From a virus: a stretch of DNA of 64,000 bases. The notes beneath the pieces are model-generated. The model was given only the letters and a program-made list of their open reading frames with translations, was not told the origin of the DNA and made no database searches. This document shows positions 1-64,000 of this stretch, in pieces. A program made the position numbers and the translations under genes. The stretch is from IMG/VR virus record IMGVR_UViG_3300025770_000656; one strand, given 5' to 3'. The first letter of the stretch is position 1, and the number at the start of each line of letters is the position of its first letter.

Positions 1-29
1 AGACAAAAGTTAGAGGGATAAGTAATTAT

Positions 30-935
30 ATGCGTACAATAGCAGTGTTTAGTACCTGGCATCCAACCGGATATAAAAAGTATGGCAAAGACTTTGTTAA
101 GGGTTTTTTGCAAAACTGGCCCACGGAAGTTAACTTAACAATATATGCTGAAGATCATGAGCCTGAAACATATAATGCAGATAATATTGAAGTATTAGAC
201 CAAGTAGCTACATTGCCTGATTTAAAATCCTGGCAGGCACGGCACAAAGATAACGACTCAGCACATGGATGGAACAAGGATCATACTAAGAAAAGTTTTT
301 TATGGGACGCTAGTCGATTTGCTAACAAAGTCTTTGCCTTATGGCATTTCGCTAAATATACAAAAGCAGATATAATGATCTGGTGTGATGGAGATGTAAG
401 GACCCACACGTCCATGCCTTTCAATTTTTTACAAGATATAGCTCCAAAAGAAGATCAACTCGTAACGTTCTTGGGAAGAAAGACTTGGCCAGAGTGCGGA
501 TGGATGATGTTTAATAGGCATCACCCTGATTTTGATAGTTTTATGGATCAGTGGCGATGGATTTACGAAAGTGACGACATCTTTAATCATGTTGAATATC
601 ACGATAGTTTTATATTTGGCGAACTAGTACAAGACTTTGTTCAGTCAGGAACAGCGGTTAATAATCTTGGTGGCCCTGATCAAGGTGGTCACATTTTTAT
701 TAATACTGCTCTTGGAAAGTACATGGATCATCTTAAAGGGTTCCGTAAGGAAGTAGGCAAAAGCCTGGCTGGAGATCTCACCGGACAATTCAATCATCAC
801 GATAACCCATGGTGGCAAGACGTACGACAAGTCACAAAGGCAGAGATACGTGCAGAAAAAATGAAGAAGCCGCATGAGTATGATGTGGAACAACAACAAA
901 AATCAGGCGGCTTACAAAAAAAATGGAAAGATTAA
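30..935 (+). CDS. Putative glycosyltransferase (GT-A-like)
   Basis: 301 aa ORF with IMIWCDGDV (DxD) motif and ECGWMMFN segment; GATAAGTA late-promoter-like motif at 17-24. Confidence 0.65.
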   Translation: MRTIAVFSTWHPTGYKKYGKDFVKGFLQNWPTEVNLTIYAEDHEPETYNADNIEVLDQVATLPDLKSWQARHKDNDSAHGWNKDHTKKSFLWDASRFANKVFALWHFAKYTKADIMIWCDGDVRTHTSMPFNFLQDIAPKEDQLVTFLGRKTWPECGWMMFNRHHPDFDSFMDQWRWIYESDDIFNHVEYHDSFIFGELVQDFVQSGTAVNNLGGPDQGGHIFINTALGKYMDHLKGFRKEVGKSLAGDLTGQFNHHDNPWWQDVRQVTKAEIRAEKMKKPHEYDVEQQQKSGGLQKKWKD

Positions 936-954
936 ATCAAAGGAATCAATTGAT

Positions 955-2805
955 ATGAGCGCAGAACAAGATAAAGCCAATGCTCAGGCTAGAAAATCAC
1001 AAGAGGAGCAAAAGAAGTCACAAGCGGAGAGTCAAAAGCATCAAGCTGAGTTGCAAGAACAATCCGCTAACCAAAACAAAGCAGCAGCACAGTCTAAGCA
1101 AGAAGCCGCCGCCGCTCAACAAAAACAAGCAGAAGCAGATGCTGCTAAAGCACAAGCTGACCATGATGCAGCCGTTGCAGACGAACAGCAAAAAGCAGAC
1201 GAATATGCAGCGGCCCAAGCACAAGTTGCTCAGTCTGCTGCAATGGTCGAACAAGTTAGTAAACCACAATATACAGTTTCAGTAGGCGCACACGTTGCAA
1301 CTGCGGTTGCTCAACAAGTAGGAAATGACCAAGCAGGAGCAAGTTATGAAGCAGAAGCTCATGCAGGTGCTGAAGCAGGCGCAAGTGCTGGTTATGAAGT
1401 AACTGATCATAGTGTTGCGGCAGGGGCAGAAGTTCATGCTAGCGCAGAAGCAGGGGCAAGCACAAGTGGTGAAGCACATGCTGAACAAGAACTTGCTCCT
1501 GGTCTTACAGCCCACACAAGTGCTGAAGGTACTGCTGAAGCACATGCTAGTGCAGAAGCAGAAGCACACGCTGAAGGCAGTGCGGGCTGGGACGGAAGTG
1601 ATGCAACTGCGGCTGCTGACATTGGAGCAAGCGCAAGTGCAGAAGCTGGTGTAAGCGGAAGTGTTGATGCTGAAGTTGGTCTAGATACACCACTAGGTGA
1701 TGTTAGTGTAGATGCTGGTGCAGACGGTGATGCCAGTGTACACGCAGAAGCATATGCAGAAGCTGGTGCTCATGCAAGTGTAGGTGAACATGGAGTTGAC
1801 GTAGGTGGCGGTGCTATTGCCGGTGCAAACGTTGGCGCCGGTGCAGAAGGATCTGCTCACTTAGGTGGCGCAGAAGTAAGTGCAGGTACAGAAGTAAGTA
1901 TTGGTGCACAGATTGGTGCTCAAGGCTCTGCTCATGCTACATACGAAGATGACACAATCTCTTTTGGTATTGACGGACAGGCAGCATTATTAGTTGGCTT
2001 AGATGTTGATGTAAACGTTGATGTGGATATTGGCCCACTAGTTGACGGTGCTAATGCAATCTTAGATGCAGGCGGAACCATTGATGAAGCAATGGATCAT
2101 GTTACAGATGGAATTGACAAAGCACAAGACGAAGCAATTAAAGTTGCTAAAGAAGCAGAACAAACAGCAAAAGACGTTGCTATAGTTGCAGACAAAGCAT
2201 ACAAAGGTGCTCAGTCAGCAGTTGTGTCAACAGAGCAAGCAGCCAATGATGCCGCTAAAGCATGCACCCAGGCCGCAAACGAAGTTGCACACTGGGGTAA
2301 TGAAGTAGCAAACTGGACAAACCAAGCGTTTAGTGCTAAAAGCGTGGCTAATGCTGCTAGCAGTACTATTAATGCTTGTAATGGAGCGATTAACGATTGT
2401 AATAACGCTATTAATAGTGCAACAAAAGCAATCAATGATGCCGCGGCCGCGGCTCAGAAAGCTGCCGAACAGGCCGCCGCCGCGACAGCTAAAGCCGCTA
2501 AAGATGCTGCAGATTGGTCTAAGAAGGCTGCTAAAGATACTGGCAAAGCGTTTAAGAAAGCGTTTAAGTGGAGTGACAGTAGACTTAAAGCAAATATCGA
2601 GTTTGCTTATGCTCATGAAGATATGAACGTATATACATACAACTATATCTGGAGTAAAGAACTTGAAAAAGGTGTAATAGCCCAAGAATTACTTGAAACA
2701 AAATATGCTGATGCAGTAGAAATGCATGAGTCAGGATATTATCAAGTAGACTATAATAGGTTACCACCACTTGAAGAAGCTACTACCTCTATTATAGAGG
2801 CATAA
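955..2805 (+). CDS. Ala/Gly-rich fibre-like protein with C-terminal peptidase S74 (intramolecular chaperone) domain
   Basis: C-terminal SDSRLKANI...GVIAQEL...YYQVDYNRL matches the S74 autocleaving chaperone pattern; coiled-coil segments flank an A/G/E/S/V-rich core. Start placed at ATG 955 after AGGA; the ORF track starts at 874 inside the upstream gene. Confidence 0.65.
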   Translation: MSAEQDKANAQARKSQEEQKKSQAESQKHQAELQEQSANQNKAAAQSKQEAAAAQQKQAEADAAKAQADHDAAVADEQQKADEYAAAQAQVAQSAAMVEQVSKPQYTVSVGAHVATAVAQQVGNDQAGASYEAEAHAGAEAGASAGYEVTDHSVAAGAEVHASAEAGASTSGEAHAEQELAPGLTAHTSAEGTAEAHASAEAEAHAEGSAGWDGSDATAAADIGASASAEAGVSGSVDAEVGLDTPLGDVSVDAGADGDASVHAEAYAEAGAHASVGEHGVDVGGGAIAGANVGAGAEGSAHLGGAEVSAGTEVSIGAQIGAQGSAHATYEDDTISFGIDGQAALLVGLDVDVNVDVDIGPLVDGANAILDAGGTIDEAMDHVTDGIDKAQDEAIKVAKEAEQTAKDVAIVADKAYKGAQSAVVSTEQAANDAAKACTQAANEVAHWGNEVANWTNQAFSAKSVANAASSTINACNGAINDCNNAINSATKAINDAAAAAQKAAEQAAAATAKAAKDAADWSKKAAKDTGKAFKKAFKWSDSRLKANIEFAYAHEDMNVYTYNYIWSKELEKGVIAQELLETKYADAVEMHESGYYQVDYNRLPPLEEATTSIIEA

Positions 2806-3378
2806 GTGCAAAAGGTAGACTTATATCGAGTACAGTATTTGACTGGGTGTTTTCAAAAAGTAAACACCCAGTCGATTGCTCTAAAGGTATTAAAAAAATA
2901 TTACGCTAAAAAAAATATGAGTGACAGCGTTCACAGTATTCGTCATGAAGACATTAGAATAGATTTTGATAGCGAAATACAGGATCTAGGCCAACTACAG
3001 ATAAACGCATGGAAAAATGCATATGGTGATGACATTGAATGGTGCTGGGATAGTACTATGACAGAAGACGATCCAAATACAGCAGCCTGGGCAGTAGTTC
3101 ATGGAAAAGGAGAATCAACTAACTTACATTCCCATGAAACAGAAGACAACTACTCTGGCGGAGCTCATGTAAGTAGTGCGTTTTGGGTACAATGCCCGCC
3201 AGACAGTGGAGACTTTGTCTTTCAATATAAAACTAACCCTTATAATACTGAACAGCATGAAATTACACCTAAAGTTGGCCATTTCGCTATGTTTGACAGT
3301 ACCCTTCCACATTATGTTACTAAAAACTTTACAGACCAATTACGTATTGTTATTAGTATGAATTTTAAACTGGTATAA
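2806..3378 (+). CDS. 2OG-Fe(II) oxygenase family protein
   Basis: LHSH...SSAFWVQCP...FDSTLPHYV...RIVISMNF, typical of small phage 2OG oxygenases; GTG start uncertain. Confidence 0.8.
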   Translation: MQKVDLYRVQYLTGCFQKVNTQSIALKVLKKYYAKKNMSDSVHSIRHEDIRIDFDSEIQDLGQLQINAWKNAYGDDIEWCWDSTMTEDDPNTAAWAVVHGKGESTNLHSHETEDNYSGGAHVSSAFWVQCPPDSGDFVFQYKTNPYNTEQHEITPKVGHFAMFDSTLPHYVTKNFTDQLRIVISMNFKLV

Positions 3379-3386
3379 TATACGCA

Positions 3387-3394
3387 TATAAATA
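3387..3394 (+). promoter_or_regulatory. T4-type late promoter TATAAATA (representative of a dispersed set)
   Basis: Intergenic NATAAATA/NTAAATA/GATAAGTA copies just upstream of genes at 17, 3387, 16501, 18283, 24973, 31246, 41154, 43360, 44815, 46071, 46954, 48940, 53338, 59982, 62210 (+) and at 22101-22108 and 41135-41142 (-). Confidence 0.75.
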
Positions 3395-3469
3395 AAGCTA
3401 TAGATAAGGTGATTCAATTAATGGTTATTGATTCACTGACCATTCTGGAAAAAATGTAAGGAAGTTTAC

Positions 3470-4240
3470 ATGGAAAATATAAGCGTACTGCAAAATCTTC
3501 ATACTGTCTTTAATCATCCTTATCCTCATATTTGTATTGAGGATGCGTTGCCTGATAGTGTGTATGATGAATTAGAGGACACTTTTCCAGAAGAATTAGT
3601 TACTAGTACACAACCACACGACAATGGGATATGTTATAGATATAAAGCAAACCCTGCGCTAGTGGATAAAGTAATCCCACAAATTTGGCAAGACTTTTTT
3701 GAGTATCACACAAGCAAAGAGTATTTCTTACAATGCATTAATGCTTTTGAACCGCATATTGAAAAAAGATATCCAGACTTATTAGAAAAGTTGTATGCTG
3801 GCACTGTAGCTATACGTGATGTTGATAAAGATGGAGACTACGTAACTGATTGTCAGTTTGTAGTACATGAGCCTGTGGATCAAACAGGAACTAGTCGAAC
3901 TCCACACGTTGATAATCCAGTGGAAATATATGCTGGACTATTATATATGCGTAAACCCGGAGATGAAAGTGCTGGTGGTAACTTTACTATCCATGAATGT
4001 ACTGGAGAAATTGTTCAAGTAAACAAAACACTGGGCAGACAGGTAGACGATAATTTACATACTCCAATTAAACAAGTACCATACAAGCGTAATACATTTT
4101 GTATGTTCTTAAATGTGCTAGAAAGTGTGCATAGTGTTACGCCACGTATTAATCCTGAGCATCGTAGACATAGTATTAACATTATTGGAGAGTTTAACGG
4201 CACTGGTAAGATGTGGAAAGTTAAAGAAATTAAAAGTTAA
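3470..4240 (+). CDS. 2OG-Fe(II) oxygenase family protein
   Basis: PHVD (HxD)...SVHSVTPR...RHSINII facial-triad pattern. Confidence 0.75.
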   Translation: MENISVLQNLHTVFNHPYPHICIEDALPDSVYDELEDTFPEELVTSTQPHDNGICYRYKANPALVDKVIPQIWQDFFEYHTSKEYFLQCINAFEPHIEKRYPDLLEKLYAGTVAIRDVDKDGDYVTDCQFVVHEPVDQTGTSRTPHVDNPVEIYAGLLYMRKPGDESAGGNFTIHECTGEIVQVNKTLGRQVDDNLHTPIKQVPYKRNTFCMFLNVLESVHSVTPRINPEHRRHSINIIGEFNGTGKMWKVKEIKS

Positions 4241-5463
4241 TGAAAGACAACAGATATGCTATTGGTAAAAGCAGTGGTGTTTTCATCAATGAAGATTCTG
4301 TTGTTAAGATATTTAATATTCGAAACAAAGGTATTAAAGCTGCTCGCGGAAGTTATGAGTTATGTTGGCTTAGGGAAGTAGAATGTTTAACTAGACTGGA
4401 AGGGCAAAGACACTTTCCGCAGATCCTAGAACATCACAAAGATCATCTTGGTCTTAGAATGACAACTGTTGGCGAAAGTTTATTTGACACCTGGCAGGAA
4501 CATAACTTAAAATTGTATATCGATCAAGCACATACTATTGCAGACTCGCTTGAAGCAGCAAATATACAATACTTTTACCCAGGTATGGATCCTGCAAGTA
4601 AAACAAAACAGTACACGAAGTTTCCATTAAGTAACTTCTGTATTGAAGATGGAGAAATAAGTTTAATAGATTACGAGTTAGCAAACCCAGTTGGTGGTAA
4701 ATCTGAACCACAAATGAGTGATAGACTCAGATATCTATACGATAATTATAATAAAGACCATTTTAGGCAATCACTGATTAACGCCTTGGAAAATCCGCAG
4801 GAGTGTTATCAGTCTGAATTAATGGCGAAGTTGGTTAACAAGGATAAGTTTCCTATGTTAGCATCAAAGAACCCTAGAGAGGTATGGAAGTCAATGACAG
4901 CATTTACACAACCCAGCAAAAAAATTGTTAAAGAATGGAAAAGTTATCAGAAACGGTATGGTATGGATGATGCAACTGATCGTGTTGAACGTATGAAGCT
5001 CAGTGAAGTATGCAAGCCTGGAGATAAGTTGCTCGACATCGGCTGTAATGATGGTTACATTACTATGTTAGTTGCTCCAATGGTTGCAAGTGCAACTGGA
5101 GTTGAACCACATGTAGAGTTGCCTAAAACAAAACCCAGTAATGTTAAATGGATAAAATCAACATTTAACGAGTTCTTGGAGGACACATACAAGCAATATG
5201 ATGTACTATTAAGCCTGGCAGTTAGCATTCAGTTACGTGATTTTGGCGGACTTACTGAACAAGAAATTGTAGATGGATATGCTAGTCTATTAGTACCTGG
5301 TGGCATTGTTGTACACGAAACGCAGAAACTCCATGAACGGCCAAATAATCAGAAACATACTGCTAACATGCTGGATGCATTTGCTACTAAGTTTGAGCAA
5401 ATTGATCACGGTAACGCAAGACCCAGCGGAGGTCGCGAGTACTATCATTTTAGGAAAAAGTAA
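4240..5463 (+). CDS. Kinase-like domain fused to class I SAM-dependent methyltransferase
   Basis: N-terminal VVKIF...REVECL...FPQIL...LIDYE (kinase-like, non-canonical catalytic loop); C-terminal LLDIGCNDG, YDVLLSLAV, LVPGGIVV. Confidence 0.65.
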   Translation: MKDNRYAIGKSSGVFINEDSVVKIFNIRNKGIKAARGSYELCWLREVECLTRLEGQRHFPQILEHHKDHLGLRMTTVGESLFDTWQEHNLKLYIDQAHTIADSLEAANIQYFYPGMDPASKTKQYTKFPLSNFCIEDGEISLIDYELANPVGGKSEPQMSDRLRYLYDNYNKDHFRQSLINALENPQECYQSELMAKLVNKDKFPMLASKNPREVWKSMTAFTQPSKKIVKEWKSYQKRYGMDDATDRVERMKLSEVCKPGDKLLDIGCNDGYITMLVAPMVASATGVEPHVELPKTKPSNVKWIKSTFNEFLEDTYKQYDVLLSLAVSIQLRDFGGLTEQEIVDGYASLLVPGGIVVHETQKLHERPNNQKHTANMLDAFATKFEQIDHGNARPSGGREYYHFRKK

Positions 5464-6276
5464 ATGGCCTTTAACAATATTATGCAGTTGGCAACTGCTC
5501 ACATTACTGAACATTTACAACCTAACCCTACTGTAGTAGAGTGGGGAAATCAAAGATTTAGGTACAGTAAAAAATGGACAGACAAGTGCAGTAAAGTTGC
5601 AGGAAAACCTATCCGTGAACCAGTGCAGTATGTTTGGGAATACTTTGAAGATCTAGGGTTTAGTGACTATTTGTCAATTGACATTAATACTGAGTTACGT
5701 AGTATTGCAATGGACCTAAATTTTATACTTAAAGACAAGTATAAGTACACGCAACAATTCGATTTAGTAACTAATAACGGCACTGGAGAACATATCTTTG
5801 ATCAAAGAACTGTATTTGAAAACATGCACAATTTATGCAAGGTTGGTGGGGTTATGCTATGTGTATTGCCACTTGCTCCCTGGTTTAATCATGGCTTTTA
5901 TAATTATCATCCTCAGTTATTCCGTGACATAGCCGCGGCAAACGGGTATAAATGGGTTAACTTCTGGTTAGCACAAAACACCGGCAAGTATATAGAAGCA
6001 CCAGTAGACATGGAAAGCTGGGGGTTTTATGAACAAAAGAAGCCACGCACACCGCTCAGTGAATTAGAAAAAGCCTATGACGATTTACATGAACGTGATG
6101 CTGGCAAGCCACATAATATCAGTATAGTGTCAGCCTATATGAAAACAAAAGACGAACCATTTAATATCCCAATGCAAGGACGTTATGTTAATGATGTAGT
6201 AGCTGAACTAAAGACAGAATACAGTGACAACAACGTTGATGTAAGACAAAAGGATCACACCAGCGCAACTTACTAG
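5464..6276 (+). CDS. Putative SAM-dependent methyltransferase
   Basis: FDLVTNNGTGEHIFDQRTVFENMHNLCKVGGVML resembles class I MTase motifs. Confidence 0.6.
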   Translation: MAFNNIMQLATAHITEHLQPNPTVVEWGNQRFRYSKKWTDKCSKVAGKPIREPVQYVWEYFEDLGFSDYLSIDINTELRSIAMDLNFILKDKYKYTQQFDLVTNNGTGEHIFDQRTVFENMHNLCKVGGVMLCVLPLAPWFNHGFYNYHPQLFRDIAAANGYKWVNFWLAQNTGKYIEAPVDMESWGFYEQKKPRTPLSELEKAYDDLHERDAGKPHNISIVSAYMKTKDEPFNIPMQGRYVNDVVAELKTEYSDNNVDVRQKDHTSATY

Positions 6277-6287
6277 TAAATAGATAC

Positions 6288-7895
6288 ATGAAACCAAAAA
6301 TACTGCTGGTATACCCAAATCTTCCACTAATGATGTCACCAGCAATGAGCATGGCAATAATAAATGCCATTGGTAAACGTGAAGGTTGTGAAGTAGAAAT
6401 ATTTGAAACTACACAATACAGTAGTGAATTTAGTAACAAGCACATTAGGCAAAGTGAAATCGGTGCCGTTAGAGCCAACAAAGACGATGAAGTCAAAGAC
6501 ATGTTTTATGTTGCTGACCCAAGTCAAATTATTCCAGATTTTTTAGCGCATGTAAACAAGTTTAAACCTGACATCATCATGATGAGTGTCCAGGAAGACG
6601 TTTATCGCATGGGCTTGCAACTACTAGAAAGTATTAAACATTTAAACATACCAAATGTACTTGGTGGTGTATTAGTTATGAGTGATCCCATGCTAGTAGT
6701 ATCCAACCCACTGGTACATCAGGTTTGTGTATACGAAGGCGAACGTGTAGTATTAGACATTATTAACTGTCTTAAAGCCGGAAAACGTATCAAAAACGTA
6801 AAAGGTACCTGGTACAAAGAACGTGACACATTTGCTATATATAAAAATCCACCACAGCCATTAACTGACATTACAGAAGTTATACCAGACTATACATGCT
6901 TTGACGTTAAACGCTGGAACAGGCCCATGGGCGGCAGAACATTTAATGCCGCAGTCAGCATGGAAACTTATCGCGGGTGTCCATATAATTGTACATACTG
7001 CAATTCACCTAATACTCGCAACATTGCAAATGTATTTGATGTTGGTAATTTTATTAGGCGAAAAGATGCCAGCGTAGTGGAATCTGAGTTACTTGAGTTT
7101 AAAGAATTATATGATCCAGACTTAATTATGATACAGGACGACAGTTTCCTTGCACGACCAGCAAAAGAGATATATGCATTTTGTGAGATGTGGAGCAAGT
7201 ATAAGATTCCATTTTGGATGAATACACGTATTGAAAACTGTAGACCAGAGTATTTGGAAGCTCTTAAAGAGGCTGGCATATATCGTATTAGTTTGGGTAT
7301 TGAAAGTGGTAATGCAGAGTACAGAGAAAACGTACTCTTGCGTAAAGTAAAAAACGAGAAGTATCAGCAATTTTTATCACATATTAATGACAGCAATATA
7401 CCATATGGGTTAAACGTTATTGTTGGTATGCCATATGAAACTCGCGATATGATAATGGAAACTGCTAGAATGGTTCGTGATGCTAGAGGATATGATGGCA
7501 TTAACATTAGTATCTTCCAACCTTATAGAGGAACTAAACTCAGACAAATAGCAGTAGACGCTGGCTTTATGGATCCGGATCATATTAATGGTTGGGACAG
7601 TGGAGAGATAGGTGGTGGATTTATGGACAAGTGGGCATTAACAATGCCTGAACCTTATATACAGGAAGCGGATCTTAAAGGAATAATTAAAACATTTGCA
7701 CTATATTCTTTTTATGGTGATGAACACTGGCCACGTATACGTGAAGCTGAAACTAATGATGATTTAAGACAATGGTATATGCGAGATTATACAGCAAAGT
7801 TCTTTGATCCTCTGCAACAAGGAGGCGCAGATCGTATACAAAAGTTTTGTGCAATGCACGACCATTCCAGTACCTATCAGTGGGTAGAAGCATGA
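6288..7895 (+). CDS. B12-binding-domain radical SAM protein (class B methyltransferase-like)
   Basis: N-terminal flavodoxin-like region (KILLVYPN...PDIIMMS...VLGG) followed by RGCPYNCTYC, DDSF, GIESG, NVIVGMPYET. Confidence 0.85.
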   Translation: MKPKILLVYPNLPLMMSPAMSMAIINAIGKREGCEVEIFETTQYSSEFSNKHIRQSEIGAVRANKDDEVKDMFYVADPSQIIPDFLAHVNKFKPDIIMMSVQEDVYRMGLQLLESIKHLNIPNVLGGVLVMSDPMLVVSNPLVHQVCVYEGERVVLDIINCLKAGKRIKNVKGTWYKERDTFAIYKNPPQPLTDITEVIPDYTCFDVKRWNRPMGGRTFNAAVSMETYRGCPYNCTYCNSPNTRNIANVFDVGNFIRRKDASVVESELLEFKELYDPDLIMIQDDSFLARPAKEIYAFCEMWSKYKIPFWMNTRIENCRPEYLEALKEAGIYRISLGIESGNAEYRENVLLRKVKNEKYQQFLSHINDSNIPYGLNVIVGMPYETRDMIMETARMVRDARGYDGINISIFQPYRGTKLRQIAVDAGFMDPDHINGWDSGEIGGGFMDKWALTMPEPYIQEADLKGIIKTFALYSFYGDEHWPRIREAETNDDLRQWYMRDYTAKFFDPLQQGGADRIQKFCAMHDHSSTYQWVEA

Positions 7896-8818
7896 AAGTA
7901 TTAGCATTTAGGCATCAATTTCAGGGCGCATTAGCAAATATGCAGTTTAGTCATCCAGAGATAGAGATAGTAGATTGGTTCGACAATCCATATCCAGAAG
8001 CAGATCATTACATTACATGTAACATATATTGCGACAAGTTTAGAGAAGACCCAGTATTTTCTTTTGTTGAGATGAGTAACAAACCTTATATGATATTCGA
8101 GACCGCAGTGTTTAAAAGACAAGCACGTACAGGGGATTGGCTGGATTGGCACTGGCGTTTAGGTTGGTGGCACTTGCTTGCACCTGGAAAGTTTAATAAT
8201 AGGAACTCACCTCCTGACAGATGGTTAGCACTTAAACAAAGACAAAAACTAGAAGTACTTCCCTGGCGTAAACAAGGGAAACATATACTAATACCATTGC
8301 AAAAGAATAATGATAGTGTAGTACAAACTATGATGGACAGATATGGAAGTATGCGTAACTGGCTTAATCACACAATACAAGATATACGTAAGTACAGTGA
8401 TCGTCCTATACTAATACGTCCCAGCGCAAAAACAAACCCATTAAGCTGGGCAGATGCTGAGAGGCTTCCGAATGTAAGTATAAGTACTACTTATAAAGAC
8501 AACCCAAGCACAGACGGAACGAAGTTTACAAAAAACATAGAGGGCGGGCCGGGATTATTGACAGAGCTAGCAGACGCATGGGCAGTAGTTGGATATAACA
8601 CCAGCACGTTGTTTGAGAGTATTACAGATGGCATACCCACAGTAAGTTTAGATCCAGACGCACTTACTGGGCCCTGTAGTATCCCTATAGAACTAATAGA
8701 AGATCCTCCCATGGATATAGAACGTGAACAATGGTTATATAATATGGCATATATTAGCTGGAGTATGGATGAAATACAACGTGGTGTTGCATGGGAACAC
8801 CTAAAGGGAAAGTACTAA
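7892..8818 (+). CDS. Capsule-synthesis-like (GT-B type) protein, paralog 1
   Basis: IRPS..K, AWAVVGYNTSTLFESITDGIP and REQWLYNMAY, shared with 10496 and 11308; start at ATGA overlap 7892. Confidence 0.5.
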   Translation: MKVLAFRHQFQGALANMQFSHPEIEIVDWFDNPYPEADHYITCNIYCDKFREDPVFSFVEMSNKPYMIFETAVFKRQARTGDWLDWHWRLGWWHLLAPGKFNNRNSPPDRWLALKQRQKLEVLPWRKQGKHILIPLQKNNDSVVQTMMDRYGSMRNWLNHTIQDIRKYSDRPILIRPSAKTNPLSWADAERLPNVSISTTYKDNPSTDGTKFTKNIEGGPGLLTELADAWAVVGYNTSTLFESITDGIPTVSLDPDALTGPCSIPIELIEDPPMDIEREQWLYNMAYISWSMDEIQRGVAWEHLKGKY

Positions 8819-9774
8819 TGCAGGAGATAGACAGGGCAGTTATAGAGATAAATGGCGGATGTAATTATACCTGTCAGATGTGTCCGCAAACTAATCCTGA
8901 CGGCTCAACAGGTGCTAGAGGAAAACCCTGGCTTAAAAAAATGCCAATCACTATGTTTGAAGATGCAGTTGCACAATGTGTTGAAGCAGGATTGGGCGTT
9001 GTTAATTTAGACGGCAGCGGAGAGGCAACCTTAAACAGAAACATGGCAGAGTATATTGCTATTGTAAAAAAATACGATGTTAAGTGTTTTATTTTTAGCA
9101 ATGGATACCGTATGCATGGACAATTTATGGAGGAATGTGTAGATGCTGGCTTAGACTTTTACAGGTTTAGTATCATTGGTTATAATAAAGAAACATACAA
9201 GACTTGGATGAACGTTGATAACTTTGATAAGGTCATTGAAAACTTACACGCTATGATGGACTATAGCAAAGGAACTAACTGCCAAGTAGCCACTTATCAT
9301 TTAATATTAGATAACGATAACATAGACTATGAAACAGAACAATACCGTAAAATAGTAGATGCCGCTGGATGTAGTACTGAGATATGGAAAATGCATAACT
9401 GGAGTGGCGTATATGATCCTGATTACTCTAGAGAAGGCAGAATCAAAACATGCGGAAGACCATTTAGTCCGGACATTGTAATACGTGCAGGTGGCAATGA
9501 TGGCAAAACAGGTGCAGTTCATCCGTGTTGTCAGGTATTAGGCAATGACAGTGCCGCAGTACTAGGACATTTTAGTGAAATGACTGTACAAGAAATTATG
9601 ACAGGCGATTTATACGAAGAGCTTAGAGAACAACACCGCACAGGTAACTATCCAGATTTTTGTAAAACCTGTGACTTCTTAATTGATGATCCAGAAACCA
9701 TGGTATACACTAACAGCGGCCGTAGCGAAATGCACATGAACGGAACTAAGTTTAGTCTTAATGATTACAGATAA
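8818..9774 (+). CDS. Radical SAM protein with SPASM/twitch domain
   Basis: CNYTCQMC, GSGEATL, FSNG; C-terminal CGRPF...VHPCC...CKTC. Confidence 0.85.
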   Translation: MQEIDRAVIEINGGCNYTCQMCPQTNPDGSTGARGKPWLKKMPITMFEDAVAQCVEAGLGVVNLDGSGEATLNRNMAEYIAIVKKYDVKCFIFSNGYRMHGQFMEECVDAGLDFYRFSIIGYNKETYKTWMNVDNFDKVIENLHAMMDYSKGTNCQVATYHLILDNDNIDYETEQYRKIVDAAGCSTEIWKMHNWSGVYDPDYSREGRIKTCGRPFSPDIVIRAGGNDGKTGAVHPCCQVLGNDSAAVLGHFSEMTVQEIMTGDLYEELREQHRTGNYPDFCKTCDFLIDDPETMVYTNSGRSEMHMNGTKFSLNDYR

Positions 9775-9825
9775 TGTTTGCAGTTTGTAAATTTTAATGT
9801 ATAATAAAAGTGGATAAGATATATC

Positions 9826-10515
9826 ATGATTATAAATGATTTAGAAATTTATGGAAGACGTAGTAACAAAACAATTGAGTTTATACACATGTATACACAA
9901 AAACCTCTGGGAATTAAATGTAAATTTAACGAATGGGGGTTCCGCGGCCCAGACTATAATGAGTATGTTGGGCTTCCAGTTAATATATGTCTTGGAGACA
10001 GCTTTACAGTAAACACAGGCGGGCCAGTAGAAGATTGCTGGGCAAGCCAATTAGAAGAAATACTGGGCTATCCTACACTCAACTTTGGCTTAGATGGTGC
10101 AGGGAACGATGCTATGAAGCTAATCTACGACCGTGTTATTAATTACTTTGACATACAGAATGTATTTGTTATGTATTCCTTTCTTCATAGACGACTAATA
10201 CACGGCTTGTTATCACAATCAGCAGAGTCAGACTTAGATATGAACATACGATACTTTGAACAACAATTTATACCAAACGCCCAGTATACATTTATACCAG
10301 AATGGTGCTGGGGCGACGAAGAAGCCAATTACATTAGAGCAGAGTATTCACAACAATTGCCGGATAGCTATACTCAGTGGCAAGCAACTGGATACGCAAA
10401 AAAGAAACATCGTATACAGGCTTTAGACAAAGATCTATTTAATTCAGACGGTATGCACATGAGTCGAGAACGCAACCAATCAGTGGCAGAATACTTTGCT
10501 AAACTTATATTATAA
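9826..10515 (+). CDS. SGNH/GDSL-like protein
   Basis: LGDSFT, NFGLDGAGND, DGMHMS blocks. Confidence 0.55.
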   Translation: MIINDLEIYGRRSNKTIEFIHMYTQKPLGIKCKFNEWGFRGPDYNEYVGLPVNICLGDSFTVNTGGPVEDCWASQLEEILGYPTLNFGLDGAGNDAMKLIYDRVINYFDIQNVFVMYSFLHRRLIHGLLSQSAESDLDMNIRYFEQQFIPNAQYTFIPEWCWGDEEANYIRAEYSQQLPDSYTQWQATGYAKKKHRIQALDKDLFNSDGMHMSRERNQSVAEYFAKLIL

Positions 10516-11308
10516 TACTAATAATGAAGACAGTAAATGCAATTGGCTTATGGATAGTTTATTGCAAGGATGGCCTGGCTCAGCAACTGGAAACAGACAA
10601 GCACCAGTAGATGCTCCTGGTGCGTTTTGGGGATTTATCCAAAACAATCACGTACTAATAGCAGACCATCAACGCCTGGAGTTTGACTGGTGGTTCTGGG
10701 ACATGCCTTATTGGGGACGCTGGAACGGACTAAAAGAAGCGTTAAATCCAGATCAGGATTTTTACTGGAGAGTTAGTAGGAATAAAATACATGAAACTGA
10801 TATACTAGAGCGGCCACGTGATAGGTTTGCTAATTGGAATATGCCGGTTTATCCATGGAAAAAGACTGGATCAGAGATAATTGTTTGCCCTAGCAGTAAC
10901 ACAATGAGTCAATGGTGTACTAATAAAAACGAGCAAGAATGGACTGAGTCAACAATTAAAGAGCTAAAAAAACACACTGATAGACCAATTAGAGTACGTT
11001 ATAAACCCAGAGCTCAGGGAACTAGTGGCCCTAGTGTAGCATTGGTTCCATTTAATGAAGACATTAAAGACGCCTGGGCTGTAGTAACCAGTGTTAGTAT
11101 GTGTGCCGTAGAAGCAATTTCAGCAGGTATACCAGTGTTTTGTGATCCTATCAGTTTCACTAGACCTGTTGGTCAAACCGAGCTAAGTAAAATAGAACAA
11201 CCAGTTTATGGCAACAGAGAGCCCTGGTTTAATCACTTAGCGTATTGTCAATTTACACAACAGGAAATTAAGTCTGGTATGGCTTACAGTATATTAACGG
11301 ATCAATAA
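10496..11308 (+). CDS. Capsule-synthesis-like (GT-B type) protein, paralog 2
   Basis: IIVCPSS, VRYKP, AWAVVTSVSMCAVEAISAGIP, REPWFNHLAYCQF; TTG start uncertain. Confidence 0.5.
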   Translation: MLNLYYNTNNEDSKCNWLMDSLLQGWPGSATGNRQAPVDAPGAFWGFIQNNHVLIADHQRLEFDWWFWDMPYWGRWNGLKEALNPDQDFYWRVSRNKIHETDILERPRDRFANWNMPVYPWKKTGSEIIVCPSSNTMSQWCTNKNEQEWTESTIKELKKHTDRPIRVRYKPRAQGTSGPSVALVPFNEDIKDAWAVVTSVSMCAVEAISAGIPVFCDPISFTRPVGQTELSKIEQPVYGNREPWFNHLAYCQFTQQEIKSGMAYSILTDQ

Positions 11309-12225
11309 TGGCAAAAAAGACTGTAATAGTTTATAGCACTGGACGACACAAGACCACAAAGTTAATGTTAAGGTTTGCTAGTGGAATAAACCAAATTGAT
11401 GGACCATGGTGTGCAGAGTTTAGAGGTATTGAGCATTTTCTAGTCCATGGACTAGATCCTAAAGCTGATGCCATAGCAGTACTGGGTATACTACGTGGCA
11501 CTGGTCTAGCAATGCAAGCCGCTGCAAGTAAAAATATTCCTAGATTTTATGTAGATCATGCATACTTTGATTCAGGTTATTCTGGCAAAGGCTGGATGCG
11601 TATTAGTAAAAACAGACACACCATGAACTACGTAAAGGATGTTGCCAAGGACAGATGGAAACTTTACTTCCAGGATCATAATGAGATAATGCCCTGGAAA
11701 ACTCGCAGTAACCGCGGAAACAAAATACTAGTATTGCCGCCAACTCATGCAGTACAGTGGTATTTTAATGCACATGGATGGACAAACGAAATACTAAAGA
11801 TTCTTCATGAATCATTACCTAAACACATGCATGGCGATATTAAAGTTAGAACTAAACCTAATGAACCTATAGTAGACAAAGCAGGTAATCTATTAAGATT
11901 AGATAGTCATAAAGACGAAAATCCAGTGTCACTAGAGCAAGATTTAGCAGAAAGCAATATTGTAATATGTTACAATAGTAACGTAGCATTGCAGGCTACC
12001 CTGCAGGGTATACCAGTTATATCTAATCTTCACTGTAGCACATATCCAATAAGTTATACTATAAATGACCTAATTAACGATACAAACAATCCAGTATTTG
12101 ACGCCGAACCTGACAGGTACGGGTTATGCAAATGGCTAGCATACAGTCAATTTAAAGCGGGAGAAATAGCAAATGGAAAAGCATGGAACATGTTGCTAAA
12201 GATGCAGGAAGATGCAGGTAATTAA
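11308..12225 (+). CDS. Capsule-synthesis-like (GT-B type) protein, paralog 3
   Basis: ILVLPPT, VRTKP, VICYNSNVALQATLQGIP, RYGLCKWLAYSQF. Confidence 0.5.
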   Translation: MAKKTVIVYSTGRHKTTKLMLRFASGINQIDGPWCAEFRGIEHFLVHGLDPKADAIAVLGILRGTGLAMQAAASKNIPRFYVDHAYFDSGYSGKGWMRISKNRHTMNYVKDVAKDRWKLYFQDHNEIMPWKTRSNRGNKILVLPPTHAVQWYFNAHGWTNEILKILHESLPKHMHGDIKVRTKPNEPIVDKAGNLLRLDSHKDENPVSLEQDLAESNIVICYNSNVALQATLQGIPVISNLHCSTYPISYTINDLINDTNNPVFDAEPDRYGLCKWLAYSQFKAGEIANGKAWNMLLKMQEDAGN

Positions 12226-13314
12226 ATGGCAGTTAATTTTGGAAAATTAAAAATCATTACTGGTTTAGATGATGACATTTTTAAGGTAGAAAAGTTACAA
12301 CGTTTTGACCGTGTGGAGCAAATACCAGGCTGGAAAGAAGTTGGGCATAAACGACCTAAAGAACTTATTGAGTATCTACAAGGCATTCTAGACGAACCCA
12401 GATATGCTGCACAGGTGTTAGACATTGGACAGGTTGGGCAAGTACAAACTTATCATAATGACGTTAATCAAAAACGCATTACCGCCGCCTATGGATTTAA
12501 GATGGAACAAATGCTGGGAATGGGAAAAGACGGTCAAACATATGAAGCAACCAGATACTTGGACTATAAAAAGAGTCAAAAATATGTTGTAAAGATGTTA
12601 AGTGAATATGCCAAGGTGTATCATGCACATACCCAGCAGTTGTTTGAAATTTTAGATATGCTAAGGAACCCCTGGCATCCGATGATTCAAAAAAATATTG
12701 TAGTTAAAGGTGACTTTATATATTACCCCATAGATTTGCCTTATACAGAGGTTATGTCCAATAGAGTTAACATGCTTAAACAGTATGCTGAATTAGCTAA
12801 CTTTAATAAATGGTTAATTAAAAATACTGGCTTTTTATTCTGGGACATGGGTTTTACCAATGGTAGAAACTTTATGATGGACTCAAAAGAGAACCTTGTA
12901 TGGATTGACTACGGCGGTGCAGGGTTACTAAAAACTCCAACATTTAAAAGCATATGCAAAGAGTTAAAAATTAAAAAATTTAAAGGTACTGGGTTAGGCG
13001 ATGTTAAAAAAGAAATGCTAGTAAATGCAGACAGTAAGTTTATAATGGCTGAATTTTTATTAAACATCGATTACTGGTTTACTAAGTACGAGACAGATCG
13101 CGGCAATGCCCAGTGCAATGATGCTGACCTATACAGTAGCTTTATACAACTACGTAAGACAGTATGCTATGGCATTGTTGACAATCTTCTAGAACACGCA
13201 CTTAATACTGATGTTGCCCGAGGACTATACCAGGCTACTAAAGAAAAAAACTGGGTTCAAGACAATACTTGGAAAGACGTTTGGAGATTCTTAGACGATT
13301 TTGAACTAGAATGA
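12226..13314 (+). CDS. Protein/lipid kinase-like protein
   Basis: LGMGKDGQTY (Gly loop), YVVKML, FWDMGFTNGRNFMM, WIDYGG. Confidence 0.5.
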   Translation: MAVNFGKLKIITGLDDDIFKVEKLQRFDRVEQIPGWKEVGHKRPKELIEYLQGILDEPRYAAQVLDIGQVGQVQTYHNDVNQKRITAAYGFKMEQMLGMGKDGQTYEATRYLDYKKSQKYVVKMLSEYAKVYHAHTQQLFEILDMLRNPWHPMIQKNIVVKGDFIYYPIDLPYTEVMSNRVNMLKQYAELANFNKWLIKNTGFLFWDMGFTNGRNFMMDSKENLVWIDYGGAGLLKTPTFKSICKELKIKKFKGTGLGDVKKEMLVNADSKFIMAEFLLNIDYWFTKYETDRGNAQCNDADLYSSFIQLRKTVCYGIVDNLLEHALNTDVARGLYQATKEKNWVQDNTWKDVWRFLDDFELE

Positions 13315-14351
13315 AAGTTTTTAACTTTACAGACGCCTGCAGACATATATTTCCTAACAGCATTGTTATTGACTCTGCCTTACTATACCCTATAACTGAT
13401 AAAGGCTGGGATATAGAAATGCCAGACCGAGAAGATATTGGAGATAGGTTTGATGATGCTGACTTTAAGTTAATATTTAACCTACAAGACCACCTTACTA
13501 CCAAGAGCACTGGTATGGTCGGAGATGGTTTTGTATTTTACGATATACCGCTGGAACTAGCTAAGATACGAAACTTTTACAAGGGCTGGGCACCAAGTAA
13601 CCAAATTATTGTTGTGGTATGGCCACTTGGTTTGGTGGATGCGTGGCCAAAGCATGAATTTCATCTAGTAGAGTTTAGTTCACATCAGTATGAAACCTGG
13701 CTATATTACAAATCCGCCGAGGGTGTACTACGTGAAGCATTTAGTTATCTGGATAAAGACTTTGAATATAACTTCCTGTGCATGAACCGTATAGAAAAAC
13801 CACATAGAAAAATACTGTACAGCAAGTTAGCAAGTATGACCAGTGGCAATATTAGCTTACAAAGTGCAGGTCATGAACTAAAGTACCCAGGACTAGATTT
13901 TGTTACATATGACAGACACTATGATAATCTAAGTAACTTACTAAGCATTAAACGTAACTTTCAAACAAGTATGTTTAGTCTAGTTACAGAAACTCAGTAC
14001 CATGAACGTTTTGGTATTATAACAGAAAAAACACTTAATGCTATTGTAGCTGGGCATCCTTTTATAGTTGCTGGACACCATGGATGTTTAGACGACATAA
14101 AAAGCCTGGGATTTAAAACATATCCCACTATCTTTAATGAAGAATATCAGTATTTTGAAAATGACGAGCGTATTGATGCGATACTGGATTTAAATGGTGC
14201 ATACTTTACTCGTATTACCACAACAGCATTACACGATTTAGTGGACGAGCATCGTGACATTATAGACTATAATCGTGATTACTTTTTTGATAGTTTTGGT
14301 CCAGACAGACTGGAATGGTTCAGAACACAATTACTTAATATTTGGGAGTAG
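13311..14351 (+). CDS. Conserved phage protein, possible glycan-modifying enzyme (paralog of 33495)
   Basis: FLCMNRIEKPHR, FSLVTET, ITEKTLNAIVAGHPF, LGFKTY. Confidence 0.45.
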   Translation: MKVFNFTDACRHIFPNSIVIDSALLYPITDKGWDIEMPDREDIGDRFDDADFKLIFNLQDHLTTKSTGMVGDGFVFYDIPLELAKIRNFYKGWAPSNQIIVVVWPLGLVDAWPKHEFHLVEFSSHQYETWLYYKSAEGVLREAFSYLDKDFEYNFLCMNRIEKPHRKILYSKLASMTSGNISLQSAGHELKYPGLDFVTYDRHYDNLSNLLSIKRNFQTSMFSLVTETQYHERFGIITEKTLNAIVAGHPFIVAGHHGCLDDIKSLGFKTYPTIFNEEYQYFENDERIDAILDLNGAYFTRITTTALHDLVDEHRDIIDYNRDYFFDSFGPDRLEWFRTQLLNIWE

Positions 14352-15095
14352 GTGTTGCTTGCCAAAGTCTGTATCCCAGGGGTCTGGTTCTCCATGAAAT
14401 ACTACTAAGCTACATTGTGAATCTACAATCCATGATTGATCAGGATACACATATTTACTGGGTTTAGCTGGCCATTTATTGTGTTCGTCTAAACCAGTTC
14501 CGCTTTCTATTAGCCCGCCTCTGAAGCAATCCCATTTAAAACTTTGACACCAAGATTCTGGCCACCATGTTTTTTCATCTCCAGCTCGGAACCAGTCAGT
14601 AATAAAATCTTGATCTCCGCGAAAACGATTAATATATCCTGGAATGTCTTTTTTAAATTCTTTATATATTGAATAGTAGTCGGGTGCATGAAAGCACATT
14701 ACACTAGTATTACTTACTTCGTAATTTTTAATCCATCGTCTATTAAAGTCTTGACAAACAGAAAATTTTTCGGAATAGCTAATAAACTTATCAATATTAC
14801 CGACAATAACTATGTCTAAATCTAAGTAAAATACTGTTCCAGTAAATCCCCACTTAGGATTAAACATCTGCATCTTGTACCACCAATACTTTTGGCTTCC
14901 ATTAGCTTCTGGCCAATCTGGTACGTGATGTGTTATAATATCAGGTTGCTGATAAAATGGATCATTGGGCGAGTCTGTAAGAACATGAAACGTATAGGGC
15001 AGTGTAAGATGACGTTTAACGCCCGCATACAACTGCCCTACATGTAATTTCGGAGAGTATTTTCCGCCGACACAAACGCAAACTAAATCAATCAT
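14331..15095 (-). CDS. Putative glycosyltransferase (GT-A/GT8-like)
   Basis: VCVCVGGKY, WWYKMQMF, YLDLDIVI, NTSVM, GDQDFI, VFHGEPDP. Confidence 0.75.
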   Translation of the reverse strand: MIDLVCVCVGGKYSPKLHVGQLYAGVKRHLTLPYTFHVLTDSPNDPFYQQPDIITHHVPDWPEANGSQKYWWYKMQMFNPKWGFTGTVFYLDLDIVIVGNIDKFISYSEKFSVCQDFNRRWIKNYEVSNTSVMCFHAPDYYSIYKEFKKDIPGYINRFRGDQDFITDWFRAGDEKTWWPESWCQSFKWDCFRGGLIESGTGLDEHNKWPAKPSKYVYPDQSWIVDSQCSLVVFHGEPDPWDTDFGKQHLLPNIK

Positions 15096-15468
15096 TTTCC
15101 ATCAGTGTCTGTTTTCCGTCCTTGGCACTATAACCTACTGTGTCGCGTTCTATGTCATTATGGTCAAATTCTGCCCAATATAACTCAAAAGCTACAGTAT
15201 CTTCGACTGCTTCGAACTGATGCAATTCGCCTGGTTTAACTTGTGTAAAGTCTCCAGGTAGAAGTATAGTTTCGTCTATTAATTCGTAATCATTTTTCCA
15301 TGCACGAATTATTAGCTTTCCTGATTCTACAAAAAAACCATTCCACTTATACTTGTGTTTGTGTTTACTGCAAACTCCACCCTTGTGAGCTTCTATACGA
15401 TGAAACTCAAGAACGCCATTGGCGTGGATTAACTCTGTTTGACCCCATACTTTTCCGGCTTTTATCAT
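15088..15468 (-). CDS. Cupin (mannose-6-phosphate isomerase type II-like)
   Basis: CSKHKH...FFVESGKL...PGELHQF cupin motifs. Confidence 0.75.
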   Translation of the reverse strand: MIKAGKVWGQTELIHANGVLEFHRIEAHKGGVCSKHKHKYKWNGFFVESGKLIIRAWKNDYELIDETILLPGDFTQVKPGELHQFEAVEDTVAFELYWAEFDHNDIERDTVGYSAKDGKQTLMEND

Positions 15469-15532
15469 GCCTGTACCTCGACTATAGTAGATTGTTTGGT
15501 CCTTACAGTATCAATAACGATAAAGTTATTAT

Positions 15533-15712
15533 TTACATACCATTCTTTTTTTCTTGGATTTCTTTACGACGCTCTTTAACAAGTTTGCCGATTTCACCTA
15601 AATGCTTACGAGCACGAGCTGCCGCAGCTTTTACGCCTTTTTCTTCAAAACTAGCATGCTCTTTAACATACCCTTCAACGTGTTCTAGAATTTTATCATG
15701 ATGTAATGACAT
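15533..15712 (-). CDS. Small basic histone H1/Hc1-like protein
   Basis: 59 aa, EKGVKAAAARARKHLGEIGKLVKERRKEIQ; start moved to second Met. Confidence 0.65.
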   Translation of the reverse strand: MSLHHDKILEHVEGYVKEHASFEEKGVKAAAARARKHLGEIGKLVKERRKEIQEKKNGM

Positions 15713-16487
15713 TATTTTTCCTTTCGATGTCTTCTTCAATACAATTTTCACCGTACTGAATCTCAACTATTTTAAGTGGCTGGTCAGTTTCATTAGCTAG
15801 CATATGCCACTTTTCTTCTTCAATCCACAACTTATCATGGGGATTAAAGACTCCCCAAAGTTCTAAGTCGCTGCTAACAGGACTAATTGTATATACAGTA
15901 GCTTGACCTTCGGCAATAAACCAAAGTTCACTACGCTTTCGATGCTTCTGCATACTTAGGGACTTACCAGGAGTAACGTCTAGTTCTTTAACCTTAACAT
16001 GATTTGTTACTTCGTGTAATACTCTATACTTTCCCCAAACTCTTTCAGTAGTTGGTTTACTCCATTCTTCCAGGATCCAACTACTACTATTTGCTTTGTT
16101 ACTTCCTCCGACGCCAAATTCAAATTTTACAGGACTATGTCCGCTGTACACAATTTCTTCAGGGATGTTATCTTCTCCACGGTCGCCGCCATTTGCAAAA
16201 ATAACAACGTCTTCAGTATTCTTTTCGCCCAAAACTTTAAAAATGGCTTGGGTAGCAGTTCCATCGTTATCGTTAAACTCAATAACCTGATCAACCATTT
16301 TTAAATTTTCCAGCACTGCCTTACGCTCACTAAACGGCATAAAAGGACGTCCTTTTTTACGTTGTAACCAAGTATCACTGTTAAGACCAACAACAAGTTT
16401 GTCTCCAAGTGTCCTTGCAACTTTAAGATAACTAATATGTCCACTATGCAAGGGGTCGAATCCTCCAGTAGCTAAAACTATTTTCAT
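15696..16487 (-). CDS. Cytidylyl/adenylyltransferase (HldE domain II-like) fused to cupin
   Basis: ATGGFDPLHSGH (HxGH), VGLNSD, FANGGDR; C-terminal KSLSMQKH..RSELW...WHMLAN...EIQYG...EEDIER. Confidence 0.85.
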   Translation of the reverse strand: MKIVLATGGFDPLHSGHISYLKVARTLGDKLVVGLNSDTWLQRKKGRPFMPFSERKAVLENLKMVDQVIEFNDNDGTATQAIFKVLGEKNTEDVVIFANGGDRGEDNIPEEIVYSGHSPVKFEFGVGGSNKANSSSWILEEWSKPTTERVWGKYRVLHEVTNHVKVKELDVTPGKSLSMQKHRKRSELWFIAEGQATVYTISPVSSDLELWGVFNPHDKLWIEEEKWHMLANETDQPLKIVEIQYGENCIEEDIERKNNVITS

Positions 16488-16563
16488 GTTTAAAACTCCT
16501 TATAAATATATACGCATATTATATTAGTATAATTATAGTTTATTATCAAGGAAAAATCAATAA

Positions 16564-17259
16564 ATGATTAACAATATTTACGTAGGATGGGATAGCAGGG
16601 AAGACATTGCTTTCCAAGTGTGCGAACATAGTATTTATAAACGCACATACAGGGACTTTATAAATGTGATTCCTCTTAAACAGCATGAGCTCAGAGAACA
16701 GGGAAAGTACTGGAGGGAAAAGGATAAACTTTCTAGTACAGAATTTACGTTTACTAGATTTCTTGTTCCATACTTAAATGATTATAAAGGTATTGCAGTT
16801 TTTTGTGACTGTGATATGGTGTGGCTAATTGATGCTTACCACGTATTCATGAACGGCTTTACAAAAGACAAGGATAAAGCAGTTTGGGTAGTTAAACACG
16901 AATATGAGCCAGAAGAAGGTATTAAGATGGATGGACAGCTACAGTTACCATATCCACGTAAAAACTGGAGTAGTATGATGGTTTTTAACTGTGAACATCC
17001 TAAAAATCGTGCATTAGATCTAGAAACAATTAATACAAAACCTGGTAGCTATTTGCATCGTTTTGAATGGTTAGATGACGATGACATAGGTGAACTTGGG
17101 CCAGAATGGAACTGGTTAGTTGGTCATTATAAAGAGCCAGAGCATGGTAAACCCAAGATATTACACTATACACTAGGCGGCCCATGGTTTGAAAACATGC
17201 GAGATTGTGAATATGATCATGTGTGGAAGAAAGAAATTATTAACTTGTATTCATCATGA
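16564..17259 (+). CDS. Glycosyltransferase (GT8-like)
   Basis: YVGWDSRE, STEFTFTRFLVP, FCDCDM, PRKNWSS, LHYTLGGPWF. Confidence 0.8.
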   Translation: MINNIYVGWDSREDIAFQVCEHSIYKRTYRDFINVIPLKQHELREQGKYWREKDKLSSTEFTFTRFLVPYLNDYKGIAVFCDCDMVWLIDAYHVFMNGFTKDKDKAVWVVKHEYEPEEGIKMDGQLQLPYPRKNWSSMMVFNCEHPKNRALDLETINTKPGSYLHRFEWLDDDDIGELGPEWNWLVGHYKEPEHGKPKILHYTLGGPWFENMRDCEYDHVWKKEIINLYSS

Positions 17260-18287
17260 TCAGAGAGTATATGACAGACGGTGTTGCACAATTTAATCGT
17301 GTGCAGATATTAGATTACGCAGACTCAAAAAATAGTGAAGCTCTACGTTCAGACGGTAAATTATATAATCTAGAACTAGGCAAAGGTGCTGCAAAAATTA
17401 AATTCCCCAGAGATGTTGTACATCCTATTGCTAATAAGCGTAATGGAGAGTTTTTCTTATGGTGGAGCAAGCCATTAATTAATTACTATCACTTAATACT
17501 GGACGGGCTGGGGTGTTTGTATTACTATCTTGAATTGCGTAAAAAGAATCCAAACATCGTTTTGTTGCTTAATCGCACACCTAAACCTGGCTATGCTGGA
17601 TACCCTCCTTTTGTTAGTGAACTGCTGAGCTTGTTTGATGTTATCTGGGAATATACTGACCCTTCTACTGAGTACGATACTGTATACTTTGGAGATACAC
17701 TTAATCAGAATGAGGCTGGAAAACGCCAAAAGCCAGACCCCAGGCAATGGGACTTAATTGACTATCTAGTTGACCGTTGTGTAACCAGAACAGAAGTGCC
17801 AGAGCTCAGTAAAATTTACATAAGCAGGCGGGCTCATGCCAATCCTGTTAACTTAGACCGTAAAGCAATAATTGGTGAAGATAACACCATTAAGCGAGGG
17901 CTAACTAATGAAGATCAAGTAGTAGAGATACTACGAGATCTAGGTTACACAGAAGTATTTGGTGAAAATTATACACTGGCTCAAAAAATTGCCTTGTTTA
18001 GTAGAATGGACAAGTATATTAGCACCGCAGGTGCCGGCGTAACTAATATGCTCTGGGTTAGAGATCATGAGGTAAGTGTGGGCGGAATACATACTCCTGG
18101 ATTTCCATTTCCCAGCAATACTCACAGCAGACATATTTGCACCCATAGACCTTACAGTAAGGCAAACATTATAAACTATCCAGGGAAAGTACTATTTCAT
18201 GATCCAGATGCAGGTGCTAAAGATTATAACAATCCCTGGTATATTAATAATCTAGATGCCTTTAAAAACTGGGCTAAAACAATATAA
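17256..18287 (+). CDS. Glycosyltransferase family 61 (DUF563)-like
   Basis: NYYHLILD, IYISRR, NEDQV, LAQKIALFS, GAGVTNMLW. Confidence 0.75.
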   Translation: MIREYMTDGVAQFNRVQILDYADSKNSEALRSDGKLYNLELGKGAAKIKFPRDVVHPIANKRNGEFFLWWSKPLINYYHLILDGLGCLYYYLELRKKNPNIVLLLNRTPKPGYAGYPPFVSELLSLFDVIWEYTDPSTEYDTVYFGDTLNQNEAGKRQKPDPRQWDLIDYLVDRCVTRTEVPELSKIYISRRAHANPVNLDRKAIIGEDNTIKRGLTNEDQVVEILRDLGYTEVFGENYTLAQKIALFSRMDKYISTAGAGVTNMLWVRDHEVSVGGIHTPGFPFPSNTHSRHICTHRPYSKANIINYPGKVLFHDPDAGAKDYNNPWYINNLDAFKNWAKTI

Positions 18288-18328
18288 ATATGTACGTACT
18301 CATGGAGGAGTGCTGGAAGTAGGTAATT

Positions 18329-18889
18329 ATGGTTGCAGAAATATTAGCTGGCATTGCACTAGCAAAGTCTGCGGTCACCGGTATTAAGAGTATGATTGAT
18401 ACGGCAAATGATGTTGGTGATATAGCTCATCACATTGACAATCTTTTTAAAAGTCGTGACCAAGTTAAGAGAGATATCCATAAAAATCAAAACGCAAAAA
18501 AACCTAAAAGTAAAATGCGTTCTATGTTTACTAAAACAACAGGAGAGGATGAGGACGATGATCTAAGTGTTGGTGCTGTAGCCACTATGGTGCTTGAGCA
18601 GAAGAAGATGGATAGAGAGATTTTAAATCTTGGAATCAGAATCGACAATAAGTTCGGCGAGGGCACATGGACTGAGATTTTAGAAACAAGAAAGAAAATG
18701 ATTGCTGAGCATAAAAAACAAGTAGAAGCTCAAAAAGAAATGGATAAGCAGCATGATAAAGAGGTTCACGATTTTTGGATAAAAGTTTGGACATGGACAT
18801 GGCAAATAACCACAGTAATTACAACTATATTGGCTCTATGGGGATGGTTATCTTATGCAAGTAAGGGTAAGATTCCTTGGATATGGTAA
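18329..18889 (+). CDS. Hypothetical protein with coiled coil and C-terminal transmembrane helix
   Basis: 186 aa; hydrophobic C-terminus; downstream of late motif at 18283. Confidence 0.6.
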   Translation: MVAEILAGIALAKSAVTGIKSMIDTANDVGDIAHHIDNLFKSRDQVKRDIHKNQNAKKPKSKMRSMFTKTTGEDEDDDLSVGAVATMVLEQKKMDREILNLGIRIDNKFGEGTWTEILETRKKMIAEHKKQVEAQKEMDKQHDKEVHDFWIKVWTWTWQITTVITTILALWGWLSYASKGKIPWIW

Positions 18890-18898
18890 CTAATAAAG

Positions 18899-19585
18899 AT
18901 GGACAATGTTGTTCTTAATGAACTAACGGATGAAAATCTTGTCCTACAAATGCATGATGATATGTATGATGGGCTTGCTGCTGAAATAGCAGAAGGCACA
19001 CAAATTCTACTTAACCGAGATTGGAAACCTTACGCTGTTCTCAATGAGGCTCTAATCGCCGGCATGAAAATTGTCGGTATTGATTTTCGAGATGGCATTT
19101 TATTCGTACCGGAAGTTCTTCTTGCAGCAAATGCAATGAAGGCGGGAATGGCTATTCTACGACCTTTATTAGCTGAATCAGATGCACCGCGGGTTGGCAC
19201 CATAGTTATTGGAACTGTTAAGGGTGATATACATGATATAGGCAAAAACCTAGTAAGCATGTTGTTAGAAGGTGCAGGATTTGAAGTTATTGATATTGGT
19301 GTTAACACTGATGTTGATGAGTATATAACTGCTCTAGAAGAACATAATGCTGATATTCTAGGCATGTCTGCATTATTGACTACGACAATGGGATATATGA
19401 AGGTTGTAATTTATGAACTTGAACAACGTGGATTACGTAATAATTACCGTGTTATAGTAGGCGGCGCTCCTTTGAATGAGGAGTTTGCTATTAATATTGG
19501 TGCAGATGCCTACTGTCGCGATGCTATGGTGGCAGTTGAAACCTCGACAGCCTTCATGAAGGAATCGCTAGATAATAGCTTATGA
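18899..19585 (+). CDS. Stand-alone corrinoid (B12-binding) protein, MtbC/split-MetH cap plus cobalamin module
   Basis: LIAGMKIVG.DFRDGILFVPEVLLAANAM (cap), GTVKGDIHDIGKNLV (DxHxxG), GMSALLTT, VGGAP. Confidence 0.9.
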   Translation: MDNVVLNELTDENLVLQMHDDMYDGLAAEIAEGTQILLNRDWKPYAVLNEALIAGMKIVGIDFRDGILFVPEVLLAANAMKAGMAILRPLLAESDAPRVGTIVIGTVKGDIHDIGKNLVSMLLEGAGFEVIDIGVNTDVDEYITALEEHNADILGMSALLTTTMGYMKVVIYELEQRGLRNNYRVIVGGAPLNEEFAINIGADAYCRDAMVAVETSTAFMKESLDNSL

Positions 19586-19618
19586 TGTGTTTAGCCCCGG
19601 GTCGTGGGATTGATTCAA

Positions 19619-20302
19619 CTACAAGGTACACAAATAATACGGACGTTCTAATGTCTGTCCTGGTATTTTCTTTACACTACTAAAATTTTTATTAACCGAT
19701 TCTACAAACAGTTTTTCTGTGTAGTCAGTATCTATTGTCCATTTATGGCCTTTTTTGTCACGTTCTGTTGGAAACTCAAAGAGTACGTGCTTGTTACTCT
19801 TGCTAGCAAAGTCACCAACTAGTTTATCCATGTCGCGATATTGTTCAGTACGATCATAGAGATGATGTATAACATTAAACACTGTTAACAAATCATATGT
19901 GTCACTACACGTAACCCAGCCCTCTAAATTGCTATGGGTAAAACTAGAATCTCTTAGCAAGTCATGATGTCTAGCTTTAATACTCTGACAAACGCCAATG
20001 TATTCCATGTTGTAGTCTACTCCCATGCTAGGGATACGTGCTATTGAACTTAAAAATACGTAATATCCCAGGTTACAGCCAAAGTCAGCGTAAGTCTTGG
20101 GTCGGATATCGTTAATAATTTCTTTAAAGAATTCGCTTTTAACTTTTGTATCAGTCCATGGCCGTGACTTTGTAGGATTGCTGGATGCTGAAATAGCGTT
20201 ATCAGATACCATATAATTCTGATAGCCACGCACGATTGTTATGTCACTTTCATGCCCGCCATAGTCAATACTTTCTATGTCTGCACGTTCTAATGTCTGC
20301 AT
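19619..20302 (-). CDS. Class I SAM-dependent methyltransferase
   Basis: ADFGCNLGYY, MGVDYN, YDLLTVFNVIHHL, VLFEFP. Confidence 0.8.
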   Translation of the reverse strand: MQTLERADIESIDYGGHESDITIVRGYQNYMVSDNAISASSNPTKSRPWTDTKVKSEFFKEIINDIRPKTYADFGCNLGYYVFLSSIARIPSMGVDYNMEYIGVCQSIKARHHDLLRDSSFTHSNLEGWVTCSDTYDLLTVFNVIHHLYDRTEQYRDMDKLVGDFASKSNKHVLFEFPTERDKKGHKWTIDTDYTEKLFVESVNKNFSSVKKIPGQTLERPYYLCTL

Positions 20303-20314
20303 GCTGTATTTACC

Positions 20315-20449
20315 TTAGCTATGGCAATAGATAAAAATACCAAGAAGTACTGCTAAAATTATAATAACCCATCCAATAAAACTTAATACGCTAGGAAAAA
20401 ACTGAGCTAAGAGTATAATAACTATAACAAGCAGTAAAAAATGCAACAT
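20315..20449 (-). CDS. Small membrane protein (44 aa)
   Basis: Manually translated MLHFLLLVIVIILLAQFFPSVLSFIGWVIIILAVLLGIFIYCHS; TAATG coupling to upstream gene. Confidence 0.6.
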   Translation of the reverse strand: MLHFLLLVIVIILLAQFFPSVLSFIGWVIIILAVLLGIFIYCHS

Positions 20450-20625
20450 TAATTTAGCCTTCCAAAATACCTATTCAAAGCGGCTATAACACCTGACCAA
20501 TAGTTTTTACCCCATTCACCAGTGCAATTATCATATGCTTGACGAGCATTAGTTACCAGCCTAAAGTACTGCTCTTCATTAAGTGAATCTACATTTCCAG
20601 TTTGGGATCTTACTACGTGTTTCAT
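20449..20625 (-). CDS. Hypothetical protein (58 aa)
   Basis: MKHVVRSQ...WGKNYWSGVIAALNRYFGRLN; internal start of listed ORF 20449..20841. Confidence 0.55.
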   Translation of the reverse strand: MKHVVRSQTGNVDSLNEEQYFRLVTNARQAYDNCTGEWGKNYWSGVIAALNRYFGRLN

Positions 20626-20632
20626 TTTATGC

Positions 20633-20890
20633 TTACTTTGGATCAGTATCTTCAGTAAGTGTTCCGCACTTAGTAGTGGCAGCCATTGCTGCCATTGCAT
20701 TAAGCATAGCAGCAAACATCTGCTCGCCTTTACGATCTTTAGGCTTTTTATACCGATAAACGCAACTAGCAGACACGCCATCCTGTGATTGTACTGCATC
20801 TCTTGCAAACATACAACTGTCCATGTTTTTAAACTGAGCACTTCCTACCATTGTGCTACCTACCAGGGTAACCATAACTACAGTATTCAT
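20633..20890 (-). CDS. Hypothetical protein
   Basis: 85 aa ORF with GAGGAG SD. Confidence 0.6.
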   Translation of the reverse strand: MNTVVMVTLVGSTMVGSAQFKNMDSCMFARDAVQSQDGVSASCVYRYKKPKDRKGEQMFAAMLNAMAAMAATTKCGTLTEDTDPK

Positions 20891-20905
20891 GAGATCTCCT
20901 CTTTA

Positions 20906-20980
20906 ATAACTTTTCCTTTTTCACTCATTACGTGGTGTATCTCTCACCAGTAAACATGTTAACCATGTCTACACCAGGGC
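20906..20980. repeat. 75-bp direct repeat, copy 1
   Basis: ATAACTTTTCC...ACACCAGGGC; one mismatch to 21473-21547. Confidence 0.95.
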
Positions 20981-21068
20981 CCAAAGGAAAGTCTTGAGCA
21001 CTTGTCGAAGTTTGACACCCTGTCATCATCGTTAATGCTACAGCAGCGATTGCAAGTGACTTTTTCAT
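20928..21068 (-). CDS. Small lipoprotein-signal ORF (46 aa), probably chimeric
   Basis: MKKSLAIAAVALTMMTG-C lipobox-like start, then GPGVDMVNMFTGERYTT encoded by repeat copy 1; AGGAG SD. Confidence 0.55.
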   Translation of the reverse strand: MKKSLAIAAVALTMMTGCQTSTSAQDFPLGPGVDMVNMFTGERYTT

Positions 21069-21247
21069 TAGAATTCTCCTAACTGTGTTTCGAGATATTT
21101 ACGGGCATAGTCACCCGCCATGGTTGACCGAAAAAACTTATCAGCATCTGCGGCTACCTCATCAACGGTGAACTCTGAGTCACCACCATAGAAGTATCCA
21201 TCACAGAACTCTTCGATATCCATCATGTAATTTTTCATCTTACTCAT
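21068..21247 (-). CDS. Hypothetical acidic protein (59 aa)
   Basis: Manually translated MSKMKNYMMDIEEFCDGYFY...ETQLGEF; ATGA and TAATG overlaps with neighbours. Confidence 0.6.
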   Translation of the reverse strand: MSKMKNYMMDIEEFCDGYFYGGDSEFTVDEVAADADKFFRSTMAGDYARKYLETQLGEF

Positions 21248-21495
21248 AACAACAACCCCAAAACTTTCTGGGCCGCAAGACCCTTCTTTTCAGCCAGATC
21301 AAATGCGCCCTTATCGGCCTTGAAAATAGCTTCGCCACCCTGGCCGTAATATTCTTCATCATCAATACTACCATACCGTTCAACATAGGCAGCCAAGTTG
21401 CCACCGTGGTTCGCAAACCACCGCCGCTGGCTATCCCGCTCTTTAATCCAAAATCTTGCGTTCTTTTTATTCATAACTTTTCCTTTTTCACTCAT
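21244..21495 (-). CDS. Hypothetical early protein
   Basis: 83 aa ORF; alternative start at 21474. Confidence 0.6.
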   Translation of the reverse strand: MSEKGKVMNKKNARFWIKERDSQRRWFANHGGNLAAYVERYGSIDDEEYYGQGGEAIFKADKGAFDLAEKKGLAAQKVLGLLL

Positions 21496-21547
21496 TACGT
21501 GGTGTATCTCTCACCAGTAAACACGTTAACCATGTCTACACCAGGGC
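21473..21547. repeat. 75-bp direct repeat, copy 2
   Basis: 567 bp from copy 1, 74/75 identical. Confidence 0.95.
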
Positions 21548-21855
21548 TTCCTAGGAAACGAGTCCATTGCGGCTCTAGCTTCAAAACGCTCTTCAGCAAT
21601 TTGCTCTGGAGTACGTTCTGCCTGAGCCTGCATATAAACTTCCATGCTCTGTTTTACGCTGATTGAACGAGCAACTTCTGTAGCTTCTACATGTTGCTCA
21701 GTAACCAAACCAGCTTCTAGCAATTCTTTCATGGCATCCGCCATCAAAGGACGGTGCTCATATCCACCATCAAAGCCTTCTTCAAACTCCCAACCACAAA
21801 CAAAATCTTTAATAACAACTTCACCTGCTGTAAATTTGTCTGTCATGTAGCTCAT
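21526..21855 (-). CDS. Early protein, C-terminus apparently frameshifted by a 16-nt insertion
   Basis: Removing 21548-21563 joins ...ERFEARAAM to GPGVDMVNVFTGERYTT with a stop at 21495-21497 coupled to the next gene. Confidence 0.6.
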   Translation of the reverse strand: MSYMTDKFTAGEVVIKDFVCGWEFEEGFDGGYEHRPLMADAMKELLEAGLVTEQHVEATEVARSISVKQSMEVYMQAQAERTPEQIAEERFEARAAMDSFPRKPWCRHG

Positions 21856-21887
21856 TTGTTGGTCTCTTGTGTTGTTTAACTATACAT

Positions 21888-21915
21888 ATAATAACACAGA
21901 TCTAAGTCTGGTCAA
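21888..21915 (-). promoter_or_regulatory. Host sigma70-type early promoter
   Basis: GG-TTGACC-N16-TATTAT on the minus strand. Confidence 0.75.
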
Positions 21916-21921
21916 CCAATT

Positions 21922-22044
21922 CTAAGAAAAAATATACCAACAAATTGCAGAAACAGCAATTATGTCAGCACAAATACTCCATACAATGTATGCTTTAAAT
22001 GCCCATGGAGCCATGGACTTTAGTAGGTTCTGGGTCTTCAGCAT
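21922..22044 (-). CDS. Small membrane protein (40 aa)
   Basis: MLKTQNLLKSMAPWAFKAYIVWSICADIIAVSAICWYIFS; GAGGG SD; minus-strand GATAAATA at 22101-22108. Confidence 0.5.
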   Translation of the reverse strand: MLKTQNLLKSMAPWAFKAYIVWSICADIIAVSAICWYIFS

Positions 22045-22116
22045 CGCAAGATCCCTCTAAAGTTTGTAAAAAAATCATAATTTATGCCTTTTTTTGTTGA
22101 TATTTATCCTTTCTGG

Positions 22117-22144
22117 TTGACCATAGATAAATTTGTGCTATTAT
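22117..22144 (+). promoter_or_regulatory. Host sigma70-type early promoter
   Basis: GG-TTGACC-N16(TGC)-TATTAT. Confidence 0.75.
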
Positions 22145-22172
22145 AAGTTATAGTTAGAAAACAACGGAGCAG

Positions 22173-22463
22173 ATGATGTCCAATTTGAACAAAGCACTTG
22201 AAGCCATTGCAATCCTCGATAACGACGAGCTGAACGACGTAGCCGAGGCTTTTAAGTTACGCCGTAACTTTTTGAACACCAAAGCCGCCCGTAGTTTTGT
22301 TGTTGGTGATCGGGTTGAGTTTACTGGCAAGCGTGGCAACAAGGTAGTTGGCGAAATTAAGAAGGTCAACCGCAAGAACCTAGTTGTTGAGGATCTTAAC
22401 TCTGCAACATCATGGCGTGTACCGGCTAATATGGTCAAACCTGCTTTAGGTCTTGGCCTTTAA
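22173..22463 (+). CDS. Small early protein, possibly SH3-like
   Basis: FVVGDRVEF...VGEIKKVNRKNLVV...WRVPANMV. Confidence 0.65.
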   Translation: MMSNLNKALEAIAILDNDELNDVAEAFKLRRNFLNTKAARSFVVGDRVEFTGKRGNKVVGEIKKVNRKNLVVEDLNSATSWRVPANMVKPALGLGL

Positions 22464-22471
22464 GTTTTCGG

Positions 22472-22499
22472 TTGACATAATGGCATAATCTGCTATTAT
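22472..22499 (+). promoter_or_regulatory. Host sigma70-type early promoter
   Basis: GG-TTGACA-N16(TGC)-TATTAT. Confidence 0.8.
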
Positions 22500-22539
22500 G
22501 TATGAGTAAGTTAAATTAATGCTTGGAGGAGCAAACAAG

Positions 22540-23592
22540 ATGGATTACGTTCTTATTAAGTCAGGTACATACCAGAAGTTGCAAGTTACTGACAAGGTAT
22601 TCCCTGTAATTAAGCAATTCAAGACTGGTGCCCGTGGATCTTACATCACTGTAGATGGTACTATCCTTGGTAGCGACTATGCTCGCCCAGTTCGTATTAA
22701 ATGCACAAAAGCAGACATTGTAGATGTTGAGCAAGATGCATATGATCGTCAACTTTCCGCACTAGCAGTTAATACAGATATTAAGACTGCTAGCGATTTA
22801 GATAGCTTTACTCCAGAACAAGATGAAAAGCGGATGCAAGAGATTGAAGACCGTTTTGAAATCTTAAATGAAATGACTGGCGCTCTTAAGAGTGGCGATA
22901 TCCGTGCAATGATTGTAACGGGCCCTCCAGGTGTTGGCAAGAGTTACGGTGTTACACAGACTCTTGAAGAGCAGAGCATCTTTGAAGATGTTGCTAGCCG
23001 CAACCGCAAGTTTGAGGTTGTTAAAGGTGCAATGACTGCACTGGGCTTGTATGCTAAATTGCATGAGTTTAGCGAAAAAGGCAACGTACTAGTATTTGAC
23101 GATTGCGATAGTGTGCTGATGGACGATCTAGCCCTTAACATTCTTAAAGCCGCATTGGATTCAGGTAAGAAGCGTAAGATCTTCTGGAACGCAGATTCAG
23201 CTAAGTTACGTGCTGAAGGCATTCCTAATAGCTTTGAGTTTAAAGGTACTGCATGCTTTATCACTAACATCAAGTTTGAAAACGTAAAAAGCCGCCGTTT
23301 GCAGGACCACTTAGAAGCTCTGCAATCACGTTGCCATTACCTGGATCTTACACTGGATACGATGCGTGACAAGTATCTTCGCATCAAACAGATTGCACGT
23401 ACTGGTAAATTGTTTGGTTCTGATTACGGATTTACTCCAGAGCAAGAGCAAGAAGTCCTGGACTTCATGTTTGAGAACCGTAACAAGTTGCGTGAAATGA
23501 GCTTGCGTATGGCCCTTAAAGTTGCAGATCTCAAGAAGATCTCAGATAAGTGGCGTGTACTTGCAGAGTCAACTTGCATGAAACGAGCATAG
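22540..23592 (+). CDS. P-loop (AAA+-like) ATPase
   Basis: Walker A TGPPGVGKS, Walker B VLVFDDCD, ITN, ALQSR; strong GGAGG SD at 22525. Confidence 0.8.
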   Translation: MDYVLIKSGTYQKLQVTDKVFPVIKQFKTGARGSYITVDGTILGSDYARPVRIKCTKADIVDVEQDAYDRQLSALAVNTDIKTASDLDSFTPEQDEKRMQEIEDRFEILNEMTGALKSGDIRAMIVTGPPGVGKSYGVTQTLEEQSIFEDVASRNRKFEVVKGAMTALGLYAKLHEFSEKGNVLVFDDCDSVLMDDLALNILKAALDSGKKRKIFWNADSAKLRAEGIPNSFEFKGTACFITNIKFENVKSRRLQDHLEALQSRCHYLDLTLDTMRDKYLRIKQIARTGKLFGSDYGFTPEQEQEVLDFMFENRNKLREMSLRMALKVADLKKISDKWRVLAESTCMKRA

Positions 23593-23601
23593 AGATCGTT
23601 A

Positions 23602-23639
23602 GCTGTACCACTTGCTCCTCCTCTCCTCCAAGGTACAGC
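23602..23639 (+). ncRNA. Hairpin with pyrimidine-rich anti-Shine-Dalgarno loop (candidate regulatory RNA element)
   Basis: Stem GCTGTACC/GGTACAGC; loop ACTTGCTCCTCCTCTCCTCCAA. Confidence 0.45.
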
Positions 23640-23647
23640 CAAACGCA

Positions 23648-23677
23648 GGCGGTGTGTTTAGAAATAGACACACCGCC
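23648..23677. terminator. 13-bp GAAA-tetraloop hairpin, probable terminator or processing stem
   Basis: GGCGGTGTGTTTA-GAAA-TAGACACACCGCC; no clear U-tract on + strand. Confidence 0.55.
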
Positions 23678-23691
23678 GTCCTTATGTTAGA

Positions 23692-24339
23692 ATGGATGTA
23701 ATGAAAAAAGTAGCTCTAGGCGATAGTTTTACATACGGAGAGGAATTAGCTGATAGGAATAACGCATATCCGGCATTGCTTGGATATGAAAACTGGGGAT
23801 TAAAAGGTGCCAGTAATGAATATATTTTTCGTAAGGCTGTTGAACTAGCACCAAAAGCGGATCATATGATAATAGCCTGGAGTGACAGCGGGCGTTATGA
23901 GCTATATACTAATAAAAAAATAAATATATCTAATAGATATATTCAACATAACGGCATAGTACAAGTTAATCCAGGATGGACTCAGCTGAGTCCATGGTTT
24001 AAAGAATTGTACGGCAATTATAGTGATCAAGAACACCAATTCTTAAAAACAATATCATACATGGTTGCAATTCAAGACGTACTAGTGATTAATAATGTAG
24101 ATTATCTACAAACATCTAGCTTTGGTAACCAAGATTTATTTGTAAAGTACCAGGACAGTGATTTAATTAAGCCCTGGATTGCTAGGCTAGATAAGACTAA
24201 GTTCATAGACTATCCCCATGGATTAGTAGAATGGGCCTATGATACTCCGCAAGGGCCTAATGGACACCCGTTGGAACTAGGACATAAGAGGATAGCAGAA
24301 AACATTGTTAGATATATCAATGATTTACACAGTAGGTGA
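23692..24339 (+). CDS. SGNH/GDSL-like protein
   Basis: LGDSFTYG, NWGLKGASNE, GHPLELGH. Confidence 0.6.
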   Translation: MDVMKKVALGDSFTYGEELADRNNAYPALLGYENWGLKGASNEYIFRKAVELAPKADHMIIAWSDSGRYELYTNKKINISNRYIQHNGIVQVNPGWTQLSPWFKELYGNYSDQEHQFLKTISYMVAIQDVLVINNVDYLQTSSFGNQDLFVKYQDSDLIKPWIARLDKTKFIDYPHGLVEWAYDTPQGPNGHPLELGHKRIAENIVRYINDLHSR

Positions 24340-24949
24340 TAGTTTTACATACGGACAAGAATTATCCGATCCCGCAACACAAGCATGGCCCAAGTTAGTT
24401 GCTGATCGTCTTGGTTACCATTTAATTAATGATGGTACACCTGGAGTTAGCAATGAGTTTATGGTTAAGAAAACTATGCAAGCAGTTGCAAAGCACAAGC
24501 CTAAACTAGTAATAGTTGCTTGGACAAGTTGCGCTCGCGCAGAGTTTGCAGACGAATGGGGGGTATACGATGTATGGCCCGGATGTAGTGATCGTGTATT
24601 TGATGAAGATCCTAAACTAAAATACAGACACGATTTAATTAAATATATTACTAGGTACAATAATGATGTACACGAGTATCGTCGCTGGCTAAGACAAGTT
24701 ATCCTACTACAAAGTTTCTTGCAAAATCACAGCATAGAGTATATAATGTGTAATACGTTCGACAATCAAGAACGTTACAACTCTAATGAAGAATATATAA
24801 AACTTGTTGATACAACAAAATTTGTTGGTTGGCCTAATTATGGATTTGTTGAATGGGCATATAATACACCGCATGGACCTGGCGGACATCCACTAGAACA
24901 AGGTCATAAACAAATAGCGGAAAAGATATATGAAACCTTGTTGAAATAA
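24320..24949 (+). CDS. SGNH/GDSL-like protein (tandem paralog)
   Basis: VGDSFTYG, NDGTPGVSNE, GHPLEQGH; similar C-terminus to 23692. Confidence 0.6.
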   Translation: MIYTVGDSFTYGQELSDPATQAWPKLVADRLGYHLINDGTPGVSNEFMVKKTMQAVAKHKPKLVIVAWTSCARAEFADEWGVYDVWPGCSDRVFDEDPKLKYRHDLIKYITRYNNDVHEYRRWLRQVILLQSFLQNHSIEYIMCNTFDNQERYNSNEEYIKLVDTTKFVGWPNYGFVEWAYNTPHGPGGHPLEQGHKQIAEKIYETLLK

Positions 24950-24953
24950 CTCA

Positions 24954-24994
24954 TCAATTTATACATTAAAACGATAAATAAATGTATAAATTGA
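24954..24994 (+). promoter_or_regulatory. 14-bp inverted repeat enclosing a late promoter upstream of the homing endonuclease
   Basis: TCAATTTATACATT / AATGTATAAATTGA with GATAAATA (24973-24980) in the spacer, adjacent to the GAAAGG SD. Confidence 0.7.
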
Positions 24995-25006
24995 AAGGTT
25001 AGATTT

Positions 25007-25729
25007 ATGAGTATAATCTATAAAATTACAAACAAATTAAACGGTAAAATATATGTTGGAAAAAGTAAGTATAGCATGGATGATTATTTTGGATCAGGGA
25101 TTATTATAACGCATGCAATTAAAAAATATGGAATAGAAAACTTTACTAAAGAAATAATTGTTGAATGCGATGATGCTGAAATTGATGAGCTAGAAGGATA
25201 TTGGATAGAACAATTAAACGCACGTGACAAATCAGTGGGTTACAATATATCCAGCGGCGGACAGGGCGGAGACCACTATTGGAAAGTTATGTCCGATGAA
25301 GAAAGAGAGCAGCACCGAGAGAAAATCCGAAAAAGTATTAAGGGAAGAAAACGAGCACCGCATAGCGAAGAAACAAAAAGAAAAATGTCAGCGAGCTTTG
25401 GCCGCGTTGTGGCCGACGATCCGGAATTTATTGCTCGACGAGCAGCAAAGAAGAGAAAGCACTATATTATAATTGATCATGAGAATAAAGTAGTATACGA
25501 AACGGATAATATTGTGGAATTTTGCCAAGACAACGATGTACCGTCGCATGCTCGGTTACAACATAATGAGAGAAATAAGAAAACATACGTTGATGGTAGG
25601 TGGTCATGTAGATTAAAAGAGGAATATGTTATGGATAACGTAATCAGCTTTGTCGATAATGAGGTAGTTAATAACACAATAGAATATAAGATGAGACAAA
25701 CAGCAAATAGAAAAAAGGGAAATAAATGA
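25007..25729 (+). mobile_element. Free-standing GIY-YIG homing endonuclease (Seg-like, NUMOD3-type repeats)
   Basis: IYKITNKLNGKIYVGKS, YFGSG, ELEGYWI, GYNISSGGQGG, HSEETKRKMS. Confidence 0.85.
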
Positions 25730-27183
25730 AGCCGTGCGTTATTCATGTCAACGATGAAGTTAACTGTAAGTTAGAAGGCTTAGATTTGGATACCAGGCGT
25801 AAGCTGAGTAATAAGTTTAAGTATGATGTGCCAGGTGCTCGCTATATGCCAGCGGTAAGGCTAGGACGTTGGGACGGCAAGGTTGCTTTTTTCCAAATGG
25901 GAGGCAGTACTTACATTAACTTGTTACCAGAAATTCTTACTGTATTGCAGAGTGACGGATATGATGTTACGTTAAACGACTTACGTGATTATCAGATAGA
26001 CCTGAATTTAGAGCCTGTAACAGCAGATAGTTATGCTGAGTTTTCATGGCCTGACAAGCATCCAGCCGCAGGGCAACCTATTATGTTGCGTGACTATCAG
26101 GTAGATGTTATTAATAATTTCCTAACAAATCCGCAGAGCTTACAAGAAGTAGCAACTGGTGCTGGTAAGACACTTATTACAGCCGTGCTAAGTCACAGAT
26201 GCGAAGCACATGGCAGAACAGTTATTATTGTTCCTAACAAGAGCCTGGTAACGCAAACCCAAGAAGACTACATTAACATGGGATTAGATGTTGGCGTATA
26301 TTATGGTGACCGCAAGGAGTTTGGCAAAACACACACCATTTGTACCTGGCAGAGTTTAAACATACTGTTAAAAAATACCAAGAATCAGAGAGCAGAGATT
26401 ACTATTGGAGACTTCCTAGAAGACGTAGTTTGCATTATGGTAGACGAAGTACACATGGCAAAAGCAGATGCACTCAAGACATTGCTAACAGGAGTAATGA
26501 GTCATATACCTGTACGCTGGGGATTAACTGGAACAATACCCAAGGAAGATTTCGAAAAGCAAAGTTTGTTTTGTAGCATTGGGCCAGTAACCGGCAGCAT
26601 TAGTGCTAAAGAGTTGCAAGACAAAGGAGTTCTTGCAAATTGCGAAGTGAATGTGTTACAATTAATAGATGTAAAAGAGTATACAAACTATCAGAGTGAA
26701 CTTAAATACTTGTTGGAAGCCACTGATAGATTAGATTACATTGGTGGTGTAATAGATAATATTAAAGATACTGGTAATACGCTGGTATTGGTGGACAGAA
26801 TAAATGCAGGAAAAGAATTACAGAAAAGGATTCCGTCTTCCGTTTTTGTTAGCGGTGGAACAAAGGCACAGGAGCGTAAGGATCATTATGATGAGGTGGC
26901 TGACGCAACTGGTAAAGTTATTATTGCTACTTATGGTGTTGCCAGTGTTGGTATTAATATACCCCGTATTTTTAATTTGGTATTGTTGGAACCCGGCAAG
27001 AGCTTCGTCCGTGTTATCCAAAGTATCGGAAGAGGAATTAGAAAAGCAGAAGACAAGGACTTTGTCCAGATATGGGATGTTACATCGACGTGTAGGTTCG
27101 CGAAGAGGCACCTTACCAAAAGGAAAGCGTTCTATAAAGAGGCAAACTACCCCTTTACGGTTCAAAAAGTAGACTGGACTTAA
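25726..27183 (+). CDS. uvsW: UvsW-like SF2 DNA helicase
   Basis: LRDYQ, ATGAGKT, DEVH, GLTGT, ATYGVASVGINIP, QSIGRGIR. Confidence 0.85.
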   Translation: MKPCVIHVNDEVNCKLEGLDLDTRRKLSNKFKYDVPGARYMPAVRLGRWDGKVAFFQMGGSTYINLLPEILTVLQSDGYDVTLNDLRDYQIDLNLEPVTADSYAEFSWPDKHPAAGQPIMLRDYQVDVINNFLTNPQSLQEVATGAGKTLITAVLSHRCEAHGRTVIIVPNKSLVTQTQEDYINMGLDVGVYYGDRKEFGKTHTICTWQSLNILLKNTKNQRAEITIGDFLEDVVCIMVDEVHMAKADALKTLLTGVMSHIPVRWGLTGTIPKEDFEKQSLFCSIGPVTGSISAKELQDKGVLANCEVNVLQLIDVKEYTNYQSELKYLLEATDRLDYIGGVIDNIKDTGNTLVLVDRINAGKELQKRIPSSVFVSGGTKAQERKDHYDEVADATGKVIIATYGVASVGINIPRIFNLVLLEPGKSFVRVIQSIGRGIRKAEDKDFVQIWDVTSTCRFAKRHLTKRKAFYKEANYPFTVQKVDWT

Positions 27184-27217
27184 TTAATAAACTTATGAAT
27201 ATAACAAGGATACCTTA

Positions 27218-27718
27218 ATGCGAATTTTAACACTAGAAGATAAAGCCTACGAAATGAACGAAATACCTGACGAGGTAGAGGATCTTCTATTTGCTATCCT
27301 AGACAACAGTGATCCGCAAAATCCAGATTACTTTTTCAGACCTCTTATATTTTTGGAAAGTTTCAATGCTCCAGCTCTGGTATTGGATATTGCTGGCAAC
27401 AGAATTAAGATGCCAGTTGATTGGAAAATCCTTATAGGGGAACCAGATCATGGCGATTTAGAAATGACAAATTTAAGTAGTTTAAACGATCGTGGATTCA
27501 AGGCTTTTAGTTTTAATCCTATTAGCGGCTTTATTGCTGACTACTTGCCCATAGACATTGTAGATTTGTACACAGATGTAAAATGGTTCTTTCCTAAACT
27601 TAAACAAGGACAAATATTAGCTATCCCTATTCAAGTTGGAGACAAGCCTAAATGTGTTTATTGTGCTAAAGAAATAAACAAGCAAAATGAAGTTGTAGAT
27701 ATTACCAAGGCATTTTAA
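27218..27718 (+). CDS. Conserved phage protein, possibly a degenerate Hint fold
   Basis: 166 aa beta-rich; LVLDIAGNRIKMPVDWKILI resembles intein block B without the His. Confidence 0.4.
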   Translation: MRILTLEDKAYEMNEIPDEVEDLLFAILDNSDPQNPDYFFRPLIFLESFNAPALVLDIAGNRIKMPVDWKILIGEPDHGDLEMTNLSSLNDRGFKAFSFNPISGFIADYLPIDIVDLYTDVKWFFPKLKQGQILAIPIQVGDKPKCVYCAKEINKQNEVVDITKAF

Positions 27719-27720
27719 AC

Positions 27721-28002
27721 ATGGGTCAACAGTTATATTGGTTGATCAAAAAGAAAGATTACAGACAATTTGAATATCGTGTTAATCCAGAAAATGAGAC
27801 TCATTATTTTATAATTAGAGATTTCTTTCCGCGATTGGAAAGATATTTTAAAGATCGACCTCAACTACTAGCAGAACGTAAAATATATAGTAGTAATAGC
27901 AACAGGTACTATACTATAACATTTGCTGACTTAGCGGAAGCCCGCATGTTTGAGTTGCATTTTGCAGAACATATAAGAACTAACGGTACAAGATATGACT
28001 GA
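27721..28002 (+). CDS. Hypothetical protein
   Basis: 93 aa ORF coupled to neighbours. Confidence 0.6.
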   Translation: MGQQLYWLIKKKDYRQFEYRVNPENETHYFIIRDFFPRLERYFKDRPQLLAERKIYSSNSNRYYTITFADLAEARMFELHFAEHIRTNGTRYD

Positions 28003-28432
28003 TTTACCTCTTAACCAAGTACTGGGCGCACTGGATAACAAGGACATGGAGTTCTGGGATCGTTGCACTCCGGAACAGCAAAAGAAAATTGCACCCTTCT
28101 TGTTGAATCGTTATATGAGTCTGGTAAAAGGTAATACAGAACTAGCGTCATATTACTTAATGGCTACTAACCAACGTGTTAATTCTAACTACTTTTCACT
28201 TAGCAAGCACCCTAAACTGGTATGGCAATTGTTGTGTACAGTGAGTCCTGGCATGGGAAAACAATTCCATCAGTGGGTAGGCAATAAGAAAAAGAAGAAA
28301 GACAAGAGTAACGAGATACGCAAGACACTGGCTGAGATGTATCCCAATATGAAAAATGATGAACTGGACTTAATGACCAGTATCACTACTACCAAAGAAC
28401 TAAAAGCTCACGCCACTGAGTCAGGGGAATGA
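27995..28432 (+). CDS. Clamp loader small subunit (T4 gp62-like)
   Basis: LPLNQVLGALD...PFLLNRYMS...LAEMYPNMK..ELDLM pattern; replication context. Confidence 0.65.
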   Translation: MTDLPLNQVLGALDNKDMEFWDRCTPEQQKKIAPFLLNRYMSLVKGNTELASYYLMATNQRVNSNYFSLSKHPKLVWQLLCTVSPGMGKQFHQWVGNKKKKKDKSNEIRKTLAEMYPNMKNDELDLMTSITTTKELKAHATESGE

Positions 28433-29160
28433 GCGACTTGACTAACGTTATAGTAGATGCTATAATGAATAAACAAATGGTAGATAAAGAATTTGAATGT
28501 CGTTACTGTGGCAAAAAGTATCGCAAGGAAAGTACCCTTGCGGCACATCTTTGTGAGCCAAAGCGCAGAGCACAACAGGAAAAAGAACCTGGTGTACAGA
28601 TTGGATTAGCGGCATATCTGCGTTTTTATGAGATAACACAAGGGTCAGCTAAGTTTAAAACATATGCAGACTTTGCAACTGGACCATACTATAATGCATT
28701 TGTAAAGTTTGGTAGGCATTGCCAGAATATACGTGCAATTAACATTGCTGGGTTTATTGAATACGTTATTAAAGAAAACAAAAAGCTGGATCACTGGTGC
28801 AAGGATCAGTTTTATCAGGACTTTTTGTTTAACCATCTACGCCGTGAGAGTGTGCAGGATGCACTAGAGCGTAGCATGGAAACCATGGTATCCTGGGCAG
28901 AAGAGAAAGAAAGCATATACAGCCATTACTTCTTGTATGCTAATCCTAATCGTGTTACACATGACATTACTACAGGACGCATCAGTCCCTGGGTATTATT
29001 TAATTGTGCTAGTGGTATTGAAATGCTGGATAAGTTAAGTCCAGAGCAGATTGAAATAGCGTTCCCTTACATAGATACTGATTTTTGGAAACGTAAGTTT
29101 GTAGACTACTTGGCTGACACCGAGTGGGTTAAACATATTTTAAGTGAGGCTAAATTATGA
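28429..29160 (+). CDS. Conserved protein with N-terminal C2H2-like Zn finger
   Basis: FECRYCGKKYRKESTLAAHLC. Confidence 0.6.
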   Translation: MSDLTNVIVDAIMNKQMVDKEFECRYCGKKYRKESTLAAHLCEPKRRAQQEKEPGVQIGLAAYLRFYEITQGSAKFKTYADFATGPYYNAFVKFGRHCQNIRAINIAGFIEYVIKENKKLDHWCKDQFYQDFLFNHLRRESVQDALERSMETMVSWAEEKESIYSHYFLYANPNRVTHDITTGRISPWVLFNCASGIEMLDKLSPEQIEIAFPYIDTDFWKRKFVDYLADTEWVKHILSEAKL

Positions 29161-29711
29161 TCGATTTACCAGATATTGATATAGATTTTAAAAATAGAAC
29201 TCAGGTGCTGGGACTAATTAGCAATACTGGTGCTAGGTTAGAAACAGGAAAACAGCATAATACAGGAGTTTACTTTACAGACATTCCCAGTGGCAGTGAT
29301 GGTTTGGCTACTGTTGATCACAAAGCGGCAGAACAACTTGGTTATTTTAAGCTGGATTTACTTAATGTTAGCGTGTATGAACAGGTCCGTGACGAGGTTC
29401 ACTTAGTAGAACTGATGACCACTGAGCCTAATTGGAGTAAACTCTGGGAAGATCCTGAATACTGTGAAAAGATTGTACACATTGGCAACCATTACGACTT
29501 GGTTAAAAGCATGAAACCAGATAGTATTCCACGTATGGCAATGTTTTTGGCTGTAATGCGTCCCGGCAAAAGCTATTTGCGTAACAAACCCTGGGCAGAA
29601 GTTGGTAAAACAGTGTGGGATCGTCCAGCCAATGATAAGTATTTCTTTAAAAAGGCCCATGCTGTAAGTTATGCACACTTAGTAGTAGTCCATATGAATT
29701 TATTCAGATGA
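29157..29711 (+). CDS. Miniature family C DNA polymerase (DnaE palm-like) protein
   Basis: PDIDIDF, HNTGVYF, FKLDLL, LAVMRPG, YFFKKAHAVSYA in 184 aa. Confidence 0.8.
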   Translation: MIDLPDIDIDFKNRTQVLGLISNTGARLETGKQHNTGVYFTDIPSGSDGLATVDHKAAEQLGYFKLDLLNVSVYEQVRDEVHLVELMTTEPNWSKLWEDPEYCEKIVHIGNHYDLVKSMKPDSIPRMAMFLAVMRPGKSYLRNKPWAEVGKTVWDRPANDKYFFKKAHAVSYAHLVVVHMNLFR

Positions 29712-30886
29712 GTAAATTTTGTGTAGCATTGTTTAATGCAATACGGAAAGATCAAGACTTTCGTATACGACCCTGTTGTGTTTTTAGATCTAAAAAAAGC
29801 ATATATCAGATAGATGATTATTTAAAATCTGATTACATGGCCGATGCACGAAAACGCATGATTGACGGGCAATCTATACCAGAGTGCGGTGTATGCTGGC
29901 AAAAAGAAAAAGCAGGCTTAACAAGTTTACGCCACATATATAATCAACAGTTTTTACACAACAAAAATATTCCTGATAATATAGCTAAAAAAGCTAAAAC
30001 AAAAATTATCCAGGCAGATATAAAGATAGGTAACCGTTGCAATTATGCTTGTGCTATGTGTCATCCGGGAGATAGTAGTTTAATCTTTAACAAATATAAA
30101 GCGAATCTAGATAACAAATTTGTGCAAGAGTATAGTAAAAAAAATTCAAATTTTATGGATGCGAAATTAAACACTAACTATAGAAATACTAGCCTGCAAA
30201 TGTTAGATAATGTATTATCAACAACTAGTGTACGTAGTATTAAAATACTAGGTGGTGAACCGTTATTAGAACAAGAATTCTTAAAACGATTAGCTTCTGT
30301 GCCAGACGCACATAAACAAAAAATAACATTATGGGTAGTAACTAACGGTAGTATAGATTTAGTGAATACATTATCCAAGCTGGGCAAGTATAAAGCAATT
30401 GTCGTAACAGTAAGTTTAGAAGGAACAGGAAAGTTACAAGAATATGTCAGGAAACGAAGTAGTTGGCAACAGATTGAATCTAACATCTGTAAGTTTTTAG
30501 AGTTTAATAATCCACGTTGGTTCTTAGGTGTACACCACACTATGCAAGCATTAAGTTTGCATGGATTGGTAGATTTAATAACGTGGTGTGATGGGTTAGG
30601 TATAAAGATTACATATCAAAACTTAACAAACCCTGACTATCTAAGTTTAGCTATTACGTCTCCGGAGTACAGACGACAACAAATGGATAATGTAAATGTA
30701 CAGGGTACCAATAATTTTCAAGGTGAGGATTTAAATTTATCTGGAGATCTTGCTAGTTATTGTCTACAACAGGATTATAAACCGGAGTTGGTGGGAAAAT
30801 TTTTAAAGTATTGTAAATTTTATGAGTCAGATCATAACCTAAAATTACTAGAAGTTGCTCCAGAATTACTTGACTCTTTTAACTAG
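29708..30886 (+). CDS. Radical SAM protein with N-terminal twitch/SPASM-like domain
   Basis: RPCC...CGVCW; CNYACAMC; GGEPLL; VTNG. Confidence 0.85.
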   Translation: MSKFCVALFNAIRKDQDFRIRPCCVFRSKKSIYQIDDYLKSDYMADARKRMIDGQSIPECGVCWQKEKAGLTSLRHIYNQQFLHNKNIPDNIAKKAKTKIIQADIKIGNRCNYACAMCHPGDSSLIFNKYKANLDNKFVQEYSKKNSNFMDAKLNTNYRNTSLQMLDNVLSTTSVRSIKILGGEPLLEQEFLKRLASVPDAHKQKITLWVVTNGSIDLVNTLSKLGKYKAIVVTVSLEGTGKLQEYVRKRSSWQQIESNICKFLEFNNPRWFLGVHHTMQALSLHGLVDLITWCDGLGIKITYQNLTNPDYLSLAITSPEYRRQQMDNVNVQGTNNFQGEDLNLSGDLASYCLQQDYKPELVGKFLKYCKFYESDHNLKLLEVAPELLDSFN

Positions 30887-31237
30887 GGTAATATTTTTAC
30901 GTTTGCTTCGTGTTTTTGCTAGTTCTGCTATATTAACACTGGGTCCAAACTTAACTTCAACATCTTTTATGTTAAATGTTGTAAGTGTATATGCAAATTT
31001 CTTCCAGTCATGCTTTAAAAACAGGTTAATAGGTATACGCTGATTACTTTCCCACCACCAAATCTCTGCTAGATCTAAAAATTCTTGCACATCATGACTA
31101 TATAAGGCTTCATAATTATACAGACTTAATACAACTTCATCGCTGTTTTGAATAATGCCTACATACTCATTTCCGCCATACGTTAGCATGCTTAGAAAAG
31201 GGTACTTTTCCTTTATCTCGTCACTTAATCTTGTCAT
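30866..31237 (-). CDS. Conserved hypothetical phage protein
   Basis: YPFLS...YVGIIQN...WWWES...PINLFL. Confidence 0.7.
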   Translation of the reverse strand: MTRLSDEIKEKYPFLSMLTYGGNEYVGIIQNSDEVVLSLYNYEALYSHDVQEFLDLAEIWWWESNQRIPINLFLKHDWKKFAYTLTTFNIKDVEVKFGPSVNIAELAKTRSKRKNITLVKRVK

Positions 31238-31261
31238 AAATTCTCTATAAATAGTATTATA

Positions 31262-32020
31262 ATGGGTACCATCACTAGTTACTTATACAAACAAAAATTA
31301 CAGGTTACAACTACTGATGTGACTGCGGGGAATACTATGAGCATGTTTTATACACCAAACATCAAAGTTTACAGAGGTATCGATAATCCAGTCAGAGTAA
31401 ATTTTGTTAACAGAGATCAAAAAAAGACTAGCTTAACAGACAAGACTGTTAGCTTTATAATGATTGATAAAGATACAAATAAGACACTACTTTCCAGGAG
31501 TGTTACTAATATTAATGCGCCACTTGGATATGGTGAATTTACACTACGTGATGTAGATACCTATAATTTGGATAGCAAATATTACACGTATAGCTTTAAA
31601 GTTACAGACGGCGAGGGTAATGTACAAATTGGATACAGTGATGATAACTATGGTGCTGGCGGTGTACTAGAGCTAGTAGAAGGTGTATATCCAACATTCC
31701 AGGCAAGTACAACAGAAGACTTTGGTAATGGCGATACTGGCAGTATAATTTATTTGGACCCACACGTTAATCGAAATGTAGCATTGCATAGTGCTCAAGT
31801 TTACTTTTCAAGTGCATTTACAGGCACACTTACCGTTGCAGGAAGTCTTAACCCCAGCGGCGGGGGAATCAGTTCAGACGATTTCACAACTATTAGTACT
31901 CAAACTTACACATCGCAGACTGATAATGTGGTGTTTAGTTGGAACGGTGTTTACAGTGCAATACGGTTTACTAGAGCAACAACTTCTGGTACACTTAGTA
32001 AAGTACTGTATCGCCCATGA
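31262..32020 (+). CDS. Putative virion structural or baseplate-adaptor protein
   Basis: Beta-rich, Thr/Ser-rich; TATAAATA at 31246. Confidence 0.45.
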   Translation: MGTITSYLYKQKLQVTTTDVTAGNTMSMFYTPNIKVYRGIDNPVRVNFVNRDQKKTSLTDKTVSFIMIDKDTNKTLLSRSVTNINAPLGYGEFTLRDVDTYNLDSKYYTYSFKVTDGEGNVQIGYSDDNYGAGGVLELVEGVYPTFQASTTEDFGNGDTGSIIYLDPHVNRNVALHSAQVYFSSAFTGTLTVAGSLNPSGGGISSDDFTTISTQTYTSQTDNVVFSWNGVYSAIRFTRATTSGTLSKVLYRP

Positions 32021-32688
32021 CCCTAGTAGGATTTGGTTGTAGTTTTACATACGGCAGTGAATTATTAAATCCAGAACTAGAAGATAGTTGGGATCGTCAT
32101 AATGACAATACTCCTTATAGAGAAAAGCATACATGGTTGGGACAATTAGCTGAAAGGCTGGATTGTAAAGCAATAAATTTAGCAGAACCGGGTTGCAGTA
32201 ATTATGCATTACAAGAAAATTTTGCAAAATATGTTCATGAAAATGATTGCTCTAATATAATAATTGCTGTAGCTTGGACAAATCATTTACGCTATAGTTG
32301 GTGGAGTGATGATCAACAACGTTGGGTACATGATGGCTTTATACGTTACAACAATGATAATGATGAATTATTTATGGATAGTTTTAAGGAATGGCTAGCC
32401 TTAAGTTATGATCGCAGCGAACAGATAACTAAAAATGCAAAGTTGTTTGTTAATAGCGTTTGCCAAAGTCATGGAATAAAATTAATACAGTTTGACGCAC
32501 TACCAAATGTAAATGGCCATTATGGTAATTTCCATCAACAAGGCAGAAATATGTTGGATGTATTAAAAAAAGAAGCTGAACGCTTAGATAGAACATTCAT
32601 TACTGCTGGTGATCATCCTACTGAAGCAGGGCATGCATATTATGCTAAATTGCTACATTCATGGATAAGGGCTAAGAAAAATGTATAA
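32017..32688 (+). CDS. SGNH/GDSL-like protein
   Basis: FGCSFTYG, NLAEPGCSNY, GDHPTEAGH. Confidence 0.6.
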   Translation: MTLVGFGCSFTYGSELLNPELEDSWDRHNDNTPYREKHTWLGQLAERLDCKAINLAEPGCSNYALQENFAKYVHENDCSNIIIAVAWTNHLRYSWWSDDQQRWVHDGFIRYNNDNDELFMDSFKEWLALSYDRSEQITKNAKLFVNSVCQSHGIKLIQFDALPNVNGHYGNFHQQGRNMLDVLKKEAERLDRTFITAGDHPTEAGHAYYAKLLHSWIRAKKNV

Positions 32689-33463
32689 TAGATTCTTTGC
32701 CTTCGGATGTAGTTTTACACTTTACAAATGGCCAACATGGGCTGATTATTTGTATGCAGGAGGTATAGCAGAAGCATACGAAAACTGGGCTCTACCTGGC
32801 GGCAGTAATGATTTTGTATTTCATAGCTTAATTGAATGTAGCAGTTTGCGTGGCATAACAGCAGAAGATTATGTAGCCATAATGTGGAGTCAGCCTTGGC
32901 GTATCGCAGATTACACAAACGAACAAGGTTGGGACATGCCTGGTAATGCATATTTGTATCAACCCAAAGAGCGTGTAAAATATCTACATGAAGATCAAAT
33001 AGCTCTAGAGAATCAAACGTATTTTAGAGCCTCTATTAACATGCTACAAGCAATAGGATGTGACTTTACGTTCACTAGCATGGAAAGAATTGATTTACAA
33101 TTTGAGGATGTGTACGCTACTCAAGATTATTTTAAACCTAGTATGGCAGAGTTTCTAGGTTACACAGGCCCTAATGAAACGGATTGGAAAGAAACACTAC
33201 CTGGAGATAGACATCCTAGTCCTAGAGAACATGCAAGTTTTGCTAAAACTTTAGATACAAGTTTAAATCATTCATTAATAGACAAACTTTGTGATGCTAG
33301 TGAAAGTTACATATTTGAAAGTGATCGTCCCCACAGACAAGAGATTACAGTATTTCCAGAAAAAATACCACAAGACAGGTTGCCAAATGTTGAAAGTAAA
33401 GTTAATTCAGGTTCGGGAAGTTTAATTGATGTCAATAGAATTCAGCCTTTCGACTGGGAATGA
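32681..33463 (+). CDS. SGNH/GDSL-like protein
   Basis: FGCSFT, NWALPGGSND, DRHPSPREH. Confidence 0.6.
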   Translation: MYNRFFAFGCSFTLYKWPTWADYLYAGGIAEAYENWALPGGSNDFVFHSLIECSSLRGITAEDYVAIMWSQPWRIADYTNEQGWDMPGNAYLYQPKERVKYLHEDQIALENQTYFRASINMLQAIGCDFTFTSMERIDLQFEDVYATQDYFKPSMAEFLGYTGPNETDWKETLPGDRHPSPREHASFAKTLDTSLNHSLIDKLCDASESYIFESDRPHRQEITVFPEKIPQDRLPNVESKVNSGSGSLIDVNRIQPFDWE

Positions 33464-33494
33464 ACATTATAGTCAGTTAACTCCGCAGGGTAAT

Positions 33495-34487
33495 ATGTTG
33501 CGTGAGTTGCTGGAACTTATACCTAAAACAAAAGACCTTTGGTATGCTGACACTTTTAGTTTGCCTGAATTTGGTGCTCTTAAAAAGTATTATACTGGAA
33601 CTGTTGTACTGTACTGTTGGTGGGATCCGGCAGATGATCGCATATCCAATCAAATTGATAACATGGATTTAGATTTTATAATTATAACCAGTGACCCAGA
33701 ATTATTACCAGTGCATCCTAGGATACATCCTATCAAATGGGAAAAGCAATACGGATTTCACATGGATTTAATACGGACAGAGCCCTGGTATGAGCTTGAG
33801 GATAGACGAGAATTTTTATGTATGATGCGTAACCATAAACCTGAACGATTAATGTTCCTAGAAGAACTATGGAAACGTGATTTAATAAGAGAAAACTTTA
33901 TAAGTTATCTGGGTCAGGTTAATACAAAAGCTATACATGGAAGAACAAACAGACCCATTGCAGAGATAGTTAGCCAGCAATATCAGGCTGATACTGACTT
34001 TACATACACTCCAGGTGCAGAGTTTGCTGGTTGGTTAGAAGATAATATACCCATATTATTACCAGATGATCAAACGTTAACAAACGAAAATAATACTGAC
34101 TTTTTTACTACGGGCAACCCAGACTGGTATGCCTGGACCAAGTACAGCATTGTTTTAGAAACATACTGGGCTCGTACACAATTTTTAACTGAAAAGTCTT
34201 TTAAGCCTATAGTAGCTCAACATCCATTCGTTAACCTGGGCAATAACAGTAACCAGCTATTGGAAAGTCTGGGCTTTGATGTTTTTCCAGAGCTTGGCTG
34301 TGACATGTATGACGGCATGCTAACACAAAAAAAAGTGGAGTATGTTGTTAAAGAAACATGTGTAGAAACATGTGTAGAATTCGATCCTGGGCGTGTTAAG
34401 CACAATTATCAGCAGGGATTTAACTTACTTGATCAAGCTAGAGCTGAGCAAAAACATATCGCAAAACTAGTTAAAGATATATTATAA
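33495..34487 (+). CDS. Conserved phage protein (paralog of 13311)
   Basis: FLCMMRNHKPER, YSIVLET, LTEKSFKPIVAQHPF, LGFDVF; start moved to 33495. Confidence 0.5.
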   Translation: MLRELLELIPKTKDLWYADTFSLPEFGALKKYYTGTVVLYCWWDPADDRISNQIDNMDLDFIIITSDPELLPVHPRIHPIKWEKQYGFHMDLIRTEPWYELEDRREFLCMMRNHKPERLMFLEELWKRDLIRENFISYLGQVNTKAIHGRTNRPIAEIVSQQYQADTDFTYTPGAEFAGWLEDNIPILLPDDQTLTNENNTDFFTTGNPDWYAWTKYSIVLETYWARTQFLTEKSFKPIVAQHPFVNLGNNSNQLLESLGFDVFPELGCDMYDGMLTQKKVEYVVKETCVETCVEFDPGRVKHNYQQGFNLLDQARAEQKHIAKLVKDIL

Positions 34488-34494
34488 TAATACT

Positions 34495-35295
34495 ATGAAA
34501 TTGTTATTTAATGACAAATCTAGTATAGAAATTAAAACTCGTGACTGCCTAGCTTGGTCTGAAGTACATACAATGTATAGGCATCTTCAGCATGTTGATA
34601 TTCCTTTTAAAGAGTGGGACAATCCCTGCTATACATCACAGCACAGTTTTAAAAGTTTAGTAGATAAGTTAGCACATTTTGGTAAACTGTTGGACATAAA
34701 CATAGACATATCGCGATGTTTAGAATTAGACCAAACTTACTATAACGAAATACATAAAATATATGAAGATAATTATAACGGAACCCCAGCATGGTTAGAT
34801 TTCCACGAACATATACATATATGTGAACGAAAAAATCCAAAGATTTCTAGTACAATCAAATTTGATTGGCGTGAAAAGGCAGGCCCGTTAATAAAAAAAA
34901 TTAATAAAGACTTATATACTGACCTAACTACTAAGATTGCCGCTGGTGACGTGTTTACAAAGTGGTCAGAATTAGGCAAAACTCCTTACCTATATTGGAA
35001 GGATGGCGAGCCCAACAATATTAGACGTATTTGTGAGTTAGCTAAACCCTGGGATAAACTTAACCCTGTGCTTTGTATAGCTATGCAGGATATAGATCTA
35101 TTAGACAACAATGATGTTAATGGGTTTAACAAATGGTGGAAGATTTATGAAAACAACTGGTGCAAGCATTGGCAAATTGAAAAATGGTCATTACAAGATA
35201 TGCGTGGAGTTCTTGTATACGGGACGATTGACAATGTCGAATTATTAAAGTATAATCTTATGCATAACATCTCTCCAGTTAGAATTAGTCTATGA
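34495..35295 (+). CDS. Hypothetical protein
   Basis: 266 aa ORF. Confidence 0.6.
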   Translation: MKLLFNDKSSIEIKTRDCLAWSEVHTMYRHLQHVDIPFKEWDNPCYTSQHSFKSLVDKLAHFGKLLDINIDISRCLELDQTYYNEIHKIYEDNYNGTPAWLDFHEHIHICERKNPKISSTIKFDWREKAGPLIKKINKDLYTDLTTKIAAGDVFTKWSELGKTPYLYWKDGEPNNIRRICELAKPWDKLNPVLCIAMQDIDLLDNNDVNGFNKWWKIYENNWCKHWQIEKWSLQDMRGVLVYGTIDNVELLKYNLMHNISPVRISL

Positions 35296-36257
35296 ACTCT
35301 ATACAACAAACTGTATTGGATAATCTACCTAGGTTAAAGCGTAGTCCTGGCGGATGGTATACATTTAATGCTGTATGTTGTCATCACAATGCTGAAAGCA
35401 TGGATAAAAAAGGCAGAGGTGGTGTAATTACAGATGGCGAAGCTGTAACGTATCACTGTTTTAACTGTGGCTATAAGACTGGATGGAGACCTGGTAGGCA
35501 TATAAGTTACAAGTTTCGCAAACTACTAGACTGGATGGGCGTAGCGGAGAACGAACGACAACGCATGGTTGTTGAAGCACTGCGTATTAAAGAAACTGTA
35601 GTTATTAAAGAAGAGGAAGCTGAGCCAGAGTTTACTATTGAATTTAAAGATCGTGTACTTCCACAAGATTGTGTGCCATTATCAGAAGCACCACAAGAGT
35701 TACAAGACTATGCATTAAGCAGAAGTATGCCCATAGACCAGTTACGATGGAGCGATACAAAGCCAGGAAGAATGTACAGACGTATTATTATCCCTTGCAG
35801 TTGGCAAGGGCGTGTAATAGGCTCAACAGCTAGAGCAGTTGACGAAAAAACAAAGCCCAAGTACTTTAATAACTATGACAGTAATTATGTATATGGTATA
35901 GATAGACAGGTAATAGGGGGAAAGTTCAGTGTGGTATGTGAAGGAGTTATCGATGCGCTCACTATTGGTGGTGTTGCTACACTTACCAATAGATGCAATG
36001 ACACCCAGGCACAAATTATTGATACACTGGGCAGGGAAATTGTGTTGGTACCTGACAGAGACAAAGCAGGACAGAAGTTAATAGACGATGCACTAGAGTA
36101 TGGCTGGAGTGTTAGTTTTCCTGAATGGGAGGCTGACGTAAAAGACATTAATGCTGCTGTTATACGTTATGGTAAATTGTTTACACTAAAGAGTATCATT
36201 GATGCTAAACAAACTAATAGTTTAAAGATTAATTTAATGAGAAAACAGTATGGTTAG
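35292..36257 (+). CDS. DNA primase (T4 gp61/DnaG-like)
   Basis: N-terminal Zn-binding region (CCHH...YHCFNCG); TOPRIM VCEGVIDAL and PDRD. Confidence 0.85.
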   Translation: MNSIQQTVLDNLPRLKRSPGGWYTFNAVCCHHNAESMDKKGRGGVITDGEAVTYHCFNCGYKTGWRPGRHISYKFRKLLDWMGVAENERQRMVVEALRIKETVVIKEEEAEPEFTIEFKDRVLPQDCVPLSEAPQELQDYALSRSMPIDQLRWSDTKPGRMYRRIIIPCSWQGRVIGSTARAVDEKTKPKYFNNYDSNYVYGIDRQVIGGKFSVVCEGVIDALTIGGVATLTNRCNDTQAQIIDTLGREIVLVPDRDKAGQKLIDDALEYGWSVSFPEWEADVKDINAAVIRYGKLFTLKSIIDAKQTNSLKINLMRKQYG

Positions 36258-37152
36258 TTTACATGTAGAACCAACTAGTAGATGTACATTAGCTTGTCCT
36301 CGTTGCGAGAGAACAGAGTTGCTATCTAAATTTGGTAAAAAGGCATTGCCTATTAACGATCTTAATATTAATGACTTTAAAACTTTCATTGATATTGATA
36401 TTGATAATATTAATTTTTGTGGAAATCTTGGTGATCCTATATATCATAAAAACTTTTTAGAATTAGTAAAAGAAAGTAAACTAGTTGCTAAAGCTGTTAA
36501 TATTACTACTAACGGCAGTCGTAAAAGCAGAGCATGGTGGAAAAAACTTAATGCAATACTAGACGATAAAGACACAGTAACATTTAGCATTGATGGTACT
36601 CCAGATAACTTTACACGTTATCGTATTAACGGCGATTGGCCTAGTATTCGTGTTGGTATAGACGAATGCGTATTAGGCTCAGTAAGAGTAGTATGGAAAT
36701 ATATTCCATTTAAGTTTAATGAAAATGATATGGAATATACACGTTTACTATCAAATGAACTAGGAATAGACGAGTTTGAAGTTCATCCTAGTGACAGATG
36801 GAATGAAGCTGACGAGAGTATTAACACTCTACGTCCTACGCTAGAGTCGTTAGTAGCCTCTAGGGATATTGTACAAAGAAAATTTGAAACTACTACATCA
36901 AGAGATTTTGTTATAGATCCTAGGTGTAAGAATAACAAAGAGCATTTTATCAGCAGTGACGGCTACTATTCGCCATGCTGTTTTAGCAAACACTATAACT
37001 TTCATTATAAGAGTCAATGGCATAAAAATAAAGAGGATCATGTCATTAAAACTAGTAAATTAAGTAATCAGATATCTTATTTTAATAATTTTTATGCTAC
37101 AATACAGACTAGTAAACCAGACTATTGTATCTTTAATTGCGGGAGATGCTAA
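36250..37152 (+). CDS. Radical SAM protein
   Basis: CTLACPRC, GNLGDP, TTNG, FSIDG; C-terminal SPCC. Confidence 0.85.
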   Translation: MVSLHVEPTSRCTLACPRCERTELLSKFGKKALPINDLNINDFKTFIDIDIDNINFCGNLGDPIYHKNFLELVKESKLVAKAVNITTNGSRKSRAWWKKLNAILDDKDTVTFSIDGTPDNFTRYRINGDWPSIRVGIDECVLGSVRVVWKYIPFKFNENDMEYTRLLSNELGIDEFEVHPSDRWNEADESINTLRPTLESLVASRDIVQRKFETTTSRDFVIDPRCKNNKEHFISSDGYYSPCCFSKHYNFHYKSQWHKNKEDHVIKTSKLSNQISYFNNFYATIQTSKPDYCIFNCGRC

Positions 37153-37763
37153 TGTTATATATTAATGGGTGTTCGTGGACTGACAGTTTTATATTTAGAG
37201 ATTCATTGTCAAACAATGACATACTTGTAATTAACAATGCTGCAAGTGGCAACAGCAATTTTCAAATTTGTCGACAAACAAAATATGACTTAAAGAATTT
37301 TAGCAAACATTTTGATAAAATAACAGCAATAATTTTTCTTACAGAAGCATTTAGATCTGAATATGAATATAAAATGGCCAAAGGCCCAGGAAGCCTCCAA
37401 GATTTAGCGAGTAAGAGTTTACATCAAATGAAAAAAGCAATTGACTCTTCATTGCCTAATAATGTTAACATAATATATTCATCTAGTTTTGTAGATCTTC
37501 CCTGGGAAACAAACTTTCCAAGTATGTTAACACTGGCATGCAAGGCACATGGAATAATTCAAGAAGAAACTCAGTGTTACACTACTAAAGTAATTAAGGT
37601 TCAGAAAATTCATGAACTTAAACCTAATCTTAAAGATTTAGATATTATTATTGATAGATTAAACACTATTGAAAAAATTCCTAATCAACAGAATTACCAC
37701 ATAAAGGATTCTATATCATATACTGCCGTAGTTAAACAAATTCAAGAGGTATTAAATGGCTAA
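37137..37763 (+). CDS. Divergent SGNH/GDSL-like protein
   Basis: INGCSWT, NNAASGNSN; start uncertain. Confidence 0.45.
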   Translation: MREMLMLYINGCSWTDSFIFRDSLSNNDILVINNAASGNSNFQICRQTKYDLKNFSKHFDKITAIIFLTEAFRSEYEYKMAKGPGSLQDLASKSLHQMKKAIDSSLPNNVNIIYSSSFVDLPWETNFPSMLTLACKAHGIIQEETQCYTTKVIKVQKIHELKPNLKDLDIIIDRLNTIEKIPNQQNYHIKDSISYTAVVKQIQEVLNG

Positions 37764-39144
37764 AGAATATACACCAGACTTACAAAAACTATTCATTGAG
37801 ATGATGATGCAAGATGCACAGAACTATGTAAGAGTGCAAAACATCTTTAATGTAGAAAACTTTGATCGTAGTTTAAAAGATGCGGCTGAGTTTATTAAGA
37901 GTCATTGCACTAATCACACAGCAATGCCTACATATGAACAGCTAAATGCAGCAACTGGTGTAAACGCAAAGCCTATTCCAGACATGGCAGATGGACATAA
38001 TGATTGGTTCTTGGAAGAGTTTGAAGGCTTTACAAAGCGTCAAGAACTAGAACGTGCCATACTTAAAGCGGCAGACATGCTGGAAAAAGGCACATATGAT
38101 CCAGTGGAAAAACTGATCAAGGATGCAGTACAAATTAGTTTAACCAAAGATCTAGGTACAAGTTACTTTGACAACCCTAGAGAACGACTAATGAAGTTAA
38201 AGGATAATAACGGACAAGTAAGCACAGGTTGGCCAGCACTGGATCGTAAACTATTTGGCGGCATGAACAAAGGTGAACTTAACATCTTTGCAGGCGGCAG
38301 TGGCAGTGGTAAAAGTTTGTTTATGCAGAACTTAGCAGTTAACTGGGTTACAAGCGGGCTCAGTGGTGTGTATGTAAGTTTAGAACTAAGTGAAGAACTT
38401 AGTGCAATGCGTATTGATAGTATGCTTACAAATGTTAGCACCAAGGAAATATTTAAAGACTTAGACACTGTGGAAATGAAAGTTAAAATGGTTGGCAAGA
38501 AATCTGGCACACTACAGATTAAATACTTGCCAGCACAGAGTACAGTAAATGATATACGTGCATACTTAAAAGAATTGGAGATAACAAAAGATCTTAAAGC
38601 AGACTTTGTGCTTATTGATTACTTGGATTTGGTTATGCCAGTTAGTGCTAAAGTAAGTCCCAATGACTTGTTTGTTAAAGACAAGTACGTCAGTGAGGAA
38701 CTACGTAACCTAGCAAAGGAATTACAGTGTATCTTTGTAACAGCTAGTCAGTTAAATCGCGGTGCAGTAGAAGAGATTGAGTTTGATCACAGCCATATTG
38801 CTGGCGGACTTAGTAAGATTAATACAGCAGATAACGTGTTTGGTATCTTTACAAGTAGAGCAATGCGAGAACGTGGACGCTATCAACTACAACTTATGAA
38901 AACACGTAGTAGTAGTGGTGTTGGCAGTAAAGTTGATTTAGAGTTTGATTTAGAAAGTCTGCGTATTAGAGACCTGGGAGAAGATGAAGATACCAGCAAA
39001 GAACGTGGTAACATCATGGGCCAGCTTAAAGACAAGTCTGATGCGTCTGCTGGAAGTGGTGATGCGGAGGTAGGTAAAATTACTGCTAATGTACAAAGCA
39101 GTAAACTAAAAGATATGCTAGCGAGTTTAAAGCAGAATGACTGA
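37756..39144 (+). CDS. Replicative DNA helicase (DnaB/T4 gp41-like)
   Basis: STGWPALD, GGSGSGKS, SLEL, LIDYLD, TASQLNR, MKTR. Confidence 0.9.
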   Translation: MAKEYTPDLQKLFIEMMMQDAQNYVRVQNIFNVENFDRSLKDAAEFIKSHCTNHTAMPTYEQLNAATGVNAKPIPDMADGHNDWFLEEFEGFTKRQELERAILKAADMLEKGTYDPVEKLIKDAVQISLTKDLGTSYFDNPRERLMKLKDNNGQVSTGWPALDRKLFGGMNKGELNIFAGGSGSGKSLFMQNLAVNWVTSGLSGVYVSLELSEELSAMRIDSMLTNVSTKEIFKDLDTVEMKVKMVGKKSGTLQIKYLPAQSTVNDIRAYLKELEITKDLKADFVLIDYLDLVMPVSAKVSPNDLFVKDKYVSEELRNLAKELQCIFVTASQLNRGAVEEIEFDHSHIAGGLSKINTADNVFGIFTSRAMRERGRYQLQLMKTRSSSGVGSKVDLEFDLESLRIRDLGEDEDTSKERGNIMGQLKDKSDASAGSGDAEVGKITANVQSSKLKDMLASLKQND

Positions 39145-40282
39145 TGATATAAAGTCACAGCCTGGATTTTGCTACGATATATTCAAAAATCAAGCCTTTT
39201 GGAGTACACGAAACACAATAGGATACAATCCTTGCTGTAATTACGATGGTTATATCGCAACAGATATTACGCCTGAACAGGCATGGCTCGGTGCAGAACA
39301 TTTTGCCATTATTGACAGTGTAGCGCGAGGAGAACTTGTACCAGGCTGTCATAACTGTTATCGAGCAGAACAAGCAGGACTTGTTAGTAGACGCATGGGT
39401 AGTAAAGAACTGTACGAAAACTATCACAAAGACGCCGACATAACTCTCACTGATACGCCCAGAGCATTAGATTATAGTGTAGGTAACTTGTGTAATCTTA
39501 AATGCACTATTTGTGGACCTAGCAACAGCAGTAAATGGATTAGCGATTGGGCTAAACTTTATCCTAATACAAACATAGACAATTTTTTATACAGGAAAGA
39601 TCAATATGTAAAGATTGATGATTTAGAATATCTTAAAAATATTAGAAGCGTTCACTTTCATGGTGGTGGCGATCCTTTGCTCAGTGATGCACATGTAAAA
39701 CTATTACAAAACATTGAAGCCAGTAAAGGGTTAAGCGATGTTAGAGTATTTTACAATATTAATGCTACTAACCGTGTGAGTGACGATGTTCTAGATCTTT
39801 GGAGTAGGTGTGATATTGTAGAACTATATTTTAGCATTGATGATGTAGAAGATAGATTTGAATACCAACGTACCGGTGCATTATGGCAAGACACTGTAGA
39901 CATTATGCAATGGTATCATGAACATATGCCAGTTAATCATTTGTTTTATATTAACTGCACTTGGGGATACCTTAACCTATATTATCTAGATGAATTGTAC
40001 AATTGGTATAAAGAAAGTTTTAGTGAAAATAGGCTAGGCGATCCAGTTAAATTAATATTTCAAAAATGTTTAGGCACATACAGTTTAGATTGGGTAAGTG
40101 CAAAAACTATGCAAGTACTAAAAGATAAATTCAAACCGTATCCTGAAATATACGGGCTACTTGCAATATTAGATATACAAGAAAAACCGCATACAACGTT
40201 TTGGGATATAGTAAGTCGTACAGACAAAATCCGTAATCTCAACTTCCGCAACCTTTGTTCTGAATGGAGTAAATTATTATGA
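39137..40282 (+). CDS. Radical SAM protein with N-terminal twitch/SPASM-like domain
   Basis: NPCC...CHNC; CNLKCTIC; GGGDP; FSID. Confidence 0.85.
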   Translation: MTDDIKSQPGFCYDIFKNQAFWSTRNTIGYNPCCNYDGYIATDITPEQAWLGAEHFAIIDSVARGELVPGCHNCYRAEQAGLVSRRMGSKELYENYHKDADITLTDTPRALDYSVGNLCNLKCTICGPSNSSKWISDWAKLYPNTNIDNFLYRKDQYVKIDDLEYLKNIRSVHFHGGGDPLLSDAHVKLLQNIEASKGLSDVRVFYNINATNRVSDDVLDLWSRCDIVELYFSIDDVEDRFEYQRTGALWQDTVDIMQWYHEHMPVNHLFYINCTWGYLNLYYLDELYNWYKESFSENRLGDPVKLIFQKCLGTYSLDWVSAKTMQVLKDKFKPYPEIYGLLAILDIQEKPHTTFWDIVSRTDKIRNLNFRNLCSEWSKLL

Positions 40283-40395
40283 AAATATTATGCTCGGGAA
40301 ATTCTGATCATAAAACTATTGCTAGTGGAGTAGTTCAGATATACAATAAAAGTAATTATTTTCTTGGTATTGGATTTTCTAACTTGTTAATGTAG
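40279..40395 (+). pseudogene. Possible truncated Rossmann-fold (SDR-like) gene remnant
   Basis: ATGA-coupled 38-codon ORF MKILCSGNSDHKTIASGV... that runs into the 3' end of the convergent lipase. Confidence 0.3.
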
Positions 40396-41105
40396 TGATT
40401 AATACTATGATCACTTAGTCCATCAAGCAATGACCATTGTTTAGCAGCCGCCCAGCGTCCTCGTAAACCATCTTTAGTACGTTGCCAAAAAGTAGCACTT
40501 CTAAAATCGCCATAGTAGTTAATATACTGTAACTTGCCACAGTGTCTATAACCCATGATCCACAGTGGAACTTTAGGAACAATATCGTTATTATTAACAA
40601 ATCGTTGGTAATTAAAATCACTGTTAACATTTACCCAGCGTTTATTTCCTACTCTGGGACTGCCGTAGGTATAAACATTTTTTACACGATTTTTTAATCT
40701 GCTAGCAGCAATAGTTGCCATACCGCCGCCCAAACTATGTCCGGTTATATGCAAAGTTTTGTCCTTAGCTTTACCTTTGTTAATGTATGTGGTAATTTCA
40801 TCCCATATCTTTTTAAGTTCATCATAGAATCCGTCATGCACTTTGCCTACAGTTATTTGACTCTTGTGTTTCCATGCTTTAAGATCAGCTATTACATCTT
40901 TTACCTGAGTAGGTTCTGTACCTCTAAAAGCCAGTGTTATTTCCTTTGTATTCTCAAAAATCATGCACTGAGCACTTTCAAAACTAATTAACTTAGCTTT
41001 TGAGTATCCTAACTCTTTTAACTCTTCTTTGGTTGCTTTATCTCTGTATGCTATAGCACTACATCGGGCATAGTGTATAGCTAAAACTCTATTAGATCGA
41101 TTCAT
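40356..41105 (-). CDS. Class 3 lipase / alpha-beta hydrolase
   Basis: AFRGT, VHDGF, TGHSLGG, YTYGSPRVGN, NDIVPKVP, DHSI; AGGAG SD and minus-strand late motif at 41135-41142. Confidence 0.9.
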   Translation of the reverse strand: MNRSNRVLAIHYARCSAIAYRDKATKEELKELGYSKAKLISFESAQCMIFENTKEITLAFRGTEPTQVKDVIADLKAWKHKSQITVGKVHDGFYDELKKIWDEITTYINKGKAKDKTLHITGHSLGGGMATIAASRLKNRVKNVYTYGSPRVGNKRWVNVNSDFNYQRFVNNNDIVPKVPLWIMGYRHCGKLQYINYYGDFRSATFWQRTKDGLRGRWAAAKQWSLLDGLSDHSINHYINKLENPIPRK

Positions 41106-41182
41106 TCACTCTTCTCCTGTACAATGGTTATTGTTATTTAACGAATAATTCTTAATAAATACATTGTAAACAGGCATAAACT

Positions 41183-41440
41183 ATGAAAAAACGAACTCGC
41201 AGCATATTACAAGAGCTAACTAACGTAGCTACCCATAGAGATAAGAAGCATCTTATAGAGTCACGTGGCGAGGCAATGATCGAAAATGCTATCTATATTA
41301 TTGAACAAATACATAATGCATACGATGCTGAAACAGCAGGGGATTTGGAGCGTAGACTAATTAATAGCATACGTAATCGAGACACCAAACGTTTTAAGGT
41401 CGGAATTAAACGAGCAGGGTTAAATGAAAATAAAAAGTAA
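41183..41440 (+). CDS. Conserved hypothetical late protein
   Basis: 85 aa; late motif at 41154. Confidence 0.7.
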   Translation: MKKRTRSILQELTNVATHRDKKHLIESRGEAMIENAIYIIEQIHNAYDAETAGDLERRLINSIRNRDTKRFKVGIKRAGLNENKK

Positions 41441-41457
41441 AACAAGGCATAGTTAAT

Positions 41458-42228
41458 ATGACACCTAGAATATTATCAGAGGGCGGCAATATCTTTAAAG
41501 ACGAAGATGGAAACCCTGTAACACAACGTATTAACCAAGCAGACGTAGACCCCACACTAGCCTGGGTTGAGGCTATTACTGGCATACCACATAAAGATTT
41601 TAAATTAGGGTCAACTGGAATTCGCTCTACATCAGGTGATATGGATATTGCTGTTAACCAAAATGAGGTTGATAAGGCTGACTTATATAACAAGATAGCT
41701 GCCTGGGCACAGAAAAACCACCCAGAAGACAATGTCAGACAGTGGGTTGCTAAGTCAGGTATTAGTGTTCATCTTAAAACTCCTATTAACGGCGATCCCA
41801 ATCAGGGATATGTACAAACAGATCTGATGTTTGGTGATCCTGAATGGATGAAGTTTACAATGAAGGGTGCTGGTGATGACACACCATTTAAAGGAATGCA
41901 CCGTGCTATCCTAATGGCATCTGTAGCTAAAGCACTGGGAATGAAGTGGTCTCCTAAAGACGGATTAATTAATAGAGAAACAAATGAAGTATTGTCCAGG
42001 GATCCTGATCAAATTGCAGAGATGTTACTTGGGAAAGGCGCTAGCCGCGGTGACCTAGATAGTGTTGAGTCAATGATTGCTAAACTCAAGGGTAGACCAG
42101 ACTATCAAGCAGTGACAGCAGATGCAAGAGAAGCATTTGCAAGAGAGAAGTTAACACTTCCAGAATCAGTTTATACACAAGTAGGCACCACTGAGTGGTT
42201 TAGGCAACTATCAGAGAAATTAAAATGA
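41458..42228 (+). CDS. Pol-beta superfamily nucleotidyltransferase
   Basis: LGSTG...SGDMDIAV and VQTDLM acidic triad. Confidence 0.75.
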   Translation: MTPRILSEGGNIFKDEDGNPVTQRINQADVDPTLAWVEAITGIPHKDFKLGSTGIRSTSGDMDIAVNQNEVDKADLYNKIAAWAQKNHPEDNVRQWVAKSGISVHLKTPINGDPNQGYVQTDLMFGDPEWMKFTMKGAGDDTPFKGMHRAILMASVAKALGMKWSPKDGLINRETNEVLSRDPDQIAEMLLGKGASRGDLDSVESMIAKLKGRPDYQAVTADAREAFAREKLTLPESVYTQVGTTEWFRQLSEKLK

Positions 42229-43364
42229 GACTCAGGGAATTTTCCGTACCTCAACGCAAGCCACTAAGCGAAGCCGCACGTATCCAACACGCAGAAGATA
42301 TTGTCTTCTGGGAAGGTAGCAAGGGTGCTATTAGAGCATTACAAAGTCTACGCAACCTGGATCAAGGCGGACATAGTGAAGTTACTATTAAATGGGATGG
42401 TTCACCTGCCATTATTTTCGGCCGTGACGCTAACGGTGAGTTTATACTAACAGATAAGTCAGGGTTTACTGCTAAAGGATATGATGGGCGCAGCAAGAGT
42501 GCCTCGGACCTAGAGCAAATGTTCCTAAACAGATCCGGTGGTAAGAATAGAGAAAACCCTGGGTATGTTAAGTTTGCAAGTAGTATGAAATATATCTTTG
42601 ATGAATATGAAAGAGCAACACCCGCTGACTATGTGGGATTTTTTAAAGGTGACTTACTATACTTTAATACCCCACCGATCAAAGGTAAGAACTATGTGTT
42701 CAAGCCCAATGTCGTTGAGTATGCAGTAGATGTAACCAGTGATTTAGGCAAGAGAATTGGTGCCAGTAAGACTGGCGTGGTTATTCACAGACAAGTACAG
42801 CCAGACGGAACAGAAACCCCACTACAGGATCCTGATATCTTTTTGGGTAACGATGTTCTTGTTGTACCTCCTATAACTGCTGAACGGGCACCACAGGTAC
42901 CCCATGCCATGTTAGACCGCCTAGAGAAAGTTATTAAAAAAGATGCGGCGGCTATTGACAGCCTATTGGACCAGAATAAATTACGTCAACAACAGATGAC
43001 TGACTTTTCCAGTGTTCTTTACACCTATACTAATAGTAAAGTGGACTCGGGTCTACAAGGACTAGGTTCAGACTTTGCCAAATGGTTGGAAACTTCTAAA
43101 GTAAGCGATAAAAAGAAAGCTAAGATTGCTGAATATATTACTAGTAATCAGACTGGATGGATTGCACTATGGGAAACAGTAAATACTATTATGCAAGCCA
43201 AAGATCAGGTTATTGCTGATATTGACGCCCAAGGCGGCACAGTTCAACAGAGTATTGGTGGACAAGCAGGTGGTGAAGGATATGTATTAGCACACCCAGA
43301 GGGTGACATAAAACTAGTGCCAAGATCTACATTTAGTGCAGCCAACCGTGCAGTTAAACGATAA
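42225..43364 (+). CDS. Ligase-superfamily nucleotidyltransferase-like protein
   Basis: TIKWDGSPA (KxDG), FKGDLL, GEGYV, IKLV resemble ligase motifs I, III, IV and V. Confidence 0.6.
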   Translation: MRLREFSVPQRKPLSEAARIQHAEDIVFWEGSKGAIRALQSLRNLDQGGHSEVTIKWDGSPAIIFGRDANGEFILTDKSGFTAKGYDGRSKSASDLEQMFLNRSGGKNRENPGYVKFASSMKYIFDEYERATPADYVGFFKGDLLYFNTPPIKGKNYVFKPNVVEYAVDVTSDLGKRIGASKTGVVIHRQVQPDGTETPLQDPDIFLGNDVLVVPPITAERAPQVPHAMLDRLEKVIKKDAAAIDSLLDQNKLRQQQMTDFSSVLYTYTNSKVDSGLQGLGSDFAKWLETSKVSDKKKAKIAEYITSNQTGWIALWETVNTIMQAKDQVIADIDAQGGTVQQSIGGQAGGEGYVLAHPEGDIKLVPRSTFSAANRAVKR

Positions 43365-43391
43365 GTATTTAGAGAACAAGGACTTGAGAAG

Positions 43392-44117
43392 ATGAAAATT
43401 AGTGAAGTAACACAGAAGTCACACAGTGAACAATTATCTGAAGACAGAAGCAAACTGGATGAGGCTTTTTGGGTGCCATTCACCGCGGCAGCAGGTGCAG
43501 GATTAAGTTATGCAGACTTGGGATCAAGATTTGGCTGGAAACCATGGGAATGGACAAAAGCTCAATGGAAAACGGCCGGCGCAGAAATTGCGGCAGATGC
43601 TGCACTAGGAGCAACTGGCGTGGGACTTCTAAGTGTTGCAAACAAAGCTCGTAAAGTAGGAAAGAGAGCCTTTGCGGCCAGCCGTGCCGCAAAGGCACAA
43701 AAAAAGGCTGATAAGGCCATGGACAAGGCAACAGATCCAAATGTACAACTATCTCCTAGAAAACAAGCCAAACTAACCAGAAAAGCTGCTGATTTAGAAT
43801 ATGATGCTAAAGCCGCTAAAGATGCTGCAGACGCGGCTAGGGTTAATAACCTGCCAACTTCTACTGGAGAAAAAGCATGGAACACTGCGAAAAAAATACC
43901 TGCGGCATATGGCTTGGGTGCCGCGGGAAACAAAGCTTCGAAGCTGGCTACGGACCAACCTTTGGTTAGTCCAGGGGACGTGGGCTCGGCCTTGGGCCTC
44001 GACGATGCAGGCGAAGCCAACGATGCAGACAAAACATTTAAACTTGACAGATCTAGATCTAAAGGTGGAGGCTTTGAGAAACTTAGGATGCCATCCAAAG
44101 GACGTCCTCTAGGATAA
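43392..44117 (+). CDS. Ala/Lys-rich putative internal virion protein
   Basis: N-terminal MKISEV...LSE...LDE; GATAAGTA at 43360. Confidence 0.55.
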   Translation: MKISEVTQKSHSEQLSEDRSKLDEAFWVPFTAAAGAGLSYADLGSRFGWKPWEWTKAQWKTAGAEIAADAALGATGVGLLSVANKARKVGKRAFAASRAAKAQKKADKAMDKATDPNVQLSPRKQAKLTRKAADLEYDAKAAKDAADAARVNNLPTSTGEKAWNTAKKIPAAYGLGAAGNKASKLATDQPLVSPGDVGSALGLDDAGEANDADKTFKLDRSRSKGGGFEKLRMPSKGRPLG

Positions 44118-44126
44118 GTGTAAGCA

Positions 44127-44804
44127 ATGTATGAATTCTTAACACAAGAGCTAACAGAAGCAAGGTATATTAGGAATGTTCGTGACACTGTGGGGCGTAC
44201 AGCAGACGGTATTGCTGAAGGATTCTACGAACACCTGCTAGTACTACAGCAAATGCGTTATGAAAATCCCAGTTGGGCAAGAAAATATGCTAAAGATACC
44301 ATGCGTTTTATGAGTTTTAACAATATACGTACTGGCGGCACAGATTTACACAATCTAGCTTCTATACTTAATAATCCTAGTAAGTTTTCTGATAAAGTAG
44401 GTAGCAGTAATTTAAGATTTGATGAGCTAGGGTTTAAACGTTATCTACGTAACATTGTAGATGGTCGTCACATGCCTGGCCAAGACCGCGCTTTTTTACT
44501 TAAAATGCAAAAGAATTTAAGTATTAACAACGGGTTGCTTAAACAGGCAAGGCGTTTAATGGCTGACTACGGCACAACCAGTAACAGCGAACGTGCCAGT
44601 GTTAGTAGCCGCATGGTTAATAGTTTCCGCAACGATAACCAGTATAAAAGCGATATGTACCGTCCTTATGCAGGTACAATTAAAAACAACAAGGTAATGC
44701 CAACTACAAAAAAAGCTGGTCTAGGTATAGCGGCAAAAACTGCTATAGGCACAATAGGTGGCTTTGGCATAGGCTATGCCATTGGTAAAGGCGCAACTAA
44801 ATAA
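44127..44804 (+). CDS. Putative virion protein with C-terminal Gly-rich hydrophobic tail
   Basis: 225 aa; ends GLGIAAKTAIGTIGGFGIGYAIG. Confidence 0.6.
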   Translation: MYEFLTQELTEARYIRNVRDTVGRTADGIAEGFYEHLLVLQQMRYENPSWARKYAKDTMRFMSFNNIRTGGTDLHNLASILNNPSKFSDKVGSSNLRFDELGFKRYLRNIVDGRHMPGQDRAFLLKMQKNLSINNGLLKQARRLMADYGTTSNSERASVSSRMVNSFRNDNQYKSDMYRPYAGTIKNNKVMPTTKKAGLGIAAKTAIGTIGGFGIGYAIGKGATK

Positions 44805-44867
44805 TCCTTTCTCTGATAAATAATTACAAGCTCGTTAAACACGGGCAGTATTTATGGAGAAAGAAAA

Positions 44868-45275
44868 ATGGCAAGTATTACACGTACCCATGGTAACGCT
44901 CTAGGACAAGGAACACCAGCAACAGGTAGTAACATTACCGCTGATGAACTAGTTATCTTAAACGGCGTTGCAATGGACTTTTTCAAGATTATCCAGCAAG
45001 ACGTTTCAGGCGATGTCAACGACATCCGCAATGAACTAGAAACTGGCGAATCAGTAGAAGCAATGCTTCGTGAAGTTGCAACAAAAGCAAATATAGAAAT
45101 GTATCAAGTAGAGGCAGACACAACTGGACAAATTTCAGTTGCAGTTTACCCTGCAGGTGCATGGACAACAGCAACACTACAAACTGCTCTTCGTGCATTA
45201 GGCACATCAGTTGGTGGGAACACCGTGGACGTAAGTGGTACAACAGTTACCTCAAGCGGCCTCGAGTTTGTTTAA
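44868..45275 (+). CDS. Small virion structural protein 1
   Basis: MASITRTHG start, Thr/Gly/Ala-rich; late motif at 44815, GGAG SD. Confidence 0.55.
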   Translation: MASITRTHGNALGQGTPATGSNITADELVILNGVAMDFFKIIQQDVSGDVNDIRNELETGESVEAMLREVATKANIEMYQVEADTTGQISVAVYPAGAWTTATLQTALRALGTSVGGNTVDVSGTTVTSSGLEFV

Positions 45276-45293
45276 TAGATAAGGAATAGTATT

Positions 45294-45602
45294 ATGGCAG
45301 GCGTAACAGAAGGTGTTCGTAACTCTAATGTTTTCTCAGCAATGGGAAAGGATCTAGCGGTCACCAAACTAGCAAAAAGTAACATGACACAGGATGAGCT
45401 AGATGCAGCAATTGATTTTATTCAATTAACTACAACAGTAGTTGGCATCGCAGACGATACAACCGGCGGATTTAACGCTGGTGCATCTGATAATATTCAC
45501 ATCCTAACAGAAGGCGGAGTGGCTCCAGCAGCCGGATCCGACTTTGGTGTTGGTTCAACAGGAATTACATCTTCAGTCGTAGCATATTTTGCTACGGAAT
45601 AG
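45294..45602 (+). CDS. Small virion structural protein 2
   Basis: MAGVT start, similar composition. Confidence 0.55.
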   Translation: MAGVTEGVRNSNVFSAMGKDLAVTKLAKSNMTQDELDAAIDFIQLTTTVVGIADDTTGGFNAGASDNIHILTEGGVAPAAGSDFGVGSTGITSSVVAYFATE

Positions 45603-45629
45603 ATGAATAATTAATAAAGGAGTAGAGAT

Positions 45630-46016
45630 ATGCCCGGAGTAACAAGAGCACATCCCCCAGTCGCTAACATAATTGGTGAACACCGTTTTGTTGGTAAAGA
45701 CATCACAATGTTGATGGTGGACTTTAATGTCGACGCAGACGGATCATTCATTGCAATGAACTCTGCACTAAACGCAATCAGCCGTTATGGAAATATCCTA
45801 ATTGCTGGCGCAGTTTACGGCACAGGACAGCAAATTGACGTAATTATCGAAGGTACAAATGGCGGCAGTGACTATGTTTCCGAAGACGGAACAGTAACTG
45901 GCACATTGGAGCAGGCTTTAGAAGAAGATCTTATAAATCTTGGAACCATCGATGGTGTTAACTTTGCAACCGGTACACCAGCAGTTACAACTAAGACAGC
46001 ATTTAAACTGGCTTAA
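45630..46016 (+). CDS. Small virion structural protein 3
   Basis: MPGVTRAHP start, similar composition. Confidence 0.55.
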   Translation: MPGVTRAHPPVANIIGEHRFVGKDITMLMVDFNVDADGSFIAMNSALNAISRYGNILIAGAVYGTGQQIDVIIEGTNGGSDYVSEDGTVTGTLEQALEEDLINLGTIDGVNFATGTPAVTTKTAFKLA

Positions 46017-46034
46017 TTTAACTACACACTACAG

Positions 46035-46066
46035 AAAAAGCGGTGTAGAAATACACCGCTTTTTTT
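46035..46066 (+). terminator. Rho-independent (bidirectional) terminator
   Basis: AAAAA-GCGGTGTA-GAAA-TACACCGC-TTTTTTT. Confidence 0.9.
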
Positions 46067-46086
46067 ATCAGTTAAATACATACATA

Positions 46087-46497
46087 ATGAAACATTGCAG
46101 AGCATTGTATCAGAATCTTCCAGGTATACACTCAGTAGATTTAGATAAACTTAGTCCTATGAGCTACCACGATGACGAACGTTGGCGAACTAGAGACTTG
46201 CCCATGATAGAACGTGATGGGCTATGGTATCCCTTCTTGTACTACAAGGTTACATTAGAGTGGTGGAATGGTGGATTTGAAGAGATTAAAGGTGCATATT
46301 CCAGCTGGGAAATGATTAACCCTCCAGTTGTATGTGAAGATGGGTTTATATGGGCGTTAAAAATGGGAACAAATCGGTTGATTGCACTAAAGCATCTGTG
46401 CTATACTAGTGTTGATGCAATCTATTTTGAACATCCTAATGATTTAATAAAAACAGGGATATACCTGAGGGAAGAGGATCCCCTACACAATGAATGA
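46087..46497 (+). CDS. Hypothetical protein, possibly ParB-like
   Basis: Start MKHCRAL after late motif at 46071; GTNRLIALK segment. Confidence 0.5.
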   Translation: MKHCRALYQNLPGIHSVDLDKLSPMSYHDDERWRTRDLPMIERDGLWYPFLYYKVTLEWWNGGFEEIKGAYSSWEMINPPVVCEDGFIWALKMGTNRLIALKHLCYTSVDAIYFEHPNDLIKTGIYLREEDPLHNE

Positions 46498-46954
46498 TTT
46501 TGCAGAAGTATGGCACTTATTGACACTGGTAGATATTACACAAACAGGTGTTAACAGAGGCACTGGGAAAGAACGTAATCAACAACGTAACTTTGACACT
46601 GTTCAGCAAGTTATAGGTATGTTAACACAGTGTTGGTCTATTAAAGAGCCTGTAGTAGGAAACTGGGGTCAACTACATACTAAGTTTAAACAAGTTGGAG
46701 TAGTGTTTGGGGTTCAGCATGATTTTACCCAAGAAACATTTTCAAACTTAAACGTATGGACATGGCGTTTTGGCATAGAAAAAGATGGTGTATTTGACCA
46801 GGATAAAAAATACGACGGAAAAAATTTACTTAAATTATTTGATAATGTGCCTATCGTGACTCATTTAAACGATAATGCTGTACTAGAGCCTCCTGTGTTT
46901 ACAACAGACCCTGAACTACAAAATGTGCTATTAATATGTGAGAACAGACTGTAG
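46490..46954 (+). CDS. Conserved hypothetical phage protein
   Basis: TLVDITQTGV...RNQQRNFDTVQQVIGM. Confidence 0.7.
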   Translation: MNDFAEVWHLLTLVDITQTGVNRGTGKERNQQRNFDTVQQVIGMLTQCWSIKEPVVGNWGQLHTKFKQVGVVFGVQHDFTQETFSNLNVWTWRFGIEKDGVFDQDKKYDGKNLLKLFDNVPIVTHLNDNAVLEPPVFTTDPELQNVLLICENRL

Positions 46955-46984
46955 ATAAATATTGTTGATAATTGATGCATATTA

Positions 46985-47036
46985 TATAGGCACATATAGG
47001 CAAAATTAGAGGCACACAAAGGCACCGAATCAAGCA
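46985..47036 (+). repeat. Phased AGGCA repeats in a late leader
   Basis: AGGCA at 46988, 46998, 47010, 47020 and AAGCA at 47032. Confidence 0.7.
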
Positions 47037-47064
47037 TCACCCAAAGGTAGGTGAGACCGGAAAC

Positions 47065-47319
47065 ATGTCGACAAAAGACATTGAAAAAGAAAATTTAGAA
47101 GCACACGTAGAGCTGTGCTCTGAAAGATATAAACAATTGCACGATAAACTCGATGCGATCAATTCCCGTCTTGATAAGAATGAGTCAACTCTGGTTGAGA
47201 TCCATAAGGCCGTTACTAACAATGAAAGTAACCGTAACAAGCAAATACTAGCTTGGGGCGGCGGAATCATTGCGAGCCTTGTCGCAGCAGTTGGTTATCT
47301 AATTGTTCAACAGTTATAA
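47065..47319 (+). CDS. Coiled-coil protein with C-terminal transmembrane helix
   Basis: Heptad region followed by ILAWGGGIIASLVAAVGYLIV. Confidence 0.7.
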   Translation: MSTKDIEKENLEAHVELCSERYKQLHDKLDAINSRLDKNESTLVEIHKAVTNNESNRNKQILAWGGGIIASLVAAVGYLIVQQL

Positions 47320-47337
47320 ACCTAGCTAAATACATAC

Positions 47338-47607
47338 ATGTTAATAAACGAAGTAACTGAAGGCTTGGCCTGGGCTAAGAGTGGCAATAAAGTCGTTCGT
47401 AAGTTCAGATGTACAAGCGGCAGACGCAAAGGACGTATTGTTGCAAAACCTGCACAATGCTTTGCGGCGCCAGATATGAAGAAGCGTATTAAATTAAAGA
47501 TGACAAAAATGCGTAAAGGAAGTCTTATGGCACGTAAAGCTAAGAAATCCAAACGTGTTAACCCTGCAAGCAGACGTGTAGCGGCATTGAATAAGGCAAG
47601 CAGATGA
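47338..47607 (+). CDS. Small basic putative internal head protein
   Basis: MLINEVTEG followed by a Lys/Arg-rich body. Confidence 0.65.
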   Translation: MLINEVTEGLAWAKSGNKVVRKFRCTSGRRKGRIVAKPAQCFAAPDMKKRIKLKMTKMRKGSLMARKAKKSKRVNPASRRVAALNKASR

Positions 47608-48344
47608 GAATTAAAGAAATATTAGAAGGAAAAAGCCCGCACCCCAAGGGCAGTAAAAAGTACAAAGCACACATGGCCGCAATGCATGCTAGTGCGGATC
47701 CAAAGGGTAAGATGATTAAAGAAGTTGTACTTGATGAATGGACAGTAAGTGATGTTGAAATTGCCATGAAGAAGAAATATGGTAAGATTGACAAAGAGGC
47801 AATAGAGAAATTGAAGAAAGTCCAATATAAAGGTAATGTTGACAGGAATGATCTTGTTAAAGTTGGACACGGCAAGTTGCATGTAGAATCCGTTGAACTT
47901 GATGAAGCAAAAGAATATGAAATAAAAAATGGTAAGATTCATATATCAAAAGCAAACTTTCGTAAAGTTCATAAAGACTATAAAAATTCCACAAAAGGCA
48001 AAGAGCGCATGATAGCACTTGATCCTAAATCTGGTGCAACCACATCCTATGAAGTTGTTTTTGAAGAAGGAAAAAGGCCGCACAAGATGATTGAAGGTGA
48101 GACCTTCCAATTAGACGAAGCACAATATTACATCTGGCAGATAGACGGAAACAGCGCCTTGGTCAGCGCAGTGGGCCCGGACGGACAGCCAGCACCAAAA
48201 GATCAGGCTAGACGCATTAACATAGGACAAAAAGTACTAGATATGAGCTCTGGCATGCCTACTCTGAGAGACAAGATTCAGATGGTGGCTATAGATAATC
48301 AATTAACGGGACAGATGGTAGACATCCAAGGGCGTGTACGATAA
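47604..48344 (+). CDS. Modular putative internal head protein
   Basis: Segments separated by VVLDE, VELDE, FQLDE. Confidence 0.6.
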   Translation: MRIKEILEGKSPHPKGSKKYKAHMAAMHASADPKGKMIKEVVLDEWTVSDVEIAMKKKYGKIDKEAIEKLKKVQYKGNVDRNDLVKVGHGKLHVESVELDEAKEYEIKNGKIHISKANFRKVHKDYKNSTKGKERMIALDPKSGATTSYEVVFEEGKRPHKMIEGETFQLDEAQYYIWQIDGNSALVSAVGPDGQPAPKDQARRINIGQKVLDMSSGMPTLRDKIQMVAIDNQLTGQMVDIQGRVR

Positions 48345-48574
48345 TGCGTGTTGTCGAGTTTACCAACAGCCATAACGTAGTTATTACTAATGAAGAACAA
48401 GATATACTACAACAAGTTATTAATGACGGTAGTATAGAGAAGAAGAAGTTTTCAGAAAGAGATGCACAAATTGCAAATCAATTAGTTAATAAAGATCTAT
48501 TGCTTAGAAAGAAAATCAATGACCAGATCACATATAGCCCACAGCCTAGAACAAAAAATATCACAGTTAGTTAA
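48344..48574 (+). CDS. Hypothetical protein
   Basis: 76 aa, TAATG-coupled. Confidence 0.65.
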   Translation: MRVVEFTNSHNVVITNEEQDILQQVINDGSIEKKKFSERDAQIANQLVNKDLLLRKKINDQITYSPQPRTKNITVS

Positions 48575-48944
48575 GTCTAACAATACTATAAAAATTCTTA
48601 AAAAGGACAATGCAGTCTTTGTTAATGATGAAACTGTAGTTTCTCAGTATGGGCTTCATGTAGTTAAAAATCATAACCCAGTGTTTCTTGTTAAGAAATC
48701 AGCAGTTGCATACGCTATATGTATAGCAACTAAAGATGATTCACTGGCAAAAACTATTGTACAGTTAGATCATACGTATAGGAAGCTAACTGAAGACGCA
48801 TTGCGCTATTCGTATACTATGAAAAACGCAAGTAACCAAATTTCGCAAGAAACTGCGGCTAATAGGCTGTCAGCAATAAAACCTCGTTTGTCTAATGTTA
48901 GAGATGAGCTGACACAAACTTTAAAATCAATTAAAATAGCATAA
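48519..48944 (+). CDS. Hypothetical protein
   Basis: 141 aa; start overlaps upstream gene. Confidence 0.6.
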   Translation: MTRSHIAHSLEQKISQLVKSNNTIKILKKDNAVFVNDETVVSQYGLHVVKNHNPVFLVKKSAVAYAICIATKDDSLAKTIVQLDHTYRKLTEDALRYSYTMKNASNQISQETAANRLSAIKPRLSNVRDELTQTLKSIKIA

Positions 48945-48969
48945 ATATAACAAAGCTAAGGAAGAAACA

Positions 48970-49986
48970 ATGTACCTAGATGATTTAATCCCAGCCCCAA
49001 CTAGTAGCAAAGTTGCTACTGTAGCGAACAAAGTTTTTGGCTACACACTAGATTTGGAGAGCTTGACCCCAGAAAAAGCAAAGAAACTACAAGAATCTTT
49101 TACCAATCGCATTTCTCATCTTGATAAAAAGATGGGTACAAAAGCCGCTGGAAACAAGATTTACTTGGAAAGTAAGTTATTTTTGGAAGCAATAGACAAG
49201 TTTATTGCTGAAAATGAAGTAGATGATGATGCAATGCGTGAGTTAGAATTGTATTCAGAAAATGATGGCGATCTTTACAGACAGAGTTATGTTCCTATTG
49301 CAAAGAACCTAAGCAAGAAGTTTAAGAAGGGTAACTACGACAGTGAGCTAGCCCAGAAACTTTGGAAGTATCATGCAGACAGGGCCGCACAAAAGTATGG
49401 CATGGACCACGCTGGTGGTGCAAAAGATGGACTACGCATGTTTAGTCCTGATACACGTAGAGCATTAGCTGCTTCATTAGAAGATGCATGGCACCAAGAA
49501 ATGCAAGCGGGTAATTTCATGGAATCAAATGTAAATGAAAGTGTTATTACTGAAGGCGAACTGGAAAATGCAGAACTAGTTTTAGCAGCTAAAGACATGG
49601 TAGACAAAATCCAAGGCATGGTTGAAGATCTAGGCGAAATACAAAACGAACAACTGGGACCACTTACAGATGCAATCCGCGACGAAATGGGTACAGACGT
49701 TGCAGACCAATTTAAAGGTGCTATGGAGTCAGTTATTGTAAACGCACTAGAAGGAATGAGACAGTCACGTGATGCTGCAGAGCAAAGCAGTAGGATTTTA
49801 CAAGGCGAGATGCCAGCACCAATGATGGGTGACGAGCCAGCCATGGACGATCCAATGAGTCCAGAAGACCCAGCAATGGAACCAACCATGGACATGGACA
49901 TGGAACAGCCTACTGAAGAGGATTTTGCAGCTGCCGACGCCGCTCAAGCAGGTGATGAAGAACTAGGCAGAGAGCGTCGTGAATAG
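48970..49986 (+). CDS. Putative prohead core/scaffold-like protein
   Basis: Acidic helical protein, Pro/Met/Asp-rich tail, ends ELGRERRE; late motif at 48940. Confidence 0.55.
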   Translation: MYLDDLIPAPTSSKVATVANKVFGYTLDLESLTPEKAKKLQESFTNRISHLDKKMGTKAAGNKIYLESKLFLEAIDKFIAENEVDDDAMRELELYSENDGDLYRQSYVPIAKNLSKKFKKGNYDSELAQKLWKYHADRAAQKYGMDHAGGAKDGLRMFSPDTRRALAASLEDAWHQEMQAGNFMESNVNESVITEGELENAELVLAAKDMVDKIQGMVEDLGEIQNEQLGPLTDAIRDEMGTDVADQFKGAMESVIVNALEGMRQSRDAAEQSSRILQGEMPAPMMGDEPAMDDPMSPEDPAMEPTMDMDMEQPTEEDFAAADAAQAGDEELGRERRE

Positions 49987-51565
49987 ACTATTTAAAGAAT
50001 ATTTAAAAGAAGCAGACGAAAATCCAGCCAACATTATTTTGAGTGTATCTGAACTTGTACGCAAAGATGCGGACAGTGAAGATGAAGTTGCTAAAACTAG
50101 TATTCCTTATTTTTTAATGTTGTTAAAAAATGCTGGACTTCCAATTAGCTATGCTGGTTTAAAATCATATTACAATGCTCATCCAGAATTAAAAAATGTT
50201 ATACAGACATTTAATGACAGTGAAATTGTGTTTGTAGGACAGGGCGATGAAAAAGATGGCGAGTCACTGGGCGAGCCACAAGGAGAAGTTCCACCCGAGG
50301 AGGTTGTTGATAAAATGGCAAAACGTGCAATGAAAGCTAGAGAACAAGTTGACCTTGATGAAGCAATGGGCAGTATGAAACCAGAAACAGGTGTTAAAGG
50401 CATCATTATAACCAAGTTGGCTATTGATATGTCCCGACAGGGTATGTCTGATGCTGAAGTTTTTAAACAGATGAAATTACTTCGTAAAAAGAAACTACCA
50501 GAACTGAGGAAACTTGCTAAAGAATTACAAATGAAACTATTAAAAAAAGAAGAAGTTGAACTTGATGAAAAAGCAGACTTGAAAAAACTTGATACAAATC
50601 AACTTGAGAAACAGTTAGGATTGTTAAAAATTGGAAAACCAACATCAAGAATGAAAGATACCGCTAAAAGAATTAGGGATGAACTGAAAAGTCGTGGAAT
50701 CAAGGCAGAAGAAGTTGACCTTGATGAAGACGAATATGCTGCACTGGACAGTTTTACAAATAGCGTAGACTTAACTCCAGAGGAAGAAGCTAAGATAGCC
50801 GCAGGTCCAGATGCATACGAAGCTGACGAAAAACTAATGGCAAAGCTAATGGATCACTTTAGTGATGGAATGCCTTACGGAATGCAAAAAGGCAGAACAG
50901 GCGATCCATACGATTTTATATACCAGGAGTTAGATATGATGGGGTTAATTAAAGAATCTGTAGAAGAGGCAGCATTTGGTGGCACAATAGACAAGATGCA
51001 ACACATTGTGGATAATAAGTCAGCAATGGAAATTGACGGCGTAATGGTGGATACATTTACAGCCAGTCTTATTATGGACATCTTCAGCAAAGTAAACAAA
51101 GACAACCAGGACAAGATGCGTAAAATGCCAGTGGAAAAATTAGCAAGTGCAGCATACAAGTTGGCTAACCGTTTCAAGGAAGATGTTGAAGAAGGTTATT
51201 ATGTAATGCCTCCTATAGATAGAGAGCGTTACACAGATTTACCAGGCCTAGAAGGACCATTTACAACACGCTCAGGCAAAGTTGTTTACTACGATCCCAA
51301 AGAAGGAAAGTATTACGATAGAGATTCAGATATGTATCTGACTTACGATGAGTTTAAGGCTCATGATCAAAGTAGACCAGATGAGACTGTTAAGAAAGCA
51401 TCTGACAAGTCAGCCAAATACGGTGGAAGTGGTCCATATGGATCGCACACACTGGCCGATCAACAAAAAGAAGATAAATTTGATTACTGGCAGTCACCAA
51501 ATAGCCTAGCTAAACTTGCTGGTATTAAAGAGCGTAGTCTTACAATGGCTGAAAAAAAAAGATGA
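49979..51565 (+). CDS. Large modular acidic putative prohead/internal protein
   Basis: Repeated V(D/E)LDE junctions; ends at an A9 run, probably continuing in 51562..51678. Confidence 0.6.
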   Translation: MNRLFKEYLKEADENPANIILSVSELVRKDADSEDEVAKTSIPYFLMLLKNAGLPISYAGLKSYYNAHPELKNVIQTFNDSEIVFVGQGDEKDGESLGEPQGEVPPEEVVDKMAKRAMKAREQVDLDEAMGSMKPETGVKGIIITKLAIDMSRQGMSDAEVFKQMKLLRKKKLPELRKLAKELQMKLLKKEEVELDEKADLKKLDTNQLEKQLGLLKIGKPTSRMKDTAKRIRDELKSRGIKAEEVDLDEDEYAALDSFTNSVDLTPEEEAKIAAGPDAYEADEKLMAKLMDHFSDGMPYGMQKGRTGDPYDFIYQELDMMGLIKESVEEAAFGGTIDKMQHIVDNKSAMEIDGVMVDTFTASLIMDIFSKVNKDNQDKMRKMPVEKLASAAYKLANRFKEDVEEGYYVMPPIDRERYTDLPGLEGPFTTRSGKVVYYDPKEGKYYDRDSDMYLTYDEFKAHDQSRPDETVKKASDKSAKYGGSGPYGSHTLADQQKEDKFDYWQSPNSLAKLAGIKERSLTMAEKKR

Positions 51566-51678
51566 AGCATTACGAAAAAAAATTAAGTAAAGCAGACTTT
51601 ATTGATCGCTACGGTAAAAAAGAAGGCGAAGCCATATACTACGCTACAGCAACTAAAATGGCAAAGGATAACGCATAA
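51562..51678 (+). CDS. 38-aa ORF, probable C-terminal continuation of 49979 across a frameshift
   Basis: MKHYEKKLSKADFIDRYGKKEGEAIYYATATKMAKDNA; one extra A in the A9 run at 51552-51560 fuses the frames. Confidence 0.55.
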   Translation: MKHYEKKLSKADFIDRYGKKEGEAIYYATATKMAKDNA

Positions 51679-52037
51679 TGGCATACTTCCCTACAGGCGC
51701 ACAAGCAAGAGAACGCTCGCAAGGTAACAATATCTTAGCTCAGCAAATTGCCATCATGGAAGTAGCAGTTCTAAATGCTATCACCGCCAGCGCATTTGAA
51801 GCAACAATTAGTAATAGCACCACAGTTAGTATTCAAGGAACTACTATCACAGGTAGTCCAATGACTGACAATGATACTGATGGACTAAACTACTACAAAG
51901 CCTGGCAGGGAACTATTACTGATGATGTTAAAGTAGAGCAAATGAACGAAGTTATTAACCACTTTAAGTCAAAAGGTTTTACATGTGCAAGAAAAAGTAC
52001 TTCTGGCACATATTTTTATTGGTATATCACCTGGTAA
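51678..52037 (+). CDS. Hypothetical (probable virion) protein
   Basis: 119 aa, TAATG-coupled. Confidence 0.65.
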   Translation: MAYFPTGAQARERSQGNNILAQQIAIMEVAVLNAITASAFEATISNSTTVSIQGTTITGSPMTDNDTDGLNYYKAWQGTITDDVKVEQMNEVINHFKSKGFTCARKSTSGTYFYWYITW

Positions 52038-52054
52038 TCTGTTACAATTAGAGT

Positions 52055-52660
52055 ATGATACGAATATACGAACACAGTCTGTTCTGTGTAGGATTAATTC
52101 CCAAAACTGGCAGTGCAAATTTACAAAAATGGTGTTTAGATAATGGTTTTACAGAAACATATGATGTGCCTAAATCTAAACCATTGTACAGTATTTTTAG
52201 AGATCCACAAGAACGTATTCCCAGTTGCATTGCAACAGACATAAATGAAGTTGTATATGCGTATTATAATATTTCAGATCTTGTATGGGATTACAAACTT
52301 TACGAAAAAAAATATCTATCTATTATAGAGAAATGGAGTAATAATCCGTGTGTGCCTGTAAAGGTAGATAATATTCAAGCTCAAGCAAAACATTACTTGC
52401 CGTTAACCGATTACATAGATGTTACACAAAACATTAATTGGATAAAATTATCTGATTTAGATAAATTTCCAGAATATAGTAGTCAAACTTATAACATTAA
52501 CTTTCCTTTTGGATTACAGGGTGCTAGGGATCATCCAGATCAAGTTAAATGGTTAGATTGGAGATTATTTTTAGATAAATGTGGTCCAAAAGCACATAAT
52601 TTAATAAACAATTTAATCGAAGAGGATACATTTATTCCCCAGGAATTTTTAAAATTATGA
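52055..52660 (+). CDS. Sulfotransferase-like protein
   Basis: IPKTGSA (5'-PSB-like) and FRDPQERIPS (3'-PB-like). Confidence 0.55.
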   Translation: MIRIYEHSLFCVGLIPKTGSANLQKWCLDNGFTETYDVPKSKPLYSIFRDPQERIPSCIATDINEVVYAYYNISDLVWDYKLYEKKYLSIIEKWSNNPCVPVKVDNIQAQAKHYLPLTDYIDVTQNINWIKLSDLDKFPEYSSQTYNINFPFGLQGARDHPDQVKWLDWRLFLDKCGPKAHNLINNLIEEDTFIPQEFLKL

Positions 52661-53334
52661 TTACAGAAAAATATGATTACTACAGCCTGTCACGTAAAAA
52701 CGTAAACGGCCGTAGAATGTACTCTACACCAGACGGTTTAGCAGTACCAAGCGTAACAACAATCCTAGATAAAACAAAACCTGAACGTGACAAGCAAGCG
52801 TTATTAAACTGGCGTAAACGTGTAGGTGAGAAAAAAGCAACAGAGATTGTTACTGAAGCCGCAGGGCGTGGTACACGTATGCACAAGTGGTTAGAAGACT
52901 ATGTAATCACTGGAGAACTAGGAACGCCTGGAAGTAACCCGTATAGTCAACAAAGCCATAAAATGGCTGAGATTGTCATTGAGCAAGGATTATCAAATGC
53001 TAATGAGTACTGGGGTACAGAGGTACCACTTTATTTCCCACAAGTATATGCTGGCACAACTGACTGTGTGGGCGTGTATAATGGAAAACCTGCTATAATT
53101 GACTTTAAACAAACAAATAAACCTAAAAAAACAGAGTGGATTGGTGATTACTTTATGCAACTATGTGCTTACGGTGAAGCACACAACGAAGTGCATGGAA
53201 CTAATATTCAGCAGGGTGTTATACTGATGTGCAGTGCAGATTTTGAATTTCAAACATGGACTATTAAAGGAAATGACTTCAAAAAGCACAGCCAGAACTG
53301 GTGGAAGAGAATTGGTGATTACTACGGCGCCTAA
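52657..53334 (+). CDS. PD-(D/E)XK exonuclease
   Basis: PSVTTIL, RGTRMH, GTEVPL, YAGTTD, IIDFKQT, QLCAY. Confidence 0.85.
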   Translation: MITEKYDYYSLSRKNVNGRRMYSTPDGLAVPSVTTILDKTKPERDKQALLNWRKRVGEKKATEIVTEAAGRGTRMHKWLEDYVITGELGTPGSNPYSQQSHKMAEIVIEQGLSNANEYWGTEVPLYFPQVYAGTTDCVGVYNGKPAIIDFKQTNKPKKTEWIGDYFMQLCAYGEAHNEVHGTNIQQGVILMCSADFEFQTWTIKGNDFKKHSQNWWKRIGDYYGA

Positions 53335-53372
53335 AATCATAAATACTATATATAAGATCAAGGAGTAGTATT

Positions 53373-54944
53373 GTGGCTGTAGTCCAGATAAGTCGTATTA
53401 CACATCGTAGTGGTGTTTCAGAAAATTTACCTCAATTAGCTAGAGGCGAAATTGGATTAGCGGTTGATACACGTCAGCTATACATTGGTAATGGTGGTGC
53501 AAATGCTCCAACTACAGAAAACCTTGAGATTTTAACCAGTCGCAGTGACGTTATTCAGCTAGCAGACACATATACATACAGCGATGACCAAATTGGGTTT
53601 AGTGCTCAAACTGGCGTTAGCAGTGCAATTCCTGTTACACGAACACTACAGCATAAGTTAGATGACTTTGCAAGTGTAAGAGATTTTGGCGCAGTTGGTG
53701 ACGGCGCCACTGATGATACAGCCGCTATTAACCGTGCATTATATGAATTATTTGCTAGAGAAACAGAAACTCGTATACGTAGATCATTATATTTTCCAGC
53801 AGGAAACTATTTGGTAACTAACGAGATTAAGATTCCAACTTATGCAAAACTAGTCGGTGAAGGGCCAGATAGTAGTATTATCCGTAGCACGGACACAACC
53901 GGCCCAGTTGCACAAGTTGCTGATAGTCTACAACAAATAGATGCTAGTGTGGGCTCAAGCAGTGCTACACAACCCAGCTTTATTACAGTTGAAGGTATGA
54001 CCTTTGATGCTGATAATGATATTGATGTGTTTAAAGTAGACCAAGCAAAAAATGTTCACTTTACAAATGTAAAATTTGTTGGTAATAAAACCACAGCACC
54101 TAGCAGTGTTGGCAATGCAAAAGCATGTGTTAAAATTACAAGCACTGCTAGTTTCCAGACAGAATTTATAACTTTTAGAAATTGTGTACTTGAAGGTCAA
54201 AGTTTTAACGTATTAGCAGACAATGACATGAAAGGCATTTTATTTGACGGTTGCACATTTAATATTGCATTCAAAGGATTTAAAATTGGAGAGAATGTAA
54301 CAGGTAGTAGCCCAAGTGTTATTGGACCTAAAAGCATGAAAGTTACAGGCAGTGTTTTTGATAATATTCATAACAATGCTATTCATCTTTACAGTACTAT
54401 ACTAGGATTTGTAAGTTCGCATAACATTTATAAAGACTGCGGCAACAGCGGCCTAGGAGTAGGAAATGCTAGTGCAGATGTTTTACTATATTCTGGCACA
54501 GGGAACTACAGTATTGCAGATAGTTTTGACAGACCAGATAGTGATGTTTCAAGCACTACTAGAAAAATAGATCAAGGCCAAACAAATATTACTACACAGG
54601 ATAATAGTTTACACGTAGGTAGTTACATACGAAAAGCAAATACTAGTATTACACTCGATAATAATAGTACAAAGAGTACAGGATTAACATTTGCTAGTAA
54701 CGGTGATTATTATGCTATTAAACTAGATTATTATATTTCTAGAAACAGTAAAATTCGTCAGGGCAAACTTAGAATAACACATGATGGCACTGCTCAAGTT
54801 TTAGATGATGAGTTTACAGAAAACAACGGCGATGTTGGTGTTTCATTTAGTATTTCACACGGTAGCAATATCACAACGTTAAATTATACAACAGATGCTT
54901 CAACAGCTGGTACAATGTACGTTTCAACAAGAATTATACGATAA
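53373..54944 (+). CDS. Tail fibre/spike protein with pectate-lyase-like beta-helix
   Basis: LPQLARGEIGLAVDTRQLYIG N-terminus; SVRDFGAVGDGATDDTAAINRA; LYFPAGNY. Confidence 0.75.
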   Translation: MAVVQISRITHRSGVSENLPQLARGEIGLAVDTRQLYIGNGGANAPTTENLEILTSRSDVIQLADTYTYSDDQIGFSAQTGVSSAIPVTRTLQHKLDDFASVRDFGAVGDGATDDTAAINRALYELFARETETRIRRSLYFPAGNYLVTNEIKIPTYAKLVGEGPDSSIIRSTDTTGPVAQVADSLQQIDASVGSSSATQPSFITVEGMTFDADNDIDVFKVDQAKNVHFTNVKFVGNKTTAPSSVGNAKACVKITSTASFQTEFITFRNCVLEGQSFNVLADNDMKGILFDGCTFNIAFKGFKIGENVTGSSPSVIGPKSMKVTGSVFDNIHNNAIHLYSTILGFVSSHNIYKDCGNSGLGVGNASADVLLYSGTGNYSIADSFDRPDSDVSSTTRKIDQGQTNITTQDNSLHVGSYIRKANTSITLDNNSTKSTGLTFASNGDYYAIKLDYYISRNSKIRQGKLRITHDGTAQVLDDEFTENNGDVGVSFSISHGSNITTLNYTTDASTAGTMYVSTRIIR

Positions 54945-54951
54945 TTTATAT

Positions 54952-55404
54952 ATGTTTTACGGGGATACTCAGTCCAGGCTTCTGGATTGGAAGAAATTTA
55001 GGTTAGAGATAGACACGTTGTCTGAAATTGATGCAATTCAGGCAACGTCTGCTTTATACAACACTGCACCAATAAGCAGTCAGTTTCTTTGTCCAGACTT
55101 TGTTGAAGACTGGCCAGACCCATGGCAATTAATTGTGGATAACTACTATGATGATATTGCAAAAGCATTGGGAATGTTGTATACTATGTACTATAGCAGT
55201 CATAATATGGCAGGAGAGATGCGTTGCTACAGGGATAACGACCGCAGTGAAGATTATAATTTAGCATGGTTAGGCCATGGGAAATATATACTTAATTACG
55301 ACTTAGATGTTGTAGTAAATAACACAAGCATAACAAATGAAATTAATTTAGTAACGCAGATAGGCGTAGAGGATCTAGTAAATGAGTCAAATTCAAGTCA
55401 CTAA
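54952..55404 (+). CDS. Conserved hypothetical protein
   Basis: RLLDWKKFR...WPDPWQLI; start moved to 54952. Confidence 0.65.
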   Translation: MFYGDTQSRLLDWKKFRLEIDTLSEIDAIQATSALYNTAPISSQFLCPDFVEDWPDPWQLIVDNYYDDIAKALGMLYTMYYSSHNMAGEMRCYRDNDRSEDYNLAWLGHGKYILNYDLDVVVNNTSITNEINLVTQIGVEDLVNESNSSH

Positions 55405-57673
55405 AAGAACCGGTCAACAAGAAGATCTAGACTTAGAAAAATTACATAAAGTGGTGGAATATGCGTGTGAAGGCGTTACTGGTGTGAGTGCCAGTGAGGT
55501 GGAAATCCGCAGCCACTTACAATTTTATGACGGCATTAAAACTAGTGATATCCAAGAAACCCTCATAAAAAGTACAGCAGATCTAATAAGTGAAAATACG
55601 CCCGGTTACCAATACGTAGCTGGGCGTTTAATTAACTATCATTTGCGTAAGATGGTATATAATACGTTTGAACCATGGCACCTTTATGATATCGTTAAAC
55701 GTAATGTAGATGCAGGATTTTATGACGATCAACTAATGGTGGATTGGACCAAAGAAGAATGGGACGAACTAAATCGATATATTAAACATAACAGAGATGA
55801 AGATCTTACATACGCTGGCATGGAACAGTTTCGTGGAAAATATTTGGTACAAAATCGTGTAACAAGGGAGATTTTTGAAACTCCACAAGTTGCATATATG
55901 TGTATTGCAGTTACTTTATTTGGCGGATATCCAAAAGAGACACGTATGAAATGGGTAAAGGATTACTATGACGCAATTTCAACTTTCTATATTAGTCTTC
56001 CTACTCCTGTTATGGCTGGTGTACGAACCCCACAGAGACAGTTTTCAAGTTGTGTTCTCATCGAAACCGGCGACAGTCTTGATAGTATTAATGCTACTGC
56101 TAGCAGTATCGTTAAGTACGTTAGCCAGAAAGCAGGTATTGGAATTGGAGCAGGCTCGATTAGAGCAATTGGAAGTCCAATCAGAAAAGGCGATGCCTAT
56201 CATACCGGAGTAATTCCTTTTTACAAGTTATTCCAGAGTGCTACACGTAGTTGCAGTCAGGGCGGTGTGAGGAATGGTGCGGCAACGCTATATTATCCAA
56301 TTTGGCATCTAGAGGTAGAAGATTTACTAGTGTTAAAGAACAACAAGGGAACTGAAGATAATAGAGTACGCCATATGGATTATGGCGTTCAGTTTAATAA
56401 GATGATGTATGAAAGACTATTAAACAACGGCAACATTACTCTTTTTTCGCCTGCTGATGTTCCAGGATTATATGAAGCATTTTTTGCTGATCAGGAAAAG
56501 TTCCAAGAGCTATATGAACGTGCAGAGCGCAATACACGTCTACGTAAAAAGACTATTAAGGCCAGTACATTGTTTAGTACATTTATGGAAGAGCGCAAAA
56601 ACACTGGCCGAATTTACTTAATGAACGTGGACCATGCAAACGATCATGGCAGTTTTAAACCAGACGTTGCGCCAATCCATCAAAGTAACCTTTGTTGTGA
56701 GATTGACTTGCCAACTAAGCCGTTAAATGATTACAATGATTCAGAAGGTGAGATTGCCTTGTGTACGTTGAGTGCAATTAACTGGGGGCTAATTAGAGAT
56801 CCAAAAGACTTTGAAAAACCATGTGAGCTAGCAGTTCGTGGACTTGATGCACTGCTAAGTTATCAAAATTATCCTGTTGAAGCTGCACGTACTAGTACAA
56901 TGAATCGTCGTCCACTTGGAGTTGGTATTATTAATCTTGCATATTTTCTTGCTAAGAATAATACTACGTACAGTGAGCCTAACCTAGAACTAGTTGACGA
57001 GTACGCCGAAGCATGGAGTTATTATCTTATTAAGGCTAGTGCTGATCTTTCTGTTGAACAAGGAGCATGCCCAAAGGTAGATGAAACCAAGTATGGCGAT
57101 GGTATTACTCCTAATCAAACATATAAAAAGGATGTTGACGAACTTGTTCCACACAAAGAGCGCATGGACTGGAAATCATTGCGTAAGCAACTAGCTGAAA
57201 CTGGCATACGTAATAGTACACTAATGGCACTTATGCCAGCAGAAACATCAGCACAAATTAGTAATGCTACTAACGGCATTGAACCCCCACGTAGTTATGT
57301 TAGTGTTAAGCAAAGCAAGGATGGCGTACTTAAACAAGTAGTGCCAGGCTATCCTAGGTTAAAAAATAAATATGATCTATTATGGGATCAAAAATCTCCA
57401 CAAGGATATCTTTCCATTATGGCAGTACTGCAAAAGTACATTGATCAAGGTATTAGTGTAAATACAAGTTATAACCCACAGTTTTTTGAAGATGAAAAGA
57501 TCCCAATGAGTACGATGCTCAAGGATATTATTACTGCCTACAAGTACGGTATGAAGCAACTATACTATTTTAATACATATGATGGTGCTGGTGATGATAT
57601 TGCAGAAAAAGAAGTAATTCATTTAGAGATACCAGATATTAAAGAAGAAGAATGTGACAGTTGTACTATATAA
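55382..57673 (+). CDS. nrdA: Ribonucleoside-diphosphate reductase class Ia alpha subunit
   Basis: ATP cone (VTKR), SLPTP, QFSSC, SNLCCE, MPAETS, C-terminal CDSC. Confidence 0.97.
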   Translation: MSQIQVTKRTGQQEDLDLEKLHKVVEYACEGVTGVSASEVEIRSHLQFYDGIKTSDIQETLIKSTADLISENTPGYQYVAGRLINYHLRKMVYNTFEPWHLYDIVKRNVDAGFYDDQLMVDWTKEEWDELNRYIKHNRDEDLTYAGMEQFRGKYLVQNRVTREIFETPQVAYMCIAVTLFGGYPKETRMKWVKDYYDAISTFYISLPTPVMAGVRTPQRQFSSCVLIETGDSLDSINATASSIVKYVSQKAGIGIGAGSIRAIGSPIRKGDAYHTGVIPFYKLFQSATRSCSQGGVRNGAATLYYPIWHLEVEDLLVLKNNKGTEDNRVRHMDYGVQFNKMMYERLLNNGNITLFSPADVPGLYEAFFADQEKFQELYERAERNTRLRKKTIKASTLFSTFMEERKNTGRIYLMNVDHANDHGSFKPDVAPIHQSNLCCEIDLPTKPLNDYNDSEGEIALCTLSAINWGLIRDPKDFEKPCELAVRGLDALLSYQNYPVEAARTSTMNRRPLGVGIINLAYFLAKNNTTYSEPNLELVDEYAEAWSYYLIKASADLSVEQGACPKVDETKYGDGITPNQTYKKDVDELVPHKERMDWKSLRKQLAETGIRNSTLMALMPAETSAQISNATNGIEPPRSYVSVKQSKDGVLKQVVPGYPRLKNKYDLLWDQKSPQGYLSIMAVLQKYIDQGISVNTSYNPQFFEDEKIPMSTMLKDIITAYKYGMKQLYYFNTYDGAGDDIAEKEVIHLEIPDIKEEECDSCTI

Positions 57674-57685
57674 AAGGAAGTAACC

Positions 57686-58858
57686 ATGAGTGTTTTAAAT
57701 TTAGATAATAAAGATCATATCAATCGCAATGCGTTTTTCGATGGCGGTGTGGGTATGCAACGTTATGATACTGTAAAGTATCGTTGGATGGACAAACTTA
57801 CTGATAAACAACTGGGTTTTTTCTGGAGACCTGAAGAAGTAGATATTTTACGTGATGCCAAAGACTTTAAAGAACTAACTGAACACGAAAAACATATCTT
57901 TACAAGCAATTTAAAGCGACAAATCTTACTAGACAGCGTACAAGGTAGAGCTCCAAGTGAAGCATTTGGCAGTGTTTGCAGTTTGCCTGAACTAGAAGCC
58001 TGGATACAAACTTGGACATTTAATGAAACTATTCACAGTCGAAGTTATACACATATCATCCGTAACATCTATTCAGATCCAAGTAAAGTATTTGATGAGA
58101 TGTCAGACATAAAAGAAATCATGGATTGTGCAGATACTATTACAGAGCATTATGATGATCTAGTACGCATGGTTGGTTGGTATAATCTGCTAGGAGAAGG
58201 CAGACATCTTGTAGTTAGCGGCAAGGAACATAACACAAAGAAAGTTAATGGTAACTTTAGTAATGTTGCTATGCAGGTTAACGTTAATATGTATGAGCTA
58301 AAAAAGAAACTATGGCTTACACTGGCTAGTGTAAACATTCTAGAAGGTGTACGTTTTTATGTTAGTTTTGCATGTAGTTGGGCGTTTGCTGAACTTAAAA
58401 AAATGGAAGGCAATGCTAAAATTATTAAGTTTATTGCCAGAGACGAAAACGTACACTTAGCATTTACCCAACAGATGCTAAAAGTTCTTCCCCAGGAAGA
58501 TAAAGATTATGCAAAAATTAAACAAGAAACACAGGACCAAGTAACAGCAATGTTTGATGCCGCAGTTAATCAAGAAAAAGAATGGGCAGAATTTTTATTT
58601 AAAGACGGCTCAATGATTGGGCTTAATACAAGATTGCTGGAAGATTACATAGAGTGGATTGCTAACAAACGCATGATTGCTATTGGATTATCTAGCCCAT
58701 ACAAAGTTCCAGCAGCTAACCCTCTTCCATGGACACAAAAATGGATCAGCGGTAGTGACGTACAAGTAGCTCCGCAGGAAACAGAAATTTCAAGTTATAT
58801 CATAGGTGGCACAAAGCAGGACGTCGAAGAAACTACATTTACTGGGCTTAGTCTTTAG
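57686..58858 (+). CDS. nrdB: Ribonucleoside-diphosphate reductase class Ia beta subunit
   Basis: FFWRPEE, LDSVQGR, ETIHSRSY, EGVRFYVSFA, RDENVH, VAPQETE. Confidence 0.97.
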   Translation: MSVLNLDNKDHINRNAFFDGGVGMQRYDTVKYRWMDKLTDKQLGFFWRPEEVDILRDAKDFKELTEHEKHIFTSNLKRQILLDSVQGRAPSEAFGSVCSLPELEAWIQTWTFNETIHSRSYTHIIRNIYSDPSKVFDEMSDIKEIMDCADTITEHYDDLVRMVGWYNLLGEGRHLVVSGKEHNTKKVNGNFSNVAMQVNVNMYELKKKLWLTLASVNILEGVRFYVSFACSWAFAELKKMEGNAKIIKFIARDENVHLAFTQQMLKVLPQEDKDYAKIKQETQDQVTAMFDAAVNQEKEWAEFLFKDGSMIGLNTRLLEDYIEWIANKRMIAIGLSSPYKVPAANPLPWTQKWISGSDVQVAPQETEISSYIIGGTKQDVEETTFTGLSL

Positions 58859-58930
58859 AGATAGACAGATTTCGTAAGAAGTTGGGTATATGATATTAGA
58901 AAACATACCATTCGATGATACGATATATGC

Positions 58931-59218
58931 ATGGTGTGGAGAGTATTTCATTCAACTATCCATATGGCAAGAGAAGTTTCCGGTAGAGATGTTATGTGCA
59001 TTACACTATGCAGAGAAAGTAGGGGAAATATTATTCTAAAGATTGGATGTGTCACATATCCTAATACGCCAGAAGGTCGTAGAGCCTATAGAGAGACACT
59101 GCCAGCAGAAAGATCGAAACCTCGTATATCAATACCAACAGCACATTCAAGAGTATGGTATGTAGGTGAATATGAAAAAAATGGATGTAGAATAATAGTA
59201 AAGACGAATACGAAGTGA
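58931..59218 (+). CDS. Dubious hypothetical ORF
   Basis: 95 aa without a clear SD; a competing frame exists. Confidence 0.25.
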   Translation: MVWRVFHSTIHMAREVSGRDVMCITLCRESRGNIILKIGCVTYPNTPEGRRAYRETLPAERSKPRISIPTAHSRVWYVGEYEKNGCRIIVKTNTK

Positions 59219-59261
59219 TGCGGAAAGATTTACTCATTATAATAAATTTTTACAAAAGGAT

Positions 59262-59540
59262 ATGTACATGTTAATAGTATATACAAAACATTGGTGTGGC
59301 TACTGCGACATGGCAAAAGCTCACCTAAACAAACACAATATAGTATTTGAAGAAGTCAATATTGATGACGACAAAGATGCAAGAGAGTATATGCGATCAC
59401 AAGGACACAGAACTGCTCCTCAGATTTACCACAATGGTAAACTTTTAGTAGAAGGTGGAGCATCTGGTTTAGTAAGTTTGAGTGGTACAGAAATTAAAGA
59501 ACGACTAGGAGACCTAGACTTTTCAGATATAAGTTTATGA
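59262..59540 (+). CDS. Glutaredoxin (NrdH/T4 NrdC-like)
   Basis: WCGYC, RTAPQI, GG; follows nrdAB. Confidence 0.9.
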   Translation: MYMLIVYTKHWCGYCDMAKAHLNKHNIVFEEVNIDDDKDAREYMRSQGHRTAPQIYHNGKLLVEGGASGLVSLSGTEIKERLGDLDFSDISL

Positions 59541-59773
59541 GATACAGAATTACAACAACCTTAAAAAAAGGTATATTAGATAACGCTGGCACTGCCACTG
59601 GCAAAGCATTACAGACGCTGGGATTTGAAAATGTGGGAGAGGTACGCATAGGGAAAATAATAGAATTAAACTGCGATTCTGCAGATATAGACTCCATAGC
59701 TAAAAGTACATACAACGAAGTTATGGAAGATTTTACCATAGAAGAGATGAAAGAAGAAAACAATGATAATTGA
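59537..59773 (+). CDS. purS: Phosphoribosylformylglycinamidine synthase subunit PurS
   Basis: LKKGILDNAG...ALQTLGF..V..VRIGKIIEL...NEVMEDF. Confidence 0.8.
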   Translation: MRYRITTTLKKGILDNAGTATGKALQTLGFENVGEVRIGKIIELNCDSADIDSIAKSTYNEVMEDFTIEEMKEENNDN

Positions 59774-59957
59774 TGCATTAGAAGCAAGATATAAAGCGGA
59801 GATAGCTTCAGCTAAAGCAAATATTCAAGTTTATTTGGAAAATCCTGCAGGAATTGGAGAACACCCAGATTTAGTAGCGGCGGTAGACGAGCAAATGGCT
59901 AAGTTAGCAGAAGCTGATGACAAATACGATACATTAGTAAAGCACTACAGAAAATAA
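59763..59957 (+). CDS. Small conserved hypothetical protein
   Basis: YLENPAGIGEHPDLV. Confidence 0.7.
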   Translation: MIIDALEARYKAEIASAKANIQVYLENPAGIGEHPDLVAAVDEQMAKLAEADDKYDTLVKHYRK

Positions 59958-59994
59958 TTAACTTAGCATATTATTTCCGGTAATAAATACTATT

Positions 59995-60282
59995 ATGGCA
60001 CAAATGGTAGTAAGAGTCGGAGATATTAATGTAGCTGGAGGTAAGGCAATCACGCCTGTATTAAATGTTACAGCAAATGGAAGACCTCTTGCAAAATTTA
60101 TGAGTATTGTAACACCACACCATCCGTGTCCTTTTCCACCAATACACTGTAAGGCGAACGCGGCATTCCCCGGAAGCATGAAAGTAAGTGCTGGCGGATT
60201 GCCAGTTCTTAGAGTATTTACAGATATTGACACCTGTGGTCATCCTAGGATGACCGGGTCGTTTAACGTAACAGCAGGATAA
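59995..60282 (+). CDS. PAAR-repeat tail spike tip protein (T4 gp5.4-like)
   Basis: VVRVGD, VTANGRP, VTPH...H, VSAGGLPV, CGH; late motif at 59982. Confidence 0.8.
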   Translation: MAQMVVRVGDINVAGGKAITPVLNVTANGRPLAKFMSIVTPHHPCPFPPIHCKANAAFPGSMKVSAGGLPVLRVFTDIDTCGHPRMTGSFNVTAG

Positions 60283-60287
60283 AAAGC

Positions 60288-62204
60288 ATGGCATGTATTA
60301 GTGCAATGATAAGTGCAATAGGGTTGAGCGTTGCAGGAGGCGCCATGGGAGGTGCTGGTTTTGGAAATTTTGCAAAAGTTCTTTCAGCCCCAATGTCCGC
60401 ACTTGGGCCTATTGCTGGGCAAATGGGTGCTGTATCAGCATTAGCTAATGCTGCTTCTCCTTTTTCTAGTGTTATTGCAATGGCTGCAGGTGGCGCTAAT
60501 CCCCTTCAGTTAGTAAGCGGCGGCGCATCCGGTGTGCTTGGTAGCCTCGGATCTAATATTGGATTTGGTGCCATCACTGGAGCTATAGGAGATACATTTA
60601 GTGCTATTGGGGGATCAGGTATTTTTGATGCAATAAGCAGTCACACCAGTGATCTTCTAGGTTCTTTTGGTGCTAATAGTATGATGCAAGCATTACAAGG
60701 TGCTGAAGGTTTTTCATTTATGAGCGGAGATATTGCAAATATGTTATCAGGAACTATCAATGCACAATTTGGAGATGCTTTTAGCGCACTTAATAGTTTT
60801 TTACCAGCTGGAGAGTTCTTATCAGGAGTAGATGCAGACTTCTTAGCGGGATTAGATCCAGGTGAATTTGCAAATTTGATAGGACAAGGATCTGACTTTA
60901 ACTTTGGTGACTTCTTAGGAGGTAGTATTAACGGCATAGGCGATTTAGTAACAAACGGATTAACTAACTTTATATCTGATCAAATAGAGATACCAGGATT
61001 TGCCGGCGATTTAATTAAACTAGGAGGCTCATTTAATTTAAACGACATCCAAAATTTTGGAAATCCAGGACAGTTAATAGAAAATTTAATAAATGCTGGA
61101 GCTGGTGAAATTACTGGCATAGTAGACGCATTTGGTGATATTGGTTTTGATATTGAACGTAATTTAGGAAATTTGGCTAATGGTGAATTTAATGATATTC
61201 TCAATGAAGGACTAGGTTTAATTACCAATCCAGATATGATAAAGATTGCTCAACAAGCTCTTGGTTCAAATATACCTGGTATATCCAGTCTTGCAGACTT
61301 TACAAACTTAGCAAAAGTATTACCTACTAGTTTTGATAGCATAACTCCTGACACTTTTTCCCAATTAGCTGGTGAATTAGCAAATACTGCATTAGGAAGT
61401 TTAGCAACACCAAAGCAACTTGGCAATCTACTTAATGCTTTTGACCTCCCCGGCGAGTTTAATTTAATAGACCCGTTAAGCCTAAACTTAGTTGACAATG
61501 ATGCAGTAGCTAATTTAACAGCTAAGTTTTTAGGTGGAACTGGGGTTAATGGCAGAATAAAGGTAAGTGACATAATAGGAAGTGTAGCTGGGGTAGGCTT
61601 GGAAACACCTATGAATTCTTATCTTGCAGCAATGAAGAGTATGGAAAACGGAGGAGCATTTGGCACAGTCAATAGCTTGTACGACACCTTACAAAATGGA
61701 TTAGCGGGCAATTTAACAGTAACCGGCGATCCGTCAAATCCAATTTATGGTACAGACTATATTAATGATACTGTTAACGGTTTACATCATGAAGATTTAG
61801 ATAGTTTTGTTAAAAAAATAGCTGGTAATATACAAGGCGAAGTAGAAAATATTGCAAATAACACTACATTTGCTGGTGCATTTGGCACTGCTAGTGCAGC
61901 AATTCAACAAGTACAGAAAAAAATATATGATGAACAAATAGTACACCTGCCCAGGGTAGACTTACACTTAGAACATAGAACTAATGCTCCTGAAAATGTA
62001 TATAGCTTTGTTACTGGTATGGCAAATCGTGTCTTAGATACTGATAACGTTGCTATGGTAAAAGGTTTAGCAAAAGGAGCTACCGCAGTTGGGGATAAGT
62101 TTGGCGAGTATGCAGAAGCATTTACAAGTGAAATGATTAATAAGAATGCAGTTGAACAGTATCAAATCGACTGGATGGGCGAGAACAAAGCTGAAATTGC
62201 GTAA
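60288..62204 (+). CDS. Large Gly/Ala-rich putative tail/baseplate or ejected protein
   Basis: 638 aa with long hydrophobic Gly-rich N-terminus, directly after PAAR. Confidence 0.5.
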   Translation: MACISAMISAIGLSVAGGAMGGAGFGNFAKVLSAPMSALGPIAGQMGAVSALANAASPFSSVIAMAAGGANPLQLVSGGASGVLGSLGSNIGFGAITGAIGDTFSAIGGSGIFDAISSHTSDLLGSFGANSMMQALQGAEGFSFMSGDIANMLSGTINAQFGDAFSALNSFLPAGEFLSGVDADFLAGLDPGEFANLIGQGSDFNFGDFLGGSINGIGDLVTNGLTNFISDQIEIPGFAGDLIKLGGSFNLNDIQNFGNPGQLIENLINAGAGEITGIVDAFGDIGFDIERNLGNLANGEFNDILNEGLGLITNPDMIKIAQQALGSNIPGISSLADFTNLAKVLPTSFDSITPDTFSQLAGELANTALGSLATPKQLGNLLNAFDLPGEFNLIDPLSLNLVDNDAVANLTAKFLGGTGVNGRIKVSDIIGSVAGVGLETPMNSYLAAMKSMENGGAFGTVNSLYDTLQNGLAGNLTVTGDPSNPIYGTDYINDTVNGLHHEDLDSFVKKIAGNIQGEVENIANNTTFAGAFGTASAAIQQVQKKIYDEQIVHLPRVDLHLEHRTNAPENVYSFVTGMANRVLDTDNVAMVKGLAKGATAVGDKFGEYAEAFTSEMINKNAVEQYQIDWMGENKAEIA

Positions 62205-62222
62205 CTATAGTTAAATATATGT

Positions 62223-64000
62223 ATGGCGATTGAGATACCCGGCGGCGCATGGCTATTAAATGCAGATTTTATACGCCAAGGCCATAGTTTAATACTACGT
62301 GGTCCTGATGGAAAAGAAGTTTATATCAGAGACTATTTTCTTTCTGATCCTCCACAAGACTTAATTACAGATACTGGAGCCGTAATACATGGCCCGCTAG
62401 CATTAAAACTAGCTGGCCCTCTTGCGCCTGGTCAGTATGCATCGACTGATATGCCAGTTGGACAAATTAGTATTGGCCGTGTAGATGCGGTTGAAGGCGA
62501 TGCTAAAGTTACTCGGTCTAACGGTGTTACTGAGCAAATACAACAAAACACAGATATTTTCCAAGGTGATATAGTTATTACATCTGCGGATACTAGTATT
62601 GGCATTAGTTTTGTAGACGATAGTATTTTTAGTATTGGTGAAAACGGACGCATGGTCATTGATGAGATGGTTTATGATCCTGAAACTCAGGAAGGAGTTT
62701 TTAATACTAATATTGTGCAGGGAGTGTTTAGTTTTGTTAGTGGACAAATAGCAAAAACAGGTGTTGATAGCATGACAGTTACTACACCTGTAGCAACCAT
62801 CGGCATACGTGGCACTAAAGTTGCTGGTATTGCAGCACAGGAAGGAACAGAAAACACATTGTCACTGCTTCCTGAAACTGTAGCCGGGCAACAAATAGTT
62901 GGTGAAGTTATAGTAAGTAACCAAGGAGGATCCAGTGTACTTAATCAAATGGGTGCCAGCCTTAGTGTTAGTAGCTCATTTACATCTCCTCCACCACCAG
63001 TAGTGCTATCAGAATCTCAAATACAACAGAAGTTTGGAAGTACATTAACTACACTTAGCAAAGCAAATACTGTTAATGCAGAAGTTAAAACAGAAAAAGC
63101 AACGCAGGAAGCAGAAACTGCAAAAGCTGAAGCTGAGGTAGTACAAGAAAAAGCCGCAGAAGCAGAAGCCGCGGCAGAAGAGGCTGCACAAGAGGCAGAG
63201 GCTAAACAGGAAGAAGCAGAAGCCGCTTTGGAAGAGGCACAAGAAACAGGCGACCAGGAAGCAATAGAAGAAGCTGAACAAAAAATTGCAGAAGCAGAAG
63301 AAGCAAAAGTAGAGGCTGAACAAATTGCACAAGAGGCAGAAGCAGTAAAGCAAGAAGCTCAGGAAAAAATAGCTGAGGTAGAAGCTAAAGTTGAAGCTGT
63401 TGAAGAAGCCAAGCAAGTTTTAGAAGTTGCTAAACAAGAGCTAGTACAACAAATACAAGTAATGGAACAAATCCAGCAACAGGCTCCGGAAGCTGCGCCT
63501 GAAGAAGCACCACAGGAAGGTCCAGCGGAAGATGCCCCACAAGACGAAGGGGATGCACCGGAAGGAGATGGTCCTGAAGAGGCGCCGCAAGAAGGTCCAC
63601 TTGAAGAAGGACGACTCGAGGAGGGCCCATTAGAAGAGGGTCCATTGGAAGAAGGTAAACTAGAAGAAGGCCCAATTGAAGAAGGCAACGTTGAAGAAGG
63701 CCCAGTTGCTGAAGGTCCACCTATTGAAGAAGGAGTGGCTGAAGGACCTGTGGATGGACCGGTAGACGAAGGGCCCATGGATGGCCCAGTTGCTGAAGGT
63801 CCTATAGAAGCACCTAAGCCTATTATAGAAGCACCCAAACCTATTATAGAGGATCCCAAACCAGAACCTATAGTTTTCGTAGACGTACAACCAGAACCTA
63901 TTTTGGTTGTTGAACAAGAAGTATTGGTTATAGAGCCTCAAGTAGTACAAGAAGTGTTATTTGTAGAGCCAGAAAAACCAAAGTTTTTTGCAATTGCTAG
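62223..64000 (+). CDS. Large FecR-domain adhesin-like protein (partial, no stop in window)
   Basis: Manually read frame: WLLNADFIRQGHSLILRGPDG...LAGPLAPGQYA, then a FecR-like region (IFQGDIVIT...TPVATIGIRGT), an E/A coiled coil and E/G/P repeats; late motif at 62210. Confidence 0.8.
   Translation, partial: MAIEIPGGAWLLNADFIRQGHSLILRGPDGKEVYIRDYFLSDPPQDLITDTGAVIHGPLALKLAGPLAPGQYASTDMPVGQISIGRVDAVEGDAKVTRSNGVTEQIQQNTDIFQGDIVITSADTSIGISFVDDSIFSIGENGRMVIDEMVYDPETQEGVFNTNIVQGVFSFVSGQIAKTGVDSMTVTTPVATIGIRGTKVAGIAAQEGTENTLSLLPETVAGQQIVGEVIVSNQGGSSVLNQMGASLSVSSSFTSPPPPVVLSESQIQQKFGSTLTTLSKANTVNAEVKTEKATQEAETAKAEAEVVQEKAAEAEAAAEEAAQEAEAKQEEAEAALEEAQETGDQEAIEEAEQKIAEAEEAKVEAEQIAQEAEAVKQEAQEKIAEVEAKVEAVEEAKQVLEVAKQELVQQIQVMEQIQQQAPEAAPEEAPQEGPAEDAPQDEGDAPEGDGPEEAPQEGPLEEGRLEEGPLEEGPLEEGKLEEGPIEEGNVEEGPVAEGPPIEEGVAEGPVDGPVDEGPMDGPVAEGPIEAPKPIIEAPKPIIEDPKPEPIVFVDVQPEPILVVEQEVLVIEPQVVQEVLFVEPEKPKFFAIA
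63591..63870 (+). repeat. Coding pentapeptide repeats (EEGP[L/I/V]) and EAPKPII repeats
   Basis: Degenerate 15-nt units GAAGAAGGNCCANTT in the 62223 frame. Confidence 0.85.

Follow-up and report, generated by a model that had tools for sequence, protein, structure and literature searches.

An anti-leader hairpin loop that covaries with the ribosome-binding site of its own early gene, an NrdC.10-type ATPase, in marine T4-like phages

Just past the stop codon of an early ATPase gene in a marine T4-like phage there is a hairpin whose loop is the complement of the ribosome-binding site of the very same gene, some 1.1 kb upstream, and this raises the question of whether the two ends of one message are made to meet and what such a contact would do to the translation of the protein. 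The window, by which we mean the whole stretch of 64,000 nucleotides that was analysed, has a G+C content of about 38%, carries genes for a UvsW-like helicase and for a GIY-YIG endonuclease, and is present in sequencing runs labelled marine or seawater metagenome; a 95%-identical relative of 55 kb is known. The endonuclease ORF (25007-25729) is homing-endonuclease-like, with GIY-YIG plus NUMOD3, and has a 4-nt overlap with the UvsW-like helicase gene (25726-27183). The features of the ATPase locus are as follows.

22472..22499, + strand: sigma-70-type early promoter, TTGACA, 16 nt, TG-extended TATTAT (11/12; promoter scan)
22506..22539, + strand: 5' leader of about 34 nt (start placed from promoter spacing)
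22522..22534, + strand: target site CTTGGAGGAGCAA, the Shine-Dalgarno (SD) GGAGGAG plus its flanks (sequence)
22540..23592, + strand: AAA-type ATPase gene, 350 aa, homologue of T4 NrdC.10 (tblastn, PHROG, Pfam)
23602..23639, + strand: hairpin 1, 8-bp stem and 22-nt C/U-rich loop (sequence and fold)
23612..23621, + strand: anti-leader register 1, TTGCTCCTCC, pairs with 22525-22534 (exact 10-nt reverse complement)
23623..23632, + strand: anti-leader register 2, CTCCTCCAAG, pairs with 22522-22531 (exact 10-nt reverse complement)
23648..23677, + strand: hairpin 2, 13-bp G+C-rich stem with one G-U pair, GAAA loop (fold)
23665..23693, + strand: next promoter, TAGACA, 17 nt, TG-extended TAGAAT (scan), its -35 lying within the 3' arm of hairpin 2

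The ATPase gene begins with an ATG at 22540 and ends with a TAG stop at 23590-23592. Its product shows 30-39% identity (tblastn) to the annotated nrdC.10 of T4, JS10 and RB14 and falls in phrog_1250, a family of unknown function, at 3e-77; homology together with a Walker-type ATPase domain places it in the T4 NrdC.10 family, with an AAA_16 match that is weak and lies under Pfam's curated cut-off. In the literature searched, nrdC.10 figures in one paper, as a conserved ATPase-like ORF only. Because a strong promoter ends 40 nt before the ATG, the leader would be about 34 nt long, and by itself it has a weak fold (-6.2 kcal/mol). Having its own promoter, a short leader, the ORF, and then two hairpins and the next promoter, the gene looks like a self-contained, monocistronic early transcription unit. 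Read-through past the ATPase is possible, since hairpin 2 is without a clear U tract in the window (its tail is GUCCUUAUGUU, and the terminator scan gave no call there); hairpin 2 is possibly a weak terminator or a 3' stabiliser, and the anti-leader element may often be internal to longer read-through transcripts instead of 3'-terminal. Of six metatranscriptome runs with a small share of the stretch, four were examined; the contigs obtained were short, lay within the coding region or spanned promoter and leader, showed no transcript ends and left 23387-23800 uncovered.

On the upstream side (22117-22463), a 96-aa ORF of unknown family is served by another promoter of the early type (TTGACC, 16 nt, TG-TATTAT) and has an SD (GGAGCAG) with 6 nt in common with the ATPase leader; bicistronic transcripts of this ORF and the ATPase are possible because there is no terminator before the ATPase promoter. 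The gene on the downstream side (ATG at 23701, 212 aa, without a confident Pfam or PHROG match) looks leaderless, as its ATG follows the end of the -10 TAGAAT by 7 nt and lacks an SD, and a -10-to-ATG spacing of 5-7 nt is also found for this gene in related loci (L002-L012, L018 and L022). A classical T4 early/late arrangement, in which the hairpins would mask the SD of the downstream gene, was considered and set aside for this reason.

Inspection of the sequence on its own (hereafter the sequence-only reading) had drawn attention to an 8-bp stem, 10 nt past the ATPase stop, with two 10-base stretches complementary to the gene's own SD region, and to a second, 13-bp GAAA hairpin behind it. All of these are present. 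Hairpin 1 is closed by pairing of 23602-23609 with 23632-23639, leaving the loop 23610-23631, ACTTGCTCCTCCTCTCCTCCAA; the leader contains CTTGGAGGAG at 22522-22531 and GGAGGAGCAA at 22525-22534, each of which is matched exactly by one register of the loop, the second register taking in G23632 of the closing pair of hairpin 1. One of the 13 pairs of hairpin 2 (23648-23677) is a G-U. For the two hairpins together the fold energy is -42.1 kcal/mol (z = -4.5 relative to shuffled sequences), and the predicted leader-loop duplex reaches -19.6 kcal/mol, compared with -9.3 for the leader and an E. coli-type 16S tail, which may not be that of the host. The contact between loop and leader is of the pseudoknot type, which the folding programs used, RNAcofold included, cannot represent.

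A match of this kind is unlikely to have come about by chance within the window. When the 3' region was shuffled, a complement of at least 10 was reached in 0.3% of 5000 trials, a figure that fell to 0.1% when the C/U-rich loop only was shuffled. Among the window's ORFs of 100 aa or longer, 73 in number, the ATPase is the sole outlier (a complement of 10 versus a maximum of 8 elsewhere), and no second site resembling the 13-mer leader was found anywhere in the 64 kb. Of the three + strand copies of the heptamer CTCCTCC in the window, two are in the loop of hairpin 1. The sequence-only reading had also raised a general role for the element against GGAGG-led mRNAs; within the 64-kb window, neither this nor a generic sponge for all GGAGG sites gained any support, the extended match being unique to the ATPase leader.

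The wider distribution of the arrangement was analysed in approximately 230 homologous loci, obtained from three scans of viral contigs (76 at first and then 160 more). In almost all of them a GGTTGAC(A/T)-N16-18-TAtaAT promoter is directly upstream of the gene and the leader measures 20-45 nt; since this conserved, adjacent promoter gives short leaders, the complementary site would lie within the transcript. Though the leaders differ between clades, the 3' region contains the complement of the leader of its own locus, with at least 12 leader types to be distinguished, for example GGAGGAGCAA, GGAGAGAG, AGGAGTAACTAT, GGAGCGAA, CAT(T)CCACGCAAA and GAGGGCA/CTA/CG. The clade of the window has the types GGAGGAGCAA, which pairs with TTGCTCCTCC, and GAGGAGCAAG. 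Elsewhere, GGAGAGAG(A) is paired with a 3' (T)CTCTCTCC, AAGGAGCAA with TTGCTCCTT, and AGGAGTAACTAT with ATAGTTACTCCT, which overlaps the stop codon and in L017 extends to a 15-bp duplex with one G-U; the leader GGAGCGA(A) finds its (T)TCGCTCC in two to three copies, borne in 9-nt hairpin loops that include terminator loops. The site need not be the SD itself: the types CATCCACGCAAA and CATTCCACGCAAA are just upstream of it and AGGGCACACTA sits at the leader's extreme 5' end, and each has its own 3' complement. The 160 added loci brought the new types CATTCCACGCAAA, GAGGGCA(AT), GAGGGCTA, GAGGGCG and AGGGCAT(T), again each with its own matching 3' sequence. At one position a series from A-U through G-U to G-C can be followed, in which GGAGTAAC faces GTTACTCC (L023) and then GTTGCTCC (L017/L019), the last step being GGAGCAA opposite TTGCTCC in L026.

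Leader type changes 29 times on the protein tree, and in 10 of the 12 named leader types most members have 7 nt or more of exact complement no further than 100 nt from the stop. The 3' partners were also swapped between loci, using one representative per 80%-identity protein cluster; with 17 clusters the observed match was 129 versus a null of 104 +/- 4.7 (0/6000 permutations) and with 22 clusters, after the 160 loci had been added, 153 versus 134 +/- 5 (6/3000 permutations), P values which overstate independence as the sequences share ancestry, although some 12 sequence types remain. An alignment of related loci had been proposed as the check on covariation of loop and ribosome-binding site, with a loop that was unconserved or did not covary counting against the idea; neither was the case. 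The sequence-only claim of pairing between the 3' loop and the gene's own SD thus gains its support from at least 12 covarying sequence types and the partner-swap permutations, and its claim that the match goes beyond the generic SD core stands as well, for the match includes clade-specific flanks and is lost when partners are swapped.

In these relatives a hairpin loop carries the anti-leader, or else the anti-leader is found right at the stop codon, and three clades other than that of the window have one copy 0-8 nt past the stop. Where the CCACGCAAA clade had seemed to be without the complement, the larger contigs show it on the strand of the gene, 0.7-1.1 kb past the ATPase stop, as the last part of a longer unit. 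In contigs of 110-300 kb the anti-leader motif TTCGCTCCC hardly occurs outside the 3' end of the ATPase gene. Closer to the window, register 1 is conserved in L003, L006 and L007 and, displaced by a single base, in L008-L011, register 2 is common to L002 and partly to L007, and the match is down to a 6-bp core in L004 and L005. L009 amounts to a natural mismatch variant, with a replaced leader (5-bp match) and the TTGCTCC loop kept; its promoter is lost as well (1460-1500), and the ATPase there is apparently co-transcribed with the upstream gene for these reasons. Several clades among the approximately 230 loci have no recognisable anti-leader, nor was one recognised within 700-900 nt downstream in the cultured phages T4, JS10 and Vibrio K356, while Aeromonas Asfd_1 has a single 10-mer 440 nt downstream; from these absences it follows that the anti-leader is not essential to the gene family.

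The hairpins are conserved as well as the complementarity which hairpin 1 displays. Throughout the wider clade of the window hairpin 1 is kept, with at least three pair types at each of stem positions 2-11 and many G-U pairs, around loops of 17-25 nt that are always C/U-rich. Hairpin 2 is conserved with compensatory changes, and some other clades have clear U-tract terminators in its place. RNAalifold, run on the MAFFT alignment, recovered hairpin 2 only, as indels had misaligned the stem of hairpin 1, which was instead tabulated sequence by sequence. The fold of the + strand is the more stable in 85 of the 141 distinct 3' regions, and this, together with the G-U pairs in the stems and in the 15-bp duplex of L017, assigns the structure to the sense RNA. 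Relatives show hardly any variation in the loop region of hairpin 2 (23656-23670, TTTAGAAATAGAC), in part since its TAGACA serves as the -35 of the next promoter; a similar TTCAGAAATAGAT occurs in T4 (L078), in hairpin-like sequence some 40-60 nt past the nrdC.10 stop. Another hairpin with a C/U-rich loop (TCCTTTTCCCTCC, 6-bp stem) is found in the window on the minus strand at 16712-16724, where the neighbouring genes also run minus.

Taken as a whole, the sequence evidence makes it likely that the anti-leader RNA pairs with its own leader and thereby shuts off or times translation of the ATPase, in a manner reminiscent of icaR and OppZ. The loop of hairpin 1 would pair with the leader of the same message, over the SD and its specific flanks, in one or other of two alternative 10-bp registers, and as the predicted duplex is about twice as strong as the pairing of the SD with the 16S tail it should occlude the ribosome-binding site. 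Translation would be possible while the message is being made, and the ribosome site would become masked when the 3' end has been made or stable 3' fragments have built up, so that an early gene would carry its own shut-off, timer or negative feedback. We infer both the pairing in vivo and the repression; where the transcripts end, and whether the contact is made in cis, within one molecule as in icaR, or in trans, by a stable 3' fragment acting on fresh transcripts as with OppZ and CarZ, are likewise matters on which the sequence permits us to make proposals. Masking could, more speculatively, be coupled to translation, because terminating ribosomes should melt the base of hairpin 1 or cover a stop-proximal copy.

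There is the possibility that the hairpins are mainly a trans-acting sRNA, derived from the 3'-UTR or made as a transcript of its own, which targets tagged early phage or host mRNAs and has the ATPase as only one among several. This is suggested by the GGAGCGA clade, in which the tag GGAGCGA-N(2-7)-ATG is found before 2-12 genes per contig (0 in the reversed control), several of them adjoining the ATPase, with matches on both strands and some overlapping, as in G002 (contig of L067; 160962-169459) and G004 (contig of L069; 38400-46897); here the sequences suggest that the ribosome-binding tag is a private one and that the anti-tag hairpins have a small regulon. The build of the element in some clades, with two to three anti-leader copies of which some sit in terminator loops followed by U tracts, is also sRNA-like, and the distant anti-leader of the CCACGCAAA clade points the same way. 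Furthermore, a sequence resembling a promoter, TTGCAT-N17/18-TATAAT (or TACAAT, TATACT), lies across the stop codon of L004, L005 and L007-L012, reaching from some 25 nt before the end of the ATPase ORF to about 10 nt beyond it, and could transcribe the hairpins alone as a small RNA. However, the window has the TTGCAT, which can be put down to coding constraint, but no -10 of such a promoter; its other GGAGCAA sites are not ribosome-binding sites, the best alternative target is doubtful, and the extended match is to the ATPase leader alone. The dominant signal, moreover, is covariation specific to the gene's own leader, and we therefore regard an element that works mainly in trans on other messages as unlikely.

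Covariation shows pairing and not the sign of its effect, and the contact could also be thought of as protective, closing the mRNA into a loop and so shielding the leader and SD from endonucleases, be they RegB-like and GGAG-specific or RNase E, or holding terminating ribosomes near the start. T4 RegB does cut GGAG in the SDs of early genes, and the stop-proximal copies of the three clades could be covered by terminating ribosomes. The hbs mRNA offers a precedent, in that a contact between 5'- and 3'-UTR affects ribonuclease action (PMC5737220). Against a positive role, it is the SD itself that the duplex takes up, with a predicted strength above that of SD-16S pairing, and in the studied cases such a duplex blocks initiation; we thus hold protection to be quite improbable. 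More improbable still is that the match is a by-product, arising from a C/U loop that resembles any SD complement, from a protein-binding site, or from a GGA-rich CsrA-type site on the minus strand. CCUCC is certainly complementary to any GGAGG SD, and partners swapped between clades still match over 5-7 nt; however, it is the clade-specific flanks that are included in the match and lost in swapped partners, and there are types, CAT(T)CCACGCAAA and AGGGCACACTA for instance, that do not resemble an SD at all. Covariation has already largely refuted this explanation. The minus-strand CsrA-type loop, which the sequence-only reading had entertained, was rejected on the grounds that the genes are on the + strand, that G-U pairs would be A-C mismatches on the minus strand, and that the + folds are the more stable.

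Returning to pairing of the loop with its own leader as the preferred reading, we put forward, tentatively, a wider proposal: that this may be a new RNA device, widespread in marine and freshwater T4-like phages, in which one to three anti-leader copies at the 3' end of the ATPase message would form a self-closing translational timer, with closure perhaps coupled to terminating ribosomes and with an extension, in some clades, to an early regulon marked by a private ribosome-binding tag. To our knowledge, pairing between the 5'- and 3'-UTR that masks a ribosome-binding site comes from only a few bacterial mRNAs, each found singly, whereas the same logic would here be a conserved and co-evolving trait of one early gene across many uncultured T4-like phages. 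The leader types provide natural compensatory-mutation evidence, which is rarely available for long-range mRNA contacts. They also suggest an RNA-only route to the shut-off of early genes in phages, mark the NrdC.10-type ATPase, of unknown function, as a protein whose dose or timing may matter, and offer compact, orthogonal leader/anti-leader pairs that could be tried out directly in reporters.

Long-range 5'-3' occlusion of the translation start is the mode of control in hok and aapA, and the cuckoo/CcsR sRNAs have CCUCC-rich hairpin loops that pair with ribosome-binding sites. The gene described here differs from hok and aapA in that it encodes a 350-aa ATPase, with no toxin, antisense partner or 3' trimming logic evident; neither an antisense promoter nor a small toxin ORF, as expected of a hok/Sok-type system, is evident at the locus. 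A search of the whole window against Rfam, the cuckoo/CcsR families included, gave nothing at the gathering score, and at E <= 5 the region 22480-23720 gave nothing but two chance matches inside the CDS. Our literature search found no description of an ATPase anti-leader element in phages.

The closest parallel in terms of the pairing is icaR of Staphylococcus aureus, in which a pyrimidine-rich anti-SD in the 3'-UTR pairs with the SD of its own mRNA, so that the initiation complex is blocked and a substrate for RNase III is made (PMC3868564). In the phage element, too, the 3' motif is the complement of the SD region of its own message. Unlike icaR, to which it bears no sequence relationship, it belongs to a lytic T4-like phage, occupies a short 3' region and displays its complement in a large hairpin loop with two registers; it is also conserved with covariation across a broad phage group, and is known here from sequence. 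OppZ and CarZ of Vibrio cholerae are autoregulatory sRNAs derived from 3'-UTRs, which pair with the translation start of their own unit in a negative feedback (PMC7398697), and they share with the phage element a seed complementary to their own translation start region and, in some phage clades, a build of seed, terminator hairpin and U tail. In contrast to these sRNAs, the terminator-like hairpin of the window is without a U tract; in architecture the element is compatible with a discrete 3' RNA of the kind that RNase E sets free and that acts in trans with Hfq. Finally, pyrimidine-rich 8-mers resembling an anti-SD, and placed hundreds of nucleotides from a ribosome-binding site, can pair with it over long range, inhibiting initiation and promoting decay (PMC12697547). 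Such sequences are reported to be depleted from genes by selection (PMC12697547), whereas the one found in the phages is positively conserved and co-evolves with the leader that it matches.

Follow-up and report, generated by a model that had tools for sequence, protein, structure and literature searches.

The closest described system comes from jumbo phages of group 2.2: a minimal split DNA polymerase III alpha that has been reported from sequence (Iyer et al. 2021, Viruses 13:63, PMC7824862). That report describes a distant gene for an N-terminal unit (N-unit) and a family B polymerase in these phages, and it proposes the minimal core as a natural model for the mechanism and the evolution of C-family polymerases. 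The gene analyzed here encodes a C-terminal, Mg2+/template-binding unit (C-unit) of such an enzyme and is located in a stretch of 64,000 nucleotides, referred to as the window. The source phage is an uncultured giant phage. Compared to that enzyme, nothing essential differs: phrog_11778 is matched over its full length (E = 2.6e-54, residues 6-183 versus 8-191 of the 197 profile positions), the length and the motifs of the C-unit are alike as well, and its replication context, with UvsW, primase and DnaB in the window, appears T4-like. It is the PHROG 11778 unit of the enzyme of Iyer et al.; the enzyme has been described before, and the gene adds an uncultured member to it. In PHROGs and in many GenBank records, the family already carries the label DNA polymerase. 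In addition to the consulted passages of that paper (PMC7824862), the analysis provides the exact split point, a fusion of both units, a quantification of selection, the cassette UvsW-p166-p145-Zn243-C-unit and the occurrence of the family in Alishewanella phages.

The C-unit has several properties in common with the bacterial DnaE and PolC enzymes (E. coli, 2hnh/5m1s; Taq, 2hpi; G. kaustophilus PolC, 3f2b), namely the predicted Pol-beta-like palm, the D401/D403/D555 triad, K553, the RPG motif and an NKSH-type helix with H760. By contrast, it reaches only about one sixth of their length, possesses a truncated finger and has neither PHP domain nor thumb nor beta-clamp-binding, HhH, OB and tau-binding regions. 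Moreover, the GS/R362 triphosphate-binding loop lies outside its chain, the catalytic core being shared between two polypeptides. In cyanobacteria, DnaE is encoded by two distant genes with a naturally split intein and attains its full size after splicing. The phage enzyme likewise derives a C-family catalytic subunit from two distant genes, but intein halves are missing, the split cuts the palm at a different site, after the GS loop and before the DxD strand, and the two halves probably assemble non-covalently. Another compact phage C-family polymerase with the motif LPD(V/I)DIDF is a PHP-less DnaE of 572 amino acids (phrog_405-like; G004, L079:1432-3150), which shares contigs with a C-unit. 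However, this protein is unsplit, still has a thumb as well as a finger domain that Pfam detects (PF17657), belongs to another PHROG and is absent from the window.

The reading frame of the C-unit was confirmed by an ORF check; it begins with ATG and comprises 184 codons for amino acids. Its start and the stop of the preceding gene for 243 aa overlap (ATGA, 29157-29160), a GAGG sequence is located approximately 9 nt 5' of the start, and its stop overlaps the ATG of a downstream radical-SAM gene (ATGA, 29708-29711). All five DnaE motifs named in the original prediction are present and arranged in DnaE order: PDIDIDF (residues 5-11), HNTGVY (34-39), FKLDLL (64-69), LAVMRPG (131-137) and YFFKKAHAVSYA (162-173). 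The positions of the codons and of the surrounding genes are given in Table 1.

Table 1. Positions of the C-unit, its conserved codons and the neighboring genes in the window
Feature	Position	Strand	Basis
C-unit, C-terminal (Mg2+/template-binding) unit of split minimal DNA Pol III alpha	29157..29711	+	phrog_11778, AF2 model, invariant residues
C-unit catalytic Asp codons	D6 29172-29174; D8 29178-29180; D67 29355-29357	+	
C-unit D10 codon	29184-29186	+	
C-unit K65 codon	29349-29351	+	
C-unit R135-P136 codons	29559-29564	+	
C-unit H168 codon (= E. coli H760)	29658-29660	+	
UvsW-type SF2 DNA helicase, cassette head	25726..27183	+	Pfam ResIII/DEAD/Helicase_C/UvsW_N, phrog_16, synteny
p166, conserved 166-aa protein directly after UvsW	27218..27718	+	phrog_11279 E 3.6e-46, syntenic
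p145, conserved 145-aa protein in cassette	27995..28432	+	phrog_11758 E 4.9e-21; syntenic in most related loci
Zn-243, conserved 243-aa protein with N-terminal C2H2/C2HC zinc finger	28429..29160	+	phrog_11058 E 1.7e-56
Radical-SAM enzyme, coupled to C-unit stop	29708..30886	+	Pfam Radical_SAM E 2.4e-9
Conserved convergent 123-aa gene	30866..31237	-	phrog_11637 E 7.3e-33
DnaG-type primase	35292..36257	+	TIGR01391 E 4.7e-11; phrog_47 E 5.7e-35
DnaB-type replicative helicase	37756..39144	+	TIGR00665 E 2e-20; phrog_19 E 3.9e-69

The resemblance of the motifs to DnaE is far beyond chance. A comparison with E. coli Pol III alpha by HMMER revealed three collinear blocks (398-421, 617-641 and 739-766 in 2hnh numbering), while hhalign yielded a block spanning 507-642. 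The hhalign probability against the single E. coli sequence was 8%, and this alignment was used for residue mapping only; its mapping agrees with the HMMER blocks and with the structural ranges. The residues D6, D8, D10, K65, D67 and H168 correspond to E. coli D401, D403, D405, K553, D555 and H760, respectively. Pfam and NCBIfam searches with the ORF gave no match, nor did the Pfam model DNA_pol3_alpha (PF07733) detect the C-unit. A designed-repeat PDB entry matched by single-sequence phmmer was spurious. The C-unit chain begins five residues ahead of the DxD strand and terminates at the equivalent of E. coli residue ~776. Within it, residues 25-29 stand in place of the thumb (E. coli ~422-506) and residues 139-147 in place of a finger insert of about 96 residues (~643-738). 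Pfam reported no match for a PHP domain or for the clamp-binding, HhH or OB regions, and the alignment covers only E. coli 398-776, the part to which the chain corresponds. The domains listed as missing in the original prediction (PHP, thumb, most of the fingers, clamp-binding region, HhH and OB) were thus named correctly.

A structure prediction for the C-unit alone, which had been suggested as a check, resulted in an AF2 model with a pLDDT of 91.6 whose structural matches are confined to C-family polymerases (Z 6.0-9.6, with 180-182 of the 184 residues aligned), the first match outside this family reaching only Z 3.9. Examples are 3f2b (Z 9.6), 2hpi and 5lew (Z 9.3 each), and the E. coli structure 5m1s was matched with Z 7.5 over chain 398-776. 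Foldseek also returned Pol III alpha for 15 of the 15 top matches. According to the model, the C-unit is the C-terminal half, and only this half, of a Pol-beta-like palm with the three catalytic aspartates.

The short length of the protein is common to its family. Within the range of 101-322 aa, the homologues form 6,037 clusters at 90% identity, the best 120 of which measure 182-215 aa. At 50% identity there are 483 representatives, and among the best 150 listed all but one have at most 233 aa. A shared-word search for longer relatives found none, while an exhaustive search of the representatives later gave a single fused form (see below). In 30 homologues, down to 53% identity, D6, D8, D10, K65, D67, R135, P136, H168 and Y172 are invariant, which includes the three aspartates that had been predicted to be kept as the catalytic ones. 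Between the C-unit and its nearest relative, 25 synonymous and five non-synonymous changes were counted (omega 0.043); dN/dS ranged from 0.04 to 0.25, with a median omega of 0.10 over 10 unsaturated pairs. Purifying selection on the gene is strong. The C-unit shares at most 49% identity with that of any isolate phage, and the nearest record (G001) is a fragment of 55.6 kb with a C-unit and without an N-unit. Members of the family were also detected in Alishewanella phages of 141 kb, which are not jumbo phages.

The N-unit (PHROG 11127) has a size of approximately 163-186 aa and carries the GS triphosphate-binding motif. A search with the Pfam model recovered it from each of the three related complete genomes covered, and N-units of PAC2, fEgEco12, Phosso and G006 exceeded the cut-off of PF07733. 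In isolate genomes, N-unit and C-unit are 11-224 kb apart, and their genus counts match almost one-to-one (50,697 phage records). The N-units end with '...GRGSS.AS...LD..EFL', flush with the point at which the C-units start; the mixed alignment of both units was the one checked by eye, misaligned MAFFT versions having been discarded. In the 64-kb window, no N-unit was detected by tblastn and a motif scan, and the GS-loop motif, which in relatives belongs to the separate N-unit, occurs in no ORF of the window. Since the N-unit is absent from the window, the partner of the C-unit in the present phage is presumed from the sequences of its relatives.

The link between both units is illustrated by P0170, a natural fusion of N-unit and C-unit in one chain of 375 aa, known from one metagenome contig of 2.4 kb. 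P0170 matches both phrog_11127 and phrog_11778, and PF07733 spans the junction (E 4.8e-16). The AF2 model of P0170, confident for residues 71-375, matches C-family polymerases, including 5lew (Z 21.9, 301 aa), 2hpi (Z 21.4, rmsd 3.2) and, over chain 270-773, the E. coli structure 5m1s (Z 16.1); a generic Pol-beta-fold nucleotidyltransferase comes next with Z 4.6. The fusion is therefore predicted to fold as a Pol III alpha palm with a reduced finger. Like the separate N-units, it begins near E. coli residue 270.

Very probably, the product of the ORF is the C-terminal half of a minimal DNA polymerase core of the C family (Pol III alpha type) that consists of two polypeptides and is typical of group 2.2 jumbo phages. 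That the protein could be one subunit of a split C-family polymerase was already part of the original prediction, and this is borne out by the N-units of the relatives, the flush ends at the split and the natural fusion P0170. The C-unit would contribute the beta-strand on which the metal-binding pair of aspartates (D6 and D8) and D10 lie, another palm segment that bears K65 and the third aspartate (D67), and a cut-down finger including the FKKAH helix with H168. Thumb and finger insert are deleted from it, and nothing remains beyond the equivalent of E. coli ~776. A separate N-unit of approximately 170 aa, the gene of which would lie tens of kb away outside the window, may bring the first half of the Pol-beta-like palm and the GRGS loop, and both units would pair non-covalently, without an intein, to form one dNTP-using active site. 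As the relatives also encode a family B polymerase, the split enzyme need not replicate anything, and a replicase role is unproven. Its role is most likely auxiliary, beside the family B replicase, for instance in repair, in gap filling or on one strand.

The other possibility raised in the original prediction, a minimal nucleotidyltransferase that binds metal and nucleotide and catalyzes transfer without a partner, is unsupported, since the N-terminal half of the Pol-beta-like palm is missing from the ORF. It is true that the C-unit chain holds K65 and the full set of catalytic aspartates, that the chain alone is predicted to fold confidently, and that no partner gene was seen within the window. 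On the other hand, the chain starts only at the DxD strand, the palm half with the GS loop resides in the N-unit, both units co-occur in isolate genomes and were fused once, and the Z-score to C-family polymerases climbs from 9.6 for the C-unit to ~22 for the fusion. Activity of the C-unit on its own is hence very doubtful. It is also improbable that the split protein is a polymerase-derived structural or regulatory part of the replisome, or a nucleotide-binding sensor, that does not polymerize DNA. This would fit the missing thumb, clamp-binding, HhH and OB elements, the family B polymerase of the relatives and the outcome of a literature search, which turned up neither biochemical nor structural work on the split minimal Pol III alpha family and no report of activity. 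However, inactivated polymerase domains usually lose active-site residues, whereas the three aspartates, D10, K65 and H168 are invariant across more than 50% sequence divergence and the GRGS loop is retained in the N-units. The omega values of ~0.04-0.1 also indicate constraint, yet they alone fail to separate a non-catalytic protein from a polymerase core.

In cyanobacteria, dnaE is known to be divided into two genes that lie far apart, and by this precedent, ligation of the phage halves by protein trans-splicing might be considered. But N-unit ends and C-unit starts are flush with DnaE-homologous sequence, the C-units starting with M-x-x-L-P-D-I-D-I-D, which leaves no space for an IntN of ~100 aa or an IntC of ~35 aa, and neither Pfam nor PHROGs reported an intein/Hint match. 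Trans-splicing is accordingly a highly improbable explanation. Even less can be said for an origin by deletion or decay from a full-length phage DnaE, which would make the gene a remnant or a pseudogene; the probability of this is negligible. Some close relatives have the longer, PHP-less 572-aa DnaE nearby, and the protein of G004 was considered as a sign of such an origin; it was rejected because it belongs to a different family (phrog_405; best Pfam match 147 bits), occurs in these relatives together with an intact C-unit and is not encoded in the window. Relaxed selection, loss of the aspartates or full-length versions in close relatives had been proposed as findings that would speak against a functional protein. 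The results favored function: the median omega of 0.10 is far below 1, none of the catalytic residues varies, and short proteins are the rule in more than 6,000 clusters.

Should the two-piece core of approximately 350 residues prove active, it would undercut all other C-family DNA polymerases in size by a wide margin, and it would have to be asked why thousands of large phages retain a polymerase core of the bacterial type in addition to a family B replicase of the T4 type. In annotations, the gene should appear as the C-terminal unit of a split minimal Pol III alpha, neither as a complete polymerase nor as a pseudogene. The fusion P0170 and the conserved cassette upstream of the C-unit offer concrete constructs and candidate partners for bench work.

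The neighborhood described in the original prediction was largely recovered, as the UvsW-type helicase, the DnaG-type primase and the DnaB helicase were confirmed, but the assignment of a clamp-loader subunit is weak (AAA protein at 22519, phrog_168, E = 3e-4). A family B polymerase of 825-1013 aa occurs in all three complete relatives and in one contig of 60% completeness; none was recognizable among the window ORFs that were inspected. The cassette UvsW-p166-p145-Zn243-C-unit is conserved and syntenic in most related loci. Both p166 (94 phage records) and Zn-243 (93 phage records) show the same genus spectrum as the C-unit. For p166, neither a solved relative nor an atlas match was found. 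A solved relative of p145 was not found either, its PDB profile search giving a chance match only, and for this reason its assignment as the small clamp-loader subunit gp62 of T4 was dropped; T4 clamp-loader structures are presumably in the PDB and would thus have been covered by this search. In most related loci, the gene of Zn-243 precedes that of the C-unit, and in the window the two are translationally coupled. In its zinc finger, C24, C27, H40 and C42 are invariant; Pfam detected zf-C2H2 weakly, and a profile search against the PDB (E 6.4e-5) matched the finger only, the body outside the finger having neither a solved relative nor an atlas lead. Zn-243 is a candidate accessory subunit, and the clade-specific proteins encoded just upstream of the C-unit may generally assist the split polymerase. 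Going further, the split enzyme might be the catalytic heart of an unrecognized multi-subunit phage DNA polymerase in which p166, p145 and Zn-243 take over what the missing thumb, finger and clamp-binding parts would do. This assumption is speculative and rather unlikely, but if true, these phages would possess, next to the family B enzyme, another polymerase of the bacterial type with a task of its own, possibly the synthesis of one strand, recombination-dependent synthesis together with UvsW or the copying of modified DNA.

The radical-SAM gene does not follow the C-unit in the three isolate phages and in most IMG/VR loci but is present in L025; it is a lineage-specific insertion outside the polymerase. 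In isolate phages, the gene of phrog_11637 directly follows the C-unit, and in PAC2 and Phosso the genes at this position are located on the minus strand.

The 184-aa reading frame encoding the C-terminal half of a split minimal DNA polymerase III alpha (the C-unit) is intact and tightly packed. Its ATG overlaps the stop codon of the preceding 243-aa gene (ATGA), a GAGG lies approximately 9 nt upstream of the ATG, and its stop codon overlaps the ATG of the following gene. The original prediction of a coupled frame with motifs in DnaE order was borne out, as PDIDIDF (residues 5-11), HNTGVY (34-39), FKLDLL (64-69), LAVMRPG (131-137) and YFFKKAHAVSYA (162-173) were all found. Pfam and NCBIfam gave no match for the protein. 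In PHROGs it falls over its whole length into phrog_11778 (197 positions, label 'DNA polymerase', E 2.6e-54), besides weak matches to full-length DnaE-like families. By tblastn, the C-unit was detected in 96 isolate phage genomes, every copy having approximately 180-190 aa. Carriers include PA5oct-like Pseudomonas phages (49% identity), Sinorhizobium phage Phosso, Atu_ph07, the RaK2/PBECO4/121Q group, XacN1 and others, and several records already label the homologue 'DNA polymerase (III alpha)'. Its identity is settled by Iyer et al. (PMC7824862), who describe two distant genes for an N-terminal NTP-binding and a C-terminal Mg2+-/template-binding unit, coexisting with a family B polymerase. 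The C-unit thus adds an uncultured member to a known family, which was published in 2021 and for which PHROGs and GenBank already have a label; a literature search retrieved no biochemical or structural follow-up on the split enzyme. Both 141-kb Alishewanella phages (OQ508956.1 and OQ508957.1) carry the C-unit, and for one Alishewanella phage, Slickus01, an N-terminal unit is listed approximately 11 kb from it. Hence, the split polymerase is not restricted to genomes larger than 200 kb.

Coordinates of the features discussed in the text
Feature	Position	Strand	Remarks
GIY-YIG-type homing endonuclease	25007-25729		immediately upstream of UvsW; phrog_314, E 4.6e-38
UvsW helicase	25726-27183	+	
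p166	27218-27718	+	
93-aa ORF	27721-28002		between p166 and p145
p145	27995-28432	+	
Zn-243	28429-29160	+	
C-unit	29157-29711	+	intact, 184 aa
Radical-SAM gene	29708-30886		directly after C-unit, coupled to it
Radical-SAM gene	36250-37152		directly after primase, coupled to it
Radical-SAM gene	39137-40282		directly after DnaB helicase, coupled to it
Paralogous genes with GDSFTYG/GCSFTYG/GCSFT-like starts	23692-24949, 32017-33463, 37137-37763		SGNH/GDSL-hydrolase-like by eye
P0170 fusion gene	L008:1066-2193		ENA metagenome contig
572-aa DnaE	L079:1432-3150 (G004, 117-kb relative)	opposite to C-unit	few kb from C-unit; also on contigs L059 and L019

AlphaFold2 modelling of the C-unit with a 30-sequence alignment gave a confident structure (pLDDT 91.6). 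In an exhaustive structural comparison, the seven best matches were C-family polymerases, among them G. kaustophilus PolC (3f2b, Z 9.6), Taq Pol III alpha (2hpi, Z 9.3), M. tuberculosis DnaE1 (5lew, Z 9.3) and the E. coli enzyme (5m1s, chain 398-776, Z 7.5). They aligned with 180-182 of the 184 residues, while the next-best match reached only Z 3.9; the top 15 Foldseek hits were all Pol III alpha. The family profile and E. coli Pol III alpha share three collinear blocks (3-24 = 398-421, 113-137 = 617-641, 148-174 = 739-766), to which hhalign added 30-138 = 507-642. Thereby D6, D8, D10, K65, D67 and H168 correspond to D401, D403, D405, K553, D555 and H760. None of these residues, nor R135, P136 or Y172, varies among homologues with identities as low as 53%. 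In contrast to the E. coli protein, the C-unit has only about five residues in place of the thumb (~422-506) and about nine in place of the finger insert (~643-738), and nothing corresponds to the region beyond ~776.

The original prediction had left open whether this protein is a minimal nucleotidyltransferase or one subunit of a split polymerase. The second alternative was upheld by a search with Pfam DNA_pol3_alpha. Each of three related complete genomes possesses a second small gene matching positions ~20-97 of the profile above the curated cut-off. These N-units (169-177 aa, phrog_11127) end with '...WGVGRGSSVASY...LD..EFL', just past the GS triphosphate-binding loop and precisely where the C-unit of the window begins. 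Genus by genus, the two units were counted equally often in 50,697 phage records (Escherichia 34/34, Pseudomonas 11/11, Erwinia 8/8, Xanthomonas 4/4, Yersinia 4/4); surplus N-unit matches come from other phages and represent full-length DnaE genes of the ordinary kind. A distance of 11-224 kb separates the N-unit gene from the C-unit gene (Alishewanella phages ~11 kb, XacN1 15 kb, RaK2 34 kb, PA5oct 43.5 kb, Atu_ph07 182 kb, Phosso 224 kb). Since no N-unit is present within the 64-kb window, whose end is 34 kb downstream of the C-unit, a partner in this particular phage is presumed from its relatives.

A natural fusion of both units also exists. An exhaustive search over 1.84 billion representatives yielded 483 C-unit family members; all but one of the best 150 have at most 233 aa. 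The exception, P0170 (375 aa, known from a single 2.4-kb contig), contains the C-unit at residues 187-372, preceded by an N-unit (phrog_11127) that is 66% identical to stand-alone 179-aa N-units. Its reading frame is unbroken, and DNA_pol3_alpha spans the junction (E 4.8e-16). The gene occupies the usual N-unit locus, as one upstream gene matches the gene immediately upstream of a stand-alone N-unit (L078). Folded with a hand-checked mixed alignment (A6; four N-units, 29 C-units), P0170 gave a model confident over residues 71-375 and matching 5lew (Z 21.9, 301 aa), 2hpi (Z 21.4, rmsd 3.2 A), PolC (Z 20.6) and E. coli 5m1s (chain 270-773, Z 16.1); the best match outside the C-family was a generic Pol-beta-fold nucleotidyltransferase (Z 4.6). 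Thus, in the model, both halves jointly rebuild the palm and a reduced finger of Pol III alpha. The two gene products would accordingly share one active site, for which the fusion model is the strongest support in this analysis.

The original prediction would have been refuted by relaxed selection or loss of the aspartates in homologues, or by full-length versions in close relatives marking the short protein as a deletion remnant. Compared to the nearest relative (97-98% amino acid identity), 25 synonymous and five non-synonymous differences were counted (omega 0.043), and ten unsaturated pairs gave a median omega of 0.10 (maximum 0.25). The C-unit is under strong purifying selection, and all homologues aligned retain the aspartates. 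Among more than 6,000 clusters (6,037 at 90% identity within 101-322 aa), such a short protein is usual, the best 120 listed having 182-215 aa. A larger protein does occur in relatives: G004, whose C-unit is 82% identical, and two others encode a PHP-less, unsplit DnaE of 572 aa near the C-unit, while the window has none. It belongs to a separate family (phrog_405; PF07733, 147 bits; finger domain PF17657) and coexists with an intact C-unit, so that certain phages possess two C-family polymerases of reduced size. On these grounds, the remnant explanation was rejected. The 572-aa protein possibly has an OB-like tail.

As to the mechanism, the N-unit would supply the GS loop, with an R362 equivalent, for the triphosphate, and the C-unit the three metal-binding aspartates, the K553 equivalent and the helix of the H760 equivalent. 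Association is probably non-covalent; intein halves are absent, there being no space for them in proteins of this size with flush termini. Together, both units may constitute a dNTP-using polymerase core. The absence of thumb, clamp-binding and OB elements, together with the family B replicase of relatives, makes an auxiliary role likelier than bulk replication. This role might be repair, gap filling, or one-strand or recombination-dependent synthesis. The family B polymerases of related genomes have 825-1013 aa; none was recognised among the window ORFs inspected. In the isolate phage PAC2 (PP408249.1, 202949-206726), family B matches lie in two separate open frames (825 and 379 aa) approximately 2.5 kb apart, which suggests that the gene is split or interrupted in PA5oct-like phages. 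It is the split family as a whole, more than the copy in the window, that merits bench work.

The order UvsW, p166, p145, Zn-243 and C-unit on one strand was found in most of 68 IMG/VR loci and in all three isolates examined, and is kept down to 39% C-unit identity with variable insertions between the genes. Furthermore, p166 (94 records), Zn-243 (93) and the C-unit (96) have a common phyletic spectrum. Zn-243 contains a single N-terminal C2H2/C2HC finger, beyond which family and structure searches recognised nothing else; for p166 and p145, no relatives of known structure were detected. As descent within one clade could by itself explain the co-distribution, the three proteins are candidate accessory subunits only. 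Good conservation of the 93-aa ORF is limited to the nearest relative (94%), and in others the ORF is weak or missing; it is thus a variable small gene within a conserved cassette. The radical-SAM gene following the C-unit has no counterpart at this position in three isolate loci examined; in the isolates, a conserved convergent gene (phrog_11637) takes its place. Several SGNH/GDSL-like paralogues are dispersed among the replication genes.
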